Shown here: in pieces, positions 1 to 63,036 of the stretch | Position numbering within the stretch: the first letter of the stretch is position 1 | How the letters are laid out: the number at the start of each line of letters is the position of its first letter | Origin: a virus | Virus record (IMG/VR): IMGVR_UViG_3300037504_000923 | Coordinates: 1-63,036 of that record | Direction: 5' to 3' (one strand) | Length of the DNA stretch: 63,036 nt | Notes under the pieces: model-generated | Told to the model about the DNA's origin: nothing | Database searches by the model: none | The model's input: the letters and a program-made list of their open reading frames with translations, nothing else | Position numbers and translations under genes: made by a program

Positions 1-127
1 GGGATATGAGACACCTGATAGGGTACCTGAGGTATTCAAAAATGTAAGGGATTGGAATATAGAGGACACAAATATTGTTAACGGAGCTTTTGCGGATTCA
101 TTGGCAGCTCTTTCTACTGACCTTGAA
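1..127. repeat. Terminal direct repeat, exact copy of 62910..63036 (overlap of a circularly closed contig)
   Basis: Bases 1-127 (gggatatgagacacc...ctgaccttgaa) recur verbatim as the last 127 bases. The recA-like reading frame is continuous across the junction. Confidence 0.95.
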
Positions 128-703
128 ATGGAGAAGGATGAAGGTGATAAGATGGGAGGGCGTAGGGCAAAAGAATTTTCGGAACAGCTGCGTAAAACTG
201 CCCGGATCATAAAAAGTAAGAATCTTTTGATGGTTTGTAGTAATCAAATCAGACAGACGATGAATTCGTTCGGCCCTAAATACACTTCTCCTGGTGGTGA
301 GGCAATTGGTTTTTATTCATCCGTACGACTGCAATTCAATAACGCCCAGAAAGTTTGGAAAGAAAAAAATACGAAAGGCAAAAAAATCAAAAAGGTGGTA
401 GGTGTGGAAACACAAATTGATGTGGCAAAAAATTCAACTTGGAAGCCTTATCGCTCTGCTCCCATTTACATTGATTATGATTATGGTATTGATGATATAC
501 GAACCAATTTGCAATTCATCAAGGATTACACCTCTCATAAAACTTATACATTGGATGGACAATCTTTGCATAATGAAATGGATAGAGCGATTCGTATTAT
601 TGAGAAAGATGACTTGGAAGAGCAGTTGAAGGAAGAGGTTATTGATTTGTGGGAAGAGATTGAGAGAAAATTTGTATCAAACCGTAAAAAGAAGAAGAGA
701 TGA
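1..703 (+). CDS. recA: RecA-family recombinase, C-terminal part (continuation of 62563..63036; bases 1-127 are duplicated)
   Basis: Codons starting at base 2 are in frame with the listed ORF 101..703. The joined product is about 349 aa. SLAALSTDLEMEKDEGDKMGGRRAKEFSEQLRKT...LLMVCSNQIRQTM resembles RecA DSVAAL...GD.HMG..AR.MSQALRKL...IFINQIR. Confidence 0.85.
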   Translation, partial: GYETPDRVPEVFKNVRDWNIEDTNIVNGAFADSLAALSTDLEMEKDEGDKMGGRRAKEFSEQLRKTARIIKSKNLLMVCSNQIRQTMNSFGPKYTSPGGEAIGFYSSVRLQFNNAQKVWKEKNTKGKKIKKVVGVETQIDVAKNSTWKPYRSAPIYIDYDYGIDDIRTNLQFIKDYTSHKTYTLDGQSLHNEMDRAIRIIEKDDLEEQLKEEVIDLWEEIERKFVSNRKKKKR

Positions 704-1266
704 AAAATGAATATAAAATAACAATAAACAGGAATTCAATCCGTAAAAATCCTCATTATCAACGCAAAGAACAGATGAAAGGAGCAGAACAATTCTATAT
801 AGTGATAGAAGCCGATATGTATGACAAGATTTTACCAACCATTGGTTCTTGTAGCGGAGGGTATTGGAGTGATAGATATGGATTTCGTCGTGAGTATATC
901 ATAGACAGAGCCTTAGATATGAAAGAACTTTACCTACTAATGAAAGGGATTAAAGAGGGATTCTATGAGATTGTTCATACAGATTATTCCTGCGATATGA
1001 TTGAAGTGACTTCTATTGATACTTATAACACCAAATACCTATACACCTATAACTTAGTAAGAATCCAATGTCCTGAATGCCATTCCACATTCATTTATGA
1101 CAAATTGAAAACAGAAACGGATTCAGATGAGAATGTGATCAGGAAAAACATTTGCCCAGTCTGTAATAAATCCGATTGTGCGAATTTGGTATTTGAGACT
1201 ATGAGTGAGAATGAATTGGCTGGATGGGCTGAGATAAATGGAAATAAAAAGAAAAAGGAATTATGA
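700..1266 (+). CDS. Hypothetical protein with C-terminal zinc ribbon
   Basis: ATGA overlap with the upstream gene. Has CPECH...CPVCNKSDC cysteine pairs. Confidence 0.6.
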   Translation: MKNEYKITINRNSIRKNPHYQRKEQMKGAEQFYIVIEADMYDKILPTIGSCSGGYWSDRYGFRREYIIDRALDMKELYLLMKGIKEGFYEIVHTDYSCDMIEVTSIDTYNTKYLYTYNLVRIQCPECHSTFIYDKLKTETDSDENVIRKNICPVCNKSDCANLVFETMSENELAGWAEINGNKKKKEL

Positions 1267-1649
1267 AACAAATAGTATTATTAACAGAAGTAGGATTAAA
1301 CCGTGTTTCTCAACACCAAAACGGTCAGGAATATCATATTGAATTAAGTTGTGCATTAATAAAATCTGATTATATCCCTGATTTGGATGCTAAGCAAGTA
1401 GGAGTGTCTCTACTACATGAGATTATGGATAAAATTGAATCAATTGAAATTAACACCAAAAAGCCCATTAATCCTGCACTTGCAGATTTCCTCTCGATGC
1501 AATACCCAGTAAAACGGTCTAAAATTGTGGAAGGATTTAATCGCTGTCAGAGTTATGATATACTGATGAAAGGACTTGAAAAAAGTTTAAAAGGAGGTAT
1601 TGATTTTATTGATATTATACAAGTATTGATTAACGAGGAAGAGGAATGA
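1263..1649 (+). CDS. Hypothetical protein
   Basis: Translationally coupled ORF (ATGA overlap) in a co-directional block. Confidence 0.55.
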   Translation: MKQIVLLTEVGLNRVSQHQNGQEYHIELSCALIKSDYIPDLDAKQVGVSLLHEIMDKIESIEINTKKPINPALADFLSMQYPVKRSKIVEGFNRCQSYDILMKGLEKSLKGGIDFIDIIQVLINEEEE

Positions 1650-1855
1650 CTTATAATGAAAAGACCTGCGCAAAATACAGGAAAAAATGGGTAAAGATTT
1701 GGTTTGATTTGAATTCATTCACGGGAATCATCCAGTCCACAAACCGTCAATTCCTTGTATTTGACATCAATAACGAATTTGAAATTAAAATCAGCTATAA
1801 ATCCATAAAAGACATACGACGTATTAAACCTAAAAAACAAAAGAAAAATGGATAA
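1646..1855 (+). CDS. Hypothetical small basic protein
   Basis: Coupled ORF, 69 aa. Confidence 0.45.
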   Translation: MTYNEKTCAKYRKKWVKIWFDLNSFTGIIQSTNRQFLVFDINNEFEIKISYKSIKDIRRIKPKKQKKNG

Positions 1856-2426
1856 AGAACTTATTAAAGAAAAAATAGATATTGGGTTCCAATTACTTGA
1901 CGGATTTGATTTGGAGATTATCGATAGAAAATATGCTCTTTGCCTAACAGAACTGACGAATATTCTAAGAGTGATAAAAAGAGAATTATCATACCTATCA
2001 AAAGAGGAAGAAAAAATACCTATTGAACCTGAAGTCATAGATTTTGATTATGATGAATATTCAAAAGGGATGTATGAACTGAAAACTCGTTGTGGTAATG
2101 AGGTTAATTATACAACAAAAATTAATAATGAAGATTTTCCTTTTGTATTTGTTATGAAAGTAAAGAATGCTCCTGATAAAATACTACATACCACAAAAAA
2201 TGGAAAAACCACTCCTGTACTTGGACAACATCCTTATGATGTACAAATGTATCTTAAAGAATTATATGTTAATCTATATGGAGTGTGGGATGAGGAAAAG
2301 GAAACATGGTATGATATAGTTTGTTCTCAGCCTTTGGAAAAGGATTTTGCCTTTATTGTTAATAAATATGCACCAGTAATAGGAGAATCAGTAAAAACAA
2401 AAATCAAAACCATACAAATAAGATGA
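1848..2426 (+). CDS. Hypothetical protein
   Basis: 192-aa ORF overlapping its neighbours by a few nt. Confidence 0.55.
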   Translation: MDKELIKEKIDIGFQLLDGFDLEIIDRKYALCLTELTNILRVIKRELSYLSKEEEKIPIEPEVIDFDYDEYSKGMYELKTRCGNEVNYTTKINNEDFPFVFVMKVKNAPDKILHTTKNGKTTPVLGQHPYDVQMYLKELYVNLYGVWDEEKETWYDIVCSQPLEKDFAFIVNKYAPVIGESVKTKIKTIQIR

Positions 2427-2989
2427 AAAGACAATCAAAAAAGAATAAACCATGCATCCTGACACTCGATCCATCGCTGAAAGCTTGGGGATGGGCAGTC
2501 GTTGATTTAGAAGGGGAGGTATTGGATTATGGATGTATTGAGACTAAACCGGATGATAAAAAAAGCAGAATCAGAAAAGGAGACCAGTTGATAAGACGTA
2601 CGACAGAATTGGCTCATGTATTGTGGACTGAGATAATACAGAGATATGATATTTGGTTGATACTATCTGAATTACCTCACGGAGCACAGTCCTACAATGG
2701 AGCTATAATCATAGGACTGACAGCTGGTATGAATGTAATGATGTCATACGCCTCAAGCATTGCAATTGAGTGGTACAGTGAAAATGATGTCAAGAAATTC
2801 CTTTTCAATAGGAAAGGTGTTTCAAAAGAGGAGATGAAGGAGAAAATATATTCTATGATGGATGTAAAATCACTTGGTTCAAAAGTGAGAGATTATGGAG
2901 TGGCAGATGCTTTGGCTGTGTATCAAACGGCATTAGGACAATCAGATAATTTGAAAGTTATTAAAACAATGAATAGAAAAAATTATTGA
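2423..2989 (+). CDS. ruvC: RuvC-like Holliday junction resolvase
   Basis: ILTLDPSLKAWGWAVVD (first catalytic Asp), LILSELPHG (Glu) and YGVADALAVYQTAL (C-terminal Asp) follow the RuvC/RNase H-fold pattern. Confidence 0.7.
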   Translation: MKRQSKKNKPCILTLDPSLKAWGWAVVDLEGEVLDYGCIETKPDDKKSRIRKGDQLIRRTTELAHVLWTEIIQRYDIWLILSELPHGAQSYNGAIIIGLTAGMNVMMSYASSIAIEWYSENDVKKFLFNRKGVSKEEMKEKIYSMMDVKSLGSKVRDYGVADALAVYQTALGQSDNLKVIKTMNRKNY

Positions 2990-3489
2990 GAGTTATGAGT
3001 CATAATGAATTAGTTGAAATAGGATACAAATGGTTGGATACTCGGTGTGGGGTAGTATTCAAAGAACTCACCAGTTTAGGACCTTTTAGAGAAATACCTG
3101 ATGTCATTGGTTTTATAAGTGAGGGTTCATTCTTATTGGAAGCAAAGACTTCCCGTTCGGATTTTTTCAATGATACAAAAAAGAGATTCCGTATGAAACC
3201 ACACCATGGTATGGGTGATTGGAGGTTTATTATTTGTGAGAAAGGAATCATTGAAAAAGGAGAGGTTATTCTTATGCCGGGTACATGGGGGCTGATTGAG
3301 GTGAATGAAAAAGGTAAAGCGAAGATGAGGTTCAATCCATTTGGAAAAGGTAATATTTACAGTAATTGGGAAAGGAATGAAAAGAATCAGGTAGCAGAAA
3401 TACAATTAATGTATAGTGCTTTGAGAAGACTACATAAAAAAGGACTGACTGAAAAGATTTACAATAATCCAAATCACACCTATATTTAG
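2986..3489 (+). CDS. PD-(D/E)XK family nuclease
   Basis: IPDVIGF...LLEAKTSRSDF gives a PD...ExK motif. Confidence 0.55.
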   Translation: MRVMSHNELVEIGYKWLDTRCGVVFKELTSLGPFREIPDVIGFISEGSFLLEAKTSRSDFFNDTKKRFRMKPHHGMGDWRFIICEKGIIEKGEVILMPGTWGLIEVNEKGKAKMRFNPFGKGNIYSNWERNEKNQVAEIQLMYSALRRLHKKGLTEKIYNNPNHTYI

Positions 3490-3494
3490 AATTT

Positions 3495-3505
3495 TTTGTA
3501 TAATA
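3495..3505 (+). promoter_or_regulatory. Conserved 11-mer TTTGTATAATA (extended -10-like TGnTATAAT), copy 1
   Basis: Exact 11-mer in an intergenic spacer, preceded by a T-run, 12 nt upstream of the ATG at 3518. Confidence 0.5.
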
Positions 3506-3517
3506 AAGTAAAAAGAC

Positions 3518-3697
3518 ATGAATTGGTTGGAAAACATAGAATGGTTATATCATCATCTAAAACAAGGAGACAGATGTGTCATAACCACCAATGATCCCGA
3601 TTGGAAAAGACTTGTTTTTGAACAGATAACGGGTGAGCGATTGATATTGAAACGATTATTTTTCACTTCTAACCTCTACAAAGCCACATTAAAATGA
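3518..3697 (+). CDS. Hypothetical small protein (59 aa, below the ORF-track cutoff)
   Basis: Hand translation MNWLENIEWLYHHLKQGDRCVITTNDPDWKRLVFEQITGERLILKRLFFTSNLYKATLK. Its stop overlaps the next ATG (ATGA) and it fills an otherwise empty gap. Confidence 0.5.
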   Translation: MNWLENIEWLYHHLKQGDRCVITTNDPDWKRLVFEQITGERLILKRLFFTSNLYKATLK

Positions 3698-4740
3698 TAA
3701 ATAAAATACATATAAAAAACATTCAATCACATGAGGATTCCCGGCTTGAATTCTCAAAAGGACTGAATGTCATAGTAGGAGAATCAGATGCTGGTAAATC
3801 TGCTATAATAAGAGCTTTGCGTTGGATCATAGAAAACCGCCCAATGGGAGATTCAATACGTTCTTCGTGGGGTGGAGAGAGTAAAGCAGTCATTCAATTA
3901 ACGGAAGGTAATGAAGTAGGCAGAGTTAAGTCAAAAAAGAAAAATGAATATTATCTAAACAATCAAATATTCAAAGCAATTAAATCCGATGTACCTCCTG
4001 AAATCGCAGATGCCCTCCGATTAAATTACACCAATATTAAATACCAAATTGATCCTCATTTCCTTATATCGAAAACGCCCGGAGAAGTGGCAAAACACTT
4101 CAACCGAGTAGCTCAACTAAATCAAATTGATTTAGGATATAAAAATATAGATGGTTGGATTAGTGGGCATAAACAGGATTTAAGCAAAATTGAAAAAGAC
4201 ATAGAAGAAATAAACCAAGACCTTATTCAGTACAAAGACCTTGATAAAATAGAAACGCAGGTTGAAGTATTGGAAGAGATTGAAAAAAGTAAGAAAAACG
4301 ATAAGGAAAGTAAAAAACAATTGCGAGAATTGAAAAGTCAGATTGAGGAAACGGATGGAAAGATTAATGCGTTTGATGAGTTGTTGGATTTTGAAAAACG
4401 TATTGATCCCATTCTCAATCTCTATGACAAAAGGAAAGAAGTATTGACGAAGGCCAGTGAATTACAAGAATTAACAACTGAAATATCAAAAGTACAATTG
4501 GATATTGATTATGAACAATCCCTTCTTTCTCATGAAGAGCAGATTGACTCGTTAATTAGCATAATAGGGAAGAGGGATGAGAAGAATGAGGAGTTAGAAG
4601 AATTGAGTGAAATTATGGAAAACTTAAATAAAACGATTTTAAGGCTCGAACGTAAAGAAAACAAATTAATAGACCTTGAAGAAGAATTTCATGAAAATAT
4701 GAAAGGAAAATGTCCTTTATGCGGTTCAAAAATAGATTAA
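3694..4740 (+). CDS. Rad50/SbcC-like ATPase, N-terminal half (Walker A, coiled coil, terminal CxxC)
   Basis: IHIKNIQSHEDSRLEFSKGLNVIVGESDAGKSAIIRAL is an SMC/Rad50-type N-terminus. A long heptad-rich region follows, and the product ends in KCPLCGSKID. Confidence 0.7.
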   Translation: MINKIHIKNIQSHEDSRLEFSKGLNVIVGESDAGKSAIIRALRWIIENRPMGDSIRSSWGGESKAVIQLTEGNEVGRVKSKKKNEYYLNNQIFKAIKSDVPPEIADALRLNYTNIKYQIDPHFLISKTPGEVAKHFNRVAQLNQIDLGYKNIDGWISGHKQDLSKIEKDIEEINQDLIQYKDLDKIETQVEVLEEIEKSKKNDKESKKQLRELKSQIEETDGKINAFDELLDFEKRIDPILNLYDKRKEVLTKASELQELTTEISKVQLDIDYEQSLLSHEEQIDSLISIIGKRDEKNEELEELSEIMENLNKTILRLERKENKLIDLEEEFHENMKGKCPLCGSKID

Positions 4741-4742
4741 TC

Positions 4743-6116
4743 ATGAAAGAATTACCAAATATAGTAAAAAATGAAATAAGTGAAGCAGAATCTGCTTCTT
4801 ATATTGAACGTCTTAGAAATGGAGGTTCAATTACAATTGAAATGAAATGGAAGAAACCTATAAATTTAAACATTATGGAAACAAAAAATGAAACATTATT
4901 AGCCGGATTAAAGGAGTTACTTTCAATAATGATAGGAGAACCTCGGTATTCTGGTCTTTGCACAAATGCTAAGAATATTAAAGATGTAAATCAATATCAT
5001 GAAGTACAAAAATTTTTAGATAAAAATTTGCCAGAAAGAAAATACCTAAATAACATGGGACAACTTGCTTTTTCATGGGATATGAAGGATATACAATCCC
5101 GTATTAATTGGTTGGAAAAACAGATTATGAAAATAGAGGGAAAAGGAAAAAATGATAAAGAATTTAAATTACTCACTCTACTTCCCAAGTTAAGACGACT
5201 TGTTGAAGCTGCAAACCATGATGATTATGCCGGACCTCGTGGGATTTGTGAATTCGTAAATATGGGGAATTTTGACGATTCTGAACAATTAGAATTATTA
5301 GAAGATTTCCTTAAATTCAATCTACCTCCTTTTCGTATGAAAGGCAGTACTTATTGTTGGCCTCCTGATGACAAACAATCTCGTTTGGATTGGTTAGATG
5401 AGCAAATTAGAAAATTACAATCCGTCACTACCACTGACCCGAAGAAAGGGGAAAAGACAGAATATATCCACACTCGTATGACGGAACAACAAAAGGATTC
5501 AATATATCGTCTAAAGGATTCAATAGATGAGGAGATTAGAAGAAAGACAGAAAGAGATTTTCATAAACATATAACTGATCCTTTTACTCATCTAACGATG
5601 CCTCCTCGTCTAACATGTTCTCCTGAACTTGGGCCGAGACTCTTTTGGATGGATGAACAAATTAAAAAAATAGTAGAGGAAATAAGAGCAAGACAAAATG
5701 AAGGTTCTACAAACGTCCGGGTCATATTGGATGGATCACTCCAAGATAATTCCATGATTATAAGAGCAGGGAAGAAGGCATTTCAGGCATTAGAAAAAAC
5801 AGATTCAGATGTTAAAGGATTTGATGCTAATGACCATAGATTACCAAAGGTATTGGAATTATTGATCACTCTGCGTTCATTTACAGGAGATTTCTATCAA
5901 TACCACGATAATGGACTTTGCACTCTTATCTCTGTACTTGTTAATGAAGAAGCTAAATTGAATAATGAAGAAGCAAGGTTACTTAATCGATATCTAAAAT
6001 ATAATCTACCTCCTAGAGATATTAACAAGTATTATTGTTGGAATCCTGAGGATAAGCAATCTCGTGTTGAATGGTTGGGTGAGCAAATAGCTAAAGTTAA
6101 AGAATTGATAAAATGA
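4743..6116 (+). CDS. Hypothetical protein with four internal repeats
   Basis: Repeats: FSWDMKDIQSRINWLEKQI, YCWPPDDKQSRLDWLDEQI, PELGPRLFWMDEQI and YCWNPEDKQSRVEWLGEQI. The start is taken at the ATG at 4743, just after the upstream stop. Confidence 0.6.
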   Translation: MKELPNIVKNEISEAESASYIERLRNGGSITIEMKWKKPINLNIMETKNETLLAGLKELLSIMIGEPRYSGLCTNAKNIKDVNQYHEVQKFLDKNLPERKYLNNMGQLAFSWDMKDIQSRINWLEKQIMKIEGKGKNDKEFKLLTLLPKLRRLVEAANHDDYAGPRGICEFVNMGNFDDSEQLELLEDFLKFNLPPFRMKGSTYCWPPDDKQSRLDWLDEQIRKLQSVTTTDPKKGEKTEYIHTRMTEQQKDSIYRLKDSIDEEIRRKTERDFHKHITDPFTHLTMPPRLTCSPELGPRLFWMDEQIKKIVEEIRARQNEGSTNVRVILDGSLQDNSMIIRAGKKAFQALEKTDSDVKGFDANDHRLPKVLELLITLRSFTGDFYQYHDNGLCTLISVLVNEEAKLNNEEARLLNRYLKYNLPPRDINKYYCWNPEDKQSRVEWLGEQIAKVKELIK

Positions 6117-7000
6117 GAAGACAAAAAAGAAGTAAAAATAAAAAAGCGGATTTAATTATTGTATCAGATATTCATTTGATGGAACGACAACCCCCTGCCC
6201 GTACCGATGATTTTGTGTCTGCTCAATTCATAAAACTTGACTTTATTTCTCAGTTACAAAAGGAACATGATTGTGATGTAGTTTGTGGAGGTGATTTATT
6301 CGATCATTGGAAACCCTCTCCTTGGTTAATCAGAAAAACAATAAAACATTTACCTGGCAGATTTCACACGGTGTATGGTCAACATGACCTCCAAAATCAT
6401 AATTTCGAATTATGGGAAAAATCAGGAATTGCAGTATTAGAAGCAGCAGGAGCGTTGACAGTATTAGATGAAGCTCATTGGGGGCATAAACCAAAGGAAG
6501 GATCATTGTTTTTCCCGCGATATGAAAGAAGCATTTTGGTATGGCATAAATATAATTATATTGGAAAACAACCGTGGCCTGATTGTCAAGAACCTACCGG
6601 ACATACTCTATTGGATGACCACCCGGAATTTGATCTTATCATCACCGGAGACAATCATATTCCTTTTGTAGTGAAAAAAGACGGTAGATTATTGGTTAAT
6701 CCTGGATCAATGACCCGTACAAAAGCCGATCAAATTGATCATGGACCCCGTGTATATCTTTGGTATGCTGAAGAAAATAAAGTTGAACCTGTGTACCTAC
6801 CAATCGCAGATGATGTGGTGTCTCGTGAACATATTGACAAAAAACAAGCTCGGGATGATCGTCTCGATGCTTTCATTTCGCGATTGGATAGTGAGTGGTT
6901 AGTATCTTTGAATTTTGAGGATAATTTGAAGGAATTTTCTCAAAAAAATAAAGTATCAAATAAAGTCATGGAAGTTATTTGGGATGCAATTGAAAAATAA
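6113..7000 (+). CDS. Mre11/SbcD-like metallophosphoesterase nuclease
   Basis: Calcineurin-like phosphoesterase motifs SDIHL, GGDLFDH, GQHD and ITGDNH. Confidence 0.75.
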   Translation: MRRQKRSKNKKADLIIVSDIHLMERQPPARTDDFVSAQFIKLDFISQLQKEHDCDVVCGGDLFDHWKPSPWLIRKTIKHLPGRFHTVYGQHDLQNHNFELWEKSGIAVLEAAGALTVLDEAHWGHKPKEGSLFFPRYERSILVWHKYNYIGKQPWPDCQEPTGHTLLDDHPEFDLIITGDNHIPFVVKKDGRLLVNPGSMTRTKADQIDHGPRVYLWYAEENKVEPVYLPIADDVVSREHIDKKQARDDRLDAFISRLDSEWLVSLNFEDNLKEFSQKNKVSNKVMEVIWDAIEK

Positions 7001-7011
7001 TTTGTATAATA
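7001..7011 (+). promoter_or_regulatory. Conserved 11-mer TTTGTATAATA, copy 2
   Basis: Exact 11-mer immediately after the stop at 7000 and 13 nt upstream of the ATG at 7025. Confidence 0.5.
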
Positions 7012-7024
7012 TAATAAAAACGTT

Positions 7025-7294
7025 ATGACAAACAAACAACTACAAAGAGCAAAAGAGCTTGAAGAGCTTGGTAAAAGAACAAAGGAAACTATTAATGTTC
7101 TTCAGAATATGGTAGATGATACCAGTGAACAGAATTGGAAATATTTTCCTTTACTTCTAACAAGAAATCAACACCCGACTGCTCATCTTCATGACATTAT
7201 GTCGGTGAAAGACCAGAAAGAAATCATTAAATTAACCATCTTCAAACTTCAGGATAATTTGAAGGAGATTGAAGACGAATTCAAAAATCTGTGA
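7025..7294 (+). CDS. Hypothetical protein
   Basis: 89-aa ORF directly downstream of the motif. Confidence 0.5.
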   Translation: MTNKQLQRAKELEELGKRTKETINVLQNMVDDTSEQNWKYFPLLLTRNQHPTAHLHDIMSVKDQKEIIKLTIFKLQDNLKEIEDEFKNL

Positions 7295-7295
7295 T

Positions 7296-7544
7296 ATGAA
7301 AATGTATTCATTAGGATATTTCGCTTCAGGACATAAAGGTATTTGTCAAAATGATTTCACGAATAGTAAAGTGATTGATATTAATTTGGATTTCATTTTG
7401 TCTATAACCAGACCTGAATTATTCACTACTCCATTAACTGATAAACCAATTGCTTATTATTCAATAGTAACAATGTATAATAGTGATAAATATTATATAA
7501 CTGAATCTGAATATGAACGATTAATAAAATATATAAAATCATGA
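7296..7544 (+). CDS. Hypothetical protein
   Basis: In-frame ATG at 7296, one nt after the upstream stop. The listed ORF begins at 7269. Confidence 0.5.
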   Translation: MKMYSLGYFASGHKGICQNDFTNSKVIDINLDFILSITRPELFTTPLTDKPIAYYSIVTMYNSDKYYITESEYERLIKYIKS

Positions 7545-7774
7545 CCCGTAAAAAAAGAACGTACAAAGCAGGATGGAATGGAAAGAACATTCCGTTTAAA
7601 GGTGATACGAAAGAAGTTGGTAATATCGTAAGCCCATTTGTTAACAGAAAGCAAAGAAGATCCGGGATGCCACAAAACATCCTACCAAATTCAACGAAAG
7701 TAGGTAATCTGCCAAACGGAGTAACTCCACCATTGAGAAACATGAAACAATTGAAATATGCAGGACTTAGGTAA
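7541..7774 (+). CDS. Hypothetical basic protein
   Basis: ATGA overlap with the upstream ORF. Confidence 0.45.
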   Translation: MTRKKRTYKAGWNGKNIPFKGDTKEVGNIVSPFVNRKQRRSGMPQNILPNSTKVGNLPNGVTPPLRNMKQLKYAGLR

Positions 7775-7931
7775 TAAAGAAAGACATGAGATCATACAAA
7801 AGATAAAAAACGCCCGGACTGAGGTTGAATTGGATATTATCCACAGACAATACCCGGATGTTTTTTACGATGATCAACAATTAAATTCACTTATGTATTC
7901 ACAACGGTATAAAATACTTGAAAATGAATAA
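7758..7931 (+). CDS. Hypothetical small protein (57 aa, below the cutoff)
   Basis: Hand translation MQDLGNKERHEIIQKIKNARTEVELDIIHRQYPDVFYDDQQLNSLMYSQRYKILENE. It fills a gap and overlaps both neighbours. Confidence 0.4.
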   Translation: MQDLGNKERHEIIQKIKNARTEVELDIIHRQYPDVFYDDQQLNSLMYSQRYKILENE

Positions 7932-8163
7932 GACTGAAGAAAAGCTGTTAAAGCTCAAAAAAGAGATTGAAGAGGGTAAATTTAAAGTCTCTGAATTAAA
8001 AGGAACCAAGTCTCATCTTATTCAAACTCTGAAAAAAAAGTGGGGATGTTCATCAGTGGAGGAAGCTCAGGAAAAAATAAAGGAGTTTGAAGAGCAGATT
8101 GAAAAATATGACAAACAAATTGAAAAAGGTATAAAGGAATTGGAAGATGAATACGACTTCTAA
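7924..8163 (+). CDS. Hypothetical coiled-coil protein
   Basis: ATG at 7924 lies within the listed ORF 7918..8163. The sequence is charged and heptad-rich. Confidence 0.5.
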   Translation: MNKTEEKLLKLKKEIEEGKFKVSELKGTKSHLIQTLKKKWGCSSVEEAQEKIKEFEEQIEKYDKQIEKGIKELEDEYDF

Positions 8164-8323
8164 CTTATTGGTATTTCATTTTGCTCCAAATGCTTCACCT
8201 GCGGTTTGGATTTGGATTAACATTGATCCTATTAAACAAGGAAATACCTTCTATCAATATTATCAAGGAGAGGTAACTTTATATGGAGAGCATTTCGATA
8301 AATTTAAAATATTTCCAAACTAA
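8147..8323 (+). CDS. Hypothetical small protein (58 aa, below the cutoff)
   Basis: Hand translation MNTTSNLLVFHFAPNASPAVWIWINIDPIKQGNTFYQYYQGEVTLYGEHFDKFKIFPN. It has a TAATG junction with the next ORF. Confidence 0.45.
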   Translation: MNTTSNLLVFHFAPNASPAVWIWINIDPIKQGNTFYQYYQGEVTLYGEHFDKFKIFPN

Positions 8324-8535
8324 TGAAAAAGCCTTTTTTAAATAGCGAACAAAGAAGTTGTCTGAAGTATTATAGACTTGGTAGAAGGCATAGAAGATTT
8401 TTGCCCGAGATGTATGATGAAGGGGCTTTTTTAGAATCTAAATACCAAAAGGCTTTACTTTTCAGAGAGTTGATAAATAAAATAAAAATAAATAGGCTTG
8501 TAGAATGGATTTACAAACGATTAGACAAAAATTAG
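8323..8535 (+). CDS. Hypothetical protein
   Basis: 70-aa ORF in a coupled arrangement. Confidence 0.45.
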   Translation: MKKPFLNSEQRSCLKYYRLGRRHRRFLPEMYDEGAFLESKYQKALLFRELINKIKINRLVEWIYKRLDKN

Positions 8536-9128
8536 AACAAAGAAAAGGACAAAAGCAGCAGCTCCTCAAAAACAAACAGCGTGTAAAACAGAAACAAAAA
8601 GCTGCAAAACAGAGTTTGAGGAGATGTGAAAAAGCCCGTGAGATATTGAAGGAAGTGGCTATTCAAACACAACAACAGCTTCAATATCATATTTCAAATA
8701 TAACCACCACGGCTTTGGAAGCTGTATTTGATGATCCTTATCAATTAGAGGTGGAATTCGTCGAACGACGAAATAAAACGGAGTGTGATATATATTTCAC
8801 TCGGGATGATTCGCGGGTGGATCCTCTGCAAGCGAGTGGGTATGGAGCGGTAGATGTAGCTTCATTCGCCCTGCGAGTGGCGAGTTGGTCAATGGAAAAT
8901 CCTCGTTCCCGTCCGACGTTAATATTGGATGAACCTTTTAAACACTTGAAAGGAGAGGAAGCTAATCGCAGGGTGTTGCAAATGGTAAAAGAAGTTTGTG
9001 ATAAATTAGGATTACAAATTATTATGGTATCAGACGAGAGAGTATCCCGGGAAGCTACTATTGAAGCCACCGACCGGTTATTTGATGTCTCGATTAAGAA
9101 TGGAAAATCAAAAATCAAAGTACAATGA
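8505..9128 (+). CDS. Rad50/SbcC-like ATPase, C-terminal half (signature motif, Walker B, D-loop)
   Basis: Short coiled coil, then LQASGYGAVDVASFALRVA (ABC/SMC signature-like) and PTLILDEPFKHL...IIMVSDE (Walker B/D-loop). Confidence 0.7.
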   Translation: MDLQTIRQKLEQRKGQKQQLLKNKQRVKQKQKAAKQSLRRCEKAREILKEVAIQTQQQLQYHISNITTTALEAVFDDPYQLEVEFVERRNKTECDIYFTRDDSRVDPLQASGYGAVDVASFALRVASWSMENPRSRPTLILDEPFKHLKGEEANRRVLQMVKEVCDKLGLQIIMVSDERVSREATIEATDRLFDVSIKNGKSKIKVQ

Positions 9129-9364
9129 ATAAAATATTAATAATACATTTAAAAGCTGAAACACCACCGGATGAATATAGCAATCCTGTGACTGGTGATA
9201 TTGAATATCATAGTCATACAGAAGATCCACTTGTTATTTTAAATATTTGGAAAGTCGAACCTTTGCCTGAATGCCTGAAGGTTGAATGTTATGGTATTGA
9301 TACGTATTTCATACCTTGGGAAAATATTCGTTATACTCAATTGACTGAAAAAGAGGAGAAATAA
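9125..9364 (+). CDS. Hypothetical protein (paralogue of 9366..9629)
   Basis: Shares a C-terminal (F/W)IPxxNIxY motif with the next ORF. Confidence 0.5.
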   Translation: MNKILIIHLKAETPPDEYSNPVTGDIEYHSHTEDPLVILNIWKVEPLPECLKVECYGIDTYFIPWENIRYTQLTEKEEK

Positions 9365-9365
9365 A

Positions 9366-9629
9366 ATGAGAAAAACCAGAGTGACAATCGTATTAAAATC
9401 AGTTTCCAAACGGGAAGTCATAGAAGATGCAATAAGAGGTGATAAGAAAATAAATACAATTCATGAAACTATCAAAATCGATGATGTATTGAGTGTGAGT
9501 ACTTCTGATGAAGAAAGGTATCTGATCGTAACCGGTGATGGGGCAGATATAAATCGAGATTGGTGGATTCCAACTGCTAATATTCATTATATAATTGAAG
9601 AGGAGTATGAAGATAAAGAAACTAACTGA
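9366..9629 (+). CDS. Hypothetical protein (paralogue of 9125..9364)
   Basis: WWIPTANIHYIIE compares with YFIPWENIRYTQL in the upstream ORF. Confidence 0.5.
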   Translation: MRKTRVTIVLKSVSKREVIEDAIRGDKKINTIHETIKIDDVLSVSTSDEERYLIVTGDGADINRDWWIPTANIHYIIEEEYEDKETN

Positions 9630-9810
9630 TGAAAGCCCGATGCCTTTTGGCAAACACAAAGGAACAGAAATGAGTGATGTTCCTGCAGACTATCTCCTGT
9701 GGCTTGGTGAACAGATGGCTCACGAAGACTCGTTACCTGACTGGAAAAAACCAGTGTATGATTACATAGAAGATAATTATGAAGCATTACAAAAGGAGGT
9801 TGAAAAATAA
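9595..9810 (+). CDS. DUF3820-like protein
   Basis: The MPFGKHKG...VPADYLLWL motif is characteristic of the DUF3820 family. The true start may be an internal Met. Confidence 0.6.
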   Translation: MKRSMKIKKLTDESPMPFGKHKGTEMSDVPADYLLWLGEQMAHEDSLPDWKKPVYDYIEDNYEALQKEVEK

Positions 9811-9812
9811 CT

Positions 9813-9920
9813 ATGGAACCAGTCGATCCAATCTACATCTACATTGTAATAGGAATCATAGCAATAGCTATATTTCTAACGATAAAAGGAATATCAAACA
9901 GAAACGAAGGCAAAAAATGA
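9813..9920 (+). CDS. Small single-pass membrane protein (35 aa)
   Basis: Hand translation MEPVDPIYIYIVIGIIAIAIFLTIKGISNRNEGKK. AAAGGAGG lies upstream and the stop forms an ATGA overlap with the next gene. Confidence 0.45.
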   Translation: MEPVDPIYIYIVIGIIAIAIFLTIKGISNRNEGKK

Positions 9921-10486
9921 ATCCTATATTTGAAAATCCATTATTCCAAGCAATATCTTTTACTTTGCCTATTGTGGCGTTAATGGGATATTTGTTTTAT
10001 ATTTCAATGAGACCCCGAATAAGACAACTTCGTATCATTGAAGATTTAAAACGAAAAAAAGTATCACCTTATATCACTTCAGGTCTAATTCAAGGTAAAC
10101 ACAATGAAAAAGAAGATCCTAGCTTCTTCAATCTTAAAATACCTAAAAAAGAAAGAAAAACAAAAGCCTCCACGGAAGTGATTTGGAAAATGGTAGGTGA
10201 TTATTATAACATACCGCCTGTCAAATTATTAGAACCAATTAGAAAACACGAAGTAAAAGAAAAAAGACAAATTATTATGTACCTGGCCACAATCTATACT
10301 ATTGAGGGACCAACAAATATAGGTTTATTTTTCAACAAAACTCATGCTACCGTTTTGCATGCCTACAAAAGAATCAGAGACCTGCAAGATAATGAAATCA
10401 AATTAGCAAATCAAATTGAAACATTAAGACAAAAGATTGAATCAAATTTAGAATTTCATACCAATCCAAAATACTATCACGATTGA
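9917..10486 (+). CDS. Membrane-anchored protein with DnaA domain IV-like HTH
   Basis: N-terminal TM segment LFQAISFTLPIVALMGYLFYISM. C-terminal KRQIIMYLATIYTIEGPTNIGLFFNKTHATVLHAYKRI matches the DnaA C-terminal pattern R.iamYL...s...IG..F.rdHsTVlha. Confidence 0.6.
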   Translation: MNPIFENPLFQAISFTLPIVALMGYLFYISMRPRIRQLRIIEDLKRKKVSPYITSGLIQGKHNEKEDPSFFNLKIPKKERKTKASTEVIWKMVGDYYNIPPVKLLEPIRKHEVKEKRQIIMYLATIYTIEGPTNIGLFFNKTHATVLHAYKRIRDLQDNEIKLANQIETLRQKIESNLEFHTNPKYYHD

Positions 10487-10942
10487 AACACCCCATGTCA
10501 TCCAAACCCACCACGGAGTATATGGTTTTTCAATAGGCACTTCCACTTTCTTTTCTAAAAATACCGTATCCGTTCTCATTTTCATTATCTCAATCGTTTC
10601 ATGGAGTATTTGAATAGAATCTAATAAGTAACCTTTCACCTGCAACTGATTATTTTTTAGTTCCGTTTGAATAGAGTCTTCCCCTTCAATTCTATTCAAC
10701 AAGACATTATAATTTGAGTCACATTCTAAAAACATCATCCATTCGAGTGAGTCCAAGAAAGGTTCCATTCGTACATCGGTGTATTTGACAGAATCATTTG
10801 TAATATTTCCTTTTTCTACTTTCAATACAGGCACCGCACCATAAAATCTGAGAATATCCTCACGGTTATTTTTTAACCATTTATGATATAAACCACAACT
10901 CGTAGCTATAAATATTAGTATAAGTATCAAAATTTGCCTCAT
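10448..10942 (-). CDS. Putative unimolecular spanin (N-terminal lipoprotein signal plus C-terminal TM)
   Basis: MRQILILILIFIATSCG carries a lipobox (ATSC). The C-terminus is the TM segment PWWVWMTWGVSIVIVFWIGMKF. It is the last gene of the lysis cassette. Confidence 0.5.
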   Translation of the reverse strand: MRQILILILIFIATSCGLYHKWLKNNREDILRFYGAVPVLKVEKGNITNDSVKYTDVRMEPFLDSLEWMMFLECDSNYNVLLNRIEGEDSIQTELKNNQLQVKGYLLDSIQILHETIEIMKMRTDTVFLEKKVEVPIEKPYTPWWVWMTWGVSIVIVFWIGMKF

Positions 10943-11019
10943 TTCCTTGCGATTTTTAAGAGGAAACTCCTAAAGTAATGTAATTATATAACTTTAAGAA
11001 TTTCCTCGAAATTTACATC

Positions 11020-11292
11020 TTACTTCAATAATTCATTCAAATCACGTTTTTTCTTCCAGTTGAATTTCCAAATACTAGTTAAAACAGGAATAACGACTTC
11101 GAGAGTTTTCATTGCTCGATCAGCGAATTCCTGTTTTTCTTTGTCCGTGATTTTTCCATCCTCTTTAATGGCTTTCCATTTCTCCACAGTCTTCTCAACT
11201 GCTTTTTTGGCTTCCTTCATGTCAACCCAGTGCTTCACAAAGAATGTGATCAACACTATAACAAATCCTAAAATGCTCATTAATGTTTCCAT
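11020..11292 (-). CDS. Holin-like small membrane protein
   Basis: N-terminal TM segment SILGFVIVLITFFV followed by a charged tail, adjacent to the lysin candidate. Confidence 0.4.
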   Translation of the reverse strand: METLMSILGFVIVLITFFVKHWVDMKEAKKAVEKTVEKWKAIKEDGKITDKEKQEFADRAMKTLEVVIPVLTSIWKFNWKKKRDLNELLK

Positions 11293-11309
11293 AATCCATA
11301 AATTTTAAA

Positions 11310-11756
11310 TTAAACAATAGTTATTCTCGCTTTGCCTCCATGGTCTTGTATCATTTGAACAAGATCCCTTTCGGCTTCTCTACTTCTCCAAATTTGATCT
11401 CCATCCTCATCCTTTTCATATCCAACCAATATACATCCAAGCGAATGAGCTATTCTGTTTCCTGAATGTATCTGAATGTAATCAAAATGATTGACATCTC
11501 TGAGTTGAGGAACCACTCTGCCCCGGGATGGGCTTTCACGTAGGAATATCTCATATATCCCGTATGGAATAGCCGTTTCTCCATACACCTTCTCCTCACC
11601 CGAATCATTCAAATCACCATCTGCATTTAAATCCCTCACCTGATCCTCAAGGGTATGCATGAGGAATTCACCAGTCGTCTTATTGAAAAGTTTACCGTGG
11701 GTGAATTTCTTACCCTCATGCACATTCAACCTAATTAATAATAATTCCAATCCCAT
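11310..11756 (-). CDS. DUF5675-like protein, candidate cell-wall enzyme/endolysin
   Basis: IQIHSGNRIAHSLGCILVG resembles the H.G....S.GC signature of YkuD-like folds and of DUF5675. It sits between membrane proteins. Confidence 0.4.
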   Translation of the reverse strand: MGLELLLIRLNVHEGKKFTHGKLFNKTTGEFLMHTLEDQVRDLNADGDLNDSGEEKVYGETAIPYGIYEIFLRESPSRGRVVPQLRDVNHFDYIQIHSGNRIAHSLGCILVGYEKDEDGDQIWRSREAERDLVQMIQDHGGKARITIV

Positions 11757-11770
11757 AGTTCATTAAGTTT

Positions 11771-12118
11771 TTATTTGTGTAATAAAGGAACTATTGCATT
11801 CCCTCCTCCTCGTGTAATAACTGGGTCATTATCTAATTCATGTAACTCACGGAAATAACGAATATGAGCCGTGTGATTATCAAGACGTTGTTCGTGTGTT
11901 TCAGAAATCTGCTCCAAGTCTGTTATCCTCTTCTGATGATTACTTAACATAATACGCATTGTTATATAACTACCACCGAGCATTAGAATCACACCAGATA
12001 CGACAGTCACGACAATGGCTTTAAACCATTTTTTCAGATGCAATGATTTTTCTACTGCTTGTTTGGAGGATTCATGTATAACCTCCTTCATTAACTTAAT
12101 TTGTTCTTCTGTACTCAT
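11771..12118 (-). CDS. Membrane protein (holin/antiholin candidate)
   Basis: Central TM segment AIVVTVVSGVILMLGGSYITM followed by a coiled-coil segment. Confidence 0.4.
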   Translation of the reverse strand: MSTEEQIKLMKEVIHESSKQAVEKSLHLKKWFKAIVVTVVSGVILMLGGSYITMRIMLSNHQKRITDLEQISETHEQRLDNHTAHIRYFRELHELDNDPVITRGGGNAIVPLLHK

Positions 12119-12119
12119 A

Positions 12120-14849
12120 TTACCAAGCTATTGAGACGTTATCACTAATGTTATTTGTATCACCATCATCCAGAACCTGTAATGAAGCGATTCCATTTGA
12201 AAGTATATAATACATTGTTAATTGAGTTGCCCCGGTTTTTTCGATATATGAAATATTTGCTGTAAAAGAAGTACCATTTGTTTCAAAACCCCCGTTAACA
12301 ATCAACTTATCACCAGTCTTTCCAAAGTAAGGACTTAACTTATCATACCAATCATTTTCATCCTGAGTCGTTGAATTATGCCATGTATCCTGAGCCATGT
12401 GACTGCCTTTGACCGCTGTGGTTATTACTGTATCTTCAACCGTATGATTACCATTAATTCTCATTCCTCCTTGCGTTACATTGACTGAATCTGCCTGTAT
12501 TTCTATAAGTTCATAAGTTGAATTGTCATAGTCATAAGCCTTCATTAGTACAAGATCAAGACTATTTTCCCAACGCAATTCAAGACCTACACCTGTTGAA
12601 GGCACTATTGTTCCATCCACCCGTAACCCGTCAAAATAACTATTGCCATCAAAATCATTACTTCCCGTTCCATTCTGATCAATTTCACCCGATAGAGTTA
12701 TATCTGTTCCTGTAAGAGTATTAGAAAAATTCCCAGTTCCCGAAACATCAAGGGTGTAGCTGGGTGAAGTTTTTCCTATTCCTACGTTGCCCTGAAAATA
12801 AGAATCGCCTGTTCCATCTACTTGGAGGTTGCCATCGGTGATGTTAACGTTGCCTCCACCTAAATTGATTGGTATTCCTCTTATATCTAATCTTTCATAA
12901 TTATTTCCATCTCTGTCATAAGGATATATGACACCATAATTCGATGCTGTATTATATTTTAGTTCTAATCCTGAGCCAGTTGTTGGTACATTTATTGTTC
13001 CATTTATAACTATATTATTGTCTGTTATATTCCCTTGATCCGTCACATTCTGTAGGGTTGACCAAGTTCTTGTAGCTACTCGGTTGTTGTTTTCTCTTAA
13101 ATCAGTTGAAATATTTACATAAGAACCATCGTAAGCCCACTCTGTCATTATTTTAGTGGACGTTCTATTATACATCCATAACTCATTGTTTTCTGGACGG
13201 TGGTATAATTCAAACGAAGCATTATTACCAGCATCAGTCATTTTCAATTGCTGGTAATCCCGCTGAACCCTTATGTAATCTGTTGTTGAATAATCATCAA
13301 GATTTGAAAGTCCTGTATTATGAGGATTTGAAGTATTTGAAAAGTGTGAATAAGAAGATGTAATATAGCCCTGTGATGTTACCCAACTCTGTGTTGCCAT
13401 CGTGTACCAGCTACTCCATACGCCTGTAGATGAATTTCCCTGCCTGAATAATAGATCATTATTACCATCCTGGTTGCCTATTTGCCAAGCATTATCCCCT
13501 CCATCCTGCTCCCATGCAACAATATGGTTTGGGCTTCCTGATATAGATATATCATAGAATCCTGAGTAGGTAAGATTATCCTCCGCTCCGCTGGCAATAT
13601 CCTGTGTCTCAATTTTTGCTGAACTAATACCATTAACCCAATTGCTGCCATCATATCTCAATACCTCCCCGGTGCCCGGAGAAGATACTGAGACATCCCC
13701 CAAATTATCAATTGTTGATCCATCAAAATCATTGGACGAATCCTTATCCCAACCATCAAAAGCCGTCTCATCTCCCGATATATCACTGTCTGTATAATAG
13801 TCATGTTGAGCTGTAGAACCATGGTCAGCATCATTGTTGATCGCTGTCTGTACTTCGCTTTCCGAATCATAAAACCCACTTGTGGTGTTGTCATATAGAC
13901 TTAAATCATCATTGACTACGAAATCTACATTATTACTGACATCATCATACGTGACATTGATAAGAGTTTGCGTTCCGGTAAGAACGTCCCACGCATCATC
14001 CTGTACCTCTTCTTTAGATAACTCCGTGTCCTTGAATTTCACAGTGTTTCCGTTTTCTATTGATAGACTGAAAACTCTATTAGATGAATCAATTGATAAC
14101 GTCTGGTCATCCGTTTCAATAGCCAAAACAGAATCCCTCACATCTGCTTTGAAAATAGGATCCTCTTCTTCAATTCCTCCGCCTCCATGTGTAGTATCTG
14201 GCCAAAGATTTTTCACGAATAATGTATCATTTCGCGTGTAAAAGACACTATCCGAGACAATGATATTACCATTAACCATTAGACGGTGATCATTGTGCAC
14301 ATCCTCAAAATAATAAGGATAACCCCCTACCAATACCCCGGAATGATTAGTAGCAGTATCTGCATATATGACAAGCGGTGGTTCGTCGGCATTTCTAATA
14401 CCAAAACGATAATATTGAAAAAGTGATGCATTCAATCCAGCTCGAACCGGACGAATAACCATATCAGTATTTTTCTGTATATCATTTGATCCTTGAACAA
14501 TTAACCTTCCTCCTAATTGTAGTGAATCAGGCCAGGTTTGATCAATCAAACTTGAATCTTGTATTACATTCGAAATACTATCTCTTATGTCTGCTTTGAA
14601 GTGAGGATCAGTTTCAGTCCCTCCTCCTGCATTCATTAATTTATTTATCCAAATTGAATCGGTGGCAGTCAAAAAAACTGTGTCACCTTGAAAATACACT
14701 GCCAAGGTATCTGCCAAATCAAAACTTATGAAATGCATGGTTCCATAAATTGGTTCATTCTGACTATTTGGAATAGTATCAACCTGCGATTTTACAATAA
14801 AACCCGTAAAAAATAAAAAGATAAATAAAATTAATTTTTTCATAGTCAC
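12120..14849 (-). CDS. Tail fibre / receptor-binding protein with N-terminal signal-like peptide
   Basis: 909 aa, rich in G/N/T/S/D. Contains the tail-fibre motif GNVGIGKTSPSYTLDVSGTGNF and duplicated DP(H/I)FKAD(I/V)RDS segments. The N-terminus is MKKLILFIFLFFTGFIVKSQ. Confidence 0.65.
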   Translation of the reverse strand: MTMKKLILFIFLFFTGFIVKSQVDTIPNSQNEPIYGTMHFISFDLADTLAVYFQGDTVFLTATDSIWINKLMNAGGGTETDPHFKADIRDSISNVIQDSSLIDQTWPDSLQLGGRLIVQGSNDIQKNTDMVIRPVRAGLNASLFQYYRFGIRNADEPPLVIYADTATNHSGVLVGGYPYYFEDVHNDHRLMVNGNIIVSDSVFYTRNDTLFVKNLWPDTTHGGGGIEEEDPIFKADVRDSVLAIETDDQTLSIDSSNRVFSLSIENGNTVKFKDTELSKEEVQDDAWDVLTGTQTLINVTYDDVSNNVDFVVNDDLSLYDNTTSGFYDSESEVQTAINNDADHGSTAQHDYYTDSDISGDETAFDGWDKDSSNDFDGSTIDNLGDVSVSSPGTGEVLRYDGSNWVNGISSAKIETQDIASGAEDNLTYSGFYDISISGSPNHIVAWEQDGGDNAWQIGNQDGNNDLLFRQGNSSTGVWSSWYTMATQSWVTSQGYITSSYSHFSNTSNPHNTGLSNLDDYSTTDYIRVQRDYQQLKMTDAGNNASFELYHRPENNELWMYNRTSTKIMTEWAYDGSYVNISTDLRENNNRVATRTWSTLQNVTDQGNITDNNIVINGTINVPTTGSGLELKYNTASNYGVIYPYDRDGNNYERLDIRGIPINLGGGNVNITDGNLQVDGTGDSYFQGNVGIGKTSPSYTLDVSGTGNFSNTLTGTDITLSGEIDQNGTGSNDFDGNSYFDGLRVDGTIVPSTGVGLELRWENSLDLVLMKAYDYDNSTYELIEIQADSVNVTQGGMRINGNHTVEDTVITTAVKGSHMAQDTWHNSTTQDENDWYDKLSPYFGKTGDKLIVNGGFETNGTSFTANISYIEKTGATQLTMYYILSNGIASLQVLDDGDTNNISDNVSIAW

Positions 14850-14861
14850 TTCCTCTCATTA

Positions 14862-17800
14862 TTATAATATTCGATATGTGAATTCCGTACCTGCTGAATG
14901 AGGGTAATTCACTGTCAATGTGAATACCCCAGTAGATTTATTAGTTATTGTGAAATTTGTAATCTGTTTATTATCCACACCTAATACCACTATTATATTC
15001 TGATCTCCTTTTGTATGTGATATGACAATTTGTCTGTTATCCAAATCAGCTCCTGTAAACGTTCCACTATCTCCTTCGATCAATGCATTAATTTCATTTT
15101 CCTTCAAATATTCACTCAAATCAATATCTCCTCCATCATCTCCCCCACCAGTCGGAGTTCCTTCTGTAGTATAAGTCAAAGAACCTGTGCTCTCTGTTAA
15201 TACCACTTTTTTACTTATAATACTATCTCCAGACGGTTCATCAGGTAGTAATTGATGAAACTCTCCATTATATTCCTTTTTGCGAATATCCCAATCACCT
15301 CCGGTCGGTATCATCTTCATATTACCATTCAATGTGTCATTTATTATATCAAACATCTGTACCCCGCCTTGTATCTGTGCATCCAATAAGGCCTGATTAG
15401 TAGCATATTGTTTAAGGTATCGTTTGCGTGTTATATCTATTAATGATTCATATTCAGGCGAATTAATATCCGTAAACCAAGTGGATGTTAATTGATAATC
15501 ATTATTTTCATCTAAATAATACAAGGCGTTTTTCATTATTTGAAAAGAGTTTGGAAACTCCTTTGGCACATCACCTAGTTCGAAAGATATTTCCAAATCT
15601 TCCGTAAATAAATTTGTATGATAATCTTCGTAATAACTCTCAATCCTTTGACCTGTTTTTTGAATTGATTTGATTTCTATTTTTGTATTTTTGATAGCAC
15701 AACGAGTAATATCTCCCGAGTCAATAATACTTGAATCTGGTTGTCTGATATACAGTGTAGCTTGAGCCGTGTCTGCACTAAACCCAGATGGATAGTTGAA
15801 AGCATATTTGATAGTCTTAGCAGATTTACTAGCATTGAACATACCTATATAGGTTTCACTCTCGACAAATTCGTCAGTCAACTGTAGATACAAAGTATCT
15901 GTACCATCCGTCAATTTCAATTTGATTTCAAAAAAAGCACTTTCCAAAATTTCAATAGAAAATTGATAGTCATAATCCCCTGTTTTATATTGACCGCTGA
16001 TTCGTTCTATTTCAAAATTTTGGATTAATTCATATCTATTCCCTACATGCTCAGAATCATCCTCTATGTACAATACTTCATTTTGTAGATATATTTCACC
16101 TAAATAATCACTACGAATGACACCTGCTAAAGTCCAATTCCAAGGGTATTGTAGGTTATAAGCATTTGCCTTTGAAAAATTTTGGAATTTTGGAAATTGT
16201 AATATTTGAGCAACTACTCCAAAATCCTGATTACTAATTATTTTTTTATATGGTTTATTATATCGTTGAAGACCAGAGGCATATACAAAAAGATTATCTG
16301 AATCATGTCCACCTACCTCAATTGTATTATCTATATCAACCGTCTCAACATATTGTCCTCGATAACTGTAGATATTACAACGTATAGAGGTTTCATGTAA
16401 TTTCCCAATAGGAATGATTTCCCATCTACCTTTTCTTTGCCTAATAACCGTACCAAAAGTCTTCATAATTGACTCAATGGTTGAATAAGCATCCTTTCCA
16501 TTATAACGAATCGCTTGCACGTATGTCTGAGCAAGTGAGGAACGTCCGGTATCATGATGTACTTCAAAAGCGTCTGTTGCATCATATATTCGTAGATTAA
16601 AACCTATCGAGGATAATGCATCTACCAAAATACTCATCAATGACACTTTCTGATATACGGTTGTATTTTGAAATTCGAAATCTATGTTTTTAAGGTCTTT
16701 GAGGGCATCATACGCTTTCAAAACAAGAGGTATATTACCGGGTAAACGAGGTCGTTCATAGAAATCAGTTAATACGTATCCCTGCCATAAAGTTTGCGTT
16801 TCTCCTGCAACCTGCGTAAAAGTATCAAATCCTGCTGAGGATGGATCAGTCGTGGATCCTCCATCCGTTGTCAATTTATAATTATAACCACTTCCTTTTT
16901 CATTATATACCAATAATTGAGTATTGTCATTCGGATCCAATTCAGGTGTATAATCTTCATTATTAGCAATAATATCATCTCTTAATCTTTCAAGTATATC
17001 TGCTATCGCATCACCTGAATATGCTTTTGCCTGTCCAATTGTTTGGAATCCAGTAGAATCCTCCTCTACTTCATATAAAAAAGTGTCTCCTCCATCATCT
17101 CCTCCACTGAAATTACTAGTTGAAAAAGTATAACTACTCCCATCCTTTTTTACCACTCGAATGTATGTTTCATTAACTTGGGTTGATTGTATTTCAATTC
17201 CATTACCATCTGCTCCAAGCTCCAATAACGTCAACTCTATTTTAGCGGCATTTGCAGAAGTGATCTCTGCTTGTATCTTTATTGTACGAATTCCATCATC
17301 TACAGAACTGTCCTTTAATATGTCTATGAAAACATTTTCATAGATTAATCCATCCAATTGAGATTGCAGATCAGATGCCACCGAGGATAATGTCTCACCG
17401 GACTCATATTCATGCCTTGCTATGACAATCTCTTTCTGCGTTTCTGATTCATTTGCTTCTACCAAACGTACTTCAATCCAATGAGGCTCGTAAGCCTGAT
17501 TATAATTATAATAAGTTTTCCCTGTAAAAGGATTCTCAGCCACTACCCAAAAATATATTATATTCCACTTATATTCTCTTTCATACTCAGCTTGAATCTT
17601 TAACTGGTAATCAGCATTTATATCAATATAAGATTCTGGGATATGCTTTAATGAAGTGGAAGATACCTTTGTTATATCTGAATCAGCTGCAAAAGCATCA
17701 ATCACATCTTCCACAGTTGAGATACTAGCAGAGGATACAGTTTTACGTGAAATAATAATAGCATTAGGAGAATCTATTCCTTCTGTCTCAGGAACCGCGT

Positions 17801-18281
17801 ATAAGGTGAATCTATAAGAATCATCATCCGTACCGGGTAAATCTAATGTACTACCTAAATCCAAAAGACATTCAACCTCCCCACTAAAACTACTCCCTGT
17901 CGCTGTGATTTCAATACTACCTGTAGCATCCGATGAAGTATTGGTTATATTTAATGTAGTTATACCAACTGTAGATTTATACGTAGAAACGGAATAATCA
18001 TACAGAATTGCCCTCCATTCCCTTTCAGTAACATTATTGAAATCACTATCAAAGTCATAGGATGAATGTTCCATATCTATAACTAATGAAGCCTTCAATA
18101 CGGTAGTTCTCATTTCTTTAAATTTACTTTCTCCATGACTTTGATCAGATACAATGATTGGATTAGAACTACCATTCATATAATAAGAGCCTCCTGAATA
18201 CCCATCCTGTTGAAGATGTAATTCATACTCCCCTCCATCAATGTCATAGACTTTCATCATATATTTAGTCGTATAGCTCAT
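14862..18281 (-). CDS. Large distal tail / baseplate protein (Dit/Tal-like position)
   Basis: 1139-aa ORF immediately downstream of the tape measure gene. Confidence 0.5.
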   Translation of the reverse strand: MSYTTKYMMKVYDIDGGEYELHLQQDGYSGGSYYMNGSSNPIIVSDQSHGESKFKEMRTTVLKASLVIDMEHSSYDFDSDFNNVTEREWRAILYDYSVSTYKSTVGITTLNITNTSSDATGSIEITATGSSFSGEVECLLDLGSTLDLPGTDDDSYRFTLYAVPETEGIDSPNAIIISRKTVSSASISTVEDVIDAFAADSDITKVSSTSLKHIPESYIDINADYQLKIQAEYEREYKWNIIYFWVVAENPFTGKTYYNYNQAYEPHWIEVRLVEANESETQKEIVIARHEYESGETLSSVASDLQSQLDGLIYENVFIDILKDSSVDDGIRTIKIQAEITSANAAKIELTLLELGADGNGIEIQSTQVNETYIRVVKKDGSSYTFSTSNFSGGDDGGDTFLYEVEEDSTGFQTIGQAKAYSGDAIADILERLRDDIIANNEDYTPELDPNDNTQLLVYNEKGSGYNYKLTTDGGSTTDPSSAGFDTFTQVAGETQTLWQGYVLTDFYERPRLPGNIPLVLKAYDALKDLKNIDFEFQNTTVYQKVSLMSILVDALSSIGFNLRIYDATDAFEVHHDTGRSSLAQTYVQAIRYNGKDAYSTIESIMKTFGTVIRQRKGRWEIIPIGKLHETSIRCNIYSYRGQYVETVDIDNTIEVGGHDSDNLFVYASGLQRYNKPYKKIISNQDFGVVAQILQFPKFQNFSKANAYNLQYPWNWTLAGVIRSDYLGEIYLQNEVLYIEDDSEHVGNRYELIQNFEIERISGQYKTGDYDYQFSIEILESAFFEIKLKLTDGTDTLYLQLTDEFVESETYIGMFNASKSAKTIKYAFNYPSGFSADTAQATLYIRQPDSSIIDSGDITRCAIKNTKIEIKSIQKTGQRIESYYEDYHTNLFTEDLEISFELGDVPKEFPNSFQIMKNALYYLDENNDYQLTSTWFTDINSPEYESLIDITRKRYLKQYATNQALLDAQIQGGVQMFDIINDTLNGNMKMIPTGGDWDIRKKEYNGEFHQLLPDEPSGDSIISKKVVLTESTGSLTYTTEGTPTGGGDDGGDIDLSEYLKENEINALIEGDSGTFTGADLDNRQIVISHTKGDQNIIVVLGVDNKQITNFTITNKSTGVFTLTVNYPHSAGTEFTYRIL

Positions 18282-21184
18282 CCCGTCCTACCTTTTTCTT
18301 TCAACCATCTTTTTCTAACTATTTCAATATATTGACCGCTTAATCGTGTCAATATTTCTTCTCCTATATTATCACCTCCTCCATTATTAGGAAGTACCTT
18401 AGCCCTACCGGGCAAAACCACAGTCTCTTCTCCTTCTTCTCCAACCTTAAATGCTCCTGCTCTCACTACTTCTCCTCCTGTTGCTAAGCCTTGAGGAGCA
18501 CCAGCTGTAGGAGTAGCATTTCGAGGATTATAAGTATTCACATTCCCATCACCTCCTCCACTTGCAAGATTAGCTGCAGCACTCTTAACAGCTACGGATA
18601 AAGCAATCAATGCCGCTCCAGCTGCTATTGCTGCTACTGGATTCAATGATTGTAATGCTCTTTTAATCCCTTCAACAGCAATACCAGTCGCAATTGCCAT
18701 TTCTCCTAATCTTTTCAACATGTCGGCCAATGTAGTCAGTAAAGGCGCCCAAATTCCACGAGTAGATTTTCCTGTAATCACCATCTCTGCAGTTAATGCT
18801 ACGAATTGAGAAGCAGTATCTGCTAATGCTTGATTGATAGTAGAAGCTGCTTGACTTGCGAAATCCTGCATAACTGTCATCACCTCTTTGCCACCTTCAC
18901 TCGTTTCTTTTTGAGCATTATTCAAATCATTGTAACGTTGTGTTAATTCTTGTAATACCTGATTTGTTGGGTCATATCCCTGTGATAATAATGATTGAAT
19001 AGTAGATTGAAGAATTCTTTGTTTTTCAGCATTGACATTGACGATATCTCCAAACAATAATGATTCATTATGCAATGCCCTCAGTTGATTTCTCATATTC
19101 CTCATTGCATCCGTTGACCGTATCTGCTCATCTATATTGAGTCCTAATGATGGTACTTGTAAATTTTCAATATCCATCTTCGCCAATTCATCATTCAAAT
19201 CCTTATATGCCTTGACTTGTTTCTTTACTTCTTCGGTCTCTTCGGGAGTCACAGTAGGTTTAGGATCCGGTTTATTACTAATCTCTTCATTCAGATTAGA
19301 ATTTGCCAGCGTCTGTTCTTTTATCACTCCCAATAATGCCTCCTTCCTCTCCTGATATTCTTTCTCGGCTTCACTTGCGTTTTTAGCCATCTGTGCCCGT
19401 TTGATTTCCTGTGATGACATTATTCCCTGTGCACTTGTGATGACCCCTGTGATTTTTTGCCATGTAGAACGTTGTTCATCAGCTCCCGTGGAGAGGGCTT
19501 CAATTCTTTCCTTCTCTAATTCAACCAATCTTTCTTCAGCCGCCTGCAAACGTGCTTTCTCCATCAAACTCTCAATATAACTATCAATCGCTTCCTTTGC
19601 TTCTCCCGTTTTTATAGCTTCCTCATCAATATTATCAATATGATCAGGCATGATTTCATTTATCCTTTGTATCGCTTGTCTCCGTTGTTCCTTCGACGCC
19701 CTCTCATCCTCTGCAATCCTCAATAATTTCTCCAATTCAACTCTTTCATCCGCCACCGCTTTTTTAGCTTCTACCTCAACAGCATTCAATTCTTTTTGAG
19801 CAGCGGATGCCTCTTTCGACCTGCGAATAAATGCAACAATCGCGGCCGTCGCCCCTACTATCAATGTAGCTAAAGCAGCATAAGGATTGGCCAATATAAC
19901 AGCTCTAAGTACATTGAATGCTTGAATTGCTCCCCTGACCATTTTAATCAATCCCGGCAGTACATTTTGCGTAATAAATCCGAGTGCTAAAGTCAGAGGA
20001 CCTACGGCAGTAACCACTGCCCCCACCTTAACAATCATTTGTTGCTGAGCATCAGTCAATCCATTGAACCAATCAGTAACAGCCTGTAACTTATCAGTCA
20101 AACTCTCTAAAACTGGTATAAATGCTGTTTGTACAGAGCCTCCGAGACTAACCAATGCGGCTTTCCCCTGTGAAATTGACTGATTCCATTTGAATTCTGC
20201 TGTCTCTGCTGCTGCATCAAATGCCGTATTCAATGCTCCTGTACTATCAGCCAATGACTCAAAAATAGCAATGTTACTTTCTGCATTTGATCCCATGATA
20301 TCCAAAACACCAGACAACGCACGAATGTTTGGAAACACTTTTGCCAAAGTGTCATCACCATATTCATTTTGTAGGTTCTTTAATCGTGATAATGTGGCTA
20401 TTAATCCATCCTCACTCATTGTACTTCTCAATTCCTTAGCAGATGTACCCATTGCATTTAATGCTTCCTCTGATTGAGATGTGGGTTTCAGTAATGAAGC
20501 AAGTATTTGTCTCAACTGAATTGCAGCAGTCGAAGCATCCGTACCTGTACGAGTCATAGCAGCCGTGGCAGCACCTACCTGATCAAATGTGACTCCAAGT
20601 TCCGATGCTAGTGGTAATACTTGTCCCATCGCTTCTGCTAATTGAGGAGCCTCTGCCTTACCCTCACGTACTGCTGCAACCAATATATCCGTAGCTTGGG
20701 CAGCGTTCAAATTTTCCGATCCATAAGCATTCATCGCGGATGTAACTAAATCAGCTACCACCTTTGTCTCTCCCAATCCCGCAGCCGATGCTTTAGCTGA
20801 CATTTCTAACACTTCCATCGCTTCTGCTCCTCGTAAACCTGCTGAAGTAACAAAGAATAAAGCATCCGCAAGTTCTTGTGGAGATTTACCAAGTTGAGGA
20901 GCCATCTCAATGATGTCTTGTCCCCATGCATTTACCTGTTCCTGAGCAACACCTACCAAGCCTGTTATTTTAGACATGGAGGTTTCAAAATCCTGACTCA
21001 TCTTAAAAGCAGCAGCACCAATGCCAGCAAGGGGTAAAGAAACAAAGGTAGAAAGGTCTTTTCCAATCTTCTTCATTTTTCTACCGGTGTCTTTCATACG
21101 TCCTTCAGCTCCCCTCAATGCGGAGTCGAGTTCAGTTGTGTCTGCTCCAAATTTCGTAATCAATTCACCAAGTGACATACTCAT
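18278..21184 (-). CDS. Tail tape measure protein
   Basis: 968 aa. The N-terminal TP901-type TMP region reads KITGLVGVAQEQV...FFVTSAGLRGAEAMEVLEMSAKASAAGLGE. It also has central hydrophobic segments and a coiled coil. Confidence 0.85.
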   Translation of the reverse strand: MSMSLGELITKFGADTTELDSALRGAEGRMKDTGRKMKKIGKDLSTFVSLPLAGIGAAAFKMSQDFETSMSKITGLVGVAQEQVNAWGQDIIEMAPQLGKSPQELADALFFVTSAGLRGAEAMEVLEMSAKASAAGLGETKVVADLVTSAMNAYGSENLNAAQATDILVAAVREGKAEAPQLAEAMGQVLPLASELGVTFDQVGAATAAMTRTGTDASTAAIQLRQILASLLKPTSQSEEALNAMGTSAKELRSTMSEDGLIATLSRLKNLQNEYGDDTLAKVFPNIRALSGVLDIMGSNAESNIAIFESLADSTGALNTAFDAAAETAEFKWNQSISQGKAALVSLGGSVQTAFIPVLESLTDKLQAVTDWFNGLTDAQQQMIVKVGAVVTAVGPLTLALGFITQNVLPGLIKMVRGAIQAFNVLRAVILANPYAALATLIVGATAAIVAFIRRSKEASAAQKELNAVEVEAKKAVADERVELEKLLRIAEDERASKEQRRQAIQRINEIMPDHIDNIDEEAIKTGEAKEAIDSYIESLMEKARLQAAEERLVELEKERIEALSTGADEQRSTWQKITGVITSAQGIMSSQEIKRAQMAKNASEAEKEYQERKEALLGVIKEQTLANSNLNEEISNKPDPKPTVTPEETEEVKKQVKAYKDLNDELAKMDIENLQVPSLGLNIDEQIRSTDAMRNMRNQLRALHNESLLFGDIVNVNAEKQRILQSTIQSLLSQGYDPTNQVLQELTQRYNDLNNAQKETSEGGKEVMTVMQDFASQAASTINQALADTASQFVALTAEMVITGKSTRGIWAPLLTTLADMLKRLGEMAIATGIAVEGIKRALQSLNPVAAIAAGAALIALSVAVKSAAANLASGGGDGNVNTYNPRNATPTAGAPQGLATGGEVVRAGAFKVGEEGEETVVLPGRAKVLPNNGGGDNIGEEILTRLSGQYIEIVRKRWLKEKGRTG

Positions 21185-21187
21185 AAT

Positions 21188-21574
21188 TTACCCCTTTCCT
21201 TCTTTTGGCATTGGTTTTCCTGCAAATGCATATAAAATACTCTTCATCTCTTCTACTGACTGCTTTTTCACCTTCTTTCTTTTCTCCAATTGTTCTTTTT
21301 TCAAATCTTCTTCCTCGAATGAAAAAATCATCAGTGTTTTTGGATCGGATAACATCTTATTCTCATCAGTACAAAGAAAGTTATGTATGAACATTGTCTG
21401 TATTCTCATTGCATCATATACTGCTTTCTTCGTATTATCCTCGACTCTGTAATCCGCTTCCTTTTCCTCATTCCAAGCCACCATTGCATTATGAAATTCC
21501 AACGGTGTTACTCCTTCTATTCCGTAGAATTGTGAGGGGGTATATTTTAGTCGAGCCATCGCATACCCACACAA
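21188..21574 (-). CDS. Tail assembly chaperone, -1 frame extension (T-like segment)
   Basis: This ORF is in the -1 frame relative to 21586..21951 and is open across the upstream stop, at the canonical position between tail tube and TMP. Confidence 0.5.
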   Translation of the reverse strand: MCGYAMARLKYTPSQFYGIEGVTPLEFHNAMVAWNEEKEADYRVEDNTKKAVYDAMRIQTMFIHNFLCTDENKMLSDPKTLMIFSFEEEDLKKEQLEKRKKVKKQSVEEMKSILYAFAGKPMPKEGKG

Positions 21575-21585
21575 TTCCTCAAAGT

Positions 21586-21951
21586 TTATTTCTCCTTCTT
21601 CTGTTTGTTTTTCTCCTTCTGATTTTCCTTCACTTTCTGAGTGAATGTCTTCTTCATTTGATTGCCTGCCTCCTCCCCGCCTTCTTGGAAAAATAATGGA
21701 ATGATTTTAATGAATTCAAAAAAGCATTCATCTAATACCTGCTCCATATCTTCCAATTTGAAATCAAAGTCTTCTCCTTCAACTTTAGCACCTTGCTTTA
21801 GTCCGTAGAATAAAAGAGGTTCATACACCTCAATGTCTCCTTCTTCAATGTCTGCAAGTCCTTTTGAAAACTCTTCTTTCACTTTCTTTAAGGCATAGTA
21901 CCCAATTCTCACTGGGTACTTTTTTCCTTTGTATGTGATGTGTTTTACCAT
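21586..21951 (-). CDS. Tail assembly chaperone (G-like)
   Basis: 121-aa acidic protein between the tail tube and TMP genes. Confidence 0.6.
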   Translation of the reverse strand: MVKHITYKGKKYPVRIGYYALKKVKEEFSKGLADIEEGDIEVYEPLLFYGLKQGAKVEGEDFDFKLEDMEQVLDECFFEFIKIIPLFFQEGGEEAGNQMKKTFTQKVKENQKEKNKQKKEK

Positions 21952-22010
21952 GATTAGTAATTTTTTTAAAATTAAACACTAAAAACAACCTGTGATTAAG
22001 GTCATTTCAA

Positions 22011-22451
22011 TTAAGCACCTGATCCACTACCAGAATTCAATACTGGTTTCCCACTAATTTGAATAGTGATGTCAGTAGTTATCTTATCATCTGGTGATAT
22101 TTCAAGTGGCAGTTCTGAAACCAATCCCTCAAACTCCAATGAAGTATTGTCTGCATCGGGCAGTACAATTTCATAATTCTTAACAACGTCTGATTCAAAA
22201 TCAGATTTCATGGTTTCATAAGTATCTCTGCGGAAGTTCATTGAAAGTCCGATTGTACCCGGATTTCTGAACCCTCCAATATACGTACGATAACCACCTG
22301 TTGTGTCAAGGGAAGTTGTTTCGATCATGTCTCTCGACATCGAAGGTCCACTAATTGAGTTTACCTCGGCGATTTTCTCCCAAGCTCCTACTGAACCTCC
22401 TCCGGTCGGATCCCATCTACGAAATTCCGTTCCTTTTCCAGCTACAGCCAT
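22011..22451 (-). CDS. Major tail (tube) protein
   Basis: GTEFRRWDP...WEKIAEVNSISGPSMSRDMIETTSLDT.GGYRTYIGGFRNPGT matches the siphovirus tail tube pattern, and the position fits. Confidence 0.7.
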   Translation of the reverse strand: MAVAGKGTEFRRWDPTGGGSVGAWEKIAEVNSISGPSMSRDMIETTSLDTTGGYRTYIGGFRNPGTIGLSMNFRRDTYETMKSDFESDVVKNYEIVLPDADNTSLEFEGLVSELPLEISPDDKITTDITIQISGKPVLNSGSGSGA

Positions 22452-22476
22452 TTTTTACCTCCTTTTCTTTTTGTTT

Positions 22477-22872
22477 TTAATATCGCTGTATGTCAAAATT
22501 CACTATGAACCGTGGACGATGATTTTCATCATAATCCAATAAAGCCGGTCCAGTCGTACATTTGACGAGTGTATATAAAGTACCATTCCATCTCTCCTGT
22601 GCCCGGCCATGTAACGATACCATTATATCATTTGCTAAAGCCTCCGCATCCACATACTTCGTGTCTCTTACTCGTATTTGAATGGAAGGGTAATAATAAT
22701 TCTCTCCCTTTTGTAATGTTGATTGTGGAGGGGCTCCCGGTGTATCAAATATAGTGACACAATCATCAGGAGTCGATGGTTCTCTACCAATAAATAGATT
22801 CGTAGTAAATACCAATCCAAGAGAACTATCCCCTTCCAACATATCCTTTATATCCACGCTTACTGCATTCAT
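22477..22872 (-). CDS. Tail completion / terminator protein
   Basis: Synteny (immediately upstream of the tail tube gene) and size of 131 aa. Confidence 0.4.
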   Translation of the reverse strand: MNAVSVDIKDMLEGDSSLGLVFTTNLFIGREPSTPDDCVTIFDTPGAPPQSTLQKGENYYYPSIQIRVRDTKYVDAEALANDIMVSLHGRAQERWNGTLYTLVKCTTGPALLDYDENHRPRFIVNFDIQRY

Positions 22873-23357
22873 ATCTTTGCCTTATTAGCTATTAATGATA
22901 ACATAACTGCTTGATTGCGTTTCAAAGCTGCCTCAAAAAACTTTGCTCCGGCTCCGGGTCTCTTAAAAGTCACGTCAACCCTCTCATGAACTATTGAGGC
23001 GTAATTGGCAGAAAAACCAAAAATCATAAACGGCTCTCTATGTGTTGAAGCTTCTGCTTTGTACTTTGCTATGACGGATGAATGGTTTGATCTGACTTTA
23101 GAAGCATTATCTCCTTTAAATGATCCTCCTCCCTGACCTACTCCCTTTCCTTTCATAGTAACCACAAACCAGCTCGCCCGTAAATTACCTTCATCAATCG
23201 GAATAAGAGGTGAGGTCTGTTCCATATCTCTTCGCAAATGAATAATAGCATCAATCATCCCTTCGAAGGATCGGTCTTTTATTTTCTTGACTTCCTTATT
23301 CATATTCCGAACGACCTCCTCTATACCTTCCAATCTAAATTGTGGTTTACGTGCCAT
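22869..23357 (-). CDS. HK97 gp10-like head-tail adaptor
   Basis: Synteny, plus N-terminal KPQFRLEGIEEVVRNMNK...AIIHLRRD typical of gp10-family proteins. Confidence 0.45.
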   Translation of the reverse strand: MARKPQFRLEGIEEVVRNMNKEVKKIKDRSFEGMIDAIIHLRRDMEQTSPLIPIDEGNLRASWFVVTMKGKGVGQGGGSFKGDNASKVRSNHSSVIAKYKAEASTHREPFMIFGFSANYASIVHERVDVTFKRPGAGAKFFEAALKRNQAVMLSLIANKAKI

Positions 23358-23365
23358 AATACCTC

Positions 23366-23728
23366 CTATATATAAGCCATTCTGACAAATTCATCAGTCT
23401 TCTTAATCATTGAAGTCTTATCAAATCTACGTATCTGATAAGCTCCATCAACAAGTCTGGGATCACTTTTTTGGGCTGCTGTCAGATCACTCAATGATCC
23501 TTTATACAAATACCCCTCATAATCGACATCCTGTGTCACCAATATCTTTGCTTTACTAACAACTTCTCTTCCCTCATCATCAGTAATGACCTCGGTTTTC
23601 TCATCCCACCTCACGTCTATCTCCACGGCAGTATCAAATGTATAATGACCGTAACCATCATTTTGAGGATTCCCCCAATATACTGCTGTCTCTACACATA
23701 CGGATTGTATAAACTTTTCAATTCCCAT
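23366..23728 (-). CDS. Head closure / head-tail joining protein
   Basis: Synteny only. Confidence 0.35.
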   Translation of the reverse strand: MGIEKFIQSVCVETAVYWGNPQNDGYGHYTFDTAVEIDVRWDEKTEVITDDEGREVVSKAKILVTQDVDYEGYLYKGSLSDLTAAQKSDPRLVDGAYQIRRFDKTSMIKKTDEFVRMAYI

Positions 23729-23730
23729 CG

Positions 23731-24105
23731 TTAGTCGTCTTTAAATGATTTAATTGATTTAAAACTTGCTACTTTTCTACCAAGAGAAGCCAACTTACCA
23801 GTAGTATCCAATTCTCTGACTTGTTGACCGTATGGTGTAGCAGCTAATCCTTCTCCAAATTTCCCGGTATATTCAATTGATGCTCCTCCTGCTCCTTCCT
23901 TCTTTGCCATTCTTTCCCTCGAAGTAGCTATCATGTGAGCAGCCAACCACTTTTCAATTGATGTCAACAAAGTGGATCCGAGGCCTTCATTCGTTAATTG
24001 TTGATCCACCAAAGCACTCGCATCATCAATATAGGCTTCAACGATTCCATCCGTTAAATCCGTGTCAATGATCTTTTTTACTGCTGTAGCTGTTGTACGT
24101 GCCAT
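23731..24105 (-). CDS. Head-tail connector (gp6-like)
   Basis: Synteny, small alpha-helical protein. Confidence 0.4.
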   Translation of the reverse strand: MARTTATAVKKIIDTDLTDGIVEAYIDDASALVDQQLTNEGLGSTLLTSIEKWLAAHMIATSRERMAKKEGAGGASIEYTGKFGEGLAATPYGQQVRELDTTGKLASLGRKVASFKSIKSFKDD

Positions 24106-24118
24106 TTATTTTTCCTCC

Positions 24119-24826
24119 TTACTTTTTACGAGCTTTCCATAATTTCTCATCCACAAATTTCAATGCCTCAGGATTCCATTTTAATCCCAGCCATTCAATC
24201 GTATTCATCAATTGTGTATAATCACCATACACCAACCTCTCAGGCCATACGATTTGAACATTCAATCCCTCAGTTATCATCTCAATAAATCTATTCTCAT
24301 GTTGATGTACCCACCATTTCCATCCATCAGCTTCATTCTGTACATTTACTTTCCTTTGAGCCAACTCATCAGAAAAAGCCCTCATAAATCCTGTTTTGAT
24401 ACAAGAACTAACAATATCACCAGTCCTTCGACGTACAATCACCCACTTGGCATTTGGAAAAGCATGCTGCCATACAGGCCACATCAGACACATCTTCGCT
24501 CCCTTATAAAACCAAGGTCCTCCGTTATATCCTTGCCTTCCAATAACTGAATGAATCATACTCCTCCAATTGTTTGGTATATTCATTGTATGAGGATCAG
24601 GGAGAGGGAATTGTCCCATCGGATCAACTCCTATTTCACGCAGATAGGGTTTAACCACATTATTTCTGATCTCACTATTCTCATACATACCTTTTTTATT
24701 GTTTAAATTCGGACCGGACATTTTTCCACCCCAAGCTCCACAGCGATTTATCATACCCGCTATTAGAGAGGTGCCTGACCTGGCAGCTCCTGTGATTAAT
24801 ATTGGTGATTGTATTTTCTTTTCCAT
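24119..24826 (-). CDS. Sulfotransferase family protein
   Basis: PAPS-binding 5'-PSB-like ILITGAARSGTS and 3'-PB-like VIVRRRTGDIVSS. Confidence 0.65.
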   Translation of the reverse strand: MEKKIQSPILITGAARSGTSLIAGMINRCGAWGGKMSGPNLNNKKGMYENSEIRNNVVKPYLREIGVDPMGQFPLPDPHTMNIPNNWRSMIHSVIGRQGYNGGPWFYKGAKMCLMWPVWQHAFPNAKWVIVRRRTGDIVSSCIKTGFMRAFSDELAQRKVNVQNEADGWKWWVHQHENRFIEMITEGLNVQIVWPERLVYGDYTQLMNTIEWLGLKWNPEALKFVDEKLWKARKK

Positions 24827-24827
24827 T

Positions 24828-25499
24828 TTATCTCCAATTCTCTTTTATCCAGTTAATATTCATTAGTTCATGAGGACGAGGTTTGCCGTGAAAGGATATT
24901 ATCTTTGCTGTATCCGGTAATGTTTCTCCCTGTATGTGTCTTCTATATGAATAATAAGTGTTTGGAAAAAGGTCTTGCCAAAACACTATGTCTTCTTTCA
25001 TCAATATTTCATGATAAGCCGTCCTTTCCGAACCTCCTGATTTCCTTATCAACCAATCCGTTTTCTCAATGAATAACCGCCAAATTCGATCACCAAAACC
25101 AGCATGGAAACTAAGAAGATCACCCCCTATGCCACCATTTGGTTGATTTAGTTTGAATGACCGTCTGCAAATAAAGGGTTCTTTTCTGATCAAATATTCA
25201 TCAATATTCCTAACAATAATCGTATCCAAATCAAATACCACTACCCTTCCTTTTAAATCATAATGAGGATTGAATACTGATAATTTTGGTAGATTTCCTC
25301 GGTATGTAGGAACATCGATTGGTAGAAGATTTATTCCTTCATCAAATCCTTTTCGATCAGTTATACAAAAGAATTTGAATTTCAGACATGTTCTCCTTTT
25401 CAGCATCCTATACAAATTATTTACATATTGAATACTAAGTTCCCTATCTCCAGCGGGCCAATTACCCCATAACGTGCATACAATATTTAACTGTGCCAT
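24828..25499 (-). CDS. Putative GT-A fold glycosyltransferase (DxD)
   Basis: Rossmann-like N-terminus IVCTLWG and VVVFDLDTIIV (DxD motif). Confidence 0.4.
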   Translation of the reverse strand: MAQLNIVCTLWGNWPAGDRELSIQYVNNLYRMLKRRTCLKFKFFCITDRKGFDEGINLLPIDVPTYRGNLPKLSVFNPHYDLKGRVVVFDLDTIIVRNIDEYLIRKEPFICRRSFKLNQPNGGIGGDLLSFHAGFGDRIWRLFIEKTDWLIRKSGGSERTAYHEILMKEDIVFWQDLFPNTYYSYRRHIQGETLPDTAKIISFHGKPRPHELMNINWIKENWR

Positions 25500-26149
25500 A
25501 ATTTTGGATTTATTGTCATTTTATACATATCAGGATTGAACGCCAATCCACATTTCTCAATGAATTTTTTAGCTTTCTTTTCACTATCAATCAAATCCTG
25601 TGAACGTATCCAAATATAATTATTGGTTTGTTGAGGAATATAATCCTGTATTATATTCAAATGATACACCATTCGTCTAACATAATCCACTGGATCACTC
25701 TCGTTTTTCAATCTTCTTTCCCAAACTTTATGTCTTAATATAGATTCCCTGACCTTGGTTTTATCCCGGTATGGTAGAATCCATGTTGCTTCGGGAAAAG
25801 CCTTCATCATTATTTCAGTTATAAGCAATAACTTTGTGTCTTTGAATAACCACAAGTCCTCGTTCCCTATAGCCTGTAAAATCTCTTCTCTCAGTCCATC
25901 ATATTTACTTACCATATTTTTATTGATAACACTAAACACACCATCCGCACGTGCTGGAATGTTATTGGTTTTCAATACCTGTTTCACTATATCAACTATA
26001 TGACGGTTTTCATAATATCCCATCTCATTATACTCATCAGGTTCACCACACTCACCAACCCATACTCCGTGTGCTTCCAATAATGCTGCAATCATTGAAG
26101 TACCGGATCTTGGAGGTGCTGCAATTAAATATTCTTTTTGTAACCCCAT
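25487..26149 (-). CDS. Sulfotransferase family protein
   Basis: YLIAAPPRSGTSMIAALL (5'-PSB) and ILPYRDKTKVRES (3'-PB-like). Confidence 0.65.
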   Translation of the reverse strand: MGLQKEYLIAAPPRSGTSMIAALLEAHGVWVGECGEPDEYNEMGYYENRHIVDIVKQVLKTNNIPARADGVFSVINKNMVSKYDGLREEILQAIGNEDLWLFKDTKLLLITEIMMKAFPEATWILPYRDKTKVRESILRHKVWERRLKNESDPVDYVRRMVYHLNIIQDYIPQQTNNYIWIRSQDLIDSEKKAKKFIEKCGLAFNPDMYKMTINPKLWHS

Positions 26150-26685
26150 AATGGTTTAACTTTTACGATTAATTCCCTTTCTTCCCATCCTCTTCCTTCT
26201 AATTCCTGAACTTCAAAACGTTTCTTCAATTCATCCATCCACCATTCTCTACTGCGGATTAATACATGAGCATTTCTACCATCCGGGAGGATGTGTTTTC
26301 GAGCCGGTCCAAGACAGATCGTGAAAAATCCACCTTTCCTCATATACTCCCTCAATTCATTCAACACATTTTCAATATACTCAGGTTCTACATGTTCCAA
26401 TACATCCGTACAAACAATGAAATCAAACTTCCCAACTGGTTTATCTGATTTCTCAGGTATAGCGGGATCATATTCTTGTACCCTAAATCCTTTATTTTTC
26501 AAACGAGCAGCCAAAATCCCTTTCCCTGCTCCATAATCCAACACGTACTTGGATCCGGTATCATCTATCAACTTAGATACAAGACCAAGCCATTTTTTAC
26601 CCGAACGACCCCATCCCGATCGACGCCTGTGATGTTCCATATTTAATTCTTTATACTCTTCAGATATTGTCTTTGTCATAACCAA
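26125..26685 (-). CDS. Class I SAM-dependent methyltransferase
   Basis: Motif I VLDYGAGKG, acidic loop VQEYDP, motif post-II/III FDFIVCTDVLEHV. Confidence 0.75.
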   Translation of the reverse strand: MVMTKTISEEYKELNMEHHRRRSGWGRSGKKWLGLVSKLIDDTGSKYVLDYGAGKGILAARLKNKGFRVQEYDPAIPEKSDKPVGKFDFIVCTDVLEHVEPEYIENVLNELREYMRKGGFFTICLGPARKHILPDGRNAHVLIRSREWWMDELKKRFEVQELEGRGWEERELIVKVKPLWGYKKNI

Positions 26686-27239
26686 TTTATTTTAGTTGCT
26701 TTTTCCTCGGCCAACCTTTCAATCAATTCTTTTTCTCCTTGCCAATCATGCGTATTCTGAACTCTCTTCTCATTGAGCCAGCGTTCCATCTCTTTTGGAT
26801 GATGGTTTTTGTTATATTCTCCGTTTTGTATAGCATCAAATCCAGCCAAATTAATACATTCAGGAGTGTATAAATATAGAGCAATAAGAAAAGACGCTGC
26901 TCCTCTGCTCAAATGATGTTCTTTGAGTTTTGGTATATGATAATGTATATAAGGGTTTACAATCCGAGTATGTTTCCCATTCATCTTATAACTTTTTCGA
27001 TGGGATTCTGAAATCATATAATGCCAATATTCTTTTCGTGGTATAGGACAACTGAGCAGGTATTTATGAGAAGGTCCTGAAGTGAAAACAATAATATCAG
27101 ACCTCTTTCCATAATCCTTTTCATTTTGCCACGCACAATCACTCATTCTAATAACACACTCATGCTCATCAATGAATTTTCCAAGCGCTTTCCCTTCAAG
27201 ACTCGGACCATGACCTACTATACATACAGTATCAATCAT
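26676..27239 (-). CDS. Sialyltransferase-like (GT42 / DUF115 Maf-like) transferase
   Basis: VCIVGHGPSLEG...VIRMSDC resembles the Cst-II/Maf N-terminal IIAGNGPSL...VFRCN pattern. Confidence 0.4.
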   Translation of the reverse strand: MIDTVCIVGHGPSLEGKALGKFIDEHECVIRMSDCAWQNEKDYGKRSDIIVFTSGPSHKYLLSCPIPRKEYWHYMISESHRKSYKMNGKHTRIVNPYIHYHIPKLKEHHLSRGAASFLIALYLYTPECINLAGFDAIQNGEYNKNHHPKEMERWLNEKRVQNTHDWQGEKELIERLAEEKATKINWL

Positions 27240-27940
27240 AACACATCCTCCAATTTAACTTTCTTTAATTCAGTGATGGAACTGTCAGGGCTACAATTCA
27301 ATATCTCAATTCCTAACTTCTTTGCATGCCTTGCAATATCAGCAAAGCCTTTTAAATGACCATTAAAAGGTAATTTGATCATGCTCCCTTTCACATTACC
27401 ACTTCCTCCCTTTCTGTATTCACTATGCCAGTGCTGTTTGTTTTCTATTAATTTCATATCAAATCCTAACAAAGTGATTCGTTTCACACCCAAATGATAA
27501 GCCAATGATATTGCAGCCGCTCCGCTATTACCATTCCATGACACTGTTTTTGGATTGGTACTTATACCTTTTGATTTATGATGATCCCGTTCTAAATACT
27601 TAATAGACGGATAATATTCTTTTGAAGCAAATTTATTGTGGCAACTGACTTTAACACCGGGATAATATAATAATGGTGTTTTATGTTGTAAGAAGAATTT
27701 ATGATCTCCAAAAAATACAAAATCCATCCAATCACCAAGTTTATAAGCCGCGTTGACACCAATGACATGTTTGTTATAAATGGGTGAGAAGTATGGAGAG
27801 TAAATGGAAGGAGATTCACTTCCTTCCAAAACTTTCTTTGTTATTGCTTGAGGAATATTGAATACTTTGGTGATAGAACTTCCACCACCAATAATAAAAC
27901 ACTCTCCATCCTTCCATAATTTAGGGACCACCCATTTCAT
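27236..27940 (-). CDS. DUF115/Maf-like or related glycosyltransferase
   Basis: ECFIIGGGSSI, VIGVNAAY and DFVFFGD show the same architecture as the upstream gene. Confidence 0.35.
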   Translation of the reverse strand: MKWVVPKLWKDGECFIIGGGSSITKVFNIPQAITKKVLEGSESPSIYSPYFSPIYNKHVIGVNAAYKLGDWMDFVFFGDHKFFLQHKTPLLYYPGVKVSCHNKFASKEYYPSIKYLERDHHKSKGISTNPKTVSWNGNSGAAAISLAYHLGVKRITLLGFDMKLIENKQHWHSEYRKGGSGNVKGSMIKLPFNGHLKGFADIARHAKKLGIEILNCSPDSSITELKKVKLEDVL

Positions 27941-27943
27941 ACA

Positions 27944-28522
27944 TTATTCCTCTTCTAACATTTCAAGCATTTTATCCTGAAGTACATCGAATTCCATTTC
28001 TTTCAATTTGTCAAATGACTCATCTCCCAAGTCATCCACAAACTCAAAAAATTCTTCATTTTCCTTAATCAGTTCAATGAGGTCATCCATAGACTCTGCG
28101 TCATTTGTCTTTTCAACGAGTCCATGTTTATTCTCATCATCCTGTCCTTTGATAATTGTACTAACAACAACTCCACCAAGGTCGTTAACCATCTTCTCTG
28201 CCTGTTTCTTGGTGATCGCTTTCTCACTGACCTGCTTCTTATTGTTAGCATCCAATATGTTATAATAATTGGATTTGGGAGTCGTTCTCTCAAGGATGTA
28301 CTCCGGTTCACTACCTTTAGGTATCTGCTTTTCAGCAGTCTCACCCGGGACAGTGTCAATAGGAGTGATTTGATCTCTGAATGATTGAGGAATGTCCTCG
28401 GGACGTGAGTAAAACACCTGATTTGGTTTGATTATATTACCACGAGAGTCACGAAAAGTACCTCCTCCATTCTTCTTCCATCTGATTTCACCTTCATTCT
28501 TATCTTTCTGTCTTTTCATCAC
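27944..28522 (-). CDS. Hypothetical acidic protein
   Basis: 192-aa ORF downstream of the capsid gene terminator. Confidence 0.5.
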   Translation of the reverse strand: MMKRQKDKNEGEIRWKKNGGGTFRDSRGNIIKPNQVFYSRPEDIPQSFRDQITPIDTVPGETAEKQIPKGSEPEYILERTTPKSNYYNILDANNKKQVSEKAITKKQAEKMVNDLGGVVVSTIIKGQDDENKHGLVEKTNDAESMDDLIELIKENEEFFEFVDDLGDESFDKLKEMEFDVLQDKMLEMLEEE

Positions 28523-28537
28523 GTTTGATTTAAATTA

Positions 28538-28575
28538 GAAAAAAAGAAAAAAGTGTCACTATGGTTAAGTGACCC
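28538..28575 (-). terminator. Rho-independent terminator downstream of the major capsid gene
   Basis: Minus strand reads GGTCACT-taaccat-AGTGAC followed by ACTTTTTTCTTTTTTT. Confidence 0.55.
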
Positions 28576-28589
28576 CTTTCATCATATAT

Positions 28590-29705
28590 TTACGCCAAAT
28601 GAGCAATACCACATTTGTTGTTCTGATCAGAACGAATCTGAGGAACTTGAATGGTCATGACTTTGTAATCAGTAACCATATTACCCTGTGATTGCCATTC
28701 TACGTTAGTAAGACCCATACCACGTACCAAACGAACCACATCATTTGTCATCTGGACAAGTAACACGTTGTCATCAGGTAAGAAATCCACAACCTTCACA
28801 TCTGTGATGTTATTCAATTGAAGGATTCTTTCTCTGATAGTATTGTTTTTATAGACATTATAGTCTTTGTCCATCAGAGTTTCATAGTTGGTTGGTACAT
28901 ACAGTGTATAAGGTCCATAGTAATGAGCATTCAATAATGATTGCTTCATACTCTGCACATCATCGATAATCTGTTCACCTACTGACTGAGTAGAAGTCGC
29001 AGAAAGATCATCCCAGTTAGTTGACAGAGTTACCTGATTACGGTGTGGGTAATTCAAATAAGAATATATAGTTCCTCCACCGTAAGCTTTAGTAATGTCA
29101 GTGAATAACATCTTTTCCAAGTACTCTCTTACTTTACGGGCAGCCCTTTCTGCCAATGTGGTGTCAATAGGATTACCACTATTTCTACTCGCGTCCAATG
29201 CCCTCATATTGATTGTATAATCAACGTGAATAATAGGCAGAGGTAAGTAGTTGGTTTCATAGTTAGGACGATCATTATTGGCTCTGGAAATACCATCCAT
29301 GGTTAATTCAGCCTCCAGTGCATCACTGACATCATGCCATTCGAGTACTGTAGTTCCCATACCATTACCGAGATCATAAGTCAGTCCTTTACTGATCAGA
29401 TCATCCACTCCACCAAGTCTTTGTTCAACAATTTTCAAAACTACATCATCCAATTGCTTCCATTCGTCACGCCTCAGCGTGGCATTGGTTTGAATTGGAA
29501 CAACTCGATAATTTTTCAAATCATTTGGATCACTACCCGGTCCTCCTACATATACAGATACAACAGGACCAAGGTCTTTGTCGAGATATGGACGCATTAC
29601 ACCGGGATCCATCCGGTTATTCGCAAGAAGCCGTGAGTTAGCAAACTGACCATTCACCGCTCCCCCTTTTCCAATGAAATCCATATTTATATTCATATTA
29701 CTCAT
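28590..29705 (-). CDS. Major capsid protein (HK97 fold, encapsulin-like family)
   Basis: 371 aa. Position follows the decoration/scaffold genes, and RRDEWKQLDDVVLKIVEQRLGGVDDLISKGLTYDLGNGMGTTVLEWHDVSD is typical of this capsid/encapsulin family. Confidence 0.8.
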   Translation of the reverse strand: MSNMNINMDFIGKGGAVNGQFANSRLLANNRMDPGVMRPYLDKDLGPVVSVYVGGPGSDPNDLKNYRVVPIQTNATLRRDEWKQLDDVVLKIVEQRLGGVDDLISKGLTYDLGNGMGTTVLEWHDVSDALEAELTMDGISRANNDRPNYETNYLPLPIIHVDYTINMRALDASRNSGNPIDTTLAERAARKVREYLEKMLFTDITKAYGGGTIYSYLNYPHRNQVTLSTNWDDLSATSTQSVGEQIIDDVQSMKQSLLNAHYYGPYTLYVPTNYETLMDKDYNVYKNNTIRERILQLNNITDVKVVDFLPDDNVLLVQMTNDVVRLVRGMGLTNVEWQSQGNMVTDYKVMTIQVPQIRSDQNNKCGIAHLA

Positions 29706-29719
29706 CTTTTCCTCCTTTC

Positions 29720-30220
29720 TTATACAATTCTTACAATTAATCTTTGATTACCTTGCAGACCACTGGATTCAGCAGCAGAAGATGCTGAAAGATCGAGGTC
29801 TTCAAGTGCTTGGGCAACAATCTGGTTGGTGTAGAATGAATTTACATTCCCTGAAGAATCTGTTCCAATTGATTCTTTATCAGGTACATGTTTCTTCAAA
29901 TAACCATTACCATCGGATTCCAAGAAATCTCCTTTAGAAACATCCTCACCATCTGCCAAAATAGCATATACTTTATCCCCTCGTTGAGGGATCCAGACCT
30001 TCACAGGGTCTCCTGAATCATAATCATCATCAATTCCATTGCCTTGCTCCTCATCCTCGAAAGCAAACATCGGAATCATATTCTGTCCAGCGTTTGAATG
30101 CGCTTGTACCTTACCCGCGCTGGTAAGCTCAATAAGCATACCGGGAGTAATAGCAGCTGCCGCATCATATTCATCAAACACCTTCAGATTATCCAATATT
30201 CTTACACTATGATAAGCCAT
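29720..30220 (-). CDS. DUF2190-like head decoration protein
   Basis: PGMLIELTSAGKVQAH...GDPVKVWIPQRGDKVYAIL...KGDFLESDGNG follows the DUF2190 pattern, immediately upstream of the capsid gene. Confidence 0.55.
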   Translation of the reverse strand: MAYHSVRILDNLKVFDEYDAAAAITPGMLIELTSAGKVQAHSNAGQNMIPMFAFEDEEQGNGIDDDYDSGDPVKVWIPQRGDKVYAILADGEDVSKGDFLESDGNGYLKKHVPDKESIGTDSSGNVNSFYTNQIVAQALEDLDLSASSAAESSGLQGNQRLIVRIV

Positions 30221-30236
30221 TTTTTACCTCCTTCTT

Positions 30237-31958
30237 TTATTTATTTTGTTTTTCTTTGTTTACACCGAGTCCAGTTGGTAGAAGGACTTTCTCTTCCTTA
30301 TTCGCCTGAACTTCTTTTTCAAAATTAGGATTACCAAGTCCGCTGTAATCCATCTGATCATCCTTTGTGACTGACTTTGCAAATTTCTCCAACCTCTCGG
30401 TTGACATCGCATTCAATTCTTCCTCAGTCCATAGGTCTTTCTCAGTGTTGTTTTGAATCTGAGAAATAAGAACCTGTCTCTTTTCCTTATGCAGGCGTAA
30501 TCCATTTTCCATCTGATCCCTGTACTGATCTGGTACAAAGTTTAGGAAATCATCCGGGGACTTCATAGACTCCTTCATGATCTCCTTTATTTGATCAGCA
30601 TTAATCTGAGGATCAGTAGTCTTCTTAGATTCCTGTTTTTTAACAGGTTCCTCAGAGGGCATCAAATCATCGATGATTCTTTCCTCCAATCCTAAGAGAT
30701 ACTCCCGATCCTCTTTTGTGTACTTAGTGCTTTTGTGAGCGATAAGTTTATCAACTTTTTCTTCACAGCACCCTTCCTTTTTGTTATTTGCCATTTTTGA
30801 ATCCTCCTTCTTTTTGTTGTTATGTCTTGTACGCGTCATTCTATTGTTTTGAAGGGGCACGTACTCAACCTTCTGCATTACTTGCTGAGCTTGTCCAACA
30901 AACTCAACCGTTCCGTCCTCTTCGTTTGCTTCGTATTCCTGTTTATAGAAACGATTACCTCCTGTGGCACGTGATCTCATTTCATATATCAGATGATCAT
31001 CATACACCGCCCGTAGGTAATGTATCCGGTCCTCATTATCCCAACCATCCAATTTTGCAGAAAGATCGTGTACTAACTCCTGATAATCTGTTCCTTGGTT
31101 TACTAATACAGGAATAACAAAGTCACCTTTCTTAGAACTATGGTTGACAAAATTCTTTTTCTGTGAACCATCATCTTTCTTTGTGTTTGGCACTTCATTA
31201 CCTCCTTTCTTATTAATACCAATGCCACATCCATCATCCAAAGAACAGGCACCTCTTTCGCCGGGCAAGAGAGCAAGGTGATCTGGTCTGTGATTTCTGG
31301 ACACAGCTATATAGTGTTCCCCATTCCAATCTCCCTCCTGTTGTTCGTCTTCAGTAAATACTCCAATCGAAACATCAAAAGGTTGATTGTTCCTTATGTG
31401 ATTAAGGGCTTGGGGAGAGCGTGCAATAAGTCTTTGTTCATCCAACCACGCCTCTGCTTTGAGTTTTCCGTCTTCCACGCGGGCGTTATATACCGTACCT
31501 ACACTGAATTCCTCTTCCACACCATCCGAAAAAACAGAAACATATTGTCCATTTCTTTCAGGATGTGGTACGGTGACGGGTATCCCTTCCCAACTAGATG
31601 GATCATTTCCGAATTCTTCAGCTTCATGTAAAAGAGGTCCAGCACTGCCTGCGTGAACTCCTTCCACCATCATTACAACCGGCATAACGATGTAATTTTT
31701 CCCATCCAATGTCTCAGTCCTCATCTGATAACCGGATTGGTTGTAATTGACTTGTATCAATGATTGTGGTTCCATATTATTGTTATTTGTTGTTCCTACC
31801 CTTGAATTCGCCGTTCTCATAGCCCGGGCTTCACAACCCGTTTCATTGCTTTGTTGACATTGACGCAGAACACCATTCGCTATACTCACCCATCTGCGTT
31901 TCTGCGCCTGAGTAAGTCCTGATTTGAATCTGTCAACGTCTCCTGTTGTCCACGGCAT
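30237..31958 (-). CDS. DUF2213-like prohead scaffold/protease protein
   Basis: YIVMPVVMMVEGVHAGSAGPLLHEAEEFG...WEGIPVTVPHP is DUF2213-like. It has a long charged C-terminal half and lies between the MuF-like and capsid genes. Confidence 0.5.
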   Translation of the reverse strand: MPWTTGDVDRFKSGLTQAQKRRWVSIANGVLRQCQQSNETGCEARAMRTANSRVGTTNNNNMEPQSLIQVNYNQSGYQMRTETLDGKNYIVMPVVMMVEGVHAGSAGPLLHEAEEFGNDPSSWEGIPVTVPHPERNGQYVSVFSDGVEEEFSVGTVYNARVEDGKLKAEAWLDEQRLIARSPQALNHIRNNQPFDVSIGVFTEDEQQEGDWNGEHYIAVSRNHRPDHLALLPGERGACSLDDGCGIGINKKGGNEVPNTKKDDGSQKKNFVNHSSKKGDFVIPVLVNQGTDYQELVHDLSAKLDGWDNEDRIHYLRAVYDDHLIYEMRSRATGGNRFYKQEYEANEEDGTVEFVGQAQQVMQKVEYVPLQNNRMTRTRHNNKKKEDSKMANNKKEGCCEEKVDKLIAHKSTKYTKEDREYLLGLEERIIDDLMPSEEPVKKQESKKTTDPQINADQIKEIMKESMKSPDDFLNFVPDQYRDQMENGLRLHKEKRQVLISQIQNNTEKDLWTEEELNAMSTERLEKFAKSVTKDDQMDYSGLGNPNFEKEVQANKEEKVLLPTGLGVNKEKQNK

Positions 31959-31972
31959 TTTATTGTTCCTCC

Positions 31973-33028
31973 TTATACATTTTCTAATATTGGTAATTGT
32001 CCTTTTTTCACTGCTTCAAGCTCATTCCACCGACGAGGTTTATCTGTACCCGGTCTAAACGGAAGAGCAATACATCTACATTGAGGATGAAGAGGTATCA
32101 TTCCCTCAATCTTATCCAATGTAAATACCGATCCTTGTAACGATGCACACTGATTACAAACTCTATTATCACCAGCTGTCATCCATTCGGCTTTTACCTT
32201 AACTCCTTCTACTCCCCAATTCCTATATTCTTGTATCGTGGCAAGATGATGAGCCCGTATGATTTCAGTACGTGCCAATATCGTTGCTCTTCTCTCTGCC
32301 GGGATAAATCGTCCTAAAGTATCCGTGATACCAAGCTCTCCAATCCTATTACCACTTATGACTGCATTGAGCTTTCTTGCCAACGTCGATCCTCTGTCTC
32401 CCTCTGCAATACCTTGAGCCAATACCCTACTAATTTGTTGATCCATTGCATCCGTTATCCCCTTCAATTCATTAAACGTCCGGGTGTATAACAGACCAAG
32501 TCTATCGACGTGGAATGGAGTGTTCATTGAGGCTGATATACCACCACTTTGTTCGATAGAGGGAACTTCAAACCCTGCTTTTCCTAACTCATACCGCGCC
32601 CGGATCACTCCCCTTTTATAGGCGTCTCTGACATATAGATTTGTCCAAGCTCCTTCTCCTGCTTGTCCTATTTGATTGAATTCTACAATCTCCAGTAACT
32701 CTCTATCCACCTGTCTTCTCAACCACGTCATAAACCCCTGTACTTTGTCAGCAGAACGAGGAAAATCAAAAGCCCTCGGTCCCGGAGTGGTCACAGCAAG
32801 TGTCTGTGGGTTGGAAGTCAATCCAAACACATCCTCCTCTACAATTGCCTTCCTTATTGCTCCTCGTATATTCTGAAACCGCTTCCTTACTTTCCGGGCG
32901 AATTCATTACGTAAGGTTGTGGTGCGAGTAGGATCATACCCCTCAGCCTGATAAGTAGTGATCCCACCACCACAACCGCAGTCATGAGAGTGAGTGTGAA
33001 TAGGCTTTATGTTACTGATTGTCTCCAT
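31973..33028 (-). CDS. Head morphogenesis protein (SPP1 gp7 / Mu F family)
   Basis: RTEIIRAHHLATIQEY...MTAGDNRVCNQCASLQGSVF...PLHPQCRC is the family signature. Confidence 0.85.
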   Translation of the reverse strand: METISNIKPIHTHSHDCGCGGGITTYQAEGYDPTRTTTLRNEFARKVRKRFQNIRGAIRKAIVEEDVFGLTSNPQTLAVTTPGPRAFDFPRSADKVQGFMTWLRRQVDRELLEIVEFNQIGQAGEGAWTNLYVRDAYKRGVIRARYELGKAGFEVPSIEQSGGISASMNTPFHVDRLGLLYTRTFNELKGITDAMDQQISRVLAQGIAEGDRGSTLARKLNAVISGNRIGELGITDTLGRFIPAERRATILARTEIIRAHHLATIQEYRNWGVEGVKVKAEWMTAGDNRVCNQCASLQGSVFTLDKIEGMIPLHPQCRCIALPFRPGTDKPRRWNELEAVKKGQLPILENV

Positions 33029-33266
33029 TTAAATAGTATGTGCGTTTATTTTGTTGTTTCTTACTACTTAGTTTCTCACTTAATAAAAATCGCTTGAAAA
33101 ACCTGATCAATGGATGTATTTGTTCTTTCTCTGCATACTCCCATGTCTCTATCGTTATTGGCTCTCCAACCTCCATTGTTATTTGTACCTTCGCTACTCT
33201 GTTTGGATTAATACCAAGTATCTCCAAAAGTTCCCTACCTGTATCACTATTTGATAATATTGCCAT
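33012..33266 (-). CDS. Hypothetical protein
   Basis: 84-aa ORF between the portal and MuF-like genes. Confidence 0.45.
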   Translation of the reverse strand: MAILSNSDTGRELLEILGINPNRVAKVQITMEVGEPITIETWEYAEKEQIHPLIRFFKRFLLSEKLSSKKQQNKRTYYLNGDNQ

Positions 33267-33268
33267 CT

Positions 33269-34699
33269 TTATTCCTCCTCCATATTTTGATTACTACCAT
33301 CATCCATATCATCATCCGCTCCTCTCATCTCCTCTTCTTCCTCCGTTATCATCGAACCTCTCAATTCATTAACATACTCAATCTGTTCATCCGTGAACTT
33401 CAATACATACTTCATAAATGCCTCAGTCGGGAAAATCATTTCAAGACCCGGAGCCGTACCATACGACTTCAATGCACTGGAGAGGTTACTAGCAATCTCA
33501 GCCTGTTCCTTCTCACCTGTCTTGAATAAGGACATCCATTCCACGGAGTATTCTCCTTCTTGTTTCGGAGGTCTGAGAATACCCATCTGAATGAACCTTT
33601 CCACAACGGGACGAATGATTTGTGGTTCTGCAAACTCTTCCCTCCTTGTCTGTATTTCTTCAAACCAGTTGTTCCTATCCTGAGAAGATGCCAATTCACC
33701 ACGTTCACTACCAAGTAAGATACGAAGCGGGATGCCTCTCTCCGCTGCTATCATTTGTAGTTGTACTTCCACGTGTGATTTGGGGTCACTGACTTGTGGT
33801 TTCAATTCTTTCAATTCCAATCCTTCCAACGTTATGAATCGACGGAGGTTGTGTTCGTATTCATCAAGTTGTTGACGTAATTGATCCTCCGTCTGTGTGG
33901 TGGATTGATATCCTTCTTTCAGTTCATTGGAGTAACCCGGCCTTGCTCCTCTCCAAAACATTTCGGCACTGCCTCCTACTAACTTCTCCAAATCCTTCAA
34001 CCTGTTAAATACTGCTTGTAAGGCCGGGACTCCTTCAACCTCTGATTCCAACAATTCACCTGTTATATGTATTATTCTGCTATGATGTACTCTTAATATG
34101 GTAGATGTTTTTTGACCGGGGTTATATATCGTGACGTTATAATATACAGGCAGTCCGAAACGTGGATTATTAGACCGGGATTCCCATGACTGAATCTCTG
34201 CATGTTTCTCACCAAGCGGTTTAATGTAATTTAATTTTACTGAGGTTTGCACGGGCTTCATATAATCATCCCGGTTCTTAACGTCAGAAAGACCGAGTAA
34301 TAATACTCCATACTTACCAAGTTGGGTAAGTTTATCAACTCTAATGAATTTGGATTTCAATCGATGTTTCCTATCTAGTTCCTTCCAATCTGCTTCCAAT
34401 AGAGTTTCATTCTCATCATTTGATTCCAATAACGTGATATCTCCTCTCCATGTTGCTTTCACCGGTCTGTTTATGATAGCCTTTGCTATCGCCTGTCTTA
34501 GATACTGAGTAGCATAATCCTCATACTCCAATTCCGTTTTATATCCCAGTGCTTCATATAAATTTCTATCCGTGCCGTATGAACGACCGAGAAGAGATGC
34601 TAACCTCGCTCTGCCTACCAGTTCATGCATTGCCTGTAATTTTTGTCGCAATGCCTGTACCGTTTCCGTTTGTTGTGTATGATGTTTAGTTCTTTTCAT
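33269..34699 (-). CDS. Portal protein (DUF1073-like)
   Basis: About 476 aa, immediately downstream of terL with an acidic C-terminus. The start is taken at Met21 of the listed ORF, one nt after the terL stop. Confidence 0.75.
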   Translation of the reverse strand: MKRTKHHTQQTETVQALRQKLQAMHELVGRARLASLLGRSYGTDRNLYEALGYKTELEYEDYATQYLRQAIAKAIINRPVKATWRGDITLLESNDENETLLEADWKELDRKHRLKSKFIRVDKLTQLGKYGVLLLGLSDVKNRDDYMKPVQTSVKLNYIKPLGEKHAEIQSWESRSNNPRFGLPVYYNVTIYNPGQKTSTILRVHHSRIIHITGELLESEVEGVPALQAVFNRLKDLEKLVGGSAEMFWRGARPGYSNELKEGYQSTTQTEDQLRQQLDEYEHNLRRFITLEGLELKELKPQVSDPKSHVEVQLQMIAAERGIPLRILLGSERGELASSQDRNNWFEEIQTRREEFAEPQIIRPVVERFIQMGILRPPKQEGEYSVEWMSLFKTGEKEQAEIASNLSSALKSYGTAPGLEMIFPTEAFMKYVLKFTDEQIEYVNELRGSMITEEEEEMRGADDDMDDGSNQNMEEE

Positions 34700-34700
34700 A

Positions 34701-36236
34701 TTATATAACCCTCGCCGTTTTCTTTGATGTAAGCATAGCAAACGCTCCTGAAGCAGCATCCACTTGGTCTTTAGTCATCCCCCGTGGGAAGTTTCTTAGT
34801 TCATTGATGAAAGCAGTGTTCCAGTCCGCTCTCATTATATACACATTTCCTTTATTAACTTGCACTGAAAATTTATCCGCTCTGAATACCTTGTCTCCAA
34901 CTGGACGATCAGTGGTGACGTGAAATCCTGCGAGGTTTTTAACCGTCCCCTCTGCTGATTCCTTCCCACCTGATCCCGGTTCCTGTTCTACTCCTACAAA
35001 TGTATTTTCCGTGTCTGCAAATGCCGTCTCTCTGATAACGTCTTCTCTTTCATCCGACCCCCATTGTCCTCTCTTTACGTCCTCTATTATATAAATGCCT
35101 GTTTTTAATTTGTGCATCTTTATCCCTGCCGTACGTGCTCCTTTTCCTTTTGCTTTCTCCTTCGATGTGCCCGCTTTATCCCAATACCTAACAGTATGTT
35201 CTATATTGACAGAAGCAGGCATTTGATTAATAACTTGCAGATGATCAACTTTAAACATTCCTCCTTCGGGTGGGATGGCATTCTGTCCGACTTGATTTGC
35301 ATATCCATACGTACCGAGGTCATCTAACATCTCATCCAATACTTTCAGGTTCAATCTGACCGGATCTAATAACCCATCCTTATAATATTTCAACAATTCT
35401 TTTGGTTTAACCAGTTCCCTGTATCCCTCGGTAAGTATCTCACCCGGTAAACAAATATGACGTATATTCTTTTTCTTTTTGGATAGTAAATGCCCGGTTG
35501 GATCATCTTCATGTAAACGCTGCATGATTCCAATCGTGACCGTTATCTCCTTATCTGTTTTCCTTGTTGATAGAGTATGATCAACCCATTTGTTTGCATT
35601 CTCCAATTCCGTTTCGGAGGCAGCTTGTTTTGGATTTAATGGATCATCCCACAATATGATATGTGCATGAAAGCCTGTTCCTTTTCCTTTTACCGATGTA
35701 GATATTCTGCCACCACCTGTTCTGACCCTCGGTAATTGCCCGGTATAAACCTGTTCCTTCTTAACGATTCTAAAATTGGACTTCACATCCTTATCCTGTT
35801 TGATGTCTATCTCCGGGAAGAGTTGTTGGAACTTTTCCGATCTTATTAAGTCTCTACTATACTCTGCTGACTCCAATGACAGATCCCCTCCGTAACTACC
35901 TGTTATGAACCTCATCCAATACCAGTTAACCCAGCACCAGACGGGGAAGAAGATCATCACGGTAGAAGTTTTCGAGGTACCGGGAGGGACGTTTATGATC
36001 AGATCGTTTTCTTTAGGTTTTTTCTTTGCTACTCTCTGAGCAATCTTTTCAAGTTCATTACATATATATTCAATATGCCAATTATCTTTGTACTCATCCT
36101 CCGAGTACTCGGACCAAAAGTATTTGATAAACTCATGTAGTGATTCCTTTACACGCATACGTTTATATGCCACTGGATTTTCCAATACCATATTAATAAG
36201 TTTTTTGCGTTGTTTTTCAATTACTTTTTCCATCAC
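34701..36236 (-). CDS. terL: Terminase large subunit
   Basis: Walker A-like VPPGTSKTS, Walker B HIILWDDP, and a C-terminal RNase H-like nuclease region (VGVEQEPGSGGKE, DQVDA). Confidence 0.9.
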   Translation of the reverse strand: MMEKVIEKQRKKLINMVLENPVAYKRMRVKESLHEFIKYFWSEYSEDEYKDNWHIEYICNELEKIAQRVAKKKPKENDLIINVPPGTSKTSTVMIFFPVWCWVNWYWMRFITGSYGGDLSLESAEYSRDLIRSEKFQQLFPEIDIKQDKDVKSNFRIVKKEQVYTGQLPRVRTGGGRISTSVKGKGTGFHAHIILWDDPLNPKQAASETELENANKWVDHTLSTRKTDKEITVTIGIMQRLHEDDPTGHLLSKKKKNIRHICLPGEILTEGYRELVKPKELLKYYKDGLLDPVRLNLKVLDEMLDDLGTYGYANQVGQNAIPPEGGMFKVDHLQVINQMPASVNIEHTVRYWDKAGTSKEKAKGKGARTAGIKMHKLKTGIYIIEDVKRGQWGSDEREDVIRETAFADTENTFVGVEQEPGSGGKESAEGTVKNLAGFHVTTDRPVGDKVFRADKFSVQVNKGNVYIMRADWNTAFINELRNFPRGMTKDQVDAASGAFAMLTSKKTARVI

Positions 36237-36849
36237 CCAGCATAAGTTGTTTATTCGTTATACTATCCAACCACTTTTTATCCTCCTCTGACAGGACATG
36301 GTCAGGTAATTCCTCAATCTTTTTAAATTGGTGTTCTATTGCCCCGGAGTGTTCGTGTTTGTATTTTGTCACATCCGCCCATACGTCTTTGAAGTTTATG
36401 CTCAGCCATTTATACGCTGCATTGGCGTCCTTTGGGAAGTATTTCATGTAGGGTTCCTTTTCAAGTTGATCGTATTCAATCTCCCTGATTACATTTCCCT
36501 CGGTGTCAAATTCAGTTTCCTTTACTTTCTTCTTATAAAAGTATAAGGCAGGTACGTAATATCCATTGGCTTTTTCGAATAATGAGTTTCCTACTTTGTT
36601 GATTGCTTCGATTTTTCCAAGATCACGTGCACGTCGAAATTCTCTATAATTTTTCAGCCAATAATCTACGGTAGATTTTCCTACATCAAAATAAACGGCG
36701 AGTTCTTGTATCCTTGCTCCTGCTCTCGTTAATGAACGTACGTCTTCGAGTTGTTGCTCGGTGAATTCACGTTTAGGACCGCGTTTATTCCGCCCACTTT
36801 TCCTGTTTTTTATTTTTCCGTTATACCGTGTACGTTTCATTTCGACCAA
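36217..36849 (-). CDS. terS: Terminase small subunit
   Basis: HTH RIQELAVYFDVGKSTVDYWLKNY, directly upstream of and overlapping terL. Confidence 0.65.
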   Translation of the reverse strand: MVEMKRTRYNGKIKNRKSGRNKRGPKREFTEQQLEDVRSLTRAGARIQELAVYFDVGKSTVDYWLKNYREFRRARDLGKIEAINKVGNSLFEKANGYYVPALYFYKKKVKETEFDTEGNVIREIEYDQLEKEPYMKYFPKDANAAYKWLSINFKDVWADVTKYKHEHSGAIEHQFKKIEELPDHVLSEEDKKWLDSITNKQLMLGDGKSN

Positions 36850-36949
36850 AAATTTTTGTAAATATAAGAAGGAAAAAAGGACAGAACTAAATAAATTTGT
36901 TTAAAATCATTCTAAATAAGGAAATTTTTTAAAAAAAGTTTAAAAAAAG

Positions 36950-36980
36950 TTTGTTTGTTTAAAAATTTGCCGTATCTTTA
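36950..36980 (+). promoter_or_regulatory. Bacteroidota-type early promoter candidate (TTTG-N19-TATCTTTA)
   Basis: TTTG at 36950-36953, a 19-nt spacer, then TATCTTTA at 36973-36980. This compares with the TTTG/TAnnTTTG consensus. It lies in the divergent intergenic region. Confidence 0.45.
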
Positions 36981-36989
36981 TATTAACAA

Positions 36990-37219
36990 ATTAAAACAAA
37001 CGGATCTTTGAAATTTTGAGCCTTGAGAATCTGAAAGCCGCGGTCACAACGTGTTAGGGAGTAGGATAAGGAGGCAAACAAGAGAGCATGACAGTCTTAG
37101 AAAAACGGAGTTCCCTGATGGCTCATAAGAGCCCCGGATGAGTTGATTTGTTGCGGTGTTGTAAATGGAAGGGTAAAACATCATAATGACCGTTGAATAA
37201 ATAAGAGTCAGTTTTCAAA
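36990..37219 (+). ncRNA. Candidate structured 5' leader RNA released by HH-1 cleavage
   Basis: About 230 nt with no long ORF, visibly more G+C-rich than its flanks. Hand-found complementarities: 37040-37046/37187-37193, 37051-37060/37112-37120, and hairpin 37120-37133. Confidence 0.3.
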
Positions 37220-37278
37220 GACAAACTGAAGAGACTTTAATAGTCGAAACGCTATCACTTGTTGATAGCGTCTTTGTC
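37220..37278 (+). ncRNA. Hammerhead ribozyme HH-1 (type I)
   Basis: GACAAA|CUGAAGA|GACU-uuaau-AGUC|GAAA|CGCUAUCA-cuugu-UGAUAGCG|UC^|UUUGUC. Predicted cleavage after C37272. Confidence 0.85.
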
Positions 37279-37298
37279 AAACCAAAAATTTATTTATT

Positions 37299-37613
37299 AT
37301 GGAAACTACAGATTATTTAAAACTTAGAAAAATTGGGTATTCAAAAGAATATTTAAATCAAATGAATAACCCAGAATTTACTCATGTTCGATTTACTTTT
37401 GAAGAGCTTGTATTTCTTGAATCATTAGTTGGGAAAAAAATAAAAACATCAACTGGTAATCACACAATTGTAAATATTGATCCTTCAATCGTTGGATGTG
37501 CTATGTATTATAATCATCCAAATGGCTTGAAAGGAGTCATTCATATTGAAAAACAAAATGGTATATTGGTTGCTGGTCGTTCAAAAACCCCACTAAAAAA
37601 TATAATATTTTAA
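37299..37613 (+). CDS. Hypothetical early protein
   Basis: ORF starting 26 nt after the HH-1 cleavage site. Starts METTD, as does the next gene. Confidence 0.6.
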   Translation: METTDYLKLRKIGYSKEYLNQMNNPEFTHVRFTFEELVFLESLVGKKIKTSTGNHTIVNIDPSIVGCAMYYNHPNGLKGVIHIEKQNGILVAGRSKTPLKNIIF

Positions 37614-37620
37614 CCAATAA

Positions 37621-37677
37621 GACTAACTGATGAGACCTAAATGGTCGAAACCGGGATTTTATTTCCCGGTCTTAGTC
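37621..37677 (+). ncRNA. Hammerhead ribozyme HH-2 (type I)
   Basis: GACUAA|CUGAUGA|GACC-uaaau-GGUC|GAAA|CCGGGA-uuuuauu-UCCCGG|UC^|UUAGUC. Predicted cleavage after C37671. Confidence 0.85.
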
Positions 37678-37697
37678 AAACCAAAAATTTATTTATT

Positions 37698-38564
37698 ATG
37701 GAAACTACAGACTTAAAAGTAACGGAAAAAGAACTAAAGGTTCTGAATGGAATTATCTTCAATGACTATGTTGATTTTGATACTGATAACCCTGTGCATC
37801 CAAATGATTATGAAGAATTACAAACTTGGATGTGGGCTGCTCAGGAGTCAAGTGGATTATCTGGTAAATCATTCTCAGGCGTTTGTTCATCATTGGAAAA
37901 AAAGAAAATGATTGTAACAGATACTGAAGGTAGTAAAACCACAGAAGGGATGGAAATCAGAGATACTTGGGGTATTACTCTTTTGAAAAAAGGATATGAA
38001 GCTTGGTTAAATGAACTGAGGAAAAAAGACAAGTTATTTGAAGAGCCAAAAAAATCAAACTCTGAAAAACTTACTCTTAATCAAATTAAGAAGATGAGTG
38101 AAGAAAATTTTAATGATCTTTTGGAAAAGACAGTTTTGACAAAAGGTGATTATTATTTGGATAAACTCGAAAATGGACAATACTTAGTTTCTCACGCTGA
38201 AACTCCTAAAATTCTTTGTGATGATTATGAGGAAGGGTGTCATTATTTCTCCGTCGAGTCAAATAAAAATGATGCCAAACAAAAAGGAAAGGAATCAAAA
38301 ATGACAACTACAACAAAAGCAAAAAAGAAATCAGAAAAAACTCCAAAGGAAAAAGGAGTTATTGCTACAATCGTTGCTTTAATTGAAAATGCAAATAAAG
38401 CTGGAATTTCAAAAGAACAAATTCTGAATATTCTTGTAAAAACATTTCCTGATAGAAATAAAAATTCTATGAAAAATACTATTAATGTGCAGGTACCTAA
38501 TAGAATTTCAAAAGAACGATTTAAAGTAAAAAAACTTGAAAATGGAAATTATAAAAAAGCCTAA
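37698..38564 (+). CDS. Hypothetical early protein; C-terminal domain paralogous to that of 50828..51700
   Basis: Start taken at the ATG at 37698, because the listed ORF start at 37641 lies inside HH-2. C-terminus: KGVIATIVALIENANKAGISKEQILNILVKTFPDRNKNSMKNTINVQVPNRISKERFKVKKLENGNYKKA. Confidence 0.65.
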   Translation: METTDLKVTEKELKVLNGIIFNDYVDFDTDNPVHPNDYEELQTWMWAAQESSGLSGKSFSGVCSSLEKKKMIVTDTEGSKTTEGMEIRDTWGITLLKKGYEAWLNELRKKDKLFEEPKKSNSEKLTLNQIKKMSEENFNDLLEKTVLTKGDYYLDKLENGQYLVSHAETPKILCDDYEEGCHYFSVESNKNDAKQKGKESKMTTTTKAKKKSEKTPKEKGVIATIVALIENANKAGISKEQILNILVKTFPDRNKNSMKNTINVQVPNRISKERFKVKKLENGNYKKA

Positions 38565-38626
38565 GGCATACTGATGAGGATTTAATATCCGAAACATTCT
38601 CCTTTTTTAGGGAGAATGTATATGTC
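38565..38626 (+). ncRNA. Hammerhead ribozyme HH-3 (type I)
   Basis: GGCAUA|CUGAUGA|GGAU-uuaau-AUCC|GAAA|CAUUCUCC-uuuuuuag-GGAGAAUG|UA^|UAUGUC. Predicted cleavage after A38620. It begins directly after the stop codon at 38562-38564. Confidence 0.85.
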
Positions 38627-38647
38627 AAATCAAAAAATTTATTAGTT

Positions 38648-38887
38648 ATGAAAAAATTAAGAAAAAATCAAATTTTAGAAGTTAGAGGTGACAGAGGAGC
38701 AAATAAATACCAAGTACAAATCATTCAAAGAATGATTAAATTAGAAAAGTATTATGAAACCCTAACTGGAGAAAAAGAATGTATCTATTTAGCCAAAGAT
38801 ATAAAAGATGGTAAAAAAGTATATATTACCAATTCTCCCGGTTATTGGGAAATTGATCCTCTTATCAATGAAGAACAGGAGGTGTGA
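38648..38887 (+). CDS. Hypothetical early protein
   Basis: ORF starting 27 nt after the HH-3 cleavage site. Confidence 0.55.
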   Translation: MKKLRKNQILEVRGDRGANKYQVQIIQRMIKLEKYYETLTGEKECIYLAKDIKDGKKVYITNSPGYWEIDPLINEEQEV

Positions 38888-39105
38888 TCATGTTAAACAC
38901 TAAAGAACGCAGAGAAATCGCAAAAATTGCCACTCAATTAATGAGTAAAGGCGTCAAATTACAAAGCAAAAAACTCGTCATTCGTGCATTTGACATGATT
39001 GATGAAGATGATGAATTCAACTGGGATTATTTGGATAGTGAATTTTCCCAGTGGGATGAAATAAGTGAAAAAGGAATTGATATCATTTATTCAAATATTC
39101 ATTAA
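38884..39105 (+). CDS. Hypothetical early protein
   Basis: Coupled ORF, 73 aa, acidic. Confidence 0.5.
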   Translation: MIMLNTKERREIAKIATQLMSKGVKLQSKKLVIRAFDMIDEDDEFNWDYLDSEFSQWDEISEKGIDIIYSNIH

Positions 39106-39106
39106 T

Positions 39107-39268
39107 ATGGCTGTTAAAAAATTCAAACATCGTACAGGAACTGTCATTGTTACTAAGTATAATGACGAGATCAAGATCCACAAACCGAAAAAGATGACCG
39201 AGGAAGAACTCAAACAATTTAAAAGGGTTCATGCTCAGGAAATTGAGAACATAGGGAAGACATACTGA
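39107..39268 (+). CDS. Hypothetical small early protein
   Basis: ATG at 39107, one nt after the upstream stop. Its UGA stop (39266-39268) lies inside the CUGAUGA core of HH-4. Confidence 0.45.
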   Translation: MAVKKFKHRTGTVIVTKYNDEIKIHKPKKMTEEELKQFKRVHAQEIENIGKTY

Positions 39269-39370
39269 TGAGGATTTAATATCCGAAACCGGAGGGATGG
39301 GAACAGGAATGAAAAGCCTAATAGATTGTGCAAAGCAAAGCTCCCCTGCCATCCTATACCGGTCTATGTC
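39259..39370 (+). ncRNA. Hammerhead ribozyme HH-4 (type I, extended stem III)
   Basis: GACAUA|CUGAUGA|GGAU-uuaau-AUCC|GAAA|CCGG-[66-nt insert 39293-39358]-CCGG|UC^|UAUGUC. Predicted cleavage after C39364. Confidence 0.8.
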
Positions 39371-39393
39371 AAACATTCTAAACTATAACAATT

Positions 39394-39747
39394 ATGGCGG
39401 AAGAAACCAAACAAAGACAAGAAAAAACCCCAAAAGACATTGAGTTTGATCATCTATGTAAAAAACTACTCGAATTAACAAAAGACGAGGAATTTTCATT
39501 GATGATCATACAAACAAATGTCATACCGGGTGACAAAGAAAAAAATGAAGAAGATGGATTGAATGTTCGTTATTTTCATGAAGGAGATGTCAAACTGACC
39601 GGATATGCACTGAAGGACTATTCTAACAGAGATGCAAGGATTAAGGCAATTGTGAATGCTGTGCATCTTTCAAACACCACCAACATCCCAATGGCTATGC
39701 TTTTGGAAGCTAAGATAAAAGGGAATGAAAGTGAAGGTAAAGAATAA
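39394..39747 (+). CDS. Hypothetical early protein
   Basis: ORF starting 29 nt after the HH-4 cleavage site. Confidence 0.55.
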   Translation: MAEETKQRQEKTPKDIEFDHLCKKLLELTKDEEFSLMIIQTNVIPGDKEKNEEDGLNVRYFHEGDVKLTGYALKDYSNRDARIKAIVNAVHLSNTTNIPMAMLLEAKIKGNESEGKE

Positions 39748-39756
39748 TATTGTAAA

Positions 39757-39788
39757 GCCTGTTTCTATCAAAGGAAGCAGGCTTTTTT
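39757..39788 (+). terminator. Rho-independent terminator ending the ribozyme-containing early operon
   Basis: GCCUGUUUC-uaucaaag-GAAGCAGGC followed by UUUUUU. Confidence 0.7.
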
Positions 39789-39814
39789 AAGTTAAATCAA
39801 AAATAAGAGATATT

Positions 39815-40339
39815 ATGAAAACACATGTATTAAAATTAAGGAAACTAAGAGCTTGTGAAGAAGCTGTAGAATTTGCAGAACAATTCAATTCAATTGAAGA
39901 AACATTAGAAAATACAGAACGTGGAGATTGGATTTTATGGCTTGCTCAAAGAGTTGGAGTTAATAAACGTAAATTAACACTTGCAAAGGCTCTTTGTGCT
40001 GAAACAGTTATACATCTGATGACAGATGAAAGGAGTAAAAAAGCTGTTAAAATAGCTAAAAAATATGGCAAAAGTGAAGCGACTGAAGAAGAATTAAGTA
40101 CTGCTGCTTATGCTGCTGATGCTGCTTATGCTGCTGCTGATGCTGCTGCTTATGCTGCTTATGCTGCTTATGCTGCTGATGCTGCTGCTGATGCTGCTGC
40201 TTATGCTGCTTATGCTGCTTATGCTGCTGATGCTGCTGCTGATGCTGCTTATGCTGAAAAAGATAACCAGAAAAAGACAGCAAAAATAAGTAAAGAAATA
40301 CTATTTGAAGAAATTGTTGAAAAATTTAATGAACTATGA
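39815..40339 (+). CDS. Hypothetical protein with (AAY/AAD)n low-complexity repeat
   Basis: N-terminal LRKLRACEEAVEFAEQF...GDWILWLAQRVG, then AAYAADAAYAAADAAAYAAYAAYAADAAADAAAYAAYAAYAADAAADAAYA. Confidence 0.6.
   Translation: MKTHVLKLRKLRACEEAVEFAEQFNSIEETLENTERGDWILWLAQRVGVNKRKLTLAKALCAETVIHLMTDERSKKAVKIAKKYGKSEATEEELSTAAYAADAAYAAADAAAYAAYAAYAADAAADAAAYAAYAAYAADAAADAAYAEKDNQKKTAKISKEILFEEIVEKFNEL
40103..40256 (+). repeat. GCT-rich trinucleotide-based tandem repeat (48-nt unit, about 2 copies plus partial copies)
   Basis: gctgct(tat/gat) periodicity, with the block gctgcttatgctgcttatgctgcttatgctgctgatgctgctgctgat repeated. Confidence 0.85.
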
Positions 40340-40611
40340 ATAAATCAATTATTGATGAAATAAAAGAGAATGATCCCTTAAAGACTGAAATTATTAGTAA
40401 AAGTCAAATAATGGAGAATCATGAAAAGCTCTATGTTATTCAGAAAGGAGCTTTGTTTGAAGTAAGAACTGTTTCAAATAGACAAACCGTAGAGACGGAA
40501 GGTTATTGGTCTATGTCTCATATCAACTATCAATTCATTACATCATTTCAAATAAGGGATTATGATGAGTTGAATTTAATTGTGGACATGCTTGTAATAC
40601 AGGGGAGGTAA
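40336..40611 (+). CDS. Hypothetical protein
   Basis: Coupled ORF, 91 aa. Confidence 0.5.
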   Translation: MNKSIIDEIKENDPLKTEIISKSQIMENHEKLYVIQKGALFEVRTVSNRQTVETEGYWSMSHINYQFITSFQIRDYDELNLIVDMLVIQGR

Positions 40612-40612
40612 A

Positions 40613-41017
40613 ATGAATTATGTAATACTTGCAACCGCTTTTCCAAACTCAATGTATGTTTTTCTTAATTCTTTAAGGGATATGAAAATTGAAGTGTGTA
40701 TGAAAAGGGAGAGGATTATATACTTTGAAGTTTGGGATGATGGTTATAGAAAAAGAATAACAGAGGAGACAGTTAAAAATCTGTTTCCTTTAGATCGTCA
40801 AATCAAAAAAAGACCGTTTTTGTCAAAGGATAACAAAACATTTTATACTGTTTTGATGAGGCATAAACGGAAATACAAAAAAGAATTTGAAAATATTGTC
40901 AAACAAAAATTAGAAAATCATGAGTCAAACAAAAATTTACAAAATAAGCCGAGGATTCGCCGAACGAAAAGACATACCAAGACTTTTCGTCGCACGCGAA
41001 GTAGTAGAAACAAATAA
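40613..41017 (+). CDS. Hypothetical basic protein
   Basis: 134-aa ORF. Its 3' end overlaps the SNF2 gene start by about 98 nt, so the real stop or the downstream start is uncertain. Confidence 0.4.
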   Translation: MNYVILATAFPNSMYVFLNSLRDMKIEVCMKRERIIYFEVWDDGYRKRITEETVKNLFPLDRQIKKRPFLSKDNKTFYTVLMRHKRKYKKEFENIVKQKLENHESNKNLQNKPRIRRTKRHTKTFRRTRSSRNK

Positions 41018-43046
41018 AGCCGTGTATCTATATGGTCACGGGACGTTAGAAACTAAAAATCATGGTATATGTTGTGCTTGTGGTAGAGTATTGACCCACC
41101 CTGTGTCTATTGAATTGGGTATTGGACCGGTGTGTGGAGAACATTGGTGGGATTGGAATAAGGTCGGTGGATACTCTATTGAAAACATAAACCGATTGAA
41201 AGAAGAAATAGGGAGAAAATTAGTTGAAATGAAAGTAGATAGTTGGTTTCCAAAGGGAGCTATTGATGAAGTATTAGAAAGTGATCAATCAGTGGATATC
41301 CCTAAAGACCATCCAATGATTAAAAAGAAGGAGGAAATGAAAACAAAACGCGTTATCATAAAAAGTGCAAAAATTATTGAGACTACAAAAGGAAATCAAC
41401 TAATAAAAATCAGTTTTCCTTTTGACAGAGAAACCATTGCTCAAGTTAAGACACTACCGGGACGAAAGTATAATCCCGAGAAAAAATACTGGACAACTCC
41501 CCTATCAGTTGAATCTATTGAGAAACTGAGAGAATGGGGTTTCAAATGTAGTGATGAATTATTGGAGATACTGAGAAAAAGTAAATTAAATGTAAATGAT
41601 GTCAAACCGATTGATGTTCCCGGTTTGAAAGGAGGAACGTTGATGGAATATCAGAAAAAAGGAGTATCATTCATTGAACAAAAAGATGGGAATGTTTTGG
41701 TGGCTGATGAAATGGGACTTGGTAAGACGGTTGAATCAATTGCTTGGTTAAAACTCCATCCGGAAAAACGCCCGGTGGATATTATCGTTCCCTCTTCCGT
41801 TAAATACAATTGGCAGAAAGAGATAATGAAATGGTTAGGGGAGAAGGCAGAAGTTTTGGAAGGACAAACTCCTTACACCCCTACCAAAGACATTTGTATT
41901 CTTAATTATTCAATTCTGCCTTATTGGGTAGAAGAATTAAAAAAGAGAGAATCAAAAGTAATGATCACTGATGAAGCTCATTATTATAAAAATAATAAAG
42001 CGAAAAGAACCAAAGCAGTGAAAAAACTTGCTAAACATATTCCTCATAAAATCGCCCTGACTGGTACTCCTATTGAGAATCGTCCTCAGGAGATTTTCAA
42101 TGCCGTGAATGTAATTGATCCAACCATTTTCCCAGACTTTTGGTCATTTGCAAAAAAGTATTGTGGAGCCCATTACAATGGATTTGGTTGGGATTTTAGC
42201 GGAGCGACTAATGTCGAGGAATTACATGAAAAATTAGTAAATACTATCATGATCCGTCGTCTAAAAAAGGATGTATTAACCGATCTGCCTGATAAAAGGT
42301 ATAATCATTTGGTATTTGAAATTGATAACCGTGATGAGTACAACTCCGCGGAATCTGATTTCATTTCATTCGTTAAAGGAGAAGTACAACAAAACTTGGA
42401 GAAGGAGTTAGAAGAAAAGCTCGGTGCTGAATTAAGTCAGATGGTTGAATTGAATGGAAATCGTTTGAAGGAGTTACAATCTGAAAAAGCATCCAAGGTC
42501 AATGTTCTGACCGAGATGGAAAAGCTAAAGCAATTAGCCGTTAAAGGAAAGATGAAATCAGTAAAGGATTGGATTCGTGACTTCCTTGAAACCGGCGAAA
42601 AGTTAGTTGTATTTGGTACTCATCGCTTTGTTATTGATGAATTGATGAATGAATTTGGTAATATCGCTGTCAAGATCGATGGTTCCACTCCAAATAAAGA
42701 GCGTTCCGAGATTGTTGAAAAATTCCAAACAAATAAAAACATTCAACTTTTCGTAGGTAACATAAAGGCGGCTGGTGTAGGTATAACATTGACCGCTGCC
42801 TCACGTGGTCTTATTGTTGAATATCCATGGACTCCTGCTCAATTAGATCAGGCGATTGATCGTCTGCATAGAGTGACACAGGAGAATGCAGTAGATATTT
42901 ATTTCACACTCTCAGACAATACCATTGAAGAAAGGATCATTGAATTACTCGATAAAAAGAGGAAAGTATTTGATGCTGTCATGGATGGTATTGATACTTC
43001 ACAGGAATCACTAATTACGGAACTCATAAAATCTTATAAGGAATGA
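40920..43046 (+). CDS. SNF2-family helicase with N-terminal DUF6011-like zinc motif
   Basis: CCACGRVLTHPVSIELGIGPVCG; helicase motifs I DEMGLGKT and II DEAH, ALTGTPIENRP, and C-terminal AAGVGITLTAAS...QAIDRLHRVTQ. Confidence 0.85.
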   Translation: MSQTKIYKISRGFAERKDIPRLFVAREVVETNKAVYLYGHGTLETKNHGICCACGRVLTHPVSIELGIGPVCGEHWWDWNKVGGYSIENINRLKEEIGRKLVEMKVDSWFPKGAIDEVLESDQSVDIPKDHPMIKKKEEMKTKRVIIKSAKIIETTKGNQLIKISFPFDRETIAQVKTLPGRKYNPEKKYWTTPLSVESIEKLREWGFKCSDELLEILRKSKLNVNDVKPIDVPGLKGGTLMEYQKKGVSFIEQKDGNVLVADEMGLGKTVESIAWLKLHPEKRPVDIIVPSSVKYNWQKEIMKWLGEKAEVLEGQTPYTPTKDICILNYSILPYWVEELKKRESKVMITDEAHYYKNNKAKRTKAVKKLAKHIPHKIALTGTPIENRPQEIFNAVNVIDPTIFPDFWSFAKKYCGAHYNGFGWDFSGATNVEELHEKLVNTIMIRRLKKDVLTDLPDKRYNHLVFEIDNRDEYNSAESDFISFVKGEVQQNLEKELEEKLGAELSQMVELNGNRLKELQSEKASKVNVLTEMEKLKQLAVKGKMKSVKDWIRDFLETGEKLVVFGTHRFVIDELMNEFGNIAVKIDGSTPNKERSEIVEKFQTNKNIQLFVGNIKAAGVGITLTAASRGLIVEYPWTPAQLDQAIDRLHRVTQENAVDIYFTLSDNTIEERIIELLDKKRKVFDAVMDGIDTSQESLITELIKSYKE

Positions 43047-43510
43047 TAATCAGTAACATTGACATGATTCGGAAAATAGCTTGGTCTTTTCATCATACGA
43101 CACGTATTGAATATGATGAGCTGTTTTCCGAGGCTTGTTTTTACTATGTGAAAGCATTGAAAAAGTATGATCATAAAAGCAAATTCAAATTCACGACATT
43201 TGCTTATCGAGTCATGAATAATGGACTGAAGAATTTTGTTAATAAATACCAAAATTTCGTTCATCCTGATACCAATGATGTATTTGATCGAGTGGTTCAA
43301 TTTAACTCTTATATGGAGTTATTTTACGGTGAGAAAGCAAAGAAAATATCCGATATGATTATTGAAAATGCTAATTTCTTTTCCTCTCTACCTGATCATA
43401 GAGTCATCCGAAGCATTATCAGTAAATTATCACACAAAGGTTGGAGTCATGGAGATATAAAAGAAGGAATTGAGGAAATTCAAAACACACTGGCACATGG
43501 ACATTATTGA
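43043..43510 (+). CDS. Sigma-70 family-like transcription factor (region 2 and possible region 4)
   Basis: YDELFSEACFYYVKALKKYDHKSKFKFTTFAYRVMNNGLKNFVNK resembles sigma region 2.1-2.4. Confidence 0.45.
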   Translation: MIISNIDMIRKIAWSFHHTTRIEYDELFSEACFYYVKALKKYDHKSKFKFTTFAYRVMNNGLKNFVNKYQNFVHPDTNDVFDRVVQFNSYMELFYGEKAKKISDMIIENANFFSSLPDHRVIRSIISKLSHKGWSHGDIKEGIEEIQNTLAHGHY

Positions 43511-44417
43511 ATTTTACAGGGATTTTTCAGTCGAAACAGCCCCAGACGGTCACAAACATCATCAACCGGGATGGGTGAATATTGAATGCCCATTTTGTAC
43601 AGGAGAACATGCTGGATACCACCTCGGATACAATATTGATGGTAATTATTATCATTGTTGGAGATGTGGTGGGAAACCAGTGTGGCTTGTTATAAGTCGG
43701 GTAATTGATGTTTCACGACAAAGAGCAGAGGAGTTGATCCGTGAATATAAAGGAACCTCTCCACAACCACAAAAAGATTTTCAAAATCAAAAACCATTCA
43801 AATTACCTACGGATACAGGTGATCTCAGCCGACACCATCGTAAATACCTTAGAAAAAGAAGTTTCAGTCCTTCTCAATTAATTAGGGACTGGAATATACA
43901 AGGTACTGGTCCAATCGCCTCTCTCAATGATGGTGAAGGAGAAAGGATTGATTATCGTAATAGAATACTTGTTCCAATTATTTGGGATGATCAGATTGTC
44001 AGTTTTCAAGCACGTGACATCACCGATAAACATTCATTGAAATACAAAGCCTGTCCTCAATTAAGAGAAAAAATACATCATAAAGACATAATATATGGTA
44101 GGCAGGATAAATGGGGGGAAGTAGGTATTGGTGTGGAAGGAGTATTTGATGTTTGGAGACTTGGTTTTCAATCAGTCGGTACCTTTGGAATTGAATTCAC
44201 CCATAGACAGGTGAGGATAATAGCAAAAAATTTCAAAAGATTTGTTACTGTATTTGACCCGGATCCCCAAGCAAAAGAACAAGCAAAAAAACTTACGGCG
44301 GAATTACAATTTCGCCGGGTGGATGCTTCTTATGAAATCATGAACACTGATCCGGGTGATATGACAAATGAAGAAGCAGAATATTTAGTCAAATATATTA
44401 ACAAAAAATTTTATTAA
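43497..44417 (+). CDS. DNA primase (zinc ribbon plus Toprim)
   Basis: CPFCTGEH...YHCWRCG zinc motif. Toprim EGVFDVWRL and VTVFDPDPQAKEQAKKL. Start taken at the internal Met (MDIIEFYRDF). Confidence 0.7.
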   Translation: MDIIEFYRDFSVETAPDGHKHHQPGWVNIECPFCTGEHAGYHLGYNIDGNYYHCWRCGGKPVWLVISRVIDVSRQRAEELIREYKGTSPQPQKDFQNQKPFKLPTDTGDLSRHHRKYLRKRSFSPSQLIRDWNIQGTGPIASLNDGEGERIDYRNRILVPIIWDDQIVSFQARDITDKHSLKYKACPQLREKIHHKDIIYGRQDKWGEVGIGVEGVFDVWRLGFQSVGTFGIEFTHRQVRIIAKNFKRFVTVFDPDPQAKEQAKKLTAELQFRRVDASYEIMNTDPGDMTNEEAEYLVKYINKKFY

Positions 44418-44544
44418 TATAAAAAATAAATAATAAATAATCCATTCGATATATAACCCTCATAAATAGTGAAAAATTAAAATTTTTTATATACTTATTT
44501 GATTTTTATTTTATTTTATTTTAATTTTACAAAAATTTTCTAAT

Positions 44545-44644
44545 GGGACATATTATGTGATAAAGACATTGATTCGGCCAATTAATAGCCCGGAAACCAT
44601 GCATAATGTGTCCCAACATAAAAAAGGTTCCGGGCTTTTATTTT
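44545..44644 (+). other. Interleaved inverted repeats plus U-tract (pseudoknot or alternative-structure element, terminator-like)
   Basis: GGGACAUAUUAUG (44545-44557) pairs with CAUAAUGUGUCCC (44602-44614). AGCCCGGAAACC (44587-44598) pairs with GGUUCCGGGCU (44626-44636), followed by UUUUAUUUU. Confidence 0.45.
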
Positions 44645-44669
44645 GGTCAAAAATTAATATTTTGGGACT

Positions 44670-45599
44670 ATGAAAAGACGTAAGAAATTAGAACTCTCCG
44701 AACTACAAATAGAATCCTTGGTAGTTGAATCACTTAAAAGCACTGGATACCTCGTCATCAATAAATCACTGATAAAACAATTTGGAATAATTGGAGCATC
44801 TATTCTCTCCATGTATATTGATAAATATCGCTACTACAAAAAGAACTATTCTAAAAACAAAGGATGGTTCTTTTTTCTTATAGAAGAGCAGAAAGAAGTG
44901 CTTGGTATAGGTGGTCCTACGATTCGTAAATGGAAAAAGAAATTCATTGAAGATGGTATTTTAATCAGTAAAAGAAAAGGGAATCCATCTAAGGAATGGT
45001 TGAAATTTGATTTTACACAATTAATGAGACTTTTACAATTATACGAACAAAATTCAGCCATTCAGGAATGTGAAGGGCAAGCCATTCAGGAATGTGAAGG
45101 GCAAGCCATTCAGGAATGTGAAGGGCAAGCCATTCAGGAATGTGAAGGGCTATATAATAATAATAAAAACAGAATAAATAAAAACAGAAATAATATATCA
45201 TTATCTGACCAAAAAAATAAACCTTCCTCCAAAGAAAGAAGTAAACAATACCTTCCATTAGCAAAACAACTCGCTCAATCCATCCAAAAAGTAAAAAATA
45301 TAAAACATACTTCCCAACAACTTAACACATGGACGAATGACATTCGTCGTTTAGTCGAAAATAATGAAATTGATCCAAAACGAATAAAAAAGGCGTTAAA
45401 TTGGTATGACAAAAACATTGGAGGGGAATATATACCAGTTATAGAGAGTGGTTCCTCACTAAGAAATAAATTCATAAAACTTGAAAATGCCATTGAAAGA
45501 AGCAGAAATAAACCAAGTAAATCAACCAATACATCAGGGTCTCGTAATTGGTCAGATGATCGAGTGGACTATGGTGGACCGGATAAAGTAATTGAATAA
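44670..45599 (+). CDS. Replication initiator / replisome organiser candidate carrying internal iterons
   Basis: Position upstream of the DnaC-like and DnaB-like genes, with four tandem 24-bp repeats inside the ORF followed by an AT-rich stretch. Confidence 0.5.
   Translation: MKRRKKLELSELQIESLVVESLKSTGYLVINKSLIKQFGIIGASILSMYIDKYRYYKKNYSKNKGWFFFLIEEQKEVLGIGGPTIRKWKKKFIEDGILISKRKGNPSKEWLKFDFTQLMRLLQLYEQNSAIQECEGQAIQECEGQAIQECEGQAIQECEGLYNNNKNRINKNRNNISLSDQKNKPSSKERSKQYLPLAKQLAQSIQKVKNIKHTSQQLNTWTNDIRRLVENNEIDPKRIKKALNWYDKNIGGEYIPVIESGSSLRNKFIKLENAIERSRNKPSKSTNTSGSRNWSDDRVDYGGPDKVIE
45057..45150 (+). repeat. Four tandem 24-bp direct repeats (candidate origin iterons)
   Basis: gccattcaggaatgtgaagggcaa in three full copies plus a 22-nt fourth copy, encoding AIQECEGQ repeats. 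An AT-rich run (ctatataataataataaaaacagaataaataaaaacag) follows. Confidence 0.9.
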
Positions 45600-45607
45600 A
45601 AATAAAA

Positions 45608-45618
45608 TTTGTATAATA
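45608..45618 (+). promoter_or_regulatory. Conserved 11-mer TTTGTATAATA, copy 3
   Basis: Exact 11-mer 15 nt upstream of the ATG at 45634. Confidence 0.5.
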
Positions 45619-45633
45619 GGGAAAAATCAAAAT

Positions 45634-46248
45634 ATGAAACAATGTCCAAAATGTAAAAGGAATTATTCCCGGGATTATTGTGAATTCTGTAAAAGACAGG
45701 AAAGATGGGAGAATAAGGTAAAAAAGCTAAAAATAAAATCCCATTTCCCTGATTCACGAAGGATCCAAAGTTTTTTGCTTTCAAATGATTTGCCGGATAA
45801 TTTGGATCGAGAAAGTGCTTATTTATATGGACCTGTTCATTCTGGCAAGACCATAAGGGCTGCACAAATGCTTCTGCAATTTGAAAAAGAAAAATATGTT
45901 GAAGGATATAAGGTATTTACTGCATACATACCGGTTGTGGAATTATTTTTCAAAATCAAAAAAACATATGAAAAACAAGATCAATCCAGTGAATTTCAAT
46001 TGGTCGATTATTACAGTAAAGCAGTGGATTTTTTGTTATTGGACGACATAGGTCCAGAGTATTCAACGGACTGGGCTATGAATATTTTGTATCTGATTAT
46101 TAACAGAAGATATGAGATGATGAAAACCACTGTCATCACATCAAATCTTTCAATAAATAAACTTGCAGAAAGAGCAAATGATGATCGTATTCCATCAAGG
46201 ATACGGGCAATGTGTCAATTAATTGAGATGAAAAAGCAATATTTATGA
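45634..46248 (+). CDS. DnaC/IstB-like AAA+ helicase loader with N-terminal zinc ribbon
   Basis: CPKCKR...CEFCKR; Walker A YLYGPVHSGKT; Walker B FLLLDDIG; sensor TVITSN. Confidence 0.7.
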   Translation: MKQCPKCKRNYSRDYCEFCKRQERWENKVKKLKIKSHFPDSRRIQSFLLSNDLPDNLDRESAYLYGPVHSGKTIRAAQMLLQFEKEKYVEGYKVFTAYIPVVELFFKIKKTYEKQDQSSEFQLVDYYSKAVDFLLLDDIGPEYSTDWAMNILYLIINRRYEMMKTTVITSNLSINKLAERANDDRIPSRIRAMCQLIEMKKQYL

Positions 46249-47783
46249 GTGATTTAAGATTGGAACGTAGGATTATTATTGGTCTGATAGTATCAACTGA
46301 GTATATACAACTTATCCGTGATAATTGGAATACTCGGCTTTTACAGTCACCAACTGCTCGTACCCTTGCCAATTGGTGTATCGAGTATTACGACAGGTAT
46401 GGGAAAGCTCCATTCCGTGATATTGAGTCAATCTATGAGAAGAAGATAAAGAAACTTAATAAGGATATTGCGCAGGAAATCGAAGAGGATATATTACCCG
46501 ATCTATCAGAAGAGTATGAACATTCTACATTCAATGTGGATGCTTTGTTGGATGATACGAAGGAGTATTTCCTCGAAAAATCAATCACCCAACATACTGA
46601 ATACATACAAGGTCTATTGAATGAGGGAAAGGTGACGGAAGCTGAGAAAGAAGCCTTAAACTTTCAAAAGACGTTTGACTTTGATATTGATGATATTGAT
46701 CTGTCTGATGAAAGTGTATTGAAAGAGGTGGAGTCTGCTTTTTCTAAAAAGACCAAACCACTTTTCACTTTTCCTCGTCAGCTTGGAAAACTCGTAAATG
46801 ATCAATTGGTTAGGGATGCTTTTGTTGCTTTCATGGGTAGAGAGAAAGTAGGTAAGACGTGGAACCTCATGGAAATGGCGATGAGAGCAAATCAGCAAGG
46901 AAGTAACGTAGCTTTCTTTCAAGCTGGTGATATGACAAAGGATCAACAATTGAGGAGAATTGGAATCTATGATGCAAAGAAATCAGATTCCCCGGAGTAT
47001 TGTGGAAAAATGTGGGAACCAATTCGTGATTGTGTTTTCAATCAACTCGATACATGCGACAAATATGAAAGGACATGTGATTTCGGTATATTTGATGATA
47101 AAGATACGGAGTGGTTGAAGGATGATTTGACTCTAACTGAGATGATTGAAAGACATAAAGACAACCCGGATTATTCACCATGCACAGACTGTCCGCAGTA
47201 TTGGAATAATAAATGGGGAGCTGTTTGGATAAAACAGGTAGATGTAGGGGAGGATCCGATCACTGAAAAAGAAGTAAAAGATCGTTTCAAAAAAATATTC
47301 ATTGGAAAACAGCCTTTCAAACTCTCTTCCCATCCAAACAAAACCCTTTCTATTTCAACAATCAAAAGCAAACTTTCAAAATGGAAATCAAAGGATAATT
47401 TCATTCCGGATGTCATTATCATAGATTACGCTGATATAATGATTTCGGATAATCGAGCATTGAAGAATGAAAGAGACATACAGAATGATATATGGAAGGA
47501 TTTAAGAGGTCTTTCACAGGAACAGCATTGCCTTGTAATCACAGCAACTCAAGCAGATGCAAAGAGTTATAAGGCAAAATGGTTACAATTAGAGAATTTT
47601 AGTGAGGATAAAAGGAAGTATGCACATGCGACTGTTATGTATGGTCAGAATAAAATGCCGTGGGAAGAGGAGATTGGAATTATGAGACTGAATGAAATAG
47701 TAAAGAGAGAAGGCAAAAAGAAGCCTCCGGTCACTATTTTACAGAATTTACAACGCGGCAGACCGTTTCTTGGTAGTTACTAA
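46245..47783 (+). CDS. DnaB-like replicative helicase
   Basis: Walker A FMGREKVGKT and Walker B VIIIDYADIM, RecA-fold C-terminal domain, downstream of the loader. Confidence 0.65.
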   Translation: MSDLRLERRIIIGLIVSTEYIQLIRDNWNTRLLQSPTARTLANWCIEYYDRYGKAPFRDIESIYEKKIKKLNKDIAQEIEEDILPDLSEEYEHSTFNVDALLDDTKEYFLEKSITQHTEYIQGLLNEGKVTEAEKEALNFQKTFDFDIDDIDLSDESVLKEVESAFSKKTKPLFTFPRQLGKLVNDQLVRDAFVAFMGREKVGKTWNLMEMAMRANQQGSNVAFFQAGDMTKDQQLRRIGIYDAKKSDSPEYCGKMWEPIRDCVFNQLDTCDKYERTCDFGIFDDKDTEWLKDDLTLTEMIERHKDNPDYSPCTDCPQYWNNKWGAVWIKQVDVGEDPITEKEVKDRFKKIFIGKQPFKLSSHPNKTLSISTIKSKLSKWKSKDNFIPDVIIIDYADIMISDNRALKNERDIQNDIWKDLRGLSQEQHCLVITATQADAKSYKAKWLQLENFSEDKRKYAHATVMYGQNKMPWEEEIGIMRLNEIVKREGKKKPPVTILQNLQRGRPFLGSY

Positions 47784-47801
47784 CTAAAACTAAATATAGT
47801 T

Positions 47802-48743
47802 ATGAAACGATTACTATTTATTATTTTAGCTTTAAGTATTTCGATTCAATGTTATGCCCCAGTGAAATATGAAAAAAATGAAAATAAAACGCTTTTTTCG
47901 GCTTTTATTGAACAAGTTGAATATATACTCAAATACGAAAGAGAAAAGCAAAATTTCAAAGGATTTTTAAGTGATTTGAGTTGGAATGAAAGTAGAAATG
48001 ATTATGAAATTGTAAATAGTATTGGAGCGATGGGGAAGTACCAATTTATGCCCGGTACTTTAAAATGGTTAGGATATGAGGTATCAGTTACGAGATTTGA
48101 AAAAGATCCAATGCATTTTTCACCACAGATGCAAGAAGAGGCGATAATAAAATTGATTGAAAGTAATAGGAAAATATTGAAAGAAGTAATTGAAAAGTAT
48201 GATAAGACTGTTGTGAATGGTATTTTCATGACAGAAGGGGGAATACTTGGAGCAGCTCATTTGGCAGGAGCTTTTGGGGTAAAATGGTATTTTCAGAATG
48301 GACAAAATCCTGCTGATATAAATGGAACCTCACTCGAGGATTATTTGAGGAAATTCAGTCATCATGATTTGAGTTTTGATTATTTCTCCCTTCAAAGCAG
48401 AGATTCCGAGAGCCGTGAGGCGTCGGGGGACTTTTGGACTTTTGATAGTTCTTTTGGCCTGACAAAATCTCTGCTTTGTTATCATTTTGAAAAAAATTTG
48501 TATAATAAGAATGAAAACAACTTAGGTGAAGTAGCAGATAAGATGATGAACCATACCTTACCTGATGAAATCCTAAATATAATAGACACCAGAATTGCGA
48601 AAGACTCCGAAAGGTCACTAAGACATGAGGAGCCGATAGGCTTGCGTACTATCGTCAGAGCAATCCATAAACAGGGGTTTAGAGCTTGGTTCGGTGAGTT
48701 TACCCTGTTTTTGTTTTATGAAAGAAGGAGGAGGTTATTATGA
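47802..48743 (+). CDS. Secreted lytic transglycosylase-like protein (SLT domain); the 3' third is of uncertain coding status
   Basis: Signal peptide MKRLLFIILALSISIQCYA. SWNESRNDYEIVNSIGAMGKYQFMPGT matches the catalytic ES...G.(Y/M)Q pattern. Confidence 0.6.
   Translation: MKRLLFIILALSISIQCYAPVKYEKNENKTLFSAFIEQVEYILKYEREKQNFKGFLSDLSWNESRNDYEIVNSIGAMGKYQFMPGTLKWLGYEVSVTRFEKDPMHFSPQMQEEAIIKLIESNRKILKEVIEKYDKTVVNGIFMTEGGILGAAHLAGAFGVKWYFQNGQNPADINGTSLEDYLRKFSHHDLSFDYFSLQSRDSESREASGDFWTFDSSFGLTKSLLCYHFEKNLYNKNENNLGEVADKMMNHTLPDEILNIIDTRIAKDSERSLRHEEPIGLRTIVRAIHKQGFRAWFGEFTLFLFYERRRRLL
48497..48507 (+). promoter_or_regulatory. Conserved 11-mer TTTGTATAATA, copy 4 (inside the 3' part of ORF 47802..48743)
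   Basis: Exact 11-mer preceded by an A-run and followed by about 230 nt leading to the strong AAGGAGGAGG SD of the ATG at 48740. Confidence 0.4.
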
Positions 48744-49639
48744 AATACCAATTCAGAGACATACATTTAAGTAAAAAGAATCTTGAAAAACTCGATTTGA
48801 TAAACTCAATAATTGAAGAGTATCAGGATGAAGGATACGTTCTAACCTTGCGGCAATTGTATTACCAATTGGTTTCAAGGGATATCATTCCTAATCAACA
48901 AAAAGAATATTCCAAATTATCTATTCTATTAAAAGAGGGTAGAATGGGGGGTATAGTCGACTGGGAAGCTATTGAGGATAGGATGAGAGTACCAAAGATT
49001 CCTTACTATGTAAAAGGTATAGAAAATGCTATTGAAGATACCATCGACCAATATCGATTGGATAGGCAAATTGGTCAAGACACATATTTGGAAGTATGGG
49101 TGGAAAAAGATGCTTTAAGTGGGGTACTGAGTCGAATAACCAATAAATATCATATAAGAATAATGGTTAATCGTGGATATTCGAGTGTCTCGGCTATGTA
49201 TGATGCATTTATGCGATTCAGAAGATATGGATTTGAAAGAAACAGAAAAGTAAAAATACTATATCTTGGTGACTTTGACCCATCCGGATTGGATATGATC
49301 AGGGATATAAATGAACGAATCCGAGAATTTTCAATAGGTTATTATTCACCCTTAAAGGAGTATAATTTCAGAGTTGAACATATTGCATTGACCAAAGAAC
49401 AGATTGATCAATACAATCCCCCACCAAACCCAACTAAAGTAACTGATCCACGAGCAAAGGAATTCATACGAAAGCATGGAAATACCTCATGGGAAGTGGA
49501 TGCACTGAAACCAGAAACTTTGAATTATTTATTGGAAGCAACAATCAGGAAAAATATTGATGTGAGCGCATTTGATGCAATGGTTGAGAAAGAACAAATT
49601 GATAAAGATATATTACGGAATATAACTACTGAATTATAA
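48740..49639 (+). CDS. Topoisomerase VI-A / Spo11-like protein (5Y-CAP plus Toprim)
   Basis: LTLRQLYYQLV (candidate catalytic Tyr), VWVEKDALSGVL (Toprim Glu) and ILYLGDFDPSGLDM (DxD). Confidence 0.55.
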   Translation: MKYQFRDIHLSKKNLEKLDLINSIIEEYQDEGYVLTLRQLYYQLVSRDIIPNQQKEYSKLSILLKEGRMGGIVDWEAIEDRMRVPKIPYYVKGIENAIEDTIDQYRLDRQIGQDTYLEVWVEKDALSGVLSRITNKYHIRIMVNRGYSSVSAMYDAFMRFRRYGFERNRKVKILYLGDFDPSGLDMIRDINERIREFSIGYYSPLKEYNFRVEHIALTKEQIDQYNPPPNPTKVTDPRAKEFIRKHGNTSWEVDALKPETLNYLLEATIRKNIDVSAFDAMVEKEQIDKDILRNITTEL

Positions 49640-49669
49640 ACAAAAATATTAATCAAAAACCAAATAAAT

Positions 49670-50023
49670 ATGTATGAAATCAGAAAACAATTCCATTTTA
49701 GTGCGTCTCACGTACTGTATGAATTACCAAAAGGTCACCCGTGCGGGAGATTGCATGGTCACAACTACATCGTAGAATTAATACTACGATCAGAGAACTT
49801 AAACAGTGAAGGATTTGTAGTTGACTACGGTCAATTGAAACAGATTAAACAATGGATTGATGAAACTTTCGACCATCAACACCTAAACGACAAAATGAAC
49901 GTGAATCCAACGGCTGAAAACATTGCGAAATTAATCTATGACAGATGGGTACATTATTATCCACTGCATGGTGTGAAAGTCAAAGAAACTGAAAAAACGG
50001 AGGCAACTTATTATGGAAGTTAA
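49670..50023 (+). CDS. queD: 6-carboxy-5,6,7,8-tetrahydropterin synthase
   Basis: FHFSASHVL...GHPCGRLHGHNY...FDHQHLN are PTPS/QueD signatures. Confidence 0.9.
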   Translation: MYEIRKQFHFSASHVLYELPKGHPCGRLHGHNYIVELILRSENLNSEGFVVDYGQLKQIKQWIDETFDHQHLNDKMNVNPTAENIAKLIYDRWVHYYPLHGVKVKETEKTEATYYGS

Positions 50024-50780
50024 AACGATTATTGAAGCCCGGCCGGATTTCAAAAAAGACATCCCACCAGGTACGAATGATTTCCTTGAGGTAGCAGAGT
50101 TTTTCTGTGACACAATTCAAGGAGAAGGAGTAAATACAGGCGTTCCGGCTACGTTTCTCAGGATGCAACATTGTACTCAAAACTGTGTTTGGTGTGATAC
50201 TCAGGAAGTATGGAGGTATGGAAATCCTTATACTTTTGATGAGTTATTTGAATTGATTGAAAAATATGGAGTAGCAGGAAAATTGATGGAGGGTCAGCAT
50301 CTGGTATTAACAGGAGGCTCTCCATTGAAACAACAATCCCGACTTATCAATTTTCTGCATAAATTCATGGAGGTATTCGATTTCAAACCGCATATAGAAA
50401 TTGAAAACGAATGTACCTTGATGCCTTCAAAAGACATGATTGAATTAGTCGATACGTGGAATAATTCTCCAAAACTTGAGAATTCAGGCAATTTGAGAAT
50501 ATTGCGCTATCAACCTGAAATCCTCAGAAAATTATCTTCCCTGACAAACTCATGGTTTAAATTTGTTATCAGCAGTGAAAAAGAGTGGAAAGAGATTGAG
50601 GATGATTTCTTAGAACCAGAACTCATAGCACCAGAGCAAATAATACTCATGCCAGTCGGAGCAGACCGTAAAGAATTAGAACAAAACAGGGAGTCCGTAG
50701 TAGATATGGCTATTCAAAATAACGTCCGTTATACCACTCGCGAACATATTGTACTTTGGGATAAGAAAACCGGAGTGTAA
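50013..50780 (+). CDS. queE: 7-carboxy-7-deazaguanine synthase (radical SAM)
   Basis: FLRMQHCTQNCVWCDT is a Cx3CxxC-type radical SAM cluster in QueE context, plus LVLTGGSPL. Confidence 0.85.
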   Translation: MEVKTIIEARPDFKKDIPPGTNDFLEVAEFFCDTIQGEGVNTGVPATFLRMQHCTQNCVWCDTQEVWRYGNPYTFDELFELIEKYGVAGKLMEGQHLVLTGGSPLKQQSRLINFLHKFMEVFDFKPHIEIENECTLMPSKDMIELVDTWNNSPKLENSGNLRILRYQPEILRKLSSLTNSWFKFVISSEKEWKEIEDDFLEPELIAPEQIILMPVGADRKELEQNRESVVDMAIQNNVRYTTREHIVLWDKKTGV

Positions 50781-50785
50781 ATTTT

Positions 50786-50796
50786 TTTGTATAATA
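50786..50796 (+). promoter_or_regulatory. Conserved 11-mer TTTGTATAATA, copy 5
   Basis: Exact 11-mer after the queE stop, preceded by a T-run. Confidence 0.5.
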
Positions 50797-50827
50797 AATT
50801 AAAGTTTAATCAAAACAATTAAGAAAA

Positions 50828-51700
50828 ATGAAAACAAAAGATTTAAAGGAAGCAGCAAAGGAACTTAATGAAGTTCTACAACCTGAAGAAGGTGATGAGA
50901 TAAAAGTAAACCAATCTCATGAAAAAATCCTTGACAAAGTGAAAGAAGCAATGTATGTGCTTGAAAGTGCTGATTCTGAAGAATTATCAGAATCAACCAT
51001 TGAAGTACTTCATGAAATCGCCGTTGAAAATTACGAGGAATTTGAAGAAGCGGAAAATGATGCCGAGGAACCTTGTGTTGATGTCTTCAAAAACATCGGT
51101 ATTTTAACTGATAAAGATTTTGAAGAAGAAGAGCCTGAGGAGCCTGAGGAAGAAGAAGAGCCTGAGGAAGAAGAAGAGCCTGAGGAAGAAGAAGAGCCTG
51201 AGGAAGAAGAAGATATTGATTTGGCTTATATCGTTGATGGGATGACAAAACTCAAGGACCTCAAAGGACTTGTACAGGAAAGGGATGAATTTGAAGAGCT
51301 ACGAGATGAACTCGGCAAATACCGAAAGACTGCAGACTTAAAAGCAGTCATGATGGAAATGGTTAAAGAAGAACCCGAACCCGAATCTGAGAAAAAGGAA
51401 AAACCTGCTAAAGAAGCAAAAGGTAAATCATCCACAAAGAAGACTGGGAAGAAGGAAGCTCCTAAAAAAGCGAAAGGAAAATCAGGAAAAGGAGTTATTG
51501 CTACAATCACAGAATGCATTGAAGATTCTGGTAAAAAGGGAATTTCAAAAGAACAGATTTTTGAAAAACTGAAAAAAGAATTCCCTGATAGAAATGAAGA
51601 TTCCATGAAAAATACTATTGGAGTTCAAGTTCCCGGACGCATCAATAAAGAAAAATTTGAAATTGAAAAACTTGAAAACGGAAATTACAGAAAAAAATGA
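50828..51700 (+). CDS. Highly acidic repeat protein with conserved basic C-terminal domain
   Basis: EEPEEPEEEEEPEEEEEPEEEEEPEEEED encoded by an 18-bp tandem repeat. C-terminus: KGVIATITECIEDSGKKGISKEQIFEKLKKEFPDRNEDSMKNTIGVQVPGRINKEKFEIEKLENGNYRKK. Confidence 0.65.
   Translation: MKTKDLKEAAKELNEVLQPEEGDEIKVNQSHEKILDKVKEAMYVLESADSEELSESTIEVLHEIAVENYEEFEEAENDAEEPCVDVFKNIGILTDKDFEEEEPEEPEEEEEPEEEEEPEEEEEPEEEEDIDLAYIVDGMTKLKDLKGLVQERDEFEELRDELGKYRKTADLKAVMMEMVKEEPEPESEKKEKPAKEAKGKSSTKKTGKKEAPKKAKGKSGKGVIATITECIEDSGKKGISKEQIFEKLKKEFPDRNEDSMKNTIGVQVPGRINKEKFEIEKLENGNYRKK
51122..51213 (+). repeat. 18-bp tandem repeat gaagaagaagagcctgag (about 4-5 copies)
   Basis: Read directly from the sequence; encodes the (E)nPE repeats. 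Confidence 0.85.
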
Positions 51701-52410
51701 AAAAAGTAGTTTTAGGATTATCAGGAGGAATGGATTCTGCGACCTTGCTCGGTTATTTTATCGGGCAAGGTTTTGACAGCATTCATTGCTGTTCGTATAT
51801 GTATGGATCAAAACATAATGATTATGAGCTTGCAGCGGCTGGGAAGATTATTCAGTATTACAATGATTTTACTGCTGATCAACTAAATAAATCAATAGAT
51901 CGAATTACTACTGTCCATCATCACATTTTTGATATTAGAAATATATTTACAAATATACAATCAAATTTGATGCAATCAGGAGGAGAAATACCCGAAGGGC
52001 ATTACGAAGAAAAAAACATGAAAAAAACAGTAGTACCGGGTAGGAATTTAATTTTTGCTTCCATCATGGCATCTGTCGCTGAATCAGAAGGAGCAGAAAA
52101 AATAGCTCTTGGAGTACATTCAGGAGATCATCATATTTATCCAGATTGTCGTCCTGCTTTCATTGATAGATTAACGGAAACTATTCATCAAAGTACAGAT
52201 GGAAAGGTAGAAGTAATAGCTCCTTTTACAGATTTTGATAAAACAGAAATCTTAAAGTTAGGATATTCATTAAATCCACAGGTTCCCTATCACTTGACAC
52301 GAACCTGCTACAAAAACCAACCAATTTCCTGTGGTAAATGTGGCAGTTGTAATGAAAGATTAGAAGCATTTCAGATGATTAACAAAAAAGATCCTATCCA
52401 ATATGAATGA
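51697..52410 (+). CDS. queC: 7-cyano-7-deazaguanine (preQ0) synthase
   Basis: LGLSGGMDSATLL PP-loop, VVPGRN, and C-terminal zinc cysteines CYKNQPISCGKCGSC. Confidence 0.9.
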   Translation: MKKVVLGLSGGMDSATLLGYFIGQGFDSIHCCSYMYGSKHNDYELAAAGKIIQYYNDFTADQLNKSIDRITTVHHHIFDIRNIFTNIQSNLMQSGGEIPEGHYEEKNMKKTVVPGRNLIFASIMASVAESEGAEKIALGVHSGDHHIYPDCRPAFIDRLTETIHQSTDGKVEVIAPFTDFDKTEILKLGYSLNPQVPYHLTRTCYKNQPISCGKCGSCNERLEAFQMINKKDPIQYE

Positions 52411-52987
52411 AAATGATAAAGAATTGTTAATACAATCCATTTTAAAGGAAATAGGTGAAAATCCTGAACGCCCGGGTATAGTTGATACTCCACAGAGAGT
52501 AGTAAAAATGTGGAAAGAAATATTTCGAGGATATGACCCGTCTAATAAACCAAAAGTTTCTGTATTTAAAAACGGAACAGATGGTTTGGTTTATGATCAA
52601 ATGATTATAGATACCGGAGATTTTTATTCTCATTGTGAACATCACATGGTTCCTTTCTTTGGACAATATTGGTTTGGTTATATTCCTGATCCAAACGGAA
52701 ATATAATTGGTCTTTCTAAAGTAGCCCGATTAGTTGATTTTCATGCTGCTCGTTTACAAATACAAGAGCGTTTGGTACATGATATTGTAGAGGATATATG
52801 GAATATTTTATCAAAAGAAGCTGTTAGACCTATTGGTATGGGTTTAATAATGAAAGGGGAACATCTTTGTAAAACTATGAGAGGGGTAAAAAAGAAAGGA
52901 GAAATGACTACCACTAAACTAAAAGGAGCATTCTTTGATAACCAATCTGTAAAGAATGAATTTCTGCAAAAAGCAAATGGAAAATGA
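52403..52987 (+). CDS. folE: GTP cyclohydrolase I
   Basis: GIVDTPQRVVKMW, FYSHCEHHMVPFFG and ARLQIQERL are type I GCH signatures. Confidence 0.9.
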   Translation: MNENDKELLIQSILKEIGENPERPGIVDTPQRVVKMWKEIFRGYDPSNKPKVSVFKNGTDGLVYDQMIIDTGDFYSHCEHHMVPFFGQYWFGYIPDPNGNIIGLSKVARLVDFHAARLQIQERLVHDIVEDIWNILSKEAVRPIGMGLIMKGEHLCKTMRGVKKKGEMTTTKLKGAFFDNQSVKNEFLQKANGK

Positions 52988-52993
52988 AAAGGG

Positions 52994-53173
52994 ATGAAGA
53001 TATTTTTAGCAGGAAATACTCCTGATAGAGAGAAAGAGGAGAAAGTATTGATTAAAAAGAAACTCTCTCAAAGACGATTAATTTCTTTTTATTTTCTATT
53101 TGATAAAGCGATTTTCAAAATGTTTAAACTTTGGAAAAATGAAAATTTACTTCGCCGGGACTCCCGGGATTGA
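52994..53173 (+). CDS. Mini-ORF family member 1 (59 aa)
   Basis: Hand translation MKIFLAGNTPDREKEEKVLIKKKLSQRRLISFYF... Shares the M(K/R)(I/V)(Y/F)(L/F)AG...RE(R/K)E...RL(L/I/F/W)S(F/Y) pattern. Confidence 0.35.
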   Translation: MKIFLAGNTPDREKEEKVLIKKKLSQRRLISFYFLFDKAIFKMFKLWKNENLLRRDSRD

Positions 53174-53333
53174 AGAGAGAGAGAGAAACTGGCAGTCTGT
53201 TATTAAGACACGATTGCTTTCATTTTGGGATATAAAAAACAATCAATTTTCTATTCCTTTTGCTTTTAATTTAATCAAAAAAAATTATGAAAGTATATTT
53301 GGCAGGAGTACCCGGAGGAGCAACAACTGGTGA
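53139..53333 (+). CDS. Mini-ORF family member 2 (64 aa)
   Basis: MKIYFAGTPGIEERERNWQSVIKTRLLSFWD..., from an internal Met of the listed ORF 53100..53333. Confidence 0.35.
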   Translation: MKIYFAGTPGIEERERNWQSVIKTRLLSFWDIKNNQFSIPFAFNLIKKNYESIFGRSTRRSNNW

Positions 53334-53406
53334 TTGTAAGAGAGAGAGAATTAAACCGATTTTGGTATTTACGCCTTTGGTCTTATTATCATTTAAAAGA
53401 AAGTAA
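53287..53406 (+). CDS. Mini-ORF family member 3 (39 aa in frame; family alignment continues in the dpdA frame)
   Basis: MKVYLAGVPGGATTGDCKRER... in one frame. RERELNRFWYLRLWSYYHLKE is in the +1 frame, which runs without a stop into dpdA. Confidence 0.3.
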   Translation: MKVYLAGVPGGATTGDCKRERIKPILVFTPLVLLSFKRK

Positions 53407-53413
53407 CGGAATT

Positions 53414-54313
53414 ATGAAAAAAGGTAAAAAAGTAGAATTGTTTTTGGATTCTGGAGCATTTTCCGCTTGGTCACAAGATAAAGAAATACAAATCCAAGAT
53501 TATATTCAATTCATAAAAGATAATGAAAATGTAATTGATGTATATGCAAATTTAGATGTCATTGGAGATGCAAAAGGAACTTATAATAACCAAAGAATAA
53601 TGGAAAAGGCTGGATTGAATCCACTACCTGTTTTTCATTATGGAGAAGATATAAAATGGTTGAAGAAATATTTATCTTATCCTTATATTACACTTGGAGG
53701 AATGGTTCCTATTTCAAATAATGCTTTAATTGCTTGGTTAGATAATTTATTTGAGAATTATTTGACGGATGATAAAGGAATTCCGATTTGCAAAATACAT
53801 GGGTTTGGTCTGACTTCATTAAAACTTATGCTTCGTTATCCATGGTATTCAGTAGATTCTACATCATGGGTTGTGACCGGTAGAATGGGATCCATCTATG
53901 TTCCTCGTAGAAAAGGAGGGGAGTGGGTTTATAATGAAAATAGTTGGAAGATAGCTGTTTCCAACCGGTCACCTGACAAAAAAGAAGCAGGTAAACATAT
54001 AGATACGATGTCTCCTGCTGAGAAACAGGTTTTTCTTGACTATATCCATGAAAAAGGATACAAGCTGGGAAAATCAGAATATAAAGAAGTCAAACCGGGA
54101 TATAAATTGAAAGATAATGAAAGATGGTTGGATAAAAAACCAAAAAACAAAACTACTAATCGCAAAGTAGAAGTGATTGTTGAGGATGGAGTTTCTAATC
54201 GTTATCAACTTAGGGATGAAATGAATATTATTTATTTTCTTGATCTCGAAAAGAGAATGCCTAAGTGGCCGTGGCCTTTTAAGACAAAAACCAAACAGAA
54301 AGGACTTTTTTAA
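53414..54313 (+). CDS. dpdA: DpdA-like DNA (7-deazaguanine) transglycosylase, TGT superfamily
   Basis: FLDSGAFS (compare TGT DSGGFQ), ANLDVIGD, LGGMVP, IHGFGLTS and SVDSTSW, adjacent to folE-queDEC. Confidence 0.7.
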   Translation: MKKGKKVELFLDSGAFSAWSQDKEIQIQDYIQFIKDNENVIDVYANLDVIGDAKGTYNNQRIMEKAGLNPLPVFHYGEDIKWLKKYLSYPYITLGGMVPISNNALIAWLDNLFENYLTDDKGIPICKIHGFGLTSLKLMLRYPWYSVDSTSWVVTGRMGSIYVPRRKGGEWVYNENSWKIAVSNRSPDKKEAGKHIDTMSPAEKQVFLDYIHEKGYKLGKSEYKEVKPGYKLKDNERWLDKKPKNKTTNRKVEVIVEDGVSNRYQLRDEMNIIYFLDLEKRMPKWPWPFKTKTKQKGLF

Positions 54314-54885
54314 TGAAATGGAATGATGATTTTGTTAAAGCCCGTAGAAAAAGAATAGAAGACGCCTCTATAATTAATAATTATTTACAAAGTAATTATT
54401 ATTTGCGTCCAATACATTCAACCCACGAAATAATGTCTATACAAGAAAAAAAGAATAACAATAACATTAAAAATAGATTATTGACTGGGTCCGATGGGAA
54501 AATGGGACTATTTTATACTATCGTTAAAAATGATAAAGAACCGGGTAATTTGATAATTTTTGGATATAAAGAAGGAGGATCATTTTATATTAAAAATAGT
54601 GGTGATTATAAAGATGATTTTAATGGATTTTTAAAACTATTAGCAAATCATAATACCCATGTGATTATTGTAGATTCAAATAAACGATCTCATAAATTTT
54701 CTGAACTAATACCAATCGAAGTATTTATACGTCATTGGAATCCTTCTATTAGTACAAGTAAAAGCAATAAAAATAGAATAAATTTTCACGGTTCTATGAA
54801 AAAAATCACTTGTAAATTTCCAATAGATGAAAATATATATGGTGATTCATTGATAAAACAATTACAAAATTTAGCCGAATTATGA
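54313..54885 (+). CDS. Hypothetical protein
   Basis: 190-aa AT-rich ORF between dpdA and mini-ORF 4. Confidence 0.5.
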   Translation: MKWNDDFVKARRKRIEDASIINNYLQSNYYLRPIHSTHEIMSIQEKKNNNNIKNRLLTGSDGKMGLFYTIVKNDKEPGNLIIFGYKEGGSFYIKNSGDYKDDFNGFLKLLANHNTHVIIVDSNKRSHKFSELIPIEVFIRHWNPSISTSKSNKNRINFHGSMKKITCKFPIDENIYGDSLIKQLQNLAEL

Positions 54886-55067
54886 GAATATACTTTGCTA
54901 CATGGTTATTTGACAAGACACTCGGGGAAAGTCTGACTAAAAAACAGGCCTTTTCACGTCTTTTAAGTTTTCATTTTATAAGAGAACAAGGTCTGCAGAA
55001 TAATCATCTACGAAAATACTGCAGAACTGGTAAATTTAATCCTTCACTTTTAAAGGTAAAGAAATGA
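54882..55067 (+). CDS. Mini-ORF family member 4 (61 aa)
   Basis: MRIYFATWLFDKTLGESLTKKQAFSRLLSFHF... Confidence 0.35.
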   Translation: MRIYFATWLFDKTLGESLTKKQAFSRLLSFHFIREQGLQNNHLRKYCRTGKFNPSLLKVKK

Positions 55068-55288
55068 AAATTTATTTAGCAGGAGGAATGACTATAATAA
55101 ATGTTAAAGGCCGAGAGAGAGAGATCAGTCAAAAACACATGATTTGGAGAAGATTATTTTCTTATCATTATAAAGAATTAATATATAAATCCGAAATATT
55201 ACAACTAAGTTATGAAAGTAAACAAAAACGAATTACAAACGGCACTGGAAAAAGTACGTCCGGGATTAAGTACAAAGGAAATACTTGA
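55064..55288 (+). CDS. Mini-ORF family member 5 (74 aa; 3' end overlaps the clamp gene)
   Basis: MKIYLAGGMTIINVKGREREISQKHMIWRRLFSYHY... Confidence 0.35.
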   Translation: MKIYLAGGMTIINVKGREREISQKHMIWRRLFSYHYKELIYKSEILQLSYESKQKRITNGTGKSTSGIKYKGNT

Positions 55289-56231
55289 CCAATCCACTTC
55301 ATTTGCATTTATTGGTGGTAAGGTCATTACATTTAATGACAAAATAAGTATTTCACACCCTGTCGAGGGACTTGACCTCGAAGGAGCAATCAAAGCGGAG
55401 GAACTGTATAAAATCCTCTCTAAACTTAAATCCGAGGAAATAAAACTTCGTATATCAGATGGGAAAATACTGATGAGAAGTGGTAAAACAAAGGTAGAAT
55501 TAGTATTAGAAAATAAAATACTTCTACCATTGAATGAAATATCGGAAACAGAGGATTGGGAGGAGTTACCTGAAGATTTCACTGATGCTTTGACTTTCAC
55601 GATGGGATGTTGCACGCGGGATATGTCGAAACCAAAACTCACCTGCGTACACATCAACGCCGATGGATTTATGGAGGGTTCAGATGGTTTCAGAATCGGT
55701 CAATATATGTTTGACGATGGTTTTGATTTTGATACTTTCTTAATTCAAGCCGATTCAGTGAGAGAGGTAGTGAAAATAAAACCTACCGAAATCTCATTAT
55801 CTGAAGGATGGGTGCATTTTCGTAATGAAGAAGGAACCATTATATCAGCCCGTACATTTGCTGATGAAGAATACCCTGATACCACAAATGTATTAGAGGT
55901 AAGGGGGGAAGATATGAAACTACCGGATGATATAATTGATATACTGGACAGGGCTTCCGTATTTGCAAAGAGAGATCATATATTGGATGAATCAGTATCT
56001 GTAATATTTGAAGAAAATAAGGTGACTTTAAAAGCGAAGTCAGAAACTGGCTCACAATTTGAGGAATGGGCTAAAACGGAAAATAAATCAGAAGGAAACT
56101 TTCAAATCACTCCTTATCTATTACGGGATATACTTTCCCGTACATTAGATTTCACCATGTCTCCACAGATGCTGAAATTTGAAGCGAGTTCATGGATTTA
56201 TGTAACTGCATTAAAGGAAGATAATGAATAA
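55212..56231 (+). CDS. DNA polymerase sliding clamp (DnaN/beta-like)
   Basis: 339 aa. NELQTALEKVRPGLSTKEILDQSTSFAFIGGKVITFNDKISI follows the beta-clamp N-terminal pattern, next to the polymerase genes. Confidence 0.6.
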   Translation: MKVNKNELQTALEKVRPGLSTKEILDQSTSFAFIGGKVITFNDKISISHPVEGLDLEGAIKAEELYKILSKLKSEEIKLRISDGKILMRSGKTKVELVLENKILLPLNEISETEDWEELPEDFTDALTFTMGCCTRDMSKPKLTCVHINADGFMEGSDGFRIGQYMFDDGFDFDTFLIQADSVREVVKIKPTEISLSEGWVHFRNEEGTIISARTFADEEYPDTTNVLEVRGEDMKLPDDIIDILDRASVFAKRDHILDESVSVIFEENKVTLKAKSETGSQFEEWAKTENKSEGNFQITPYLLRDILSRTLDFTMSPQMLKFEASSWIYVTALKEDNE

Positions 56232-57441
56232 AGGATTTTTTTCACAAAAAGAAACCCAGTCGACAAAGATAAAAGGAAAAAGCCTTTCTTGTGCCTCGTG
56301 TGGTCTTTTTCGCAATGCCCTGACTCCAAAAATGAAACCGTATGGTAACTTCTCAAAACAAATATTGAACATTGGAGAGGCTCCGGGAGAAAGAGAAGAT
56401 GAAAAAGGAAGACAATGGCAGGGCAAAGTAGGTAGGCTTTTGAAAAAAACATATCGTCGATTGGAAGTAGATTTATTTGAAGATTGTCTGAATGTGAATT
56501 CCGTCAACTGCCGTCCTCCTAAAAATCGAACTCCTAAAAACCATGAAATTGACTGTTGTCGTGAAGTCATTGTTGACAATACCATCTCAGAAAATCAACC
56601 AAAATTAATCATTGCACTGGGAAATGCCGCTTTGTATAGTTTAATTGGACATAGGTGGAAGAAAGATTTTGGAGGTATCACGAAATGGAGGGGGTGGATA
56701 ATACCTGATAAGGAACATGATGCTTGGATTGCTCCTGTATATCATCCCTCTTATATAGAACGCATGGATGATAAAGCATGTAATACGATTTGGGAACAGG
56801 ATTTGAAAAGAGCTTTTGAAACGGTTAATTCATATTTTCCAAAATTTGACAAAAAGAAAATACATTATATAGAAGACCTTTCAATCCTTAATGACATACA
56901 AACCGATTTAGTAGCAATTGATTATGAAACTACCGGCTTGAAACCTTATGGTAAAGGACATAAAATCGTATGTGCTTCCGTTGCTGTGAGTGACTCGGAA
57001 GTATATGCGTTTATGATGCCTGAGTCAAAAAAGCAAAGACAGCCCTTTATTGATCTACTGAAAAATCCTAAAATCTCAAAAATGGCTCATAATATGAAGT
57101 TCGAAGAGATATGGAGTGATGTGATATTGGGTCAACCAGTTATTAATTGGGCTTTTGATTCGATGCTTGCGGCTCATATATTGGACAATCGCCCAGGTAT
57201 AACCGGATTGAAATTTCAAACGTATGTTCAATTTGGAGTTATTGATTATGATTCGGATATTAATAAATATTTGAAAGGTACGAGGGAAGGAGCAAACGCT
57301 TTTAATCGGGTAGAGGAATTGGCAGAAACTGAGAGAGGCAGAAAAAAGTTATTGACATATTGTGCTTTAGATAGTCTCTATGAATACCGTCTTGCAATGA
57401 GACAAATGCAGCAGATGAATTTTGACTTTTTACCATTTTAG
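56224..57441 (+). CDS. Family 4 UDG-like domain fused to a PolA-type 3'-5' exonuclease domain
   Basis: UDG4-like CASCGL...NIGEAPGEREDEKGRQWQGKVGRLL. Exo I VAIDYETTGL, Exo II HNMKFE, Exo III YCALDSLYEY. Confidence 0.7.
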   Translation: MNKGFFSQKETQSTKIKGKSLSCASCGLFRNALTPKMKPYGNFSKQILNIGEAPGEREDEKGRQWQGKVGRLLKKTYRRLEVDLFEDCLNVNSVNCRPPKNRTPKNHEIDCCREVIVDNTISENQPKLIIALGNAALYSLIGHRWKKDFGGITKWRGWIIPDKEHDAWIAPVYHPSYIERMDDKACNTIWEQDLKRAFETVNSYFPKFDKKKIHYIEDLSILNDIQTDLVAIDYETTGLKPYGKGHKIVCASVAVSDSEVYAFMMPESKKQRQPFIDLLKNPKISKMAHNMKFEEIWSDVILGQPVINWAFDSMLAAHILDNRPGITGLKFQTYVQFGVIDYDSDINKYLKGTREGANAFNRVEELAETERGRKKLLTYCALDSLYEYRLAMRQMQQMNFDFLPF

Positions 57442-57448
57442 TTTAGTT

Positions 57449-58849
57449 ATGAAAATAGATATAAATCCACAGACACAACAGGCCTATCAATTATTCCATG
57501 ATGGTATATTGGCTCTTTCACGTGCTGAAAAGCAAGGTATAAGAGTCGATATGCGTTATTTGAAAAGAAAGCAAAAGCAGCTTACAAATCGGATTGAAAA
57601 GAATGATGAAAAATTCAAAAAGACTGATTTGTATAAGGCTTGGAAAAAGAAATATGGAGCAAATATAAATCTCAATTCTGATCCTCAACTCGGTGAGGTA
57701 TTGTATAATGTATTGAATTATACACCTTACAAAACAACAAAAACAGGACGGGGAAAAGTCGATAAAGAGGCGCTGGAATACTTGGAGATTGAAGCACTGG
57801 ATATACTACTGGAAACTCGGAGACTAAAGAAAATCAGAGATACCTATTTGGCACAACTCGTCAGAGAACAATCAGGCCGGGTCGTACATCCTTTCTTCAA
57901 TCTACATACCGTTTCGACTTTTCGATCTTCCTCAAATGCCCCTAACTTTCAAAACATTCCCAAGCGCGAAAAAGATGCCCGTAAAATGATTCGATCAGCA
58001 CTGTATCCACGTGAAGGCCATCAATTAATGGCAATTGACTTTTCAAAACTTGAAGTCTCCATAGCCGCCTGTTATCATAAAGACCCTACCATGTTGAATT
58101 ATTTGAAAAGTGATTCATCGGACATGCATGGTGATATGACAGAGCAGATATTTATTATGGATGATTTTGACACGTCAATCCCGGAGCATTCTTACCTACG
58201 TTCAGCAATAAAGAATTCATTTGTATTTCCTCAATTCTACGGCGATTATTATAAGAACAATGCCTTGAGTATTGCTAAATGGTTGAAATTACCAAACAAA
58301 GGACGTTGGAAACCCGGCAAAGGCGTAAATATAAATAAGGATCAGACGATTACGGATCACTTACATGAGAAAGGAATAAAGACGTTTGATCATTTTGTGG
58401 ATCATTTAAAAGACATTGAGGATGATTTTTGGAATAACAGATTTCCAGCATATAAGAAATGGAAAGACTTTTGGTATTCTTTGTATCAAAAATATGGTTA
58501 TGTTGATATGCTGACAAAGTTCCGGGTTAAAGGCTATATGAAAAAGAACGAGGTTATAAATTACCCGGTACAAGGATCGGCATTTCATTGTTTGTTATGG
58601 TCTTTCATTGAATTAGACAAGGTGATGAGATTAGAGGATTGGAAAACTCGTTTGATTGGACAAATACATGATGAGGTGGTATTGGACGTACATCCTGATG
58701 AAAAGGATCATGTATTACAGATAGCAAAGAAAATTACGACAGTAGATTTACCAAAAGCATGGGATTGGATTATTGTACCACTTGACATTGATGCTGAAAT
58801 CGCTCCAGTCGACAGGCCTTGGTCGGAGATGGTAGAAATTGAAATTTAA
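57449..58849 (+). CDS. Family A DNA polymerase, polymerase domain
   Basis: RSSSNAPNFQNIPKR, motif A LMAIDFSKLEVSIAA, motif B RSAIKNSFVFPQFYG, motif C QIHDEVVLD. Start taken at the ATG at 57449. Confidence 0.85.
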   Translation: MKIDINPQTQQAYQLFHDGILALSRAEKQGIRVDMRYLKRKQKQLTNRIEKNDEKFKKTDLYKAWKKKYGANINLNSDPQLGEVLYNVLNYTPYKTTKTGRGKVDKEALEYLEIEALDILLETRRLKKIRDTYLAQLVREQSGRVVHPFFNLHTVSTFRSSSNAPNFQNIPKREKDARKMIRSALYPREGHQLMAIDFSKLEVSIAACYHKDPTMLNYLKSDSSDMHGDMTEQIFIMDDFDTSIPEHSYLRSAIKNSFVFPQFYGDYYKNNALSIAKWLKLPNKGRWKPGKGVNINKDQTITDHLHEKGIKTFDHFVDHLKDIEDDFWNNRFPAYKKWKDFWYSLYQKYGYVDMLTKFRVKGYMKKNEVINYPVQGSAFHCLLWSFIELDKVMRLEDWKTRLIGQIHDEVVLDVHPDEKDHVLQIAKKITTVDLPKAWDWIIVPLDIDAEIAPVDRPWSEMVEIEI

Positions 58850-58855
58850 AAATTT

Positions 58856-58866
58856 TTTGTATAATA
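58856..58866 (+). promoter_or_regulatory. Conserved 11-mer TTTGTATAATA, copy 6
   Basis: Exact 11-mer just after the polymerase stop and 18 nt upstream of the ATG at 58885. Confidence 0.5.
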
Positions 58867-58884
58867 ATATAAAAATAAGATATT

Positions 58885-59235
58885 ATGAAAAAGGTTATGG
58901 TGGTGAAGCATATAGCTTCAGAGGAATTAGATCATATTCTGAAAAAAGGAATAAATTTTTCAGAATATCTTCGCAGAGATATGTTTATGGCAGGGGCTCA
59001 GAAAATGAGTGAGGATGAGAAGTTGAAAATTGAAGAAAATAGCAAAAATAATAATCATAATTTTCAACTTAATAATCATAATTTTCAACTTAATATTTTC
59101 TATATGTATGAGAGTGAGGTTAATGAATTAAAAGAGCTTAGTGAAACCCTATCTCACCTTATTAATATGCATTGTAATAATGAATGGTTTTTTCGTGAGA
59201 TGAAAAATAAAATCGACAAAATACTTAAACTATGA
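58885..59235 (+). CDS. Hypothetical protein with 21-bp tandem duplication
   Basis: NNHNFQLNNHNFQL is encoded by aataatcataattttcaactt in two copies (59050-59091). Confidence 0.5.
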   Translation: MKKVMVVKHIASEELDHILKKGINFSEYLRRDMFMAGAQKMSEDEKLKIEENSKNNNHNFQLNNHNFQLNIFYMYESEVNELKELSETLSHLINMHCNNEWFFREMKNKIDKILKL

Positions 59236-59354
59236 AAACAAAGACATTACCATTTGACATATAAAGATGTATAAGAGGGGCATCAATTATATTAGAACAC
59301 AATCAATAAACTTAGTAAAGAAACATTATGTGAAATTTTAAAACATCGTAATAA

Positions 59355-60290
59355 ATGAGTCTATACAAAAAATATCGTCCACAAACATTTGATGAAGTAC
59401 TCGGTAATACCCAATCTATTGCCTCATTAAAAGGCATTGTTGAGGATTATCATAATGAAAAAGAGATTCCCCATTCCTTTCTTTTCACAGGTCCTACAGG
59501 TTGTGGAAAAACTACCCTTGGTAGAATTCTTGCCCGTGAACTCGGTAGTGAGGGAAATGATTATAGGGAGGTTGATTCGGCACAATTTCGTGGAATTGAT
59601 ACGGTCAGAGAAATAAGAAATCAAATGTACTACCGTCCTCAACAAAGTCCTTTACGAGTATTCCTATTAGATGAGTGCCACATGCTCGGTCGAGGAGGAA
59701 ATTCTTCCTCAAATGAAGCTCAGAATGCCTTATTGAAAGCATTAGAGGATACCCCTTCACATGTCATATTCATTCTTTGTACCACTGATCCTCAAAAACT
59801 CCTTGCAACTATAAAAGGTAGATGTAGTCACTTTGAGGTATCACCTCTGAATGACAAAACAATGTCAAGGCTGCTGAAGAAAGTCACTCGAAAAGAGGGG
59901 GAGAATATTGATAAGGAATTGGTAGAACAAATAACGATGGATTCATTAGGACATCCTCGTAATGCACTACAAATATTGGAACAGACTTTGAGGGTGGATG
60001 AAGATCAGAGATTGGAAATTGCTCGAAAAACAGCCGAGCAGAAACATCAATCCATTGAATTATGTAGGGCTTTGATTGATGGCTCACCTTGGAAAAAGGT
60101 AACAAAAATTATTAAAGGTCTTTCTGAGGAAAATCCTGAATCTATCCGTCATCATGTTCTCAGTTACTGTAATTCGATAATTCTTGGAGGTGTGAATAAT
60201 AAAGCCGCGGAGATTATGGAAGAATTTTCTGAACCATTCTATAATCCTTACATGTTGTCACTTGCTTGTTATGCAATAATAAACGGATAA
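59355..60290 (+). CDS. Clamp loader AAA+ ATPase (DnaX/RFC-like)
   Basis: KYRPQTFDEVLGN, Walker A GPTGCGKTT, Walker B FLLDECHML, and SRC-like GRCSHF. Confidence 0.85.
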   Translation: MSLYKKYRPQTFDEVLGNTQSIASLKGIVEDYHNEKEIPHSFLFTGPTGCGKTTLGRILARELGSEGNDYREVDSAQFRGIDTVREIRNQMYYRPQQSPLRVFLLDECHMLGRGGNSSSNEAQNALLKALEDTPSHVIFILCTTDPQKLLATIKGRCSHFEVSPLNDKTMSRLLKKVTRKEGENIDKELVEQITMDSLGHPRNALQILEQTLRVDEDQRLEIARKTAEQKHQSIELCRALIDGSPWKKVTKIIKGLSEENPESIRHHVLSYCNSIILGGVNNKAAEIMEEFSEPFYNPYMLSLACYAIING

Positions 60291-60294
60291 ATAT

Positions 60295-60519
60295 ATGAAA
60301 AGGACTAATTTTGATAAAGAGACCGAAAAAGCGTATAATAAATTACTTACTGATTTACTCTTACAGATGGGTAATGCAAGTGATAAAAGTCCCGGTGAAA
60401 TGATGAAAATACAATTAGCTTTATATGATTTTTTGAAAGGGTTGATTCAAAATGGATATAATGAAGGGTATGAAGATGGCAAAAAAGATGGTATTTATAA
60501 TAATTTATCTAAATCATAA
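60295..60519 (+). CDS. Hypothetical protein
   Basis: 74-aa ORF. Confidence 0.5.
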   Translation: MKRTNFDKETEKAYNKLLTDLLLQMGNASDKSPGEMMKIQLALYDFLKGLIQNGYNEGYEDGKKDGIYNNLSKS

Positions 60520-60524
60520 AAGAT

Positions 60525-61025
60525 ATGGATATTAACTATGAAAGAGATTTACACATTGATGATTCTGCATTGGATGTAGAATGGCTTGAACAAGCTGAAT
60601 TGGTACGGCGTTACGCGAAATATCTTTCTGAAAAGAGAAAAGAAGTTCGTGCATTGGAAGAAGAAAAGAAGACAGTACGATCCGAATTGATTTTACGGGC
60701 AAATAAAAACCCAATGAAGGAGATCGGAAAGGAAAAACCAAATTCAAATGATATTGAAGCATATTACAGAAATCATGATGAGTATAAAGAAATTATTGAA
60801 GAATTGTTAGATGCTCAATATGAATTGGATTATGCTGAATTGGCCTATGAACAAATAAATTGGACAAGAAAAAAAGCATTGGAAAATTTAGTTGAATTAC
60901 ATGGACAAATGTATTTTGCAGGTCCTAAAATACCACGTGATTTAAAGGATGAAAGGGAAAAGAGAGCAAAAAAACGTGAAGAATCAAATGAAAGAGTACA
61001 TAGGAAAATAAAACGTAAACGCTAA
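60525..61025 (+). CDS. UvsY-like recombination mediator candidate
   Basis: Size, helical/charged character, N-terminal LHIDDSALDVEWLEQAELVRRYAKYL, C-terminal ALENLVELHGQMYFAG, and position next to the gp32-like and RecA genes. Confidence 0.4.
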   Translation: MDINYERDLHIDDSALDVEWLEQAELVRRYAKYLSEKRKEVRALEEEKKTVRSELILRANKNPMKEIGKEKPNSNDIEAYYRNHDEYKEIIEELLDAQYELDYAELAYEQINWTRKKALENLVELHGQMYFAGPKIPRDLKDEREKRAKKREESNERVHRKIKRKR

Positions 61026-61037
61026 AAACAAAGTAAA

Positions 61038-62207
61038 ATGGCAAAAAAGAAAGAAAACAGATTCAGAAAAGATCATTTACGCGAAGAGCGTGAAGATAGA
61101 GAAAAGAAAGGATCCAATTTTGGATACTTAACACTTCCCAAAGGTGTTAAACTTTGGAAACCCGGTAAAGGAGAAAGAGTTATTGATATACTCCCTTACA
61201 TTGTCCAAAGTAAAAAGCACATGGATAGAAAGGAATCGAGTGGTAGAGCAGTAGAAGGTAACCCCTGGTATAAACGTCCTTTCAAAATTCACCGGGTAGG
61301 CTTCAAAAAATTCATTTGTCGAGGCACAGAAGGATTGAAATGTCCTATTTGTGAGTACCGTCAAAAATTATTCGATAAAGGGGATGAAGACAGTAAGGAA
61401 GAAGCAAAAAAACTATTCCCTACCGTTCGTAATCTTTACGCCGTTGTGCCTATTGATGATGAAGACTATGAAGCGGAAATACACGTGTGGGATGAGTCGG
61501 ATTACCTTTTCCAACAACAATTCGATGATGATATGGATGAGAAACCTGATTTAGAAGACTTTTACTTCCCAGATGAAGGCGTTTCAGTTGGTATAAAATT
61601 TAAAAGAAAACAGATCGATAAGAAAAACAAAAAGTCTGAGTTCTTTGAAGCAGTGGACTGTTACCCAGTTGATCGTGAAGAACAGTATGATGAGGATATT
61701 GTTGATGAGGTTCCTGATTTGGATGCTATGATTCAAATACCTTCATACGAAGAACTTGAAATGAAATTCTTTGATTTGGAAGATGAGGAACAGACTTCTG
61801 AAAGTGAAAAAGAGGAGGATGATGAAGATGAAGATGATGACAAATCAAAGAAAATCAGCAGAAAATCAAAGTCATTAAAGAGTAGAAAGAAGAAGGAAGA
61901 GGAACCGGATGAAGATGATGATGACAAATCAAAGAAAATCACGAAAAAGAGAAAAATTACCCAATCAAAGAAGAAAGAAGAGGAGTCGGATGATGATGAA
62001 GATGAGGACGGAGATGAAGAGTCAAAGAAAAAACGAACTTCTCGACGCTCATCACGCTCTAAGAAAAAAGAAGAAAAACCGGATGGTGATGATGAACGAT
62101 GTCCTCATGGTCATAAATTTGGTGTGGATACTGATGAATATCCTGAGTGTGAGGACTGTGAAATTTGGGAAGAGTGTGATGAAGAATACACAAAAAATAA
62201 GGGATAG
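61038..62207 (+). CDS. gp32-like ssDNA-binding protein with long acidic/basic repeat tail
   Basis: GERVIDILPY (compare T4 gp32 AVIRFLP), CPICEY zinc motif (compare CPVCQY), RNLYAVVPIDD, and an acidic C-terminus with repeated DDDKSKKI(S/T)(R/K)K units. Confidence 0.55.
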   Translation: MAKKKENRFRKDHLREEREDREKKGSNFGYLTLPKGVKLWKPGKGERVIDILPYIVQSKKHMDRKESSGRAVEGNPWYKRPFKIHRVGFKKFICRGTEGLKCPICEYRQKLFDKGDEDSKEEAKKLFPTVRNLYAVVPIDDEDYEAEIHVWDESDYLFQQQFDDDMDEKPDLEDFYFPDEGVSVGIKFKRKQIDKKNKKSEFFEAVDCYPVDREEQYDEDIVDEVPDLDAMIQIPSYEELEMKFFDLEDEEQTSESEKEEDDEDEDDDKSKKISRKSKSLKSRKKKEEEPDEDDDDKSKKITKKRKITQSKKKEEESDDDEDEDGDEESKKKRTSRRSSRSKKKEEKPDGDDERCPHGHKFGVDTDEYPECEDCEIWEECDEEYTKNKG

Positions 62208-62212
62208 AATCA

Positions 62213-62566
62213 ATGGAAGAATTCAAACAAAGGAGAACAAGAAAAGAAGAAAGAGTGTTTGCGGGTGGTTATATCCCGCAGGCACTTAATTCATTGATGA
62301 GCCTATACAGCGTAGCACATAATCAATCTAAGACCGAGGTAATTGTTGAATTATTAGATGAGTGGAGTAAGGAGAAAGATTCGTATGATTTGATTGGATT
62401 GATTGTTAATAAGGTACGAAATCAATGGAGAATTGAAAAATCTAAAATGTATAACTCACCAACTACTAAAGATTTTGAGGAGTTCAAATTAAAGACTTCT
62501 CAATATCTACGGAAAAGAGGAGTTGAAGAGAAGTATATTAATTTGATAATAAAAGGACTCGAATGA
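62213..62566 (+). CDS. Hypothetical protein
   Basis: 117-aa ORF. Its stop overlaps the recA-like start. Confidence 0.5.
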   Translation: MEEFKQRRTRKEERVFAGGYIPQALNSLMSLYSVAHNQSKTEVIVELLDEWSKEKDSYDLIGLIVNKVRNQWRIEKSKMYNSPTTKDFEEFKLKTSQYLRKRGVEEKYINLIIKGLE

Positions 62567-63036
62567 TGAAAAGAGGCAGTAAAAAACTATCCAGTCAGGT
62601 AAAAAGAAAAGTACAGAATAATAAAAAACCAAAAGAAAGCACAGAACTTGAAGGAAATCCTGATCTTATTATTCCAACCGGTTCTACTCTGTTGGATTTG
62701 GCAATATCAGGTGGAAGAGTTAGAGGTGGTGGATTGCTGGCAGGGATATTGGTAGAGGCATTTGGTCCGAGTTCTTCTGGTAAAACTGTCTTACTTTGTG
62801 AAATAGCTGGAGCAGTACAAAGACAAGGTGGAGGCACTATGTTTTTTGATCCTGAAGCCCGTTTGGATAAGCAATTCGCGCAAATATTTGACCTTGATAC
62901 GAATAACATGGGATATGAGACACCTGATAGGGTACCTGAGGTATTCAAAAATGTAAGGGATTGGAATATAGAGGACACAAATATTGTTAACGGAGCTTTT
63001 GCGGATTCATTGGCAGCTCTTTCTACTGACCTTGAA
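62563..63036 (+). CDS. recA: RecA-family recombinase, N-terminal part (continues at base 128 of the window)
   Basis: ATG at 62563, open to the window end. Walker A FGPSSSGKT and FFDPEARLD (compare RecA GPESSGKT and FIDAEHALD). Confidence 0.85.
   Translation, partial: MMKRGSKKLSSQVKRKVQNNKKPKESTELEGNPDLIIPTGSTLLDLAISGGRVRGGGLLAGILVEAFGPSSSGKTVLLCEIAGAVQRQGGGTMFFDPEARLDKQFAQIFDLDTNNMGYETPDRVPEVFKNVRDWNIEDTNIVNGAFADSLAALSTDLE
62910..63036. repeat. Terminal direct repeat, exact copy of 1..127
   Basis: Identical to the first 127 bases of the window. Confidence 0.95.

Follow-up and report, generated by a model that had tools for sequence, protein, structure and literature searches.

Viral DNA beside genes for preQ0 synthesis carries five short ORFs that resemble one another and crowd around the gene of DpdA, the DNA guanine/7-deazaguanine transglycosylase. 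The question that this locus raises is whether these ORFs are small genes, remnants of the dpdA 5′ end, or leaders that regulate their neighbours and, if they are genes, what their products might do. It bears on phage defense, as replacement of guanine by 7-deazaguanines via DpdA is a major phage means of evading restriction. Here, the window denotes the whole analyzed stretch of 63,036 nt (IMG/VR record IMGVR_UViG_3300037504_000923). The four genes of preQ0 synthesis (49670..52987) lie beside dpdA, and the mini-ORFs are found between them and the clamp gene. The surrounding genes are the following.

49670..50023, plus strand: queD (Pfam PTPS, 1.8e-31)
50013..50780, plus strand: queE (Pfam Fer4_12/Radical_SAM)
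51697..52410, plus strand: queC (Pfam QueC, 7e-53)
52403..52987, plus strand: folE (Pfam GTP_cyclohydroI, 2e-51)
54313..54885, plus strand: 190-aa ORF between dpdA and copy 4 (L021, L065, and L011 have homologues in the corresponding place, E 1e-9 to 1e-22)
55212..56231, plus strand: sliding clamp gene (phrog_947, DNA polymerase processivity factor, E 1.4e-33)

Mini-ORFs of the Window

The preliminary description had listed five mini-ORFs, and the coordinates and translations of all of them (52994-53173, 53139-53333, 53287-53406, 54882-55067, and 55064-55288, hereafter copies 1 to 5) were confirmed, as were the claimed overlaps among them and with the clamp gene: 35 nt between copies 1 and 2, 47 nt between copies 2 and 3, 77 nt between copy 5 and the clamp gene, and stop–start overlaps ATGA at 54882 and 55064. 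In the six-frame translation of all 63,036 nt, the start motif M[KR][IV][YF][LF]A[GT] occurs at five sites only, which are these five ORFs. The second motif, R.L.S[FY][YWH], follows it in frame in four of the five ORFs, so that the shared two-part module claimed for all five holds for these four; in copy 3, the second motif, RERELNRFWYLRLWSYYHL, sits in the +1 frame, that is, inside the dpdA ORF (which opens at 53291, with GTG at 53330) and outside the ORF starting at 53287.

The likeness among the mini-ORFs is at the protein level, the DNA identity of the window paralogues being just 54–62%, compared with ~50% for shuffled sequence. For this reason, and since orthologues are saturated at synonymous sites, a DNA-level repeat or recombination cassette was rejected. 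Reassignment of a stop codon, considered in view of the TGA stop that closes four of the five ORFs, was dropped as well, as the ORFs lie in different frames and relatives have ordinary ORFs. A profile of nine modules (window copies 1, 2, 4, and 5, frame-repaired copy 3, and four modules from the related locus L001), when run against all six-frame segments, matched copies 1, 2, 4, and 5 at E = 4e-22 to 9e-21, all four being among its seeds. The free-standing copies are the following.

52994..53173, plus strand: copy 1, DpdA-type N-terminal module gene, 59 aa, subfamily A (ORF and orthologues)
53139..53333, plus strand: copy 2, module gene, 64 aa, subfamily A (ORF and orthologues)
54882..55067, plus strand: copy 4, module gene, 61 aa, subfamily B, MKIYLATWL.D..G.SLTK.....RLLSYFF....Y..TG (orthologues and pN/pS)
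55064..55288, plus strand: copy 5, module gene, 74 aa, subfamily C, MKIYLAGGMTVMNVKGRERELS..F..W.RLFSYHY..LI.KSEIL (orthologues and HMM, E 9e-32)

Copy 3 and the dpdA Gene

Copy 3 is the 5′ end of dpdA itself and not an independent gene. The features involved are as follows.

53287..53406, plus strand: copy 3, true dpdA 5′ end with strand 1, MKVYLAGVPGGATTGDCKRER (intact relatives and DpdA-module HMM)
53339..53349, plus strand: (AG)5 tract, tgt aag aga gag aga att, where the frame breaks by +1 and strand 1 is cut from the remainder of dpdA
53330..54313, plus strand: dpdA ORF as it stands (phrog_887, tblastn, and core HMM)

An ORF running without interruption from module to core is seen in L001, a 71% identical relative, and in dozens of database homologues; in L001 and P0121-P0130 the single ORF reads MK[VI]YLAG.PGGG..G.C.RE.ELN..W.LRLWSYYHL...VELFLDSGA. 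In the window, the DpdA-module HMM matches 53287-53349 with its positions 1-20 and, in another frame, 53336-53431 with its positions 17-48, copy 3 being cut off from the rest of dpdA because the (AG)n tract is one unit below the in-frame length. Read from the sequence alone, one further AG unit, or a −2 slip, would give GDCKRERELNRFWY, which is the family consensus; such a slip on AGAGAGA, as a programmed ribosomal frameshift in dpdA might make it, would re-pair perfectly and yield the consensus CKRERELN.

The dpdA ORF thus consists of a remnant with helix 1 and strand 2 (53336-53431) and the catalytic core with strands 3-8 (53429-54310), and its working start in the window is likely ATG 53414 (MKKGKKVELFLDSGAF). 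The family profile, the catalytic Asp motifs, and the context of preQ0-synthesis genes identify ORF 53330-54313 as a phage DpdA. It matches phrog_887 (queuine tRNA-ribosyltransferase) at E 1.4e-56 with the alignment beginning at residue 16, compared with residue 1 for the proteins of intact relatives, and the core HMM at E 5e-168. In tblastn, the core is 41–50% identical to DpdA of cultured phages, and 242 phage records annotated as queuine tRNA-ribosyltransferase were matched. The D-S-G, NLD, HGF, and VDST motifs are invariant in the DpdA family alignment, as are D55-S56-G57, D91, H174-G175, and D193, every one of these within the core. The bacterial DpdA model NF041059 matches the window dpdA at merely E 0.003, far below the model cut-off, Pfam TGT gives no match to it, and the PDB sequence search with intact DpdA returned noise only. 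The nucleotide search of the locus against GenBank phages gave only one unannotated 400-nt match, and therefore the locus has no close cultured relative.

Family of Free Modules

The preliminary description had suggested a profile search for homologues, and homologues were found: 469 cluster representatives in the exhaustive search and 214 matches in the word-indexed one, nearly all of 45-110 aa. The family to which copies 1, 2, 4, and 5 belong is previously undescribed; Pfam, PHROGs, and NCBIfam yielded nothing for the minis (Pfam having been tested on 118 members at E ≤ 1). A suggested likeness to nucleoside 2-deoxyribosyltransferase/DNPH1 did not hold, as neither the five window peptides nor the 118 family members have a Pfam match at E ≤ 1; the members, mostly of 45-80 aa, are also shorter than the full Rossmann-like domain of ~130-160 aa, and this candidate was rejected.

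The free minis are under purifying selection: pN is 0.13-0.45 with synonymous sites saturated, and dN/dS is 0.08-0.49. For copy 1, the orthologues include P0057 (69% identical) and L018 400-546 (dN/dS 0.22), as well as a broken one in L017, which has lost one AG unit. Copy 2 has orthologues in L001 (3412), L017 (725), L019 (4545), and L021 (4853). Subfamily B is the most widespread (74 of the best 120 matches), and orthologues of copy 4 in at least 10 diverged loci have pN 0.25-0.50 vs. pS 0.55-1.2. Those of copy 5 are in L001 (5092), L002 (4333), L019 (6383), L021 (6856), and L007 (4021), with dN/dS 0.08-0.38 where computable. Taken together, hundreds of same-size homologues, pN far below pS, synteny, and ATGA coupling indicate that each of copies 1, 2, 4, and 5 is a small translated gene in its own right and that these genes fall into three subfamilies (A, B, and C) of ancient divergence; thus for them the suggestion of a genuine small-protein family was right.

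The same data bear on another suggestion, that the minis are translated leaders or coupling ORFs whose mere translation regulates the expression of dpdA and the clamp gene. Overlaps with the starts of these two genes and the ATGA junctions agree with it, but amino acids are strongly conserved throughout the module despite saturation at synonymous sites, the module shares ancestry with a part of an enzyme, and the same modules are fused inside DpdA. The leader idea is left without support, and we consider it extremely unlikely.

The gene order is conserved as well. In five out of five look-ups seeded with minis, the mini was located just downstream of a ~310-342-aa ORF following folE and upstream of a gene in the clamp position, the ~310-342-aa ORF being confirmed as a DpdA core in four out of five. 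The clamp gene is the conserved downstream boundary of the mini array (L001, L011, L014, L015, L019, L021, and L063). The 190-aa ORF is absent from L001 and L019, both of which have minis B and C, and the idea that it generally partners copies 4 and 5 was rejected; no database relative of it was found, and it is probably outside the module system.

Module as the N-Terminal Quarter of the DpdA Barrel

What the minis share with phage DpdA is the first, N-terminal quarter of its TIM barrel, running from strand 1 through the loop and helix 1 to strand 2 and helix 2. HMMs built on minis alone reached the DpdA N-terminus at just E ~0.006, and therefore a profile–profile comparison was needed to establish homology. 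In HHalign against 66 DpdA N-termini, the probabilities are 97.4% for subfamily A (E 1e-11), 94.6% for B (E 7e-8), 97.3% for C (E 2e-11), and 60% for subfamily D (E 9e-5). Individual sequences agree with this: copy 2 is 44% identical to residues 1-48 of the 354-aa DpdA P0143 (E 1e-9), and for the L001 orthologue of copy 2 the identity over these residues is 66% (E 5e-22). The most conserved positions of the module, invariant M1 and S29 and near-invariant I3, A6, R26, and L27, are those of the two barrel strands shared with DpdA. No catalytic residues were found within the modules in the family alignment.

Structure modeling with AF2 was done on single chains. In the model of intact DpdA P0124 (pLDDT 86), the predicted elements are E2-5, H18-22, E30-33, H34-39, E50-55 (the DSG strand), and five further strands, eight in total, with the N-terminal module at pLDDT 69-79 vs. 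>90 for the core. Thus, the claim that the module resembles the ELFLDSG first strand of DpdA was mistaken, as in intact DpdA the module comprises the two strands preceding ELFLDSG, which is strand 3. In the crystal structure of bacterial DpdA (PMC10164549), the catalytic Asp95 is located two residues ahead of Gly97, where the strand-3/helix-3 insertion starts. The model of copy 4 (pLDDT 72), with E5-6, H12-20, E26-27, H30-36, and H40-49, is strand–helix–strand–helix–helix. Foldseek found weak matches of the DpdA model to generic TIM barrels only (E ~1e-3) and no meaningful match of the mini model. A C-terminal, circularly permuted module in the DpdA of L009 (...VYYGIS...ILVSYAY) is visually suggestive and was rejected as lacking statistical support.

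Fused, Split, and Arrayed Modules

Subfamily A is demonstrably interchangeable between free and fused states in the genes found: its module is fused to the DpdA core in P0140, P0142, P0143, P0163, P0180, and P0197, and in L021 and L066 a subfamily A module ORF adjoins a core-only dpdA. In P0375, three tandem modules and the core form a single ORF. Among the homologues found, subfamilies B and C are never fused to the core, and their putative link to it (that of copies 4 and 5) is by homology and position. In L019/L020, dpdA is split exactly at the junction of module and core by a homing-endonuclease-like ORF of the Endonuclease_7 family, with the module ORF (49 aa) on one side and the core ORF (301 aa) on the other; the window has no endonuclease ORF in 52994-55288, so a split of this kind does not apply there. 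Loci carry between 1 and 7 minis. In one whole clade, minis line up behind a core-only DpdA, six or seven at most in the contigs that extend far enough, and no mini was detectable within 2-4 kb of the distant core-only DpdAs in L009, L010, L053, and L056.

One may ask, then, whether the minis are functionless, decaying leftovers of a dpdA 5′ end that has been exchanged and duplicated many times (scars of recombination or of homing endonucleases) and stay open by chance for some time. Copy number and order do differ between phages, homing-endonuclease genes occur in the region (Endonuclease_7 in L019, GIY-YIG in L021, and an HNH fusion in P0326), and the ~10 distinct frame breaks described below, with mini D broken in several contigs, point the same way. 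Against this, subfamilies are kept open across phages with ~50% identical DpdA cores and different polymerase types, pN is well below saturated pS, start–stop coupling is precise, the 469 representative clusters are of uniformly small size, and the window paralogues, at 54–62% DNA identity, are old. We regard such leftovers as quite unlikely. Of the earlier suggestion of decayed duplications of a gene 5′ end, the origin stands, given the homology of the module with the N-terminus of DpdA and the identity of copy 3 as the 5′ end of dpdA; the minis are not simple decayed scars.

AG Tracts and Frame Breaks

The 63-kb window contains only three (AG)≥5 tracts, all of them inside modules: the tract of copy 3, (AG)6 at 53174-53186 in copy 2, and (GA)6 at 55113-55124 in copy 5. 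Tract length is related to the frame: in-frame modules mostly have (AG)6, and broken ones mostly (AG)5 or (AG)7. Across loci, there are ~10 distinct frame breaks among 159 module instances (some contigs being counted twice), including mini D, broken in several contigs; these could equally be explained by relaxed constraint.

The +1 break of dpdA at the homologous tract is also present at the DNA level in L017/L018 and L065, and the N-terminally truncated P0155, P0177, and P0221 have the corresponding break at the protein level. For each of these broken genes and that of the window, the nearest relatives are intact or core-only, and a single inherited break was rejected, as the broken sequences are not mutual nearest relatives. 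Because of AG-tract breaks, many dpdA genes are annotated by gene callers as N-terminally truncated or “core-only.” Over 1,814 nt, the near-identical contigs L017 and L018, from two samples, differ by a single SNP, by an AG unit within copy 1, and by an A in the A-run of a mini B; assembly error is a possible source of these differences. As in phase-variable loci, the repeat tract lies within coding sequence and the number of its units decides the frame.

Possible Role of the Modules

As a candidate role, we propose that the minis serve in trans as alternative, detachable subunits supplying the N-terminal part of the DpdA barrel, and we give this reading an even chance. Each mini would dock on the six-stranded DpdA core (strands 3-8, with all catalytic residues) to give an eight-stranded barrel, the conserved strand residues (IYLAG and RLLSYY) fitting a common socket. 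The statement that the mini-ORFs are far too short to form either of the folds considered earlier, DpdA or deoxyribosyltransferase, is true of a single chain and overlooks that one quarter of the barrel might come from a mini and the remainder from a separate core. If the window dpdA thus has its own module off, its core would depend on free modules.

The variable loops between strand 1 and helix 1 and between strand 2 and helix 2 would lie on the DNA-binding face, and therefore DpdA isoforms with different modules might prefer different DNA contexts. In bacterial DpdA, the strand1/helix1 insertion contributes to the DNA-binding surface; specificity set by modules would be an extrapolation from this distant structure. 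The (AG)6 tracts in the helix-1 region (RERE motif) might gain or lose units and so turn individual modules on or off. The complete proposal, that DpdA in this clade is a naturally split, modular TIM barrel whose quarter-barrel subunits set the guanine contexts and are switched by (AG)n slippage, is tentative, and as a whole we hold it to be unlikely.

Several observations speak against the proposal: the distant core-only DpdAs have no detectable mini within 2-4 kb, the N-terminal module is less confidently modeled than the core, and the Foldseek matches are weak and generic. Moreover, free minis are kept beside a DpdA with an intact fused module in L001 and L003-L005, where they are unneeded for simple complementation. 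This persistence would fit if the minis were independent small proteins descended from the DpdA N-terminus, acting as DpdA decoys or dominant-negative regulators, or as inhibitors of a host TGT or Dpd defense enzyme by mimicking its N-terminal strands. The fact that B and C are never found fused to the core, the tandem mini–mini fusions (P0241, P0242, P0357, and P0362), and purifying selection, which implies some function, are also consistent with independent proteins. However, the top-conserved positions are those of the barrel strands shared with DpdA, as a common docking socket predicts, subfamily A is interchangeable between free and fused states, and nothing links the minis to host proteins; independent action appears possible, if rather unlikely. 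The tandem fusions, the four free modules of the window, and the strand–helix–strand–helix of the copy 4 model might also suggest that minis assemble with one another, four quarter-barrels or tandem pairs forming a barrel-like hetero-oligomer without the DpdA core. Yet the number of minis per locus ranges from 1 to 7, the modules have no catalytic residues, and it is arithmetic alone that favors such an assembly, so we find it very unlikely.

If modules do complete DpdA in trans, a core with interchangeable modules on the DNA face would be a direct and testable answer to why DpdAs differ in motifs and in the fractions of G modified, and possibly an engineering handle for site-selective DNA modification. 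If slippage does switch them, the DNA-modification pattern would vary within phage populations, and the system would parallel the phasevarions of bacteria. From the viewpoint of protein evolution, a family of natural and widespread genes that specify just one quarter of a TIM barrel, whether free, fused, in triplicate, or severed by a homing endonuclease, would be notable, and under the proposed assembly it would be a living example of fragment-assembly scenarios that have hitherto been mainly laboratory subjects. Whatever the mechanism, this family of 469 representative clusters, for which neither Pfam nor PHROGs has an entry, merits a name and a model of its own.

Comparison with Known Systems

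The closest known counterparts are the DpdA proteins of cultured phages (DpdA1-type; BcepGomr gp31, Me-ZS1, and E. coli and Mycobacterium phages), where, as in the window, queC/queD/folE are followed by dpdA and then the clamp gene, and the N-termini have the pattern M.[LI][FY][IL]A[GA]...ERE...L.SYHY before FLDSGAFSAF. For instance, the DpdA of Burkholderia phage BcepGomr (gp31) and of Microcystis phage Me-ZS1 starts with MNLFIAG...EREK...KLESYHYIH...KVFLDSGAF. These phages have one module, fused, with no free copies nearby, whereas the window has four free modules of different subfamilies plus one, the module of dpdA itself, out of frame.

Genes in pieces are known from T4-like phages, where nrdA of Aeromonas phage Aeh1 is split by the homing endonuclease gene mobE. 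Similarly, dpdA of L019/L020 is a single enzyme encoded as two polypeptides around an Endonuclease_7-family ORF. In contrast, the junction in the window is without an endonuclease and the break is a repeat-tract frameshift, and the extra paralogous modules have no nrdA counterpart.

Complementation of TIM-barrel fragments and modular barrel evolution are known from the HisF half-barrels and from the 6+2 fragments of the tryptophan synthase alpha subunit. The barrel proposed here would likewise be made of a six-strand and a two-strand piece, the predicted mini being strand–helix–strand–helix. The HisF and tryptophan synthase examples mostly come from dissection in the laboratory or from events inferred for the distant past, whereas here the two-strand piece would occur in nature as a gene family that is encoded separately and has multiplied.

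Finally, in the phasevarions of bacteria, phase-variable DNA modification arises via simple-repeat switching of mod or hsdS, in Helicobacter pylori by CT/AG repeats. The likeness lies in dinucleotide tracts within the coding sequence of a DNA-modification gene, whose length tracks the frame and may differ between near-identical genomes. The tracts here are short (5-7 units), switching within a population is a proposal, and the setting is a phage and a transglycosylase rather than a bacterium and a methyltransferase.

Gene Neighborhood

The mini-ORFs lie with dpdA between folE and the clamp gene, in a neighborhood made up of a replication module and the preQ0 pathway:

49670, queD, preQ0 pathway gene
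50013, queE, preQ0 pathway gene
51697, queC, preQ0 pathway gene
52403, folE, preceding the mini-ORFs and dpdA
52994–53173 (+), mini-ORF copy 1
53139–53333 (+), mini-ORF copy 2
53287–53406 (+), mini-ORF copy 3
53330–54313, dpdA ORF
54882–55067 (+), mini-ORF copy 4
55064–55288 (+), mini-ORF copy 5
55212–56231, clamp gene, following the mini-ORFs and dpdA
56224 and 57422, family A polymerase, two ORFs
59355, clamp loader

The DNA polymerase is split over two overlapping ORFs, 56224–57441, which matches PHROG DNA-polymerase families and whose counterparts in related loci bear UDG and 3′–5′ exonuclease domains, and 57422–58849, a family A polymerase domain; the two-ORF layout is also seen in related contigs. 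Between queE and queC (50828–51700) lies a 290-aa protein that is highly acidic, carries (EEEP)n-like repeats, and has a basic C-terminal portion, and a similar acidic, repeat-rich protein occupies the corresponding position (848–1867) in contig L001, the closest relative found. FolE has 194 aa in the window vs. 285–319 aa in relatives such as L001 (2558–3415) and locus L014 (3539–4498), where a phosphoribosyltransferase-like domain is fused to its N-terminus.

A Family of Small Proteins

All five mini-ORFs are present exactly as in the preliminary description, and the sequence confirms the overlaps that it reported; two ATGA stop–start junctions occur, at 54882 and 55064. When all 63,036 nt are translated in six frames, the start motif M[KR][IV][YF][LF]A[GT] is found only at 52994, 53139, 53287, 54882, and 55064. 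In four out of five copies it is followed in frame by the second motif, R.L.S[FY][YWH], and in copy 3 that motif is in the +1 frame, within an ORF running on into dpdA (...VIVRERELNRFWYLRLWSYYHLKESNGIMKKGKKVELFLDSGAF). DNA identity among the copies is just 54–62%, vs. ~50% for shuffled sequence, and therefore the likeness is at the protein level; the copies are old paralogs, not a recent repeat.

A profile built from 20 minis (small free-standing genes homologous to the N-terminal module of DpdA) from the window and its IMG/VR relatives matched 214 proteins at E ≤ 0.01, all of 42–113 aa, unnamed and lacking Pfam domains. When 1.84 billion representatives were searched exhaustively with HMMER, 469 matched at E ≤ 1e-3, of which 130 reached E ≤ 1e-10, and nearly all were of 46–110 aa. 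The subfamilies are as follows:

Subfamily A, copy 1 (orthologs: protein P0057, locus L018) and copy 2 (orthologs in L001, L017, L019, L021)
Subfamily B, copy 4, MKIYLATWL.D..G.SLTK.....RLLSYFF (orthologs in ten loci)
Subfamily C, copy 5, MKIYLAGGMTVMNVKGRERELS..F..W.RLFSYHY (orthologs in five loci)
Subfamily D, absent from the window

Positions M1, I3, A6, R26, L27, and S29, kept in all minis, make up the two strand motifs that the minis share with DpdA, and the intervening stretch is variable. L007, L040, L045, L050, and L054 have an intact subfamily D mini; in several contigs of a sludge clade (L006 5309–5451, and equivalent positions in L036, L037, L038, L061) it is broken at one shared internal point, with profile positions 13–25 absent and the frame changed.

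Estimates of pN (0.13–0.45) are far under those of pS (0.5–1.0, largely saturated), and dN/dS is 0.08–0.49 in the computable comparisons. Long-contig look-ups starting from five different minis all place them downstream of folE and a ~310–342-aa ORF, which is a confirmed DpdA core in four cases out of five, and upstream of the gene at the clamp position; this placement is constant in phages with family A or PolIII-alpha-type polymerases. Homologs, selection, and constant position bear out the earlier suggestion of a genuine small-protein family for copies 1, 2, 4, and 5, which are genuine genes of a previously undescribed family. Another option raised there, decayed duplications, would make the minis pure decay products, which is quite unlikely given how broad the family is and the selection it shows.

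Copy 3 and the Start of dpdA

Copy 3 is the 5′ end of dpdA. The closest relative found, IMG/VR contig L001, has a DpdA 71% identical to that of the window, in a single 346-aa ORF encoding MKVYLAGAPGGGSTGLCRREKELNRLWKLRLWSYYHLILVNGIMPNENKKRVELFLDSGAY..., and dozens of database homologs likewise have an uninterrupted module-to-core ORF. The alignment with PHROG 887 (queuine tRNA-ribosyltransferase) begins at residue 1 in the L001 protein but not until residue 16 in the window ORF. In the window, the reading frame shifts within tgt aag aga gag aga att (53339–53349): one more AG unit would restore GDCKRERELNRFWY, the family consensus, and a −2 slip of the ribosome or polymerase on this period-2 tract would likewise lead to that product. 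Due to this break, dpdA as sequenced is without strand 1 in frame, and ATG 53414, directly ahead of ELFLDSG, probably serves as its start.

The AlphaFold2 model of the intact homolog P0124 (mean pLDDT 86) has eight strands in alternation with helices, namely, 2–5 and 30–33, which are the two motifs, then 50–55 (ELFLD), 84–88, 116–118, 136–140, 172–176, and 191–193. P0124 is thus predicted to be a TIM barrel with strands 1 and 2 contributed by the module, the N-terminal quarter of DpdA; Foldseek returned generic TIM barrels only, as weak matches. Since ELFLD is the third strand, the initial likening of the mini start to the ELFLDSG strand is two strands out, and the resemblance to nucleoside deoxyribosyltransferases found no support. 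All invariant residues of the family alignment fall in the core (strands 3–8), and hence so do all candidate catalytic residues (DSG, NLD, HGF, VDST). The N-terminal layout is the same in DpdAs of cultured phages (BcepGomr gp31, Me-ZS1). According to the crystal structure of a bacterial DpdA, catalytic Asp95 precedes by two residues the strand-3/helix-3 insertion, which begins at Gly97, the DNA-binding surface includes the strand1/helix1 insertion, and the active site is flanked by the strand2/helix2 insertion, with a possible role in sequence recognition (PMC10164549).

Fusion and Fission of the Module

Homology links the mini family to DpdA, and so do fusions and fissions of the genes. Profile–profile comparison of the subfamilies with 66 DpdA N-termini gave 97.4% for A, 94.6% for B, 97.3% for C, and 60% for D. 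L001 has a free mini upstream of its dpdA, an ortholog of window copy 2, which shows 66% identity (E 5e-22) with residues 1–50 of P0143, a 354-aa DpdA with the module fused to the core; copy 2 itself is 44% identical to the P0143 module (E 1e-9). We take this match as direct evidence for interchange of free and fused modules.

DpdAs of about 340–355 aa combine one of several module types with a highly conserved core, and those of about 300 aa start with ...KVELFLDSGAF. In one ~300-aa lineage (L019 4693–5906, L020 1987–3200), dpdA is divided between one ORF for the module (49 aa) and another for the core (301 aa), with an Endonuclease_7 (PF02945) ORF exactly at the junction; in L021 and L066, a subfamily A module ORF adjoins the core in a different frame. 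In the digester/activated-sludge clade, dpdA is core-only and has an array of minis behind it, as many as six or seven in contigs extending far enough. Several proteins are tandem fusions of two minis, and P0375 (L064 239–1303) is a single 354-aa ORF of three tandem modules, each Met-initial, and the DpdA core (NIFIDSGGFSAW...).

In P0326 (218 aa), a subfamily B mini and an HNH-type homing endonuclease form an in-frame fusion, which further suggests that mobile endonucleases frequent the mini/dpdA region. The L019 contig has inteins in the helicase and the family A polymerase. L015 carries two adjacent DpdA paralogs, one of 276 aa with a compact fused module (4035–4865; MKIYYAAGAMNLPDDFVKIGVLISYYGL...) and a core-only one of 321 aa followed by minis (4886–5851). 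A distant DpdA in L009 (3989–5035) has no N-terminal module and ends in ...TTVYYGISTNSHINMMRTVKPQPDILVSYAYMTEKL, which resembles a module shifted to the C-terminus by circular permutation; profile tests gave this no support (E about 0.02–0.08).

AG Tracts and Frame Breaks

Perfect (AG)n encodes the RERE motif of helix 1. The 63-kb window contains just three (AG)≥5 tracts, with none on the other strand, and all three are within modules (copy 2, the dpdA break, copy 5); these AG tracts are present although GAA:GAG is about 3:1 in the long ORFs of the window. Across some sixty related loci, in-frame modules mostly have (AG)6, and broken ones mostly (AG)5 or (AG)7. An AG tract is the site of five out of ten distinct catalogued frame breaks, and further AG-tract breaks are found in L017 copy 1, L011, and L065. 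The dpdA break of the window type recurs in L017/L018 and L065, and the N-terminally truncated database proteins P0155, P0177, and P0221 may carry it; the nearest relatives of sequences with this break are intact or core-only, so it arose more than once.

L017 and L018 are nearly identical contigs of a single phage, assembled separately from two JGI samples (3300031227 and 3300022874). The only differences between them over 1,814 nt are a SNP, an AG unit in copy 1, and a single A in the A5/A6 run of a mini B; both indels (L017 614 and 1966, L018 433 and 1787) are inside minis, and each breaks the mini in L017. These observations fit AG tracts that are slippage-prone and possibly phase-variable; the breaks could also be fixed mutations, recoding in expression, or assembly error.

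A Proposed Modular Enzyme

It is highly probable that the module is correctly identified and that the mini family is real. In the simplest account, module and core would be separable parts of one enzyme. The core would perform the chemistry, but with only six strands; the module would add the two missing strands via residues constant across every paralog, and display variable loops on the DNA-binding face. Both parts would have been repeatedly fused, unfused, duplicated, and reordered in nature, and the window phage would have its own dpdA module off and four free modules at hand. Completion of the core in trans by the minis is a serious, if tentative, possibility; against it, subfamilies B and C are never observed fused, free minis occur alongside intact fused DpdAs, and no mini is detectable close to a few distant core-only DpdAs. 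It is plausible, at a rather low probability, that the minis are independent module-derived small proteins, e.g., regulators or mimics that target either DpdA or enzymes of the host. A mini-only oligomer is a weak candidate, very improbable, and leader-peptide regulation is weaker still. Within the account of separable parts, it is unlikely that the modules set DNA-context specificity and are phase-switched.

Comparison With Known Systems

Neither a free N-terminal quarter-barrel gene family, nor its multiplication beside dpdA, nor a natural module/core split of DpdA, nor repeat tracts breaking modules are described in the DpdA literature searched, Pfam, or PHROGs. The new small-protein family is the firm outcome, and a split, modular DpdA is a testable hypothesis; the enzyme itself is a DpdA1-like phage transglycosylase, of an already known kind.
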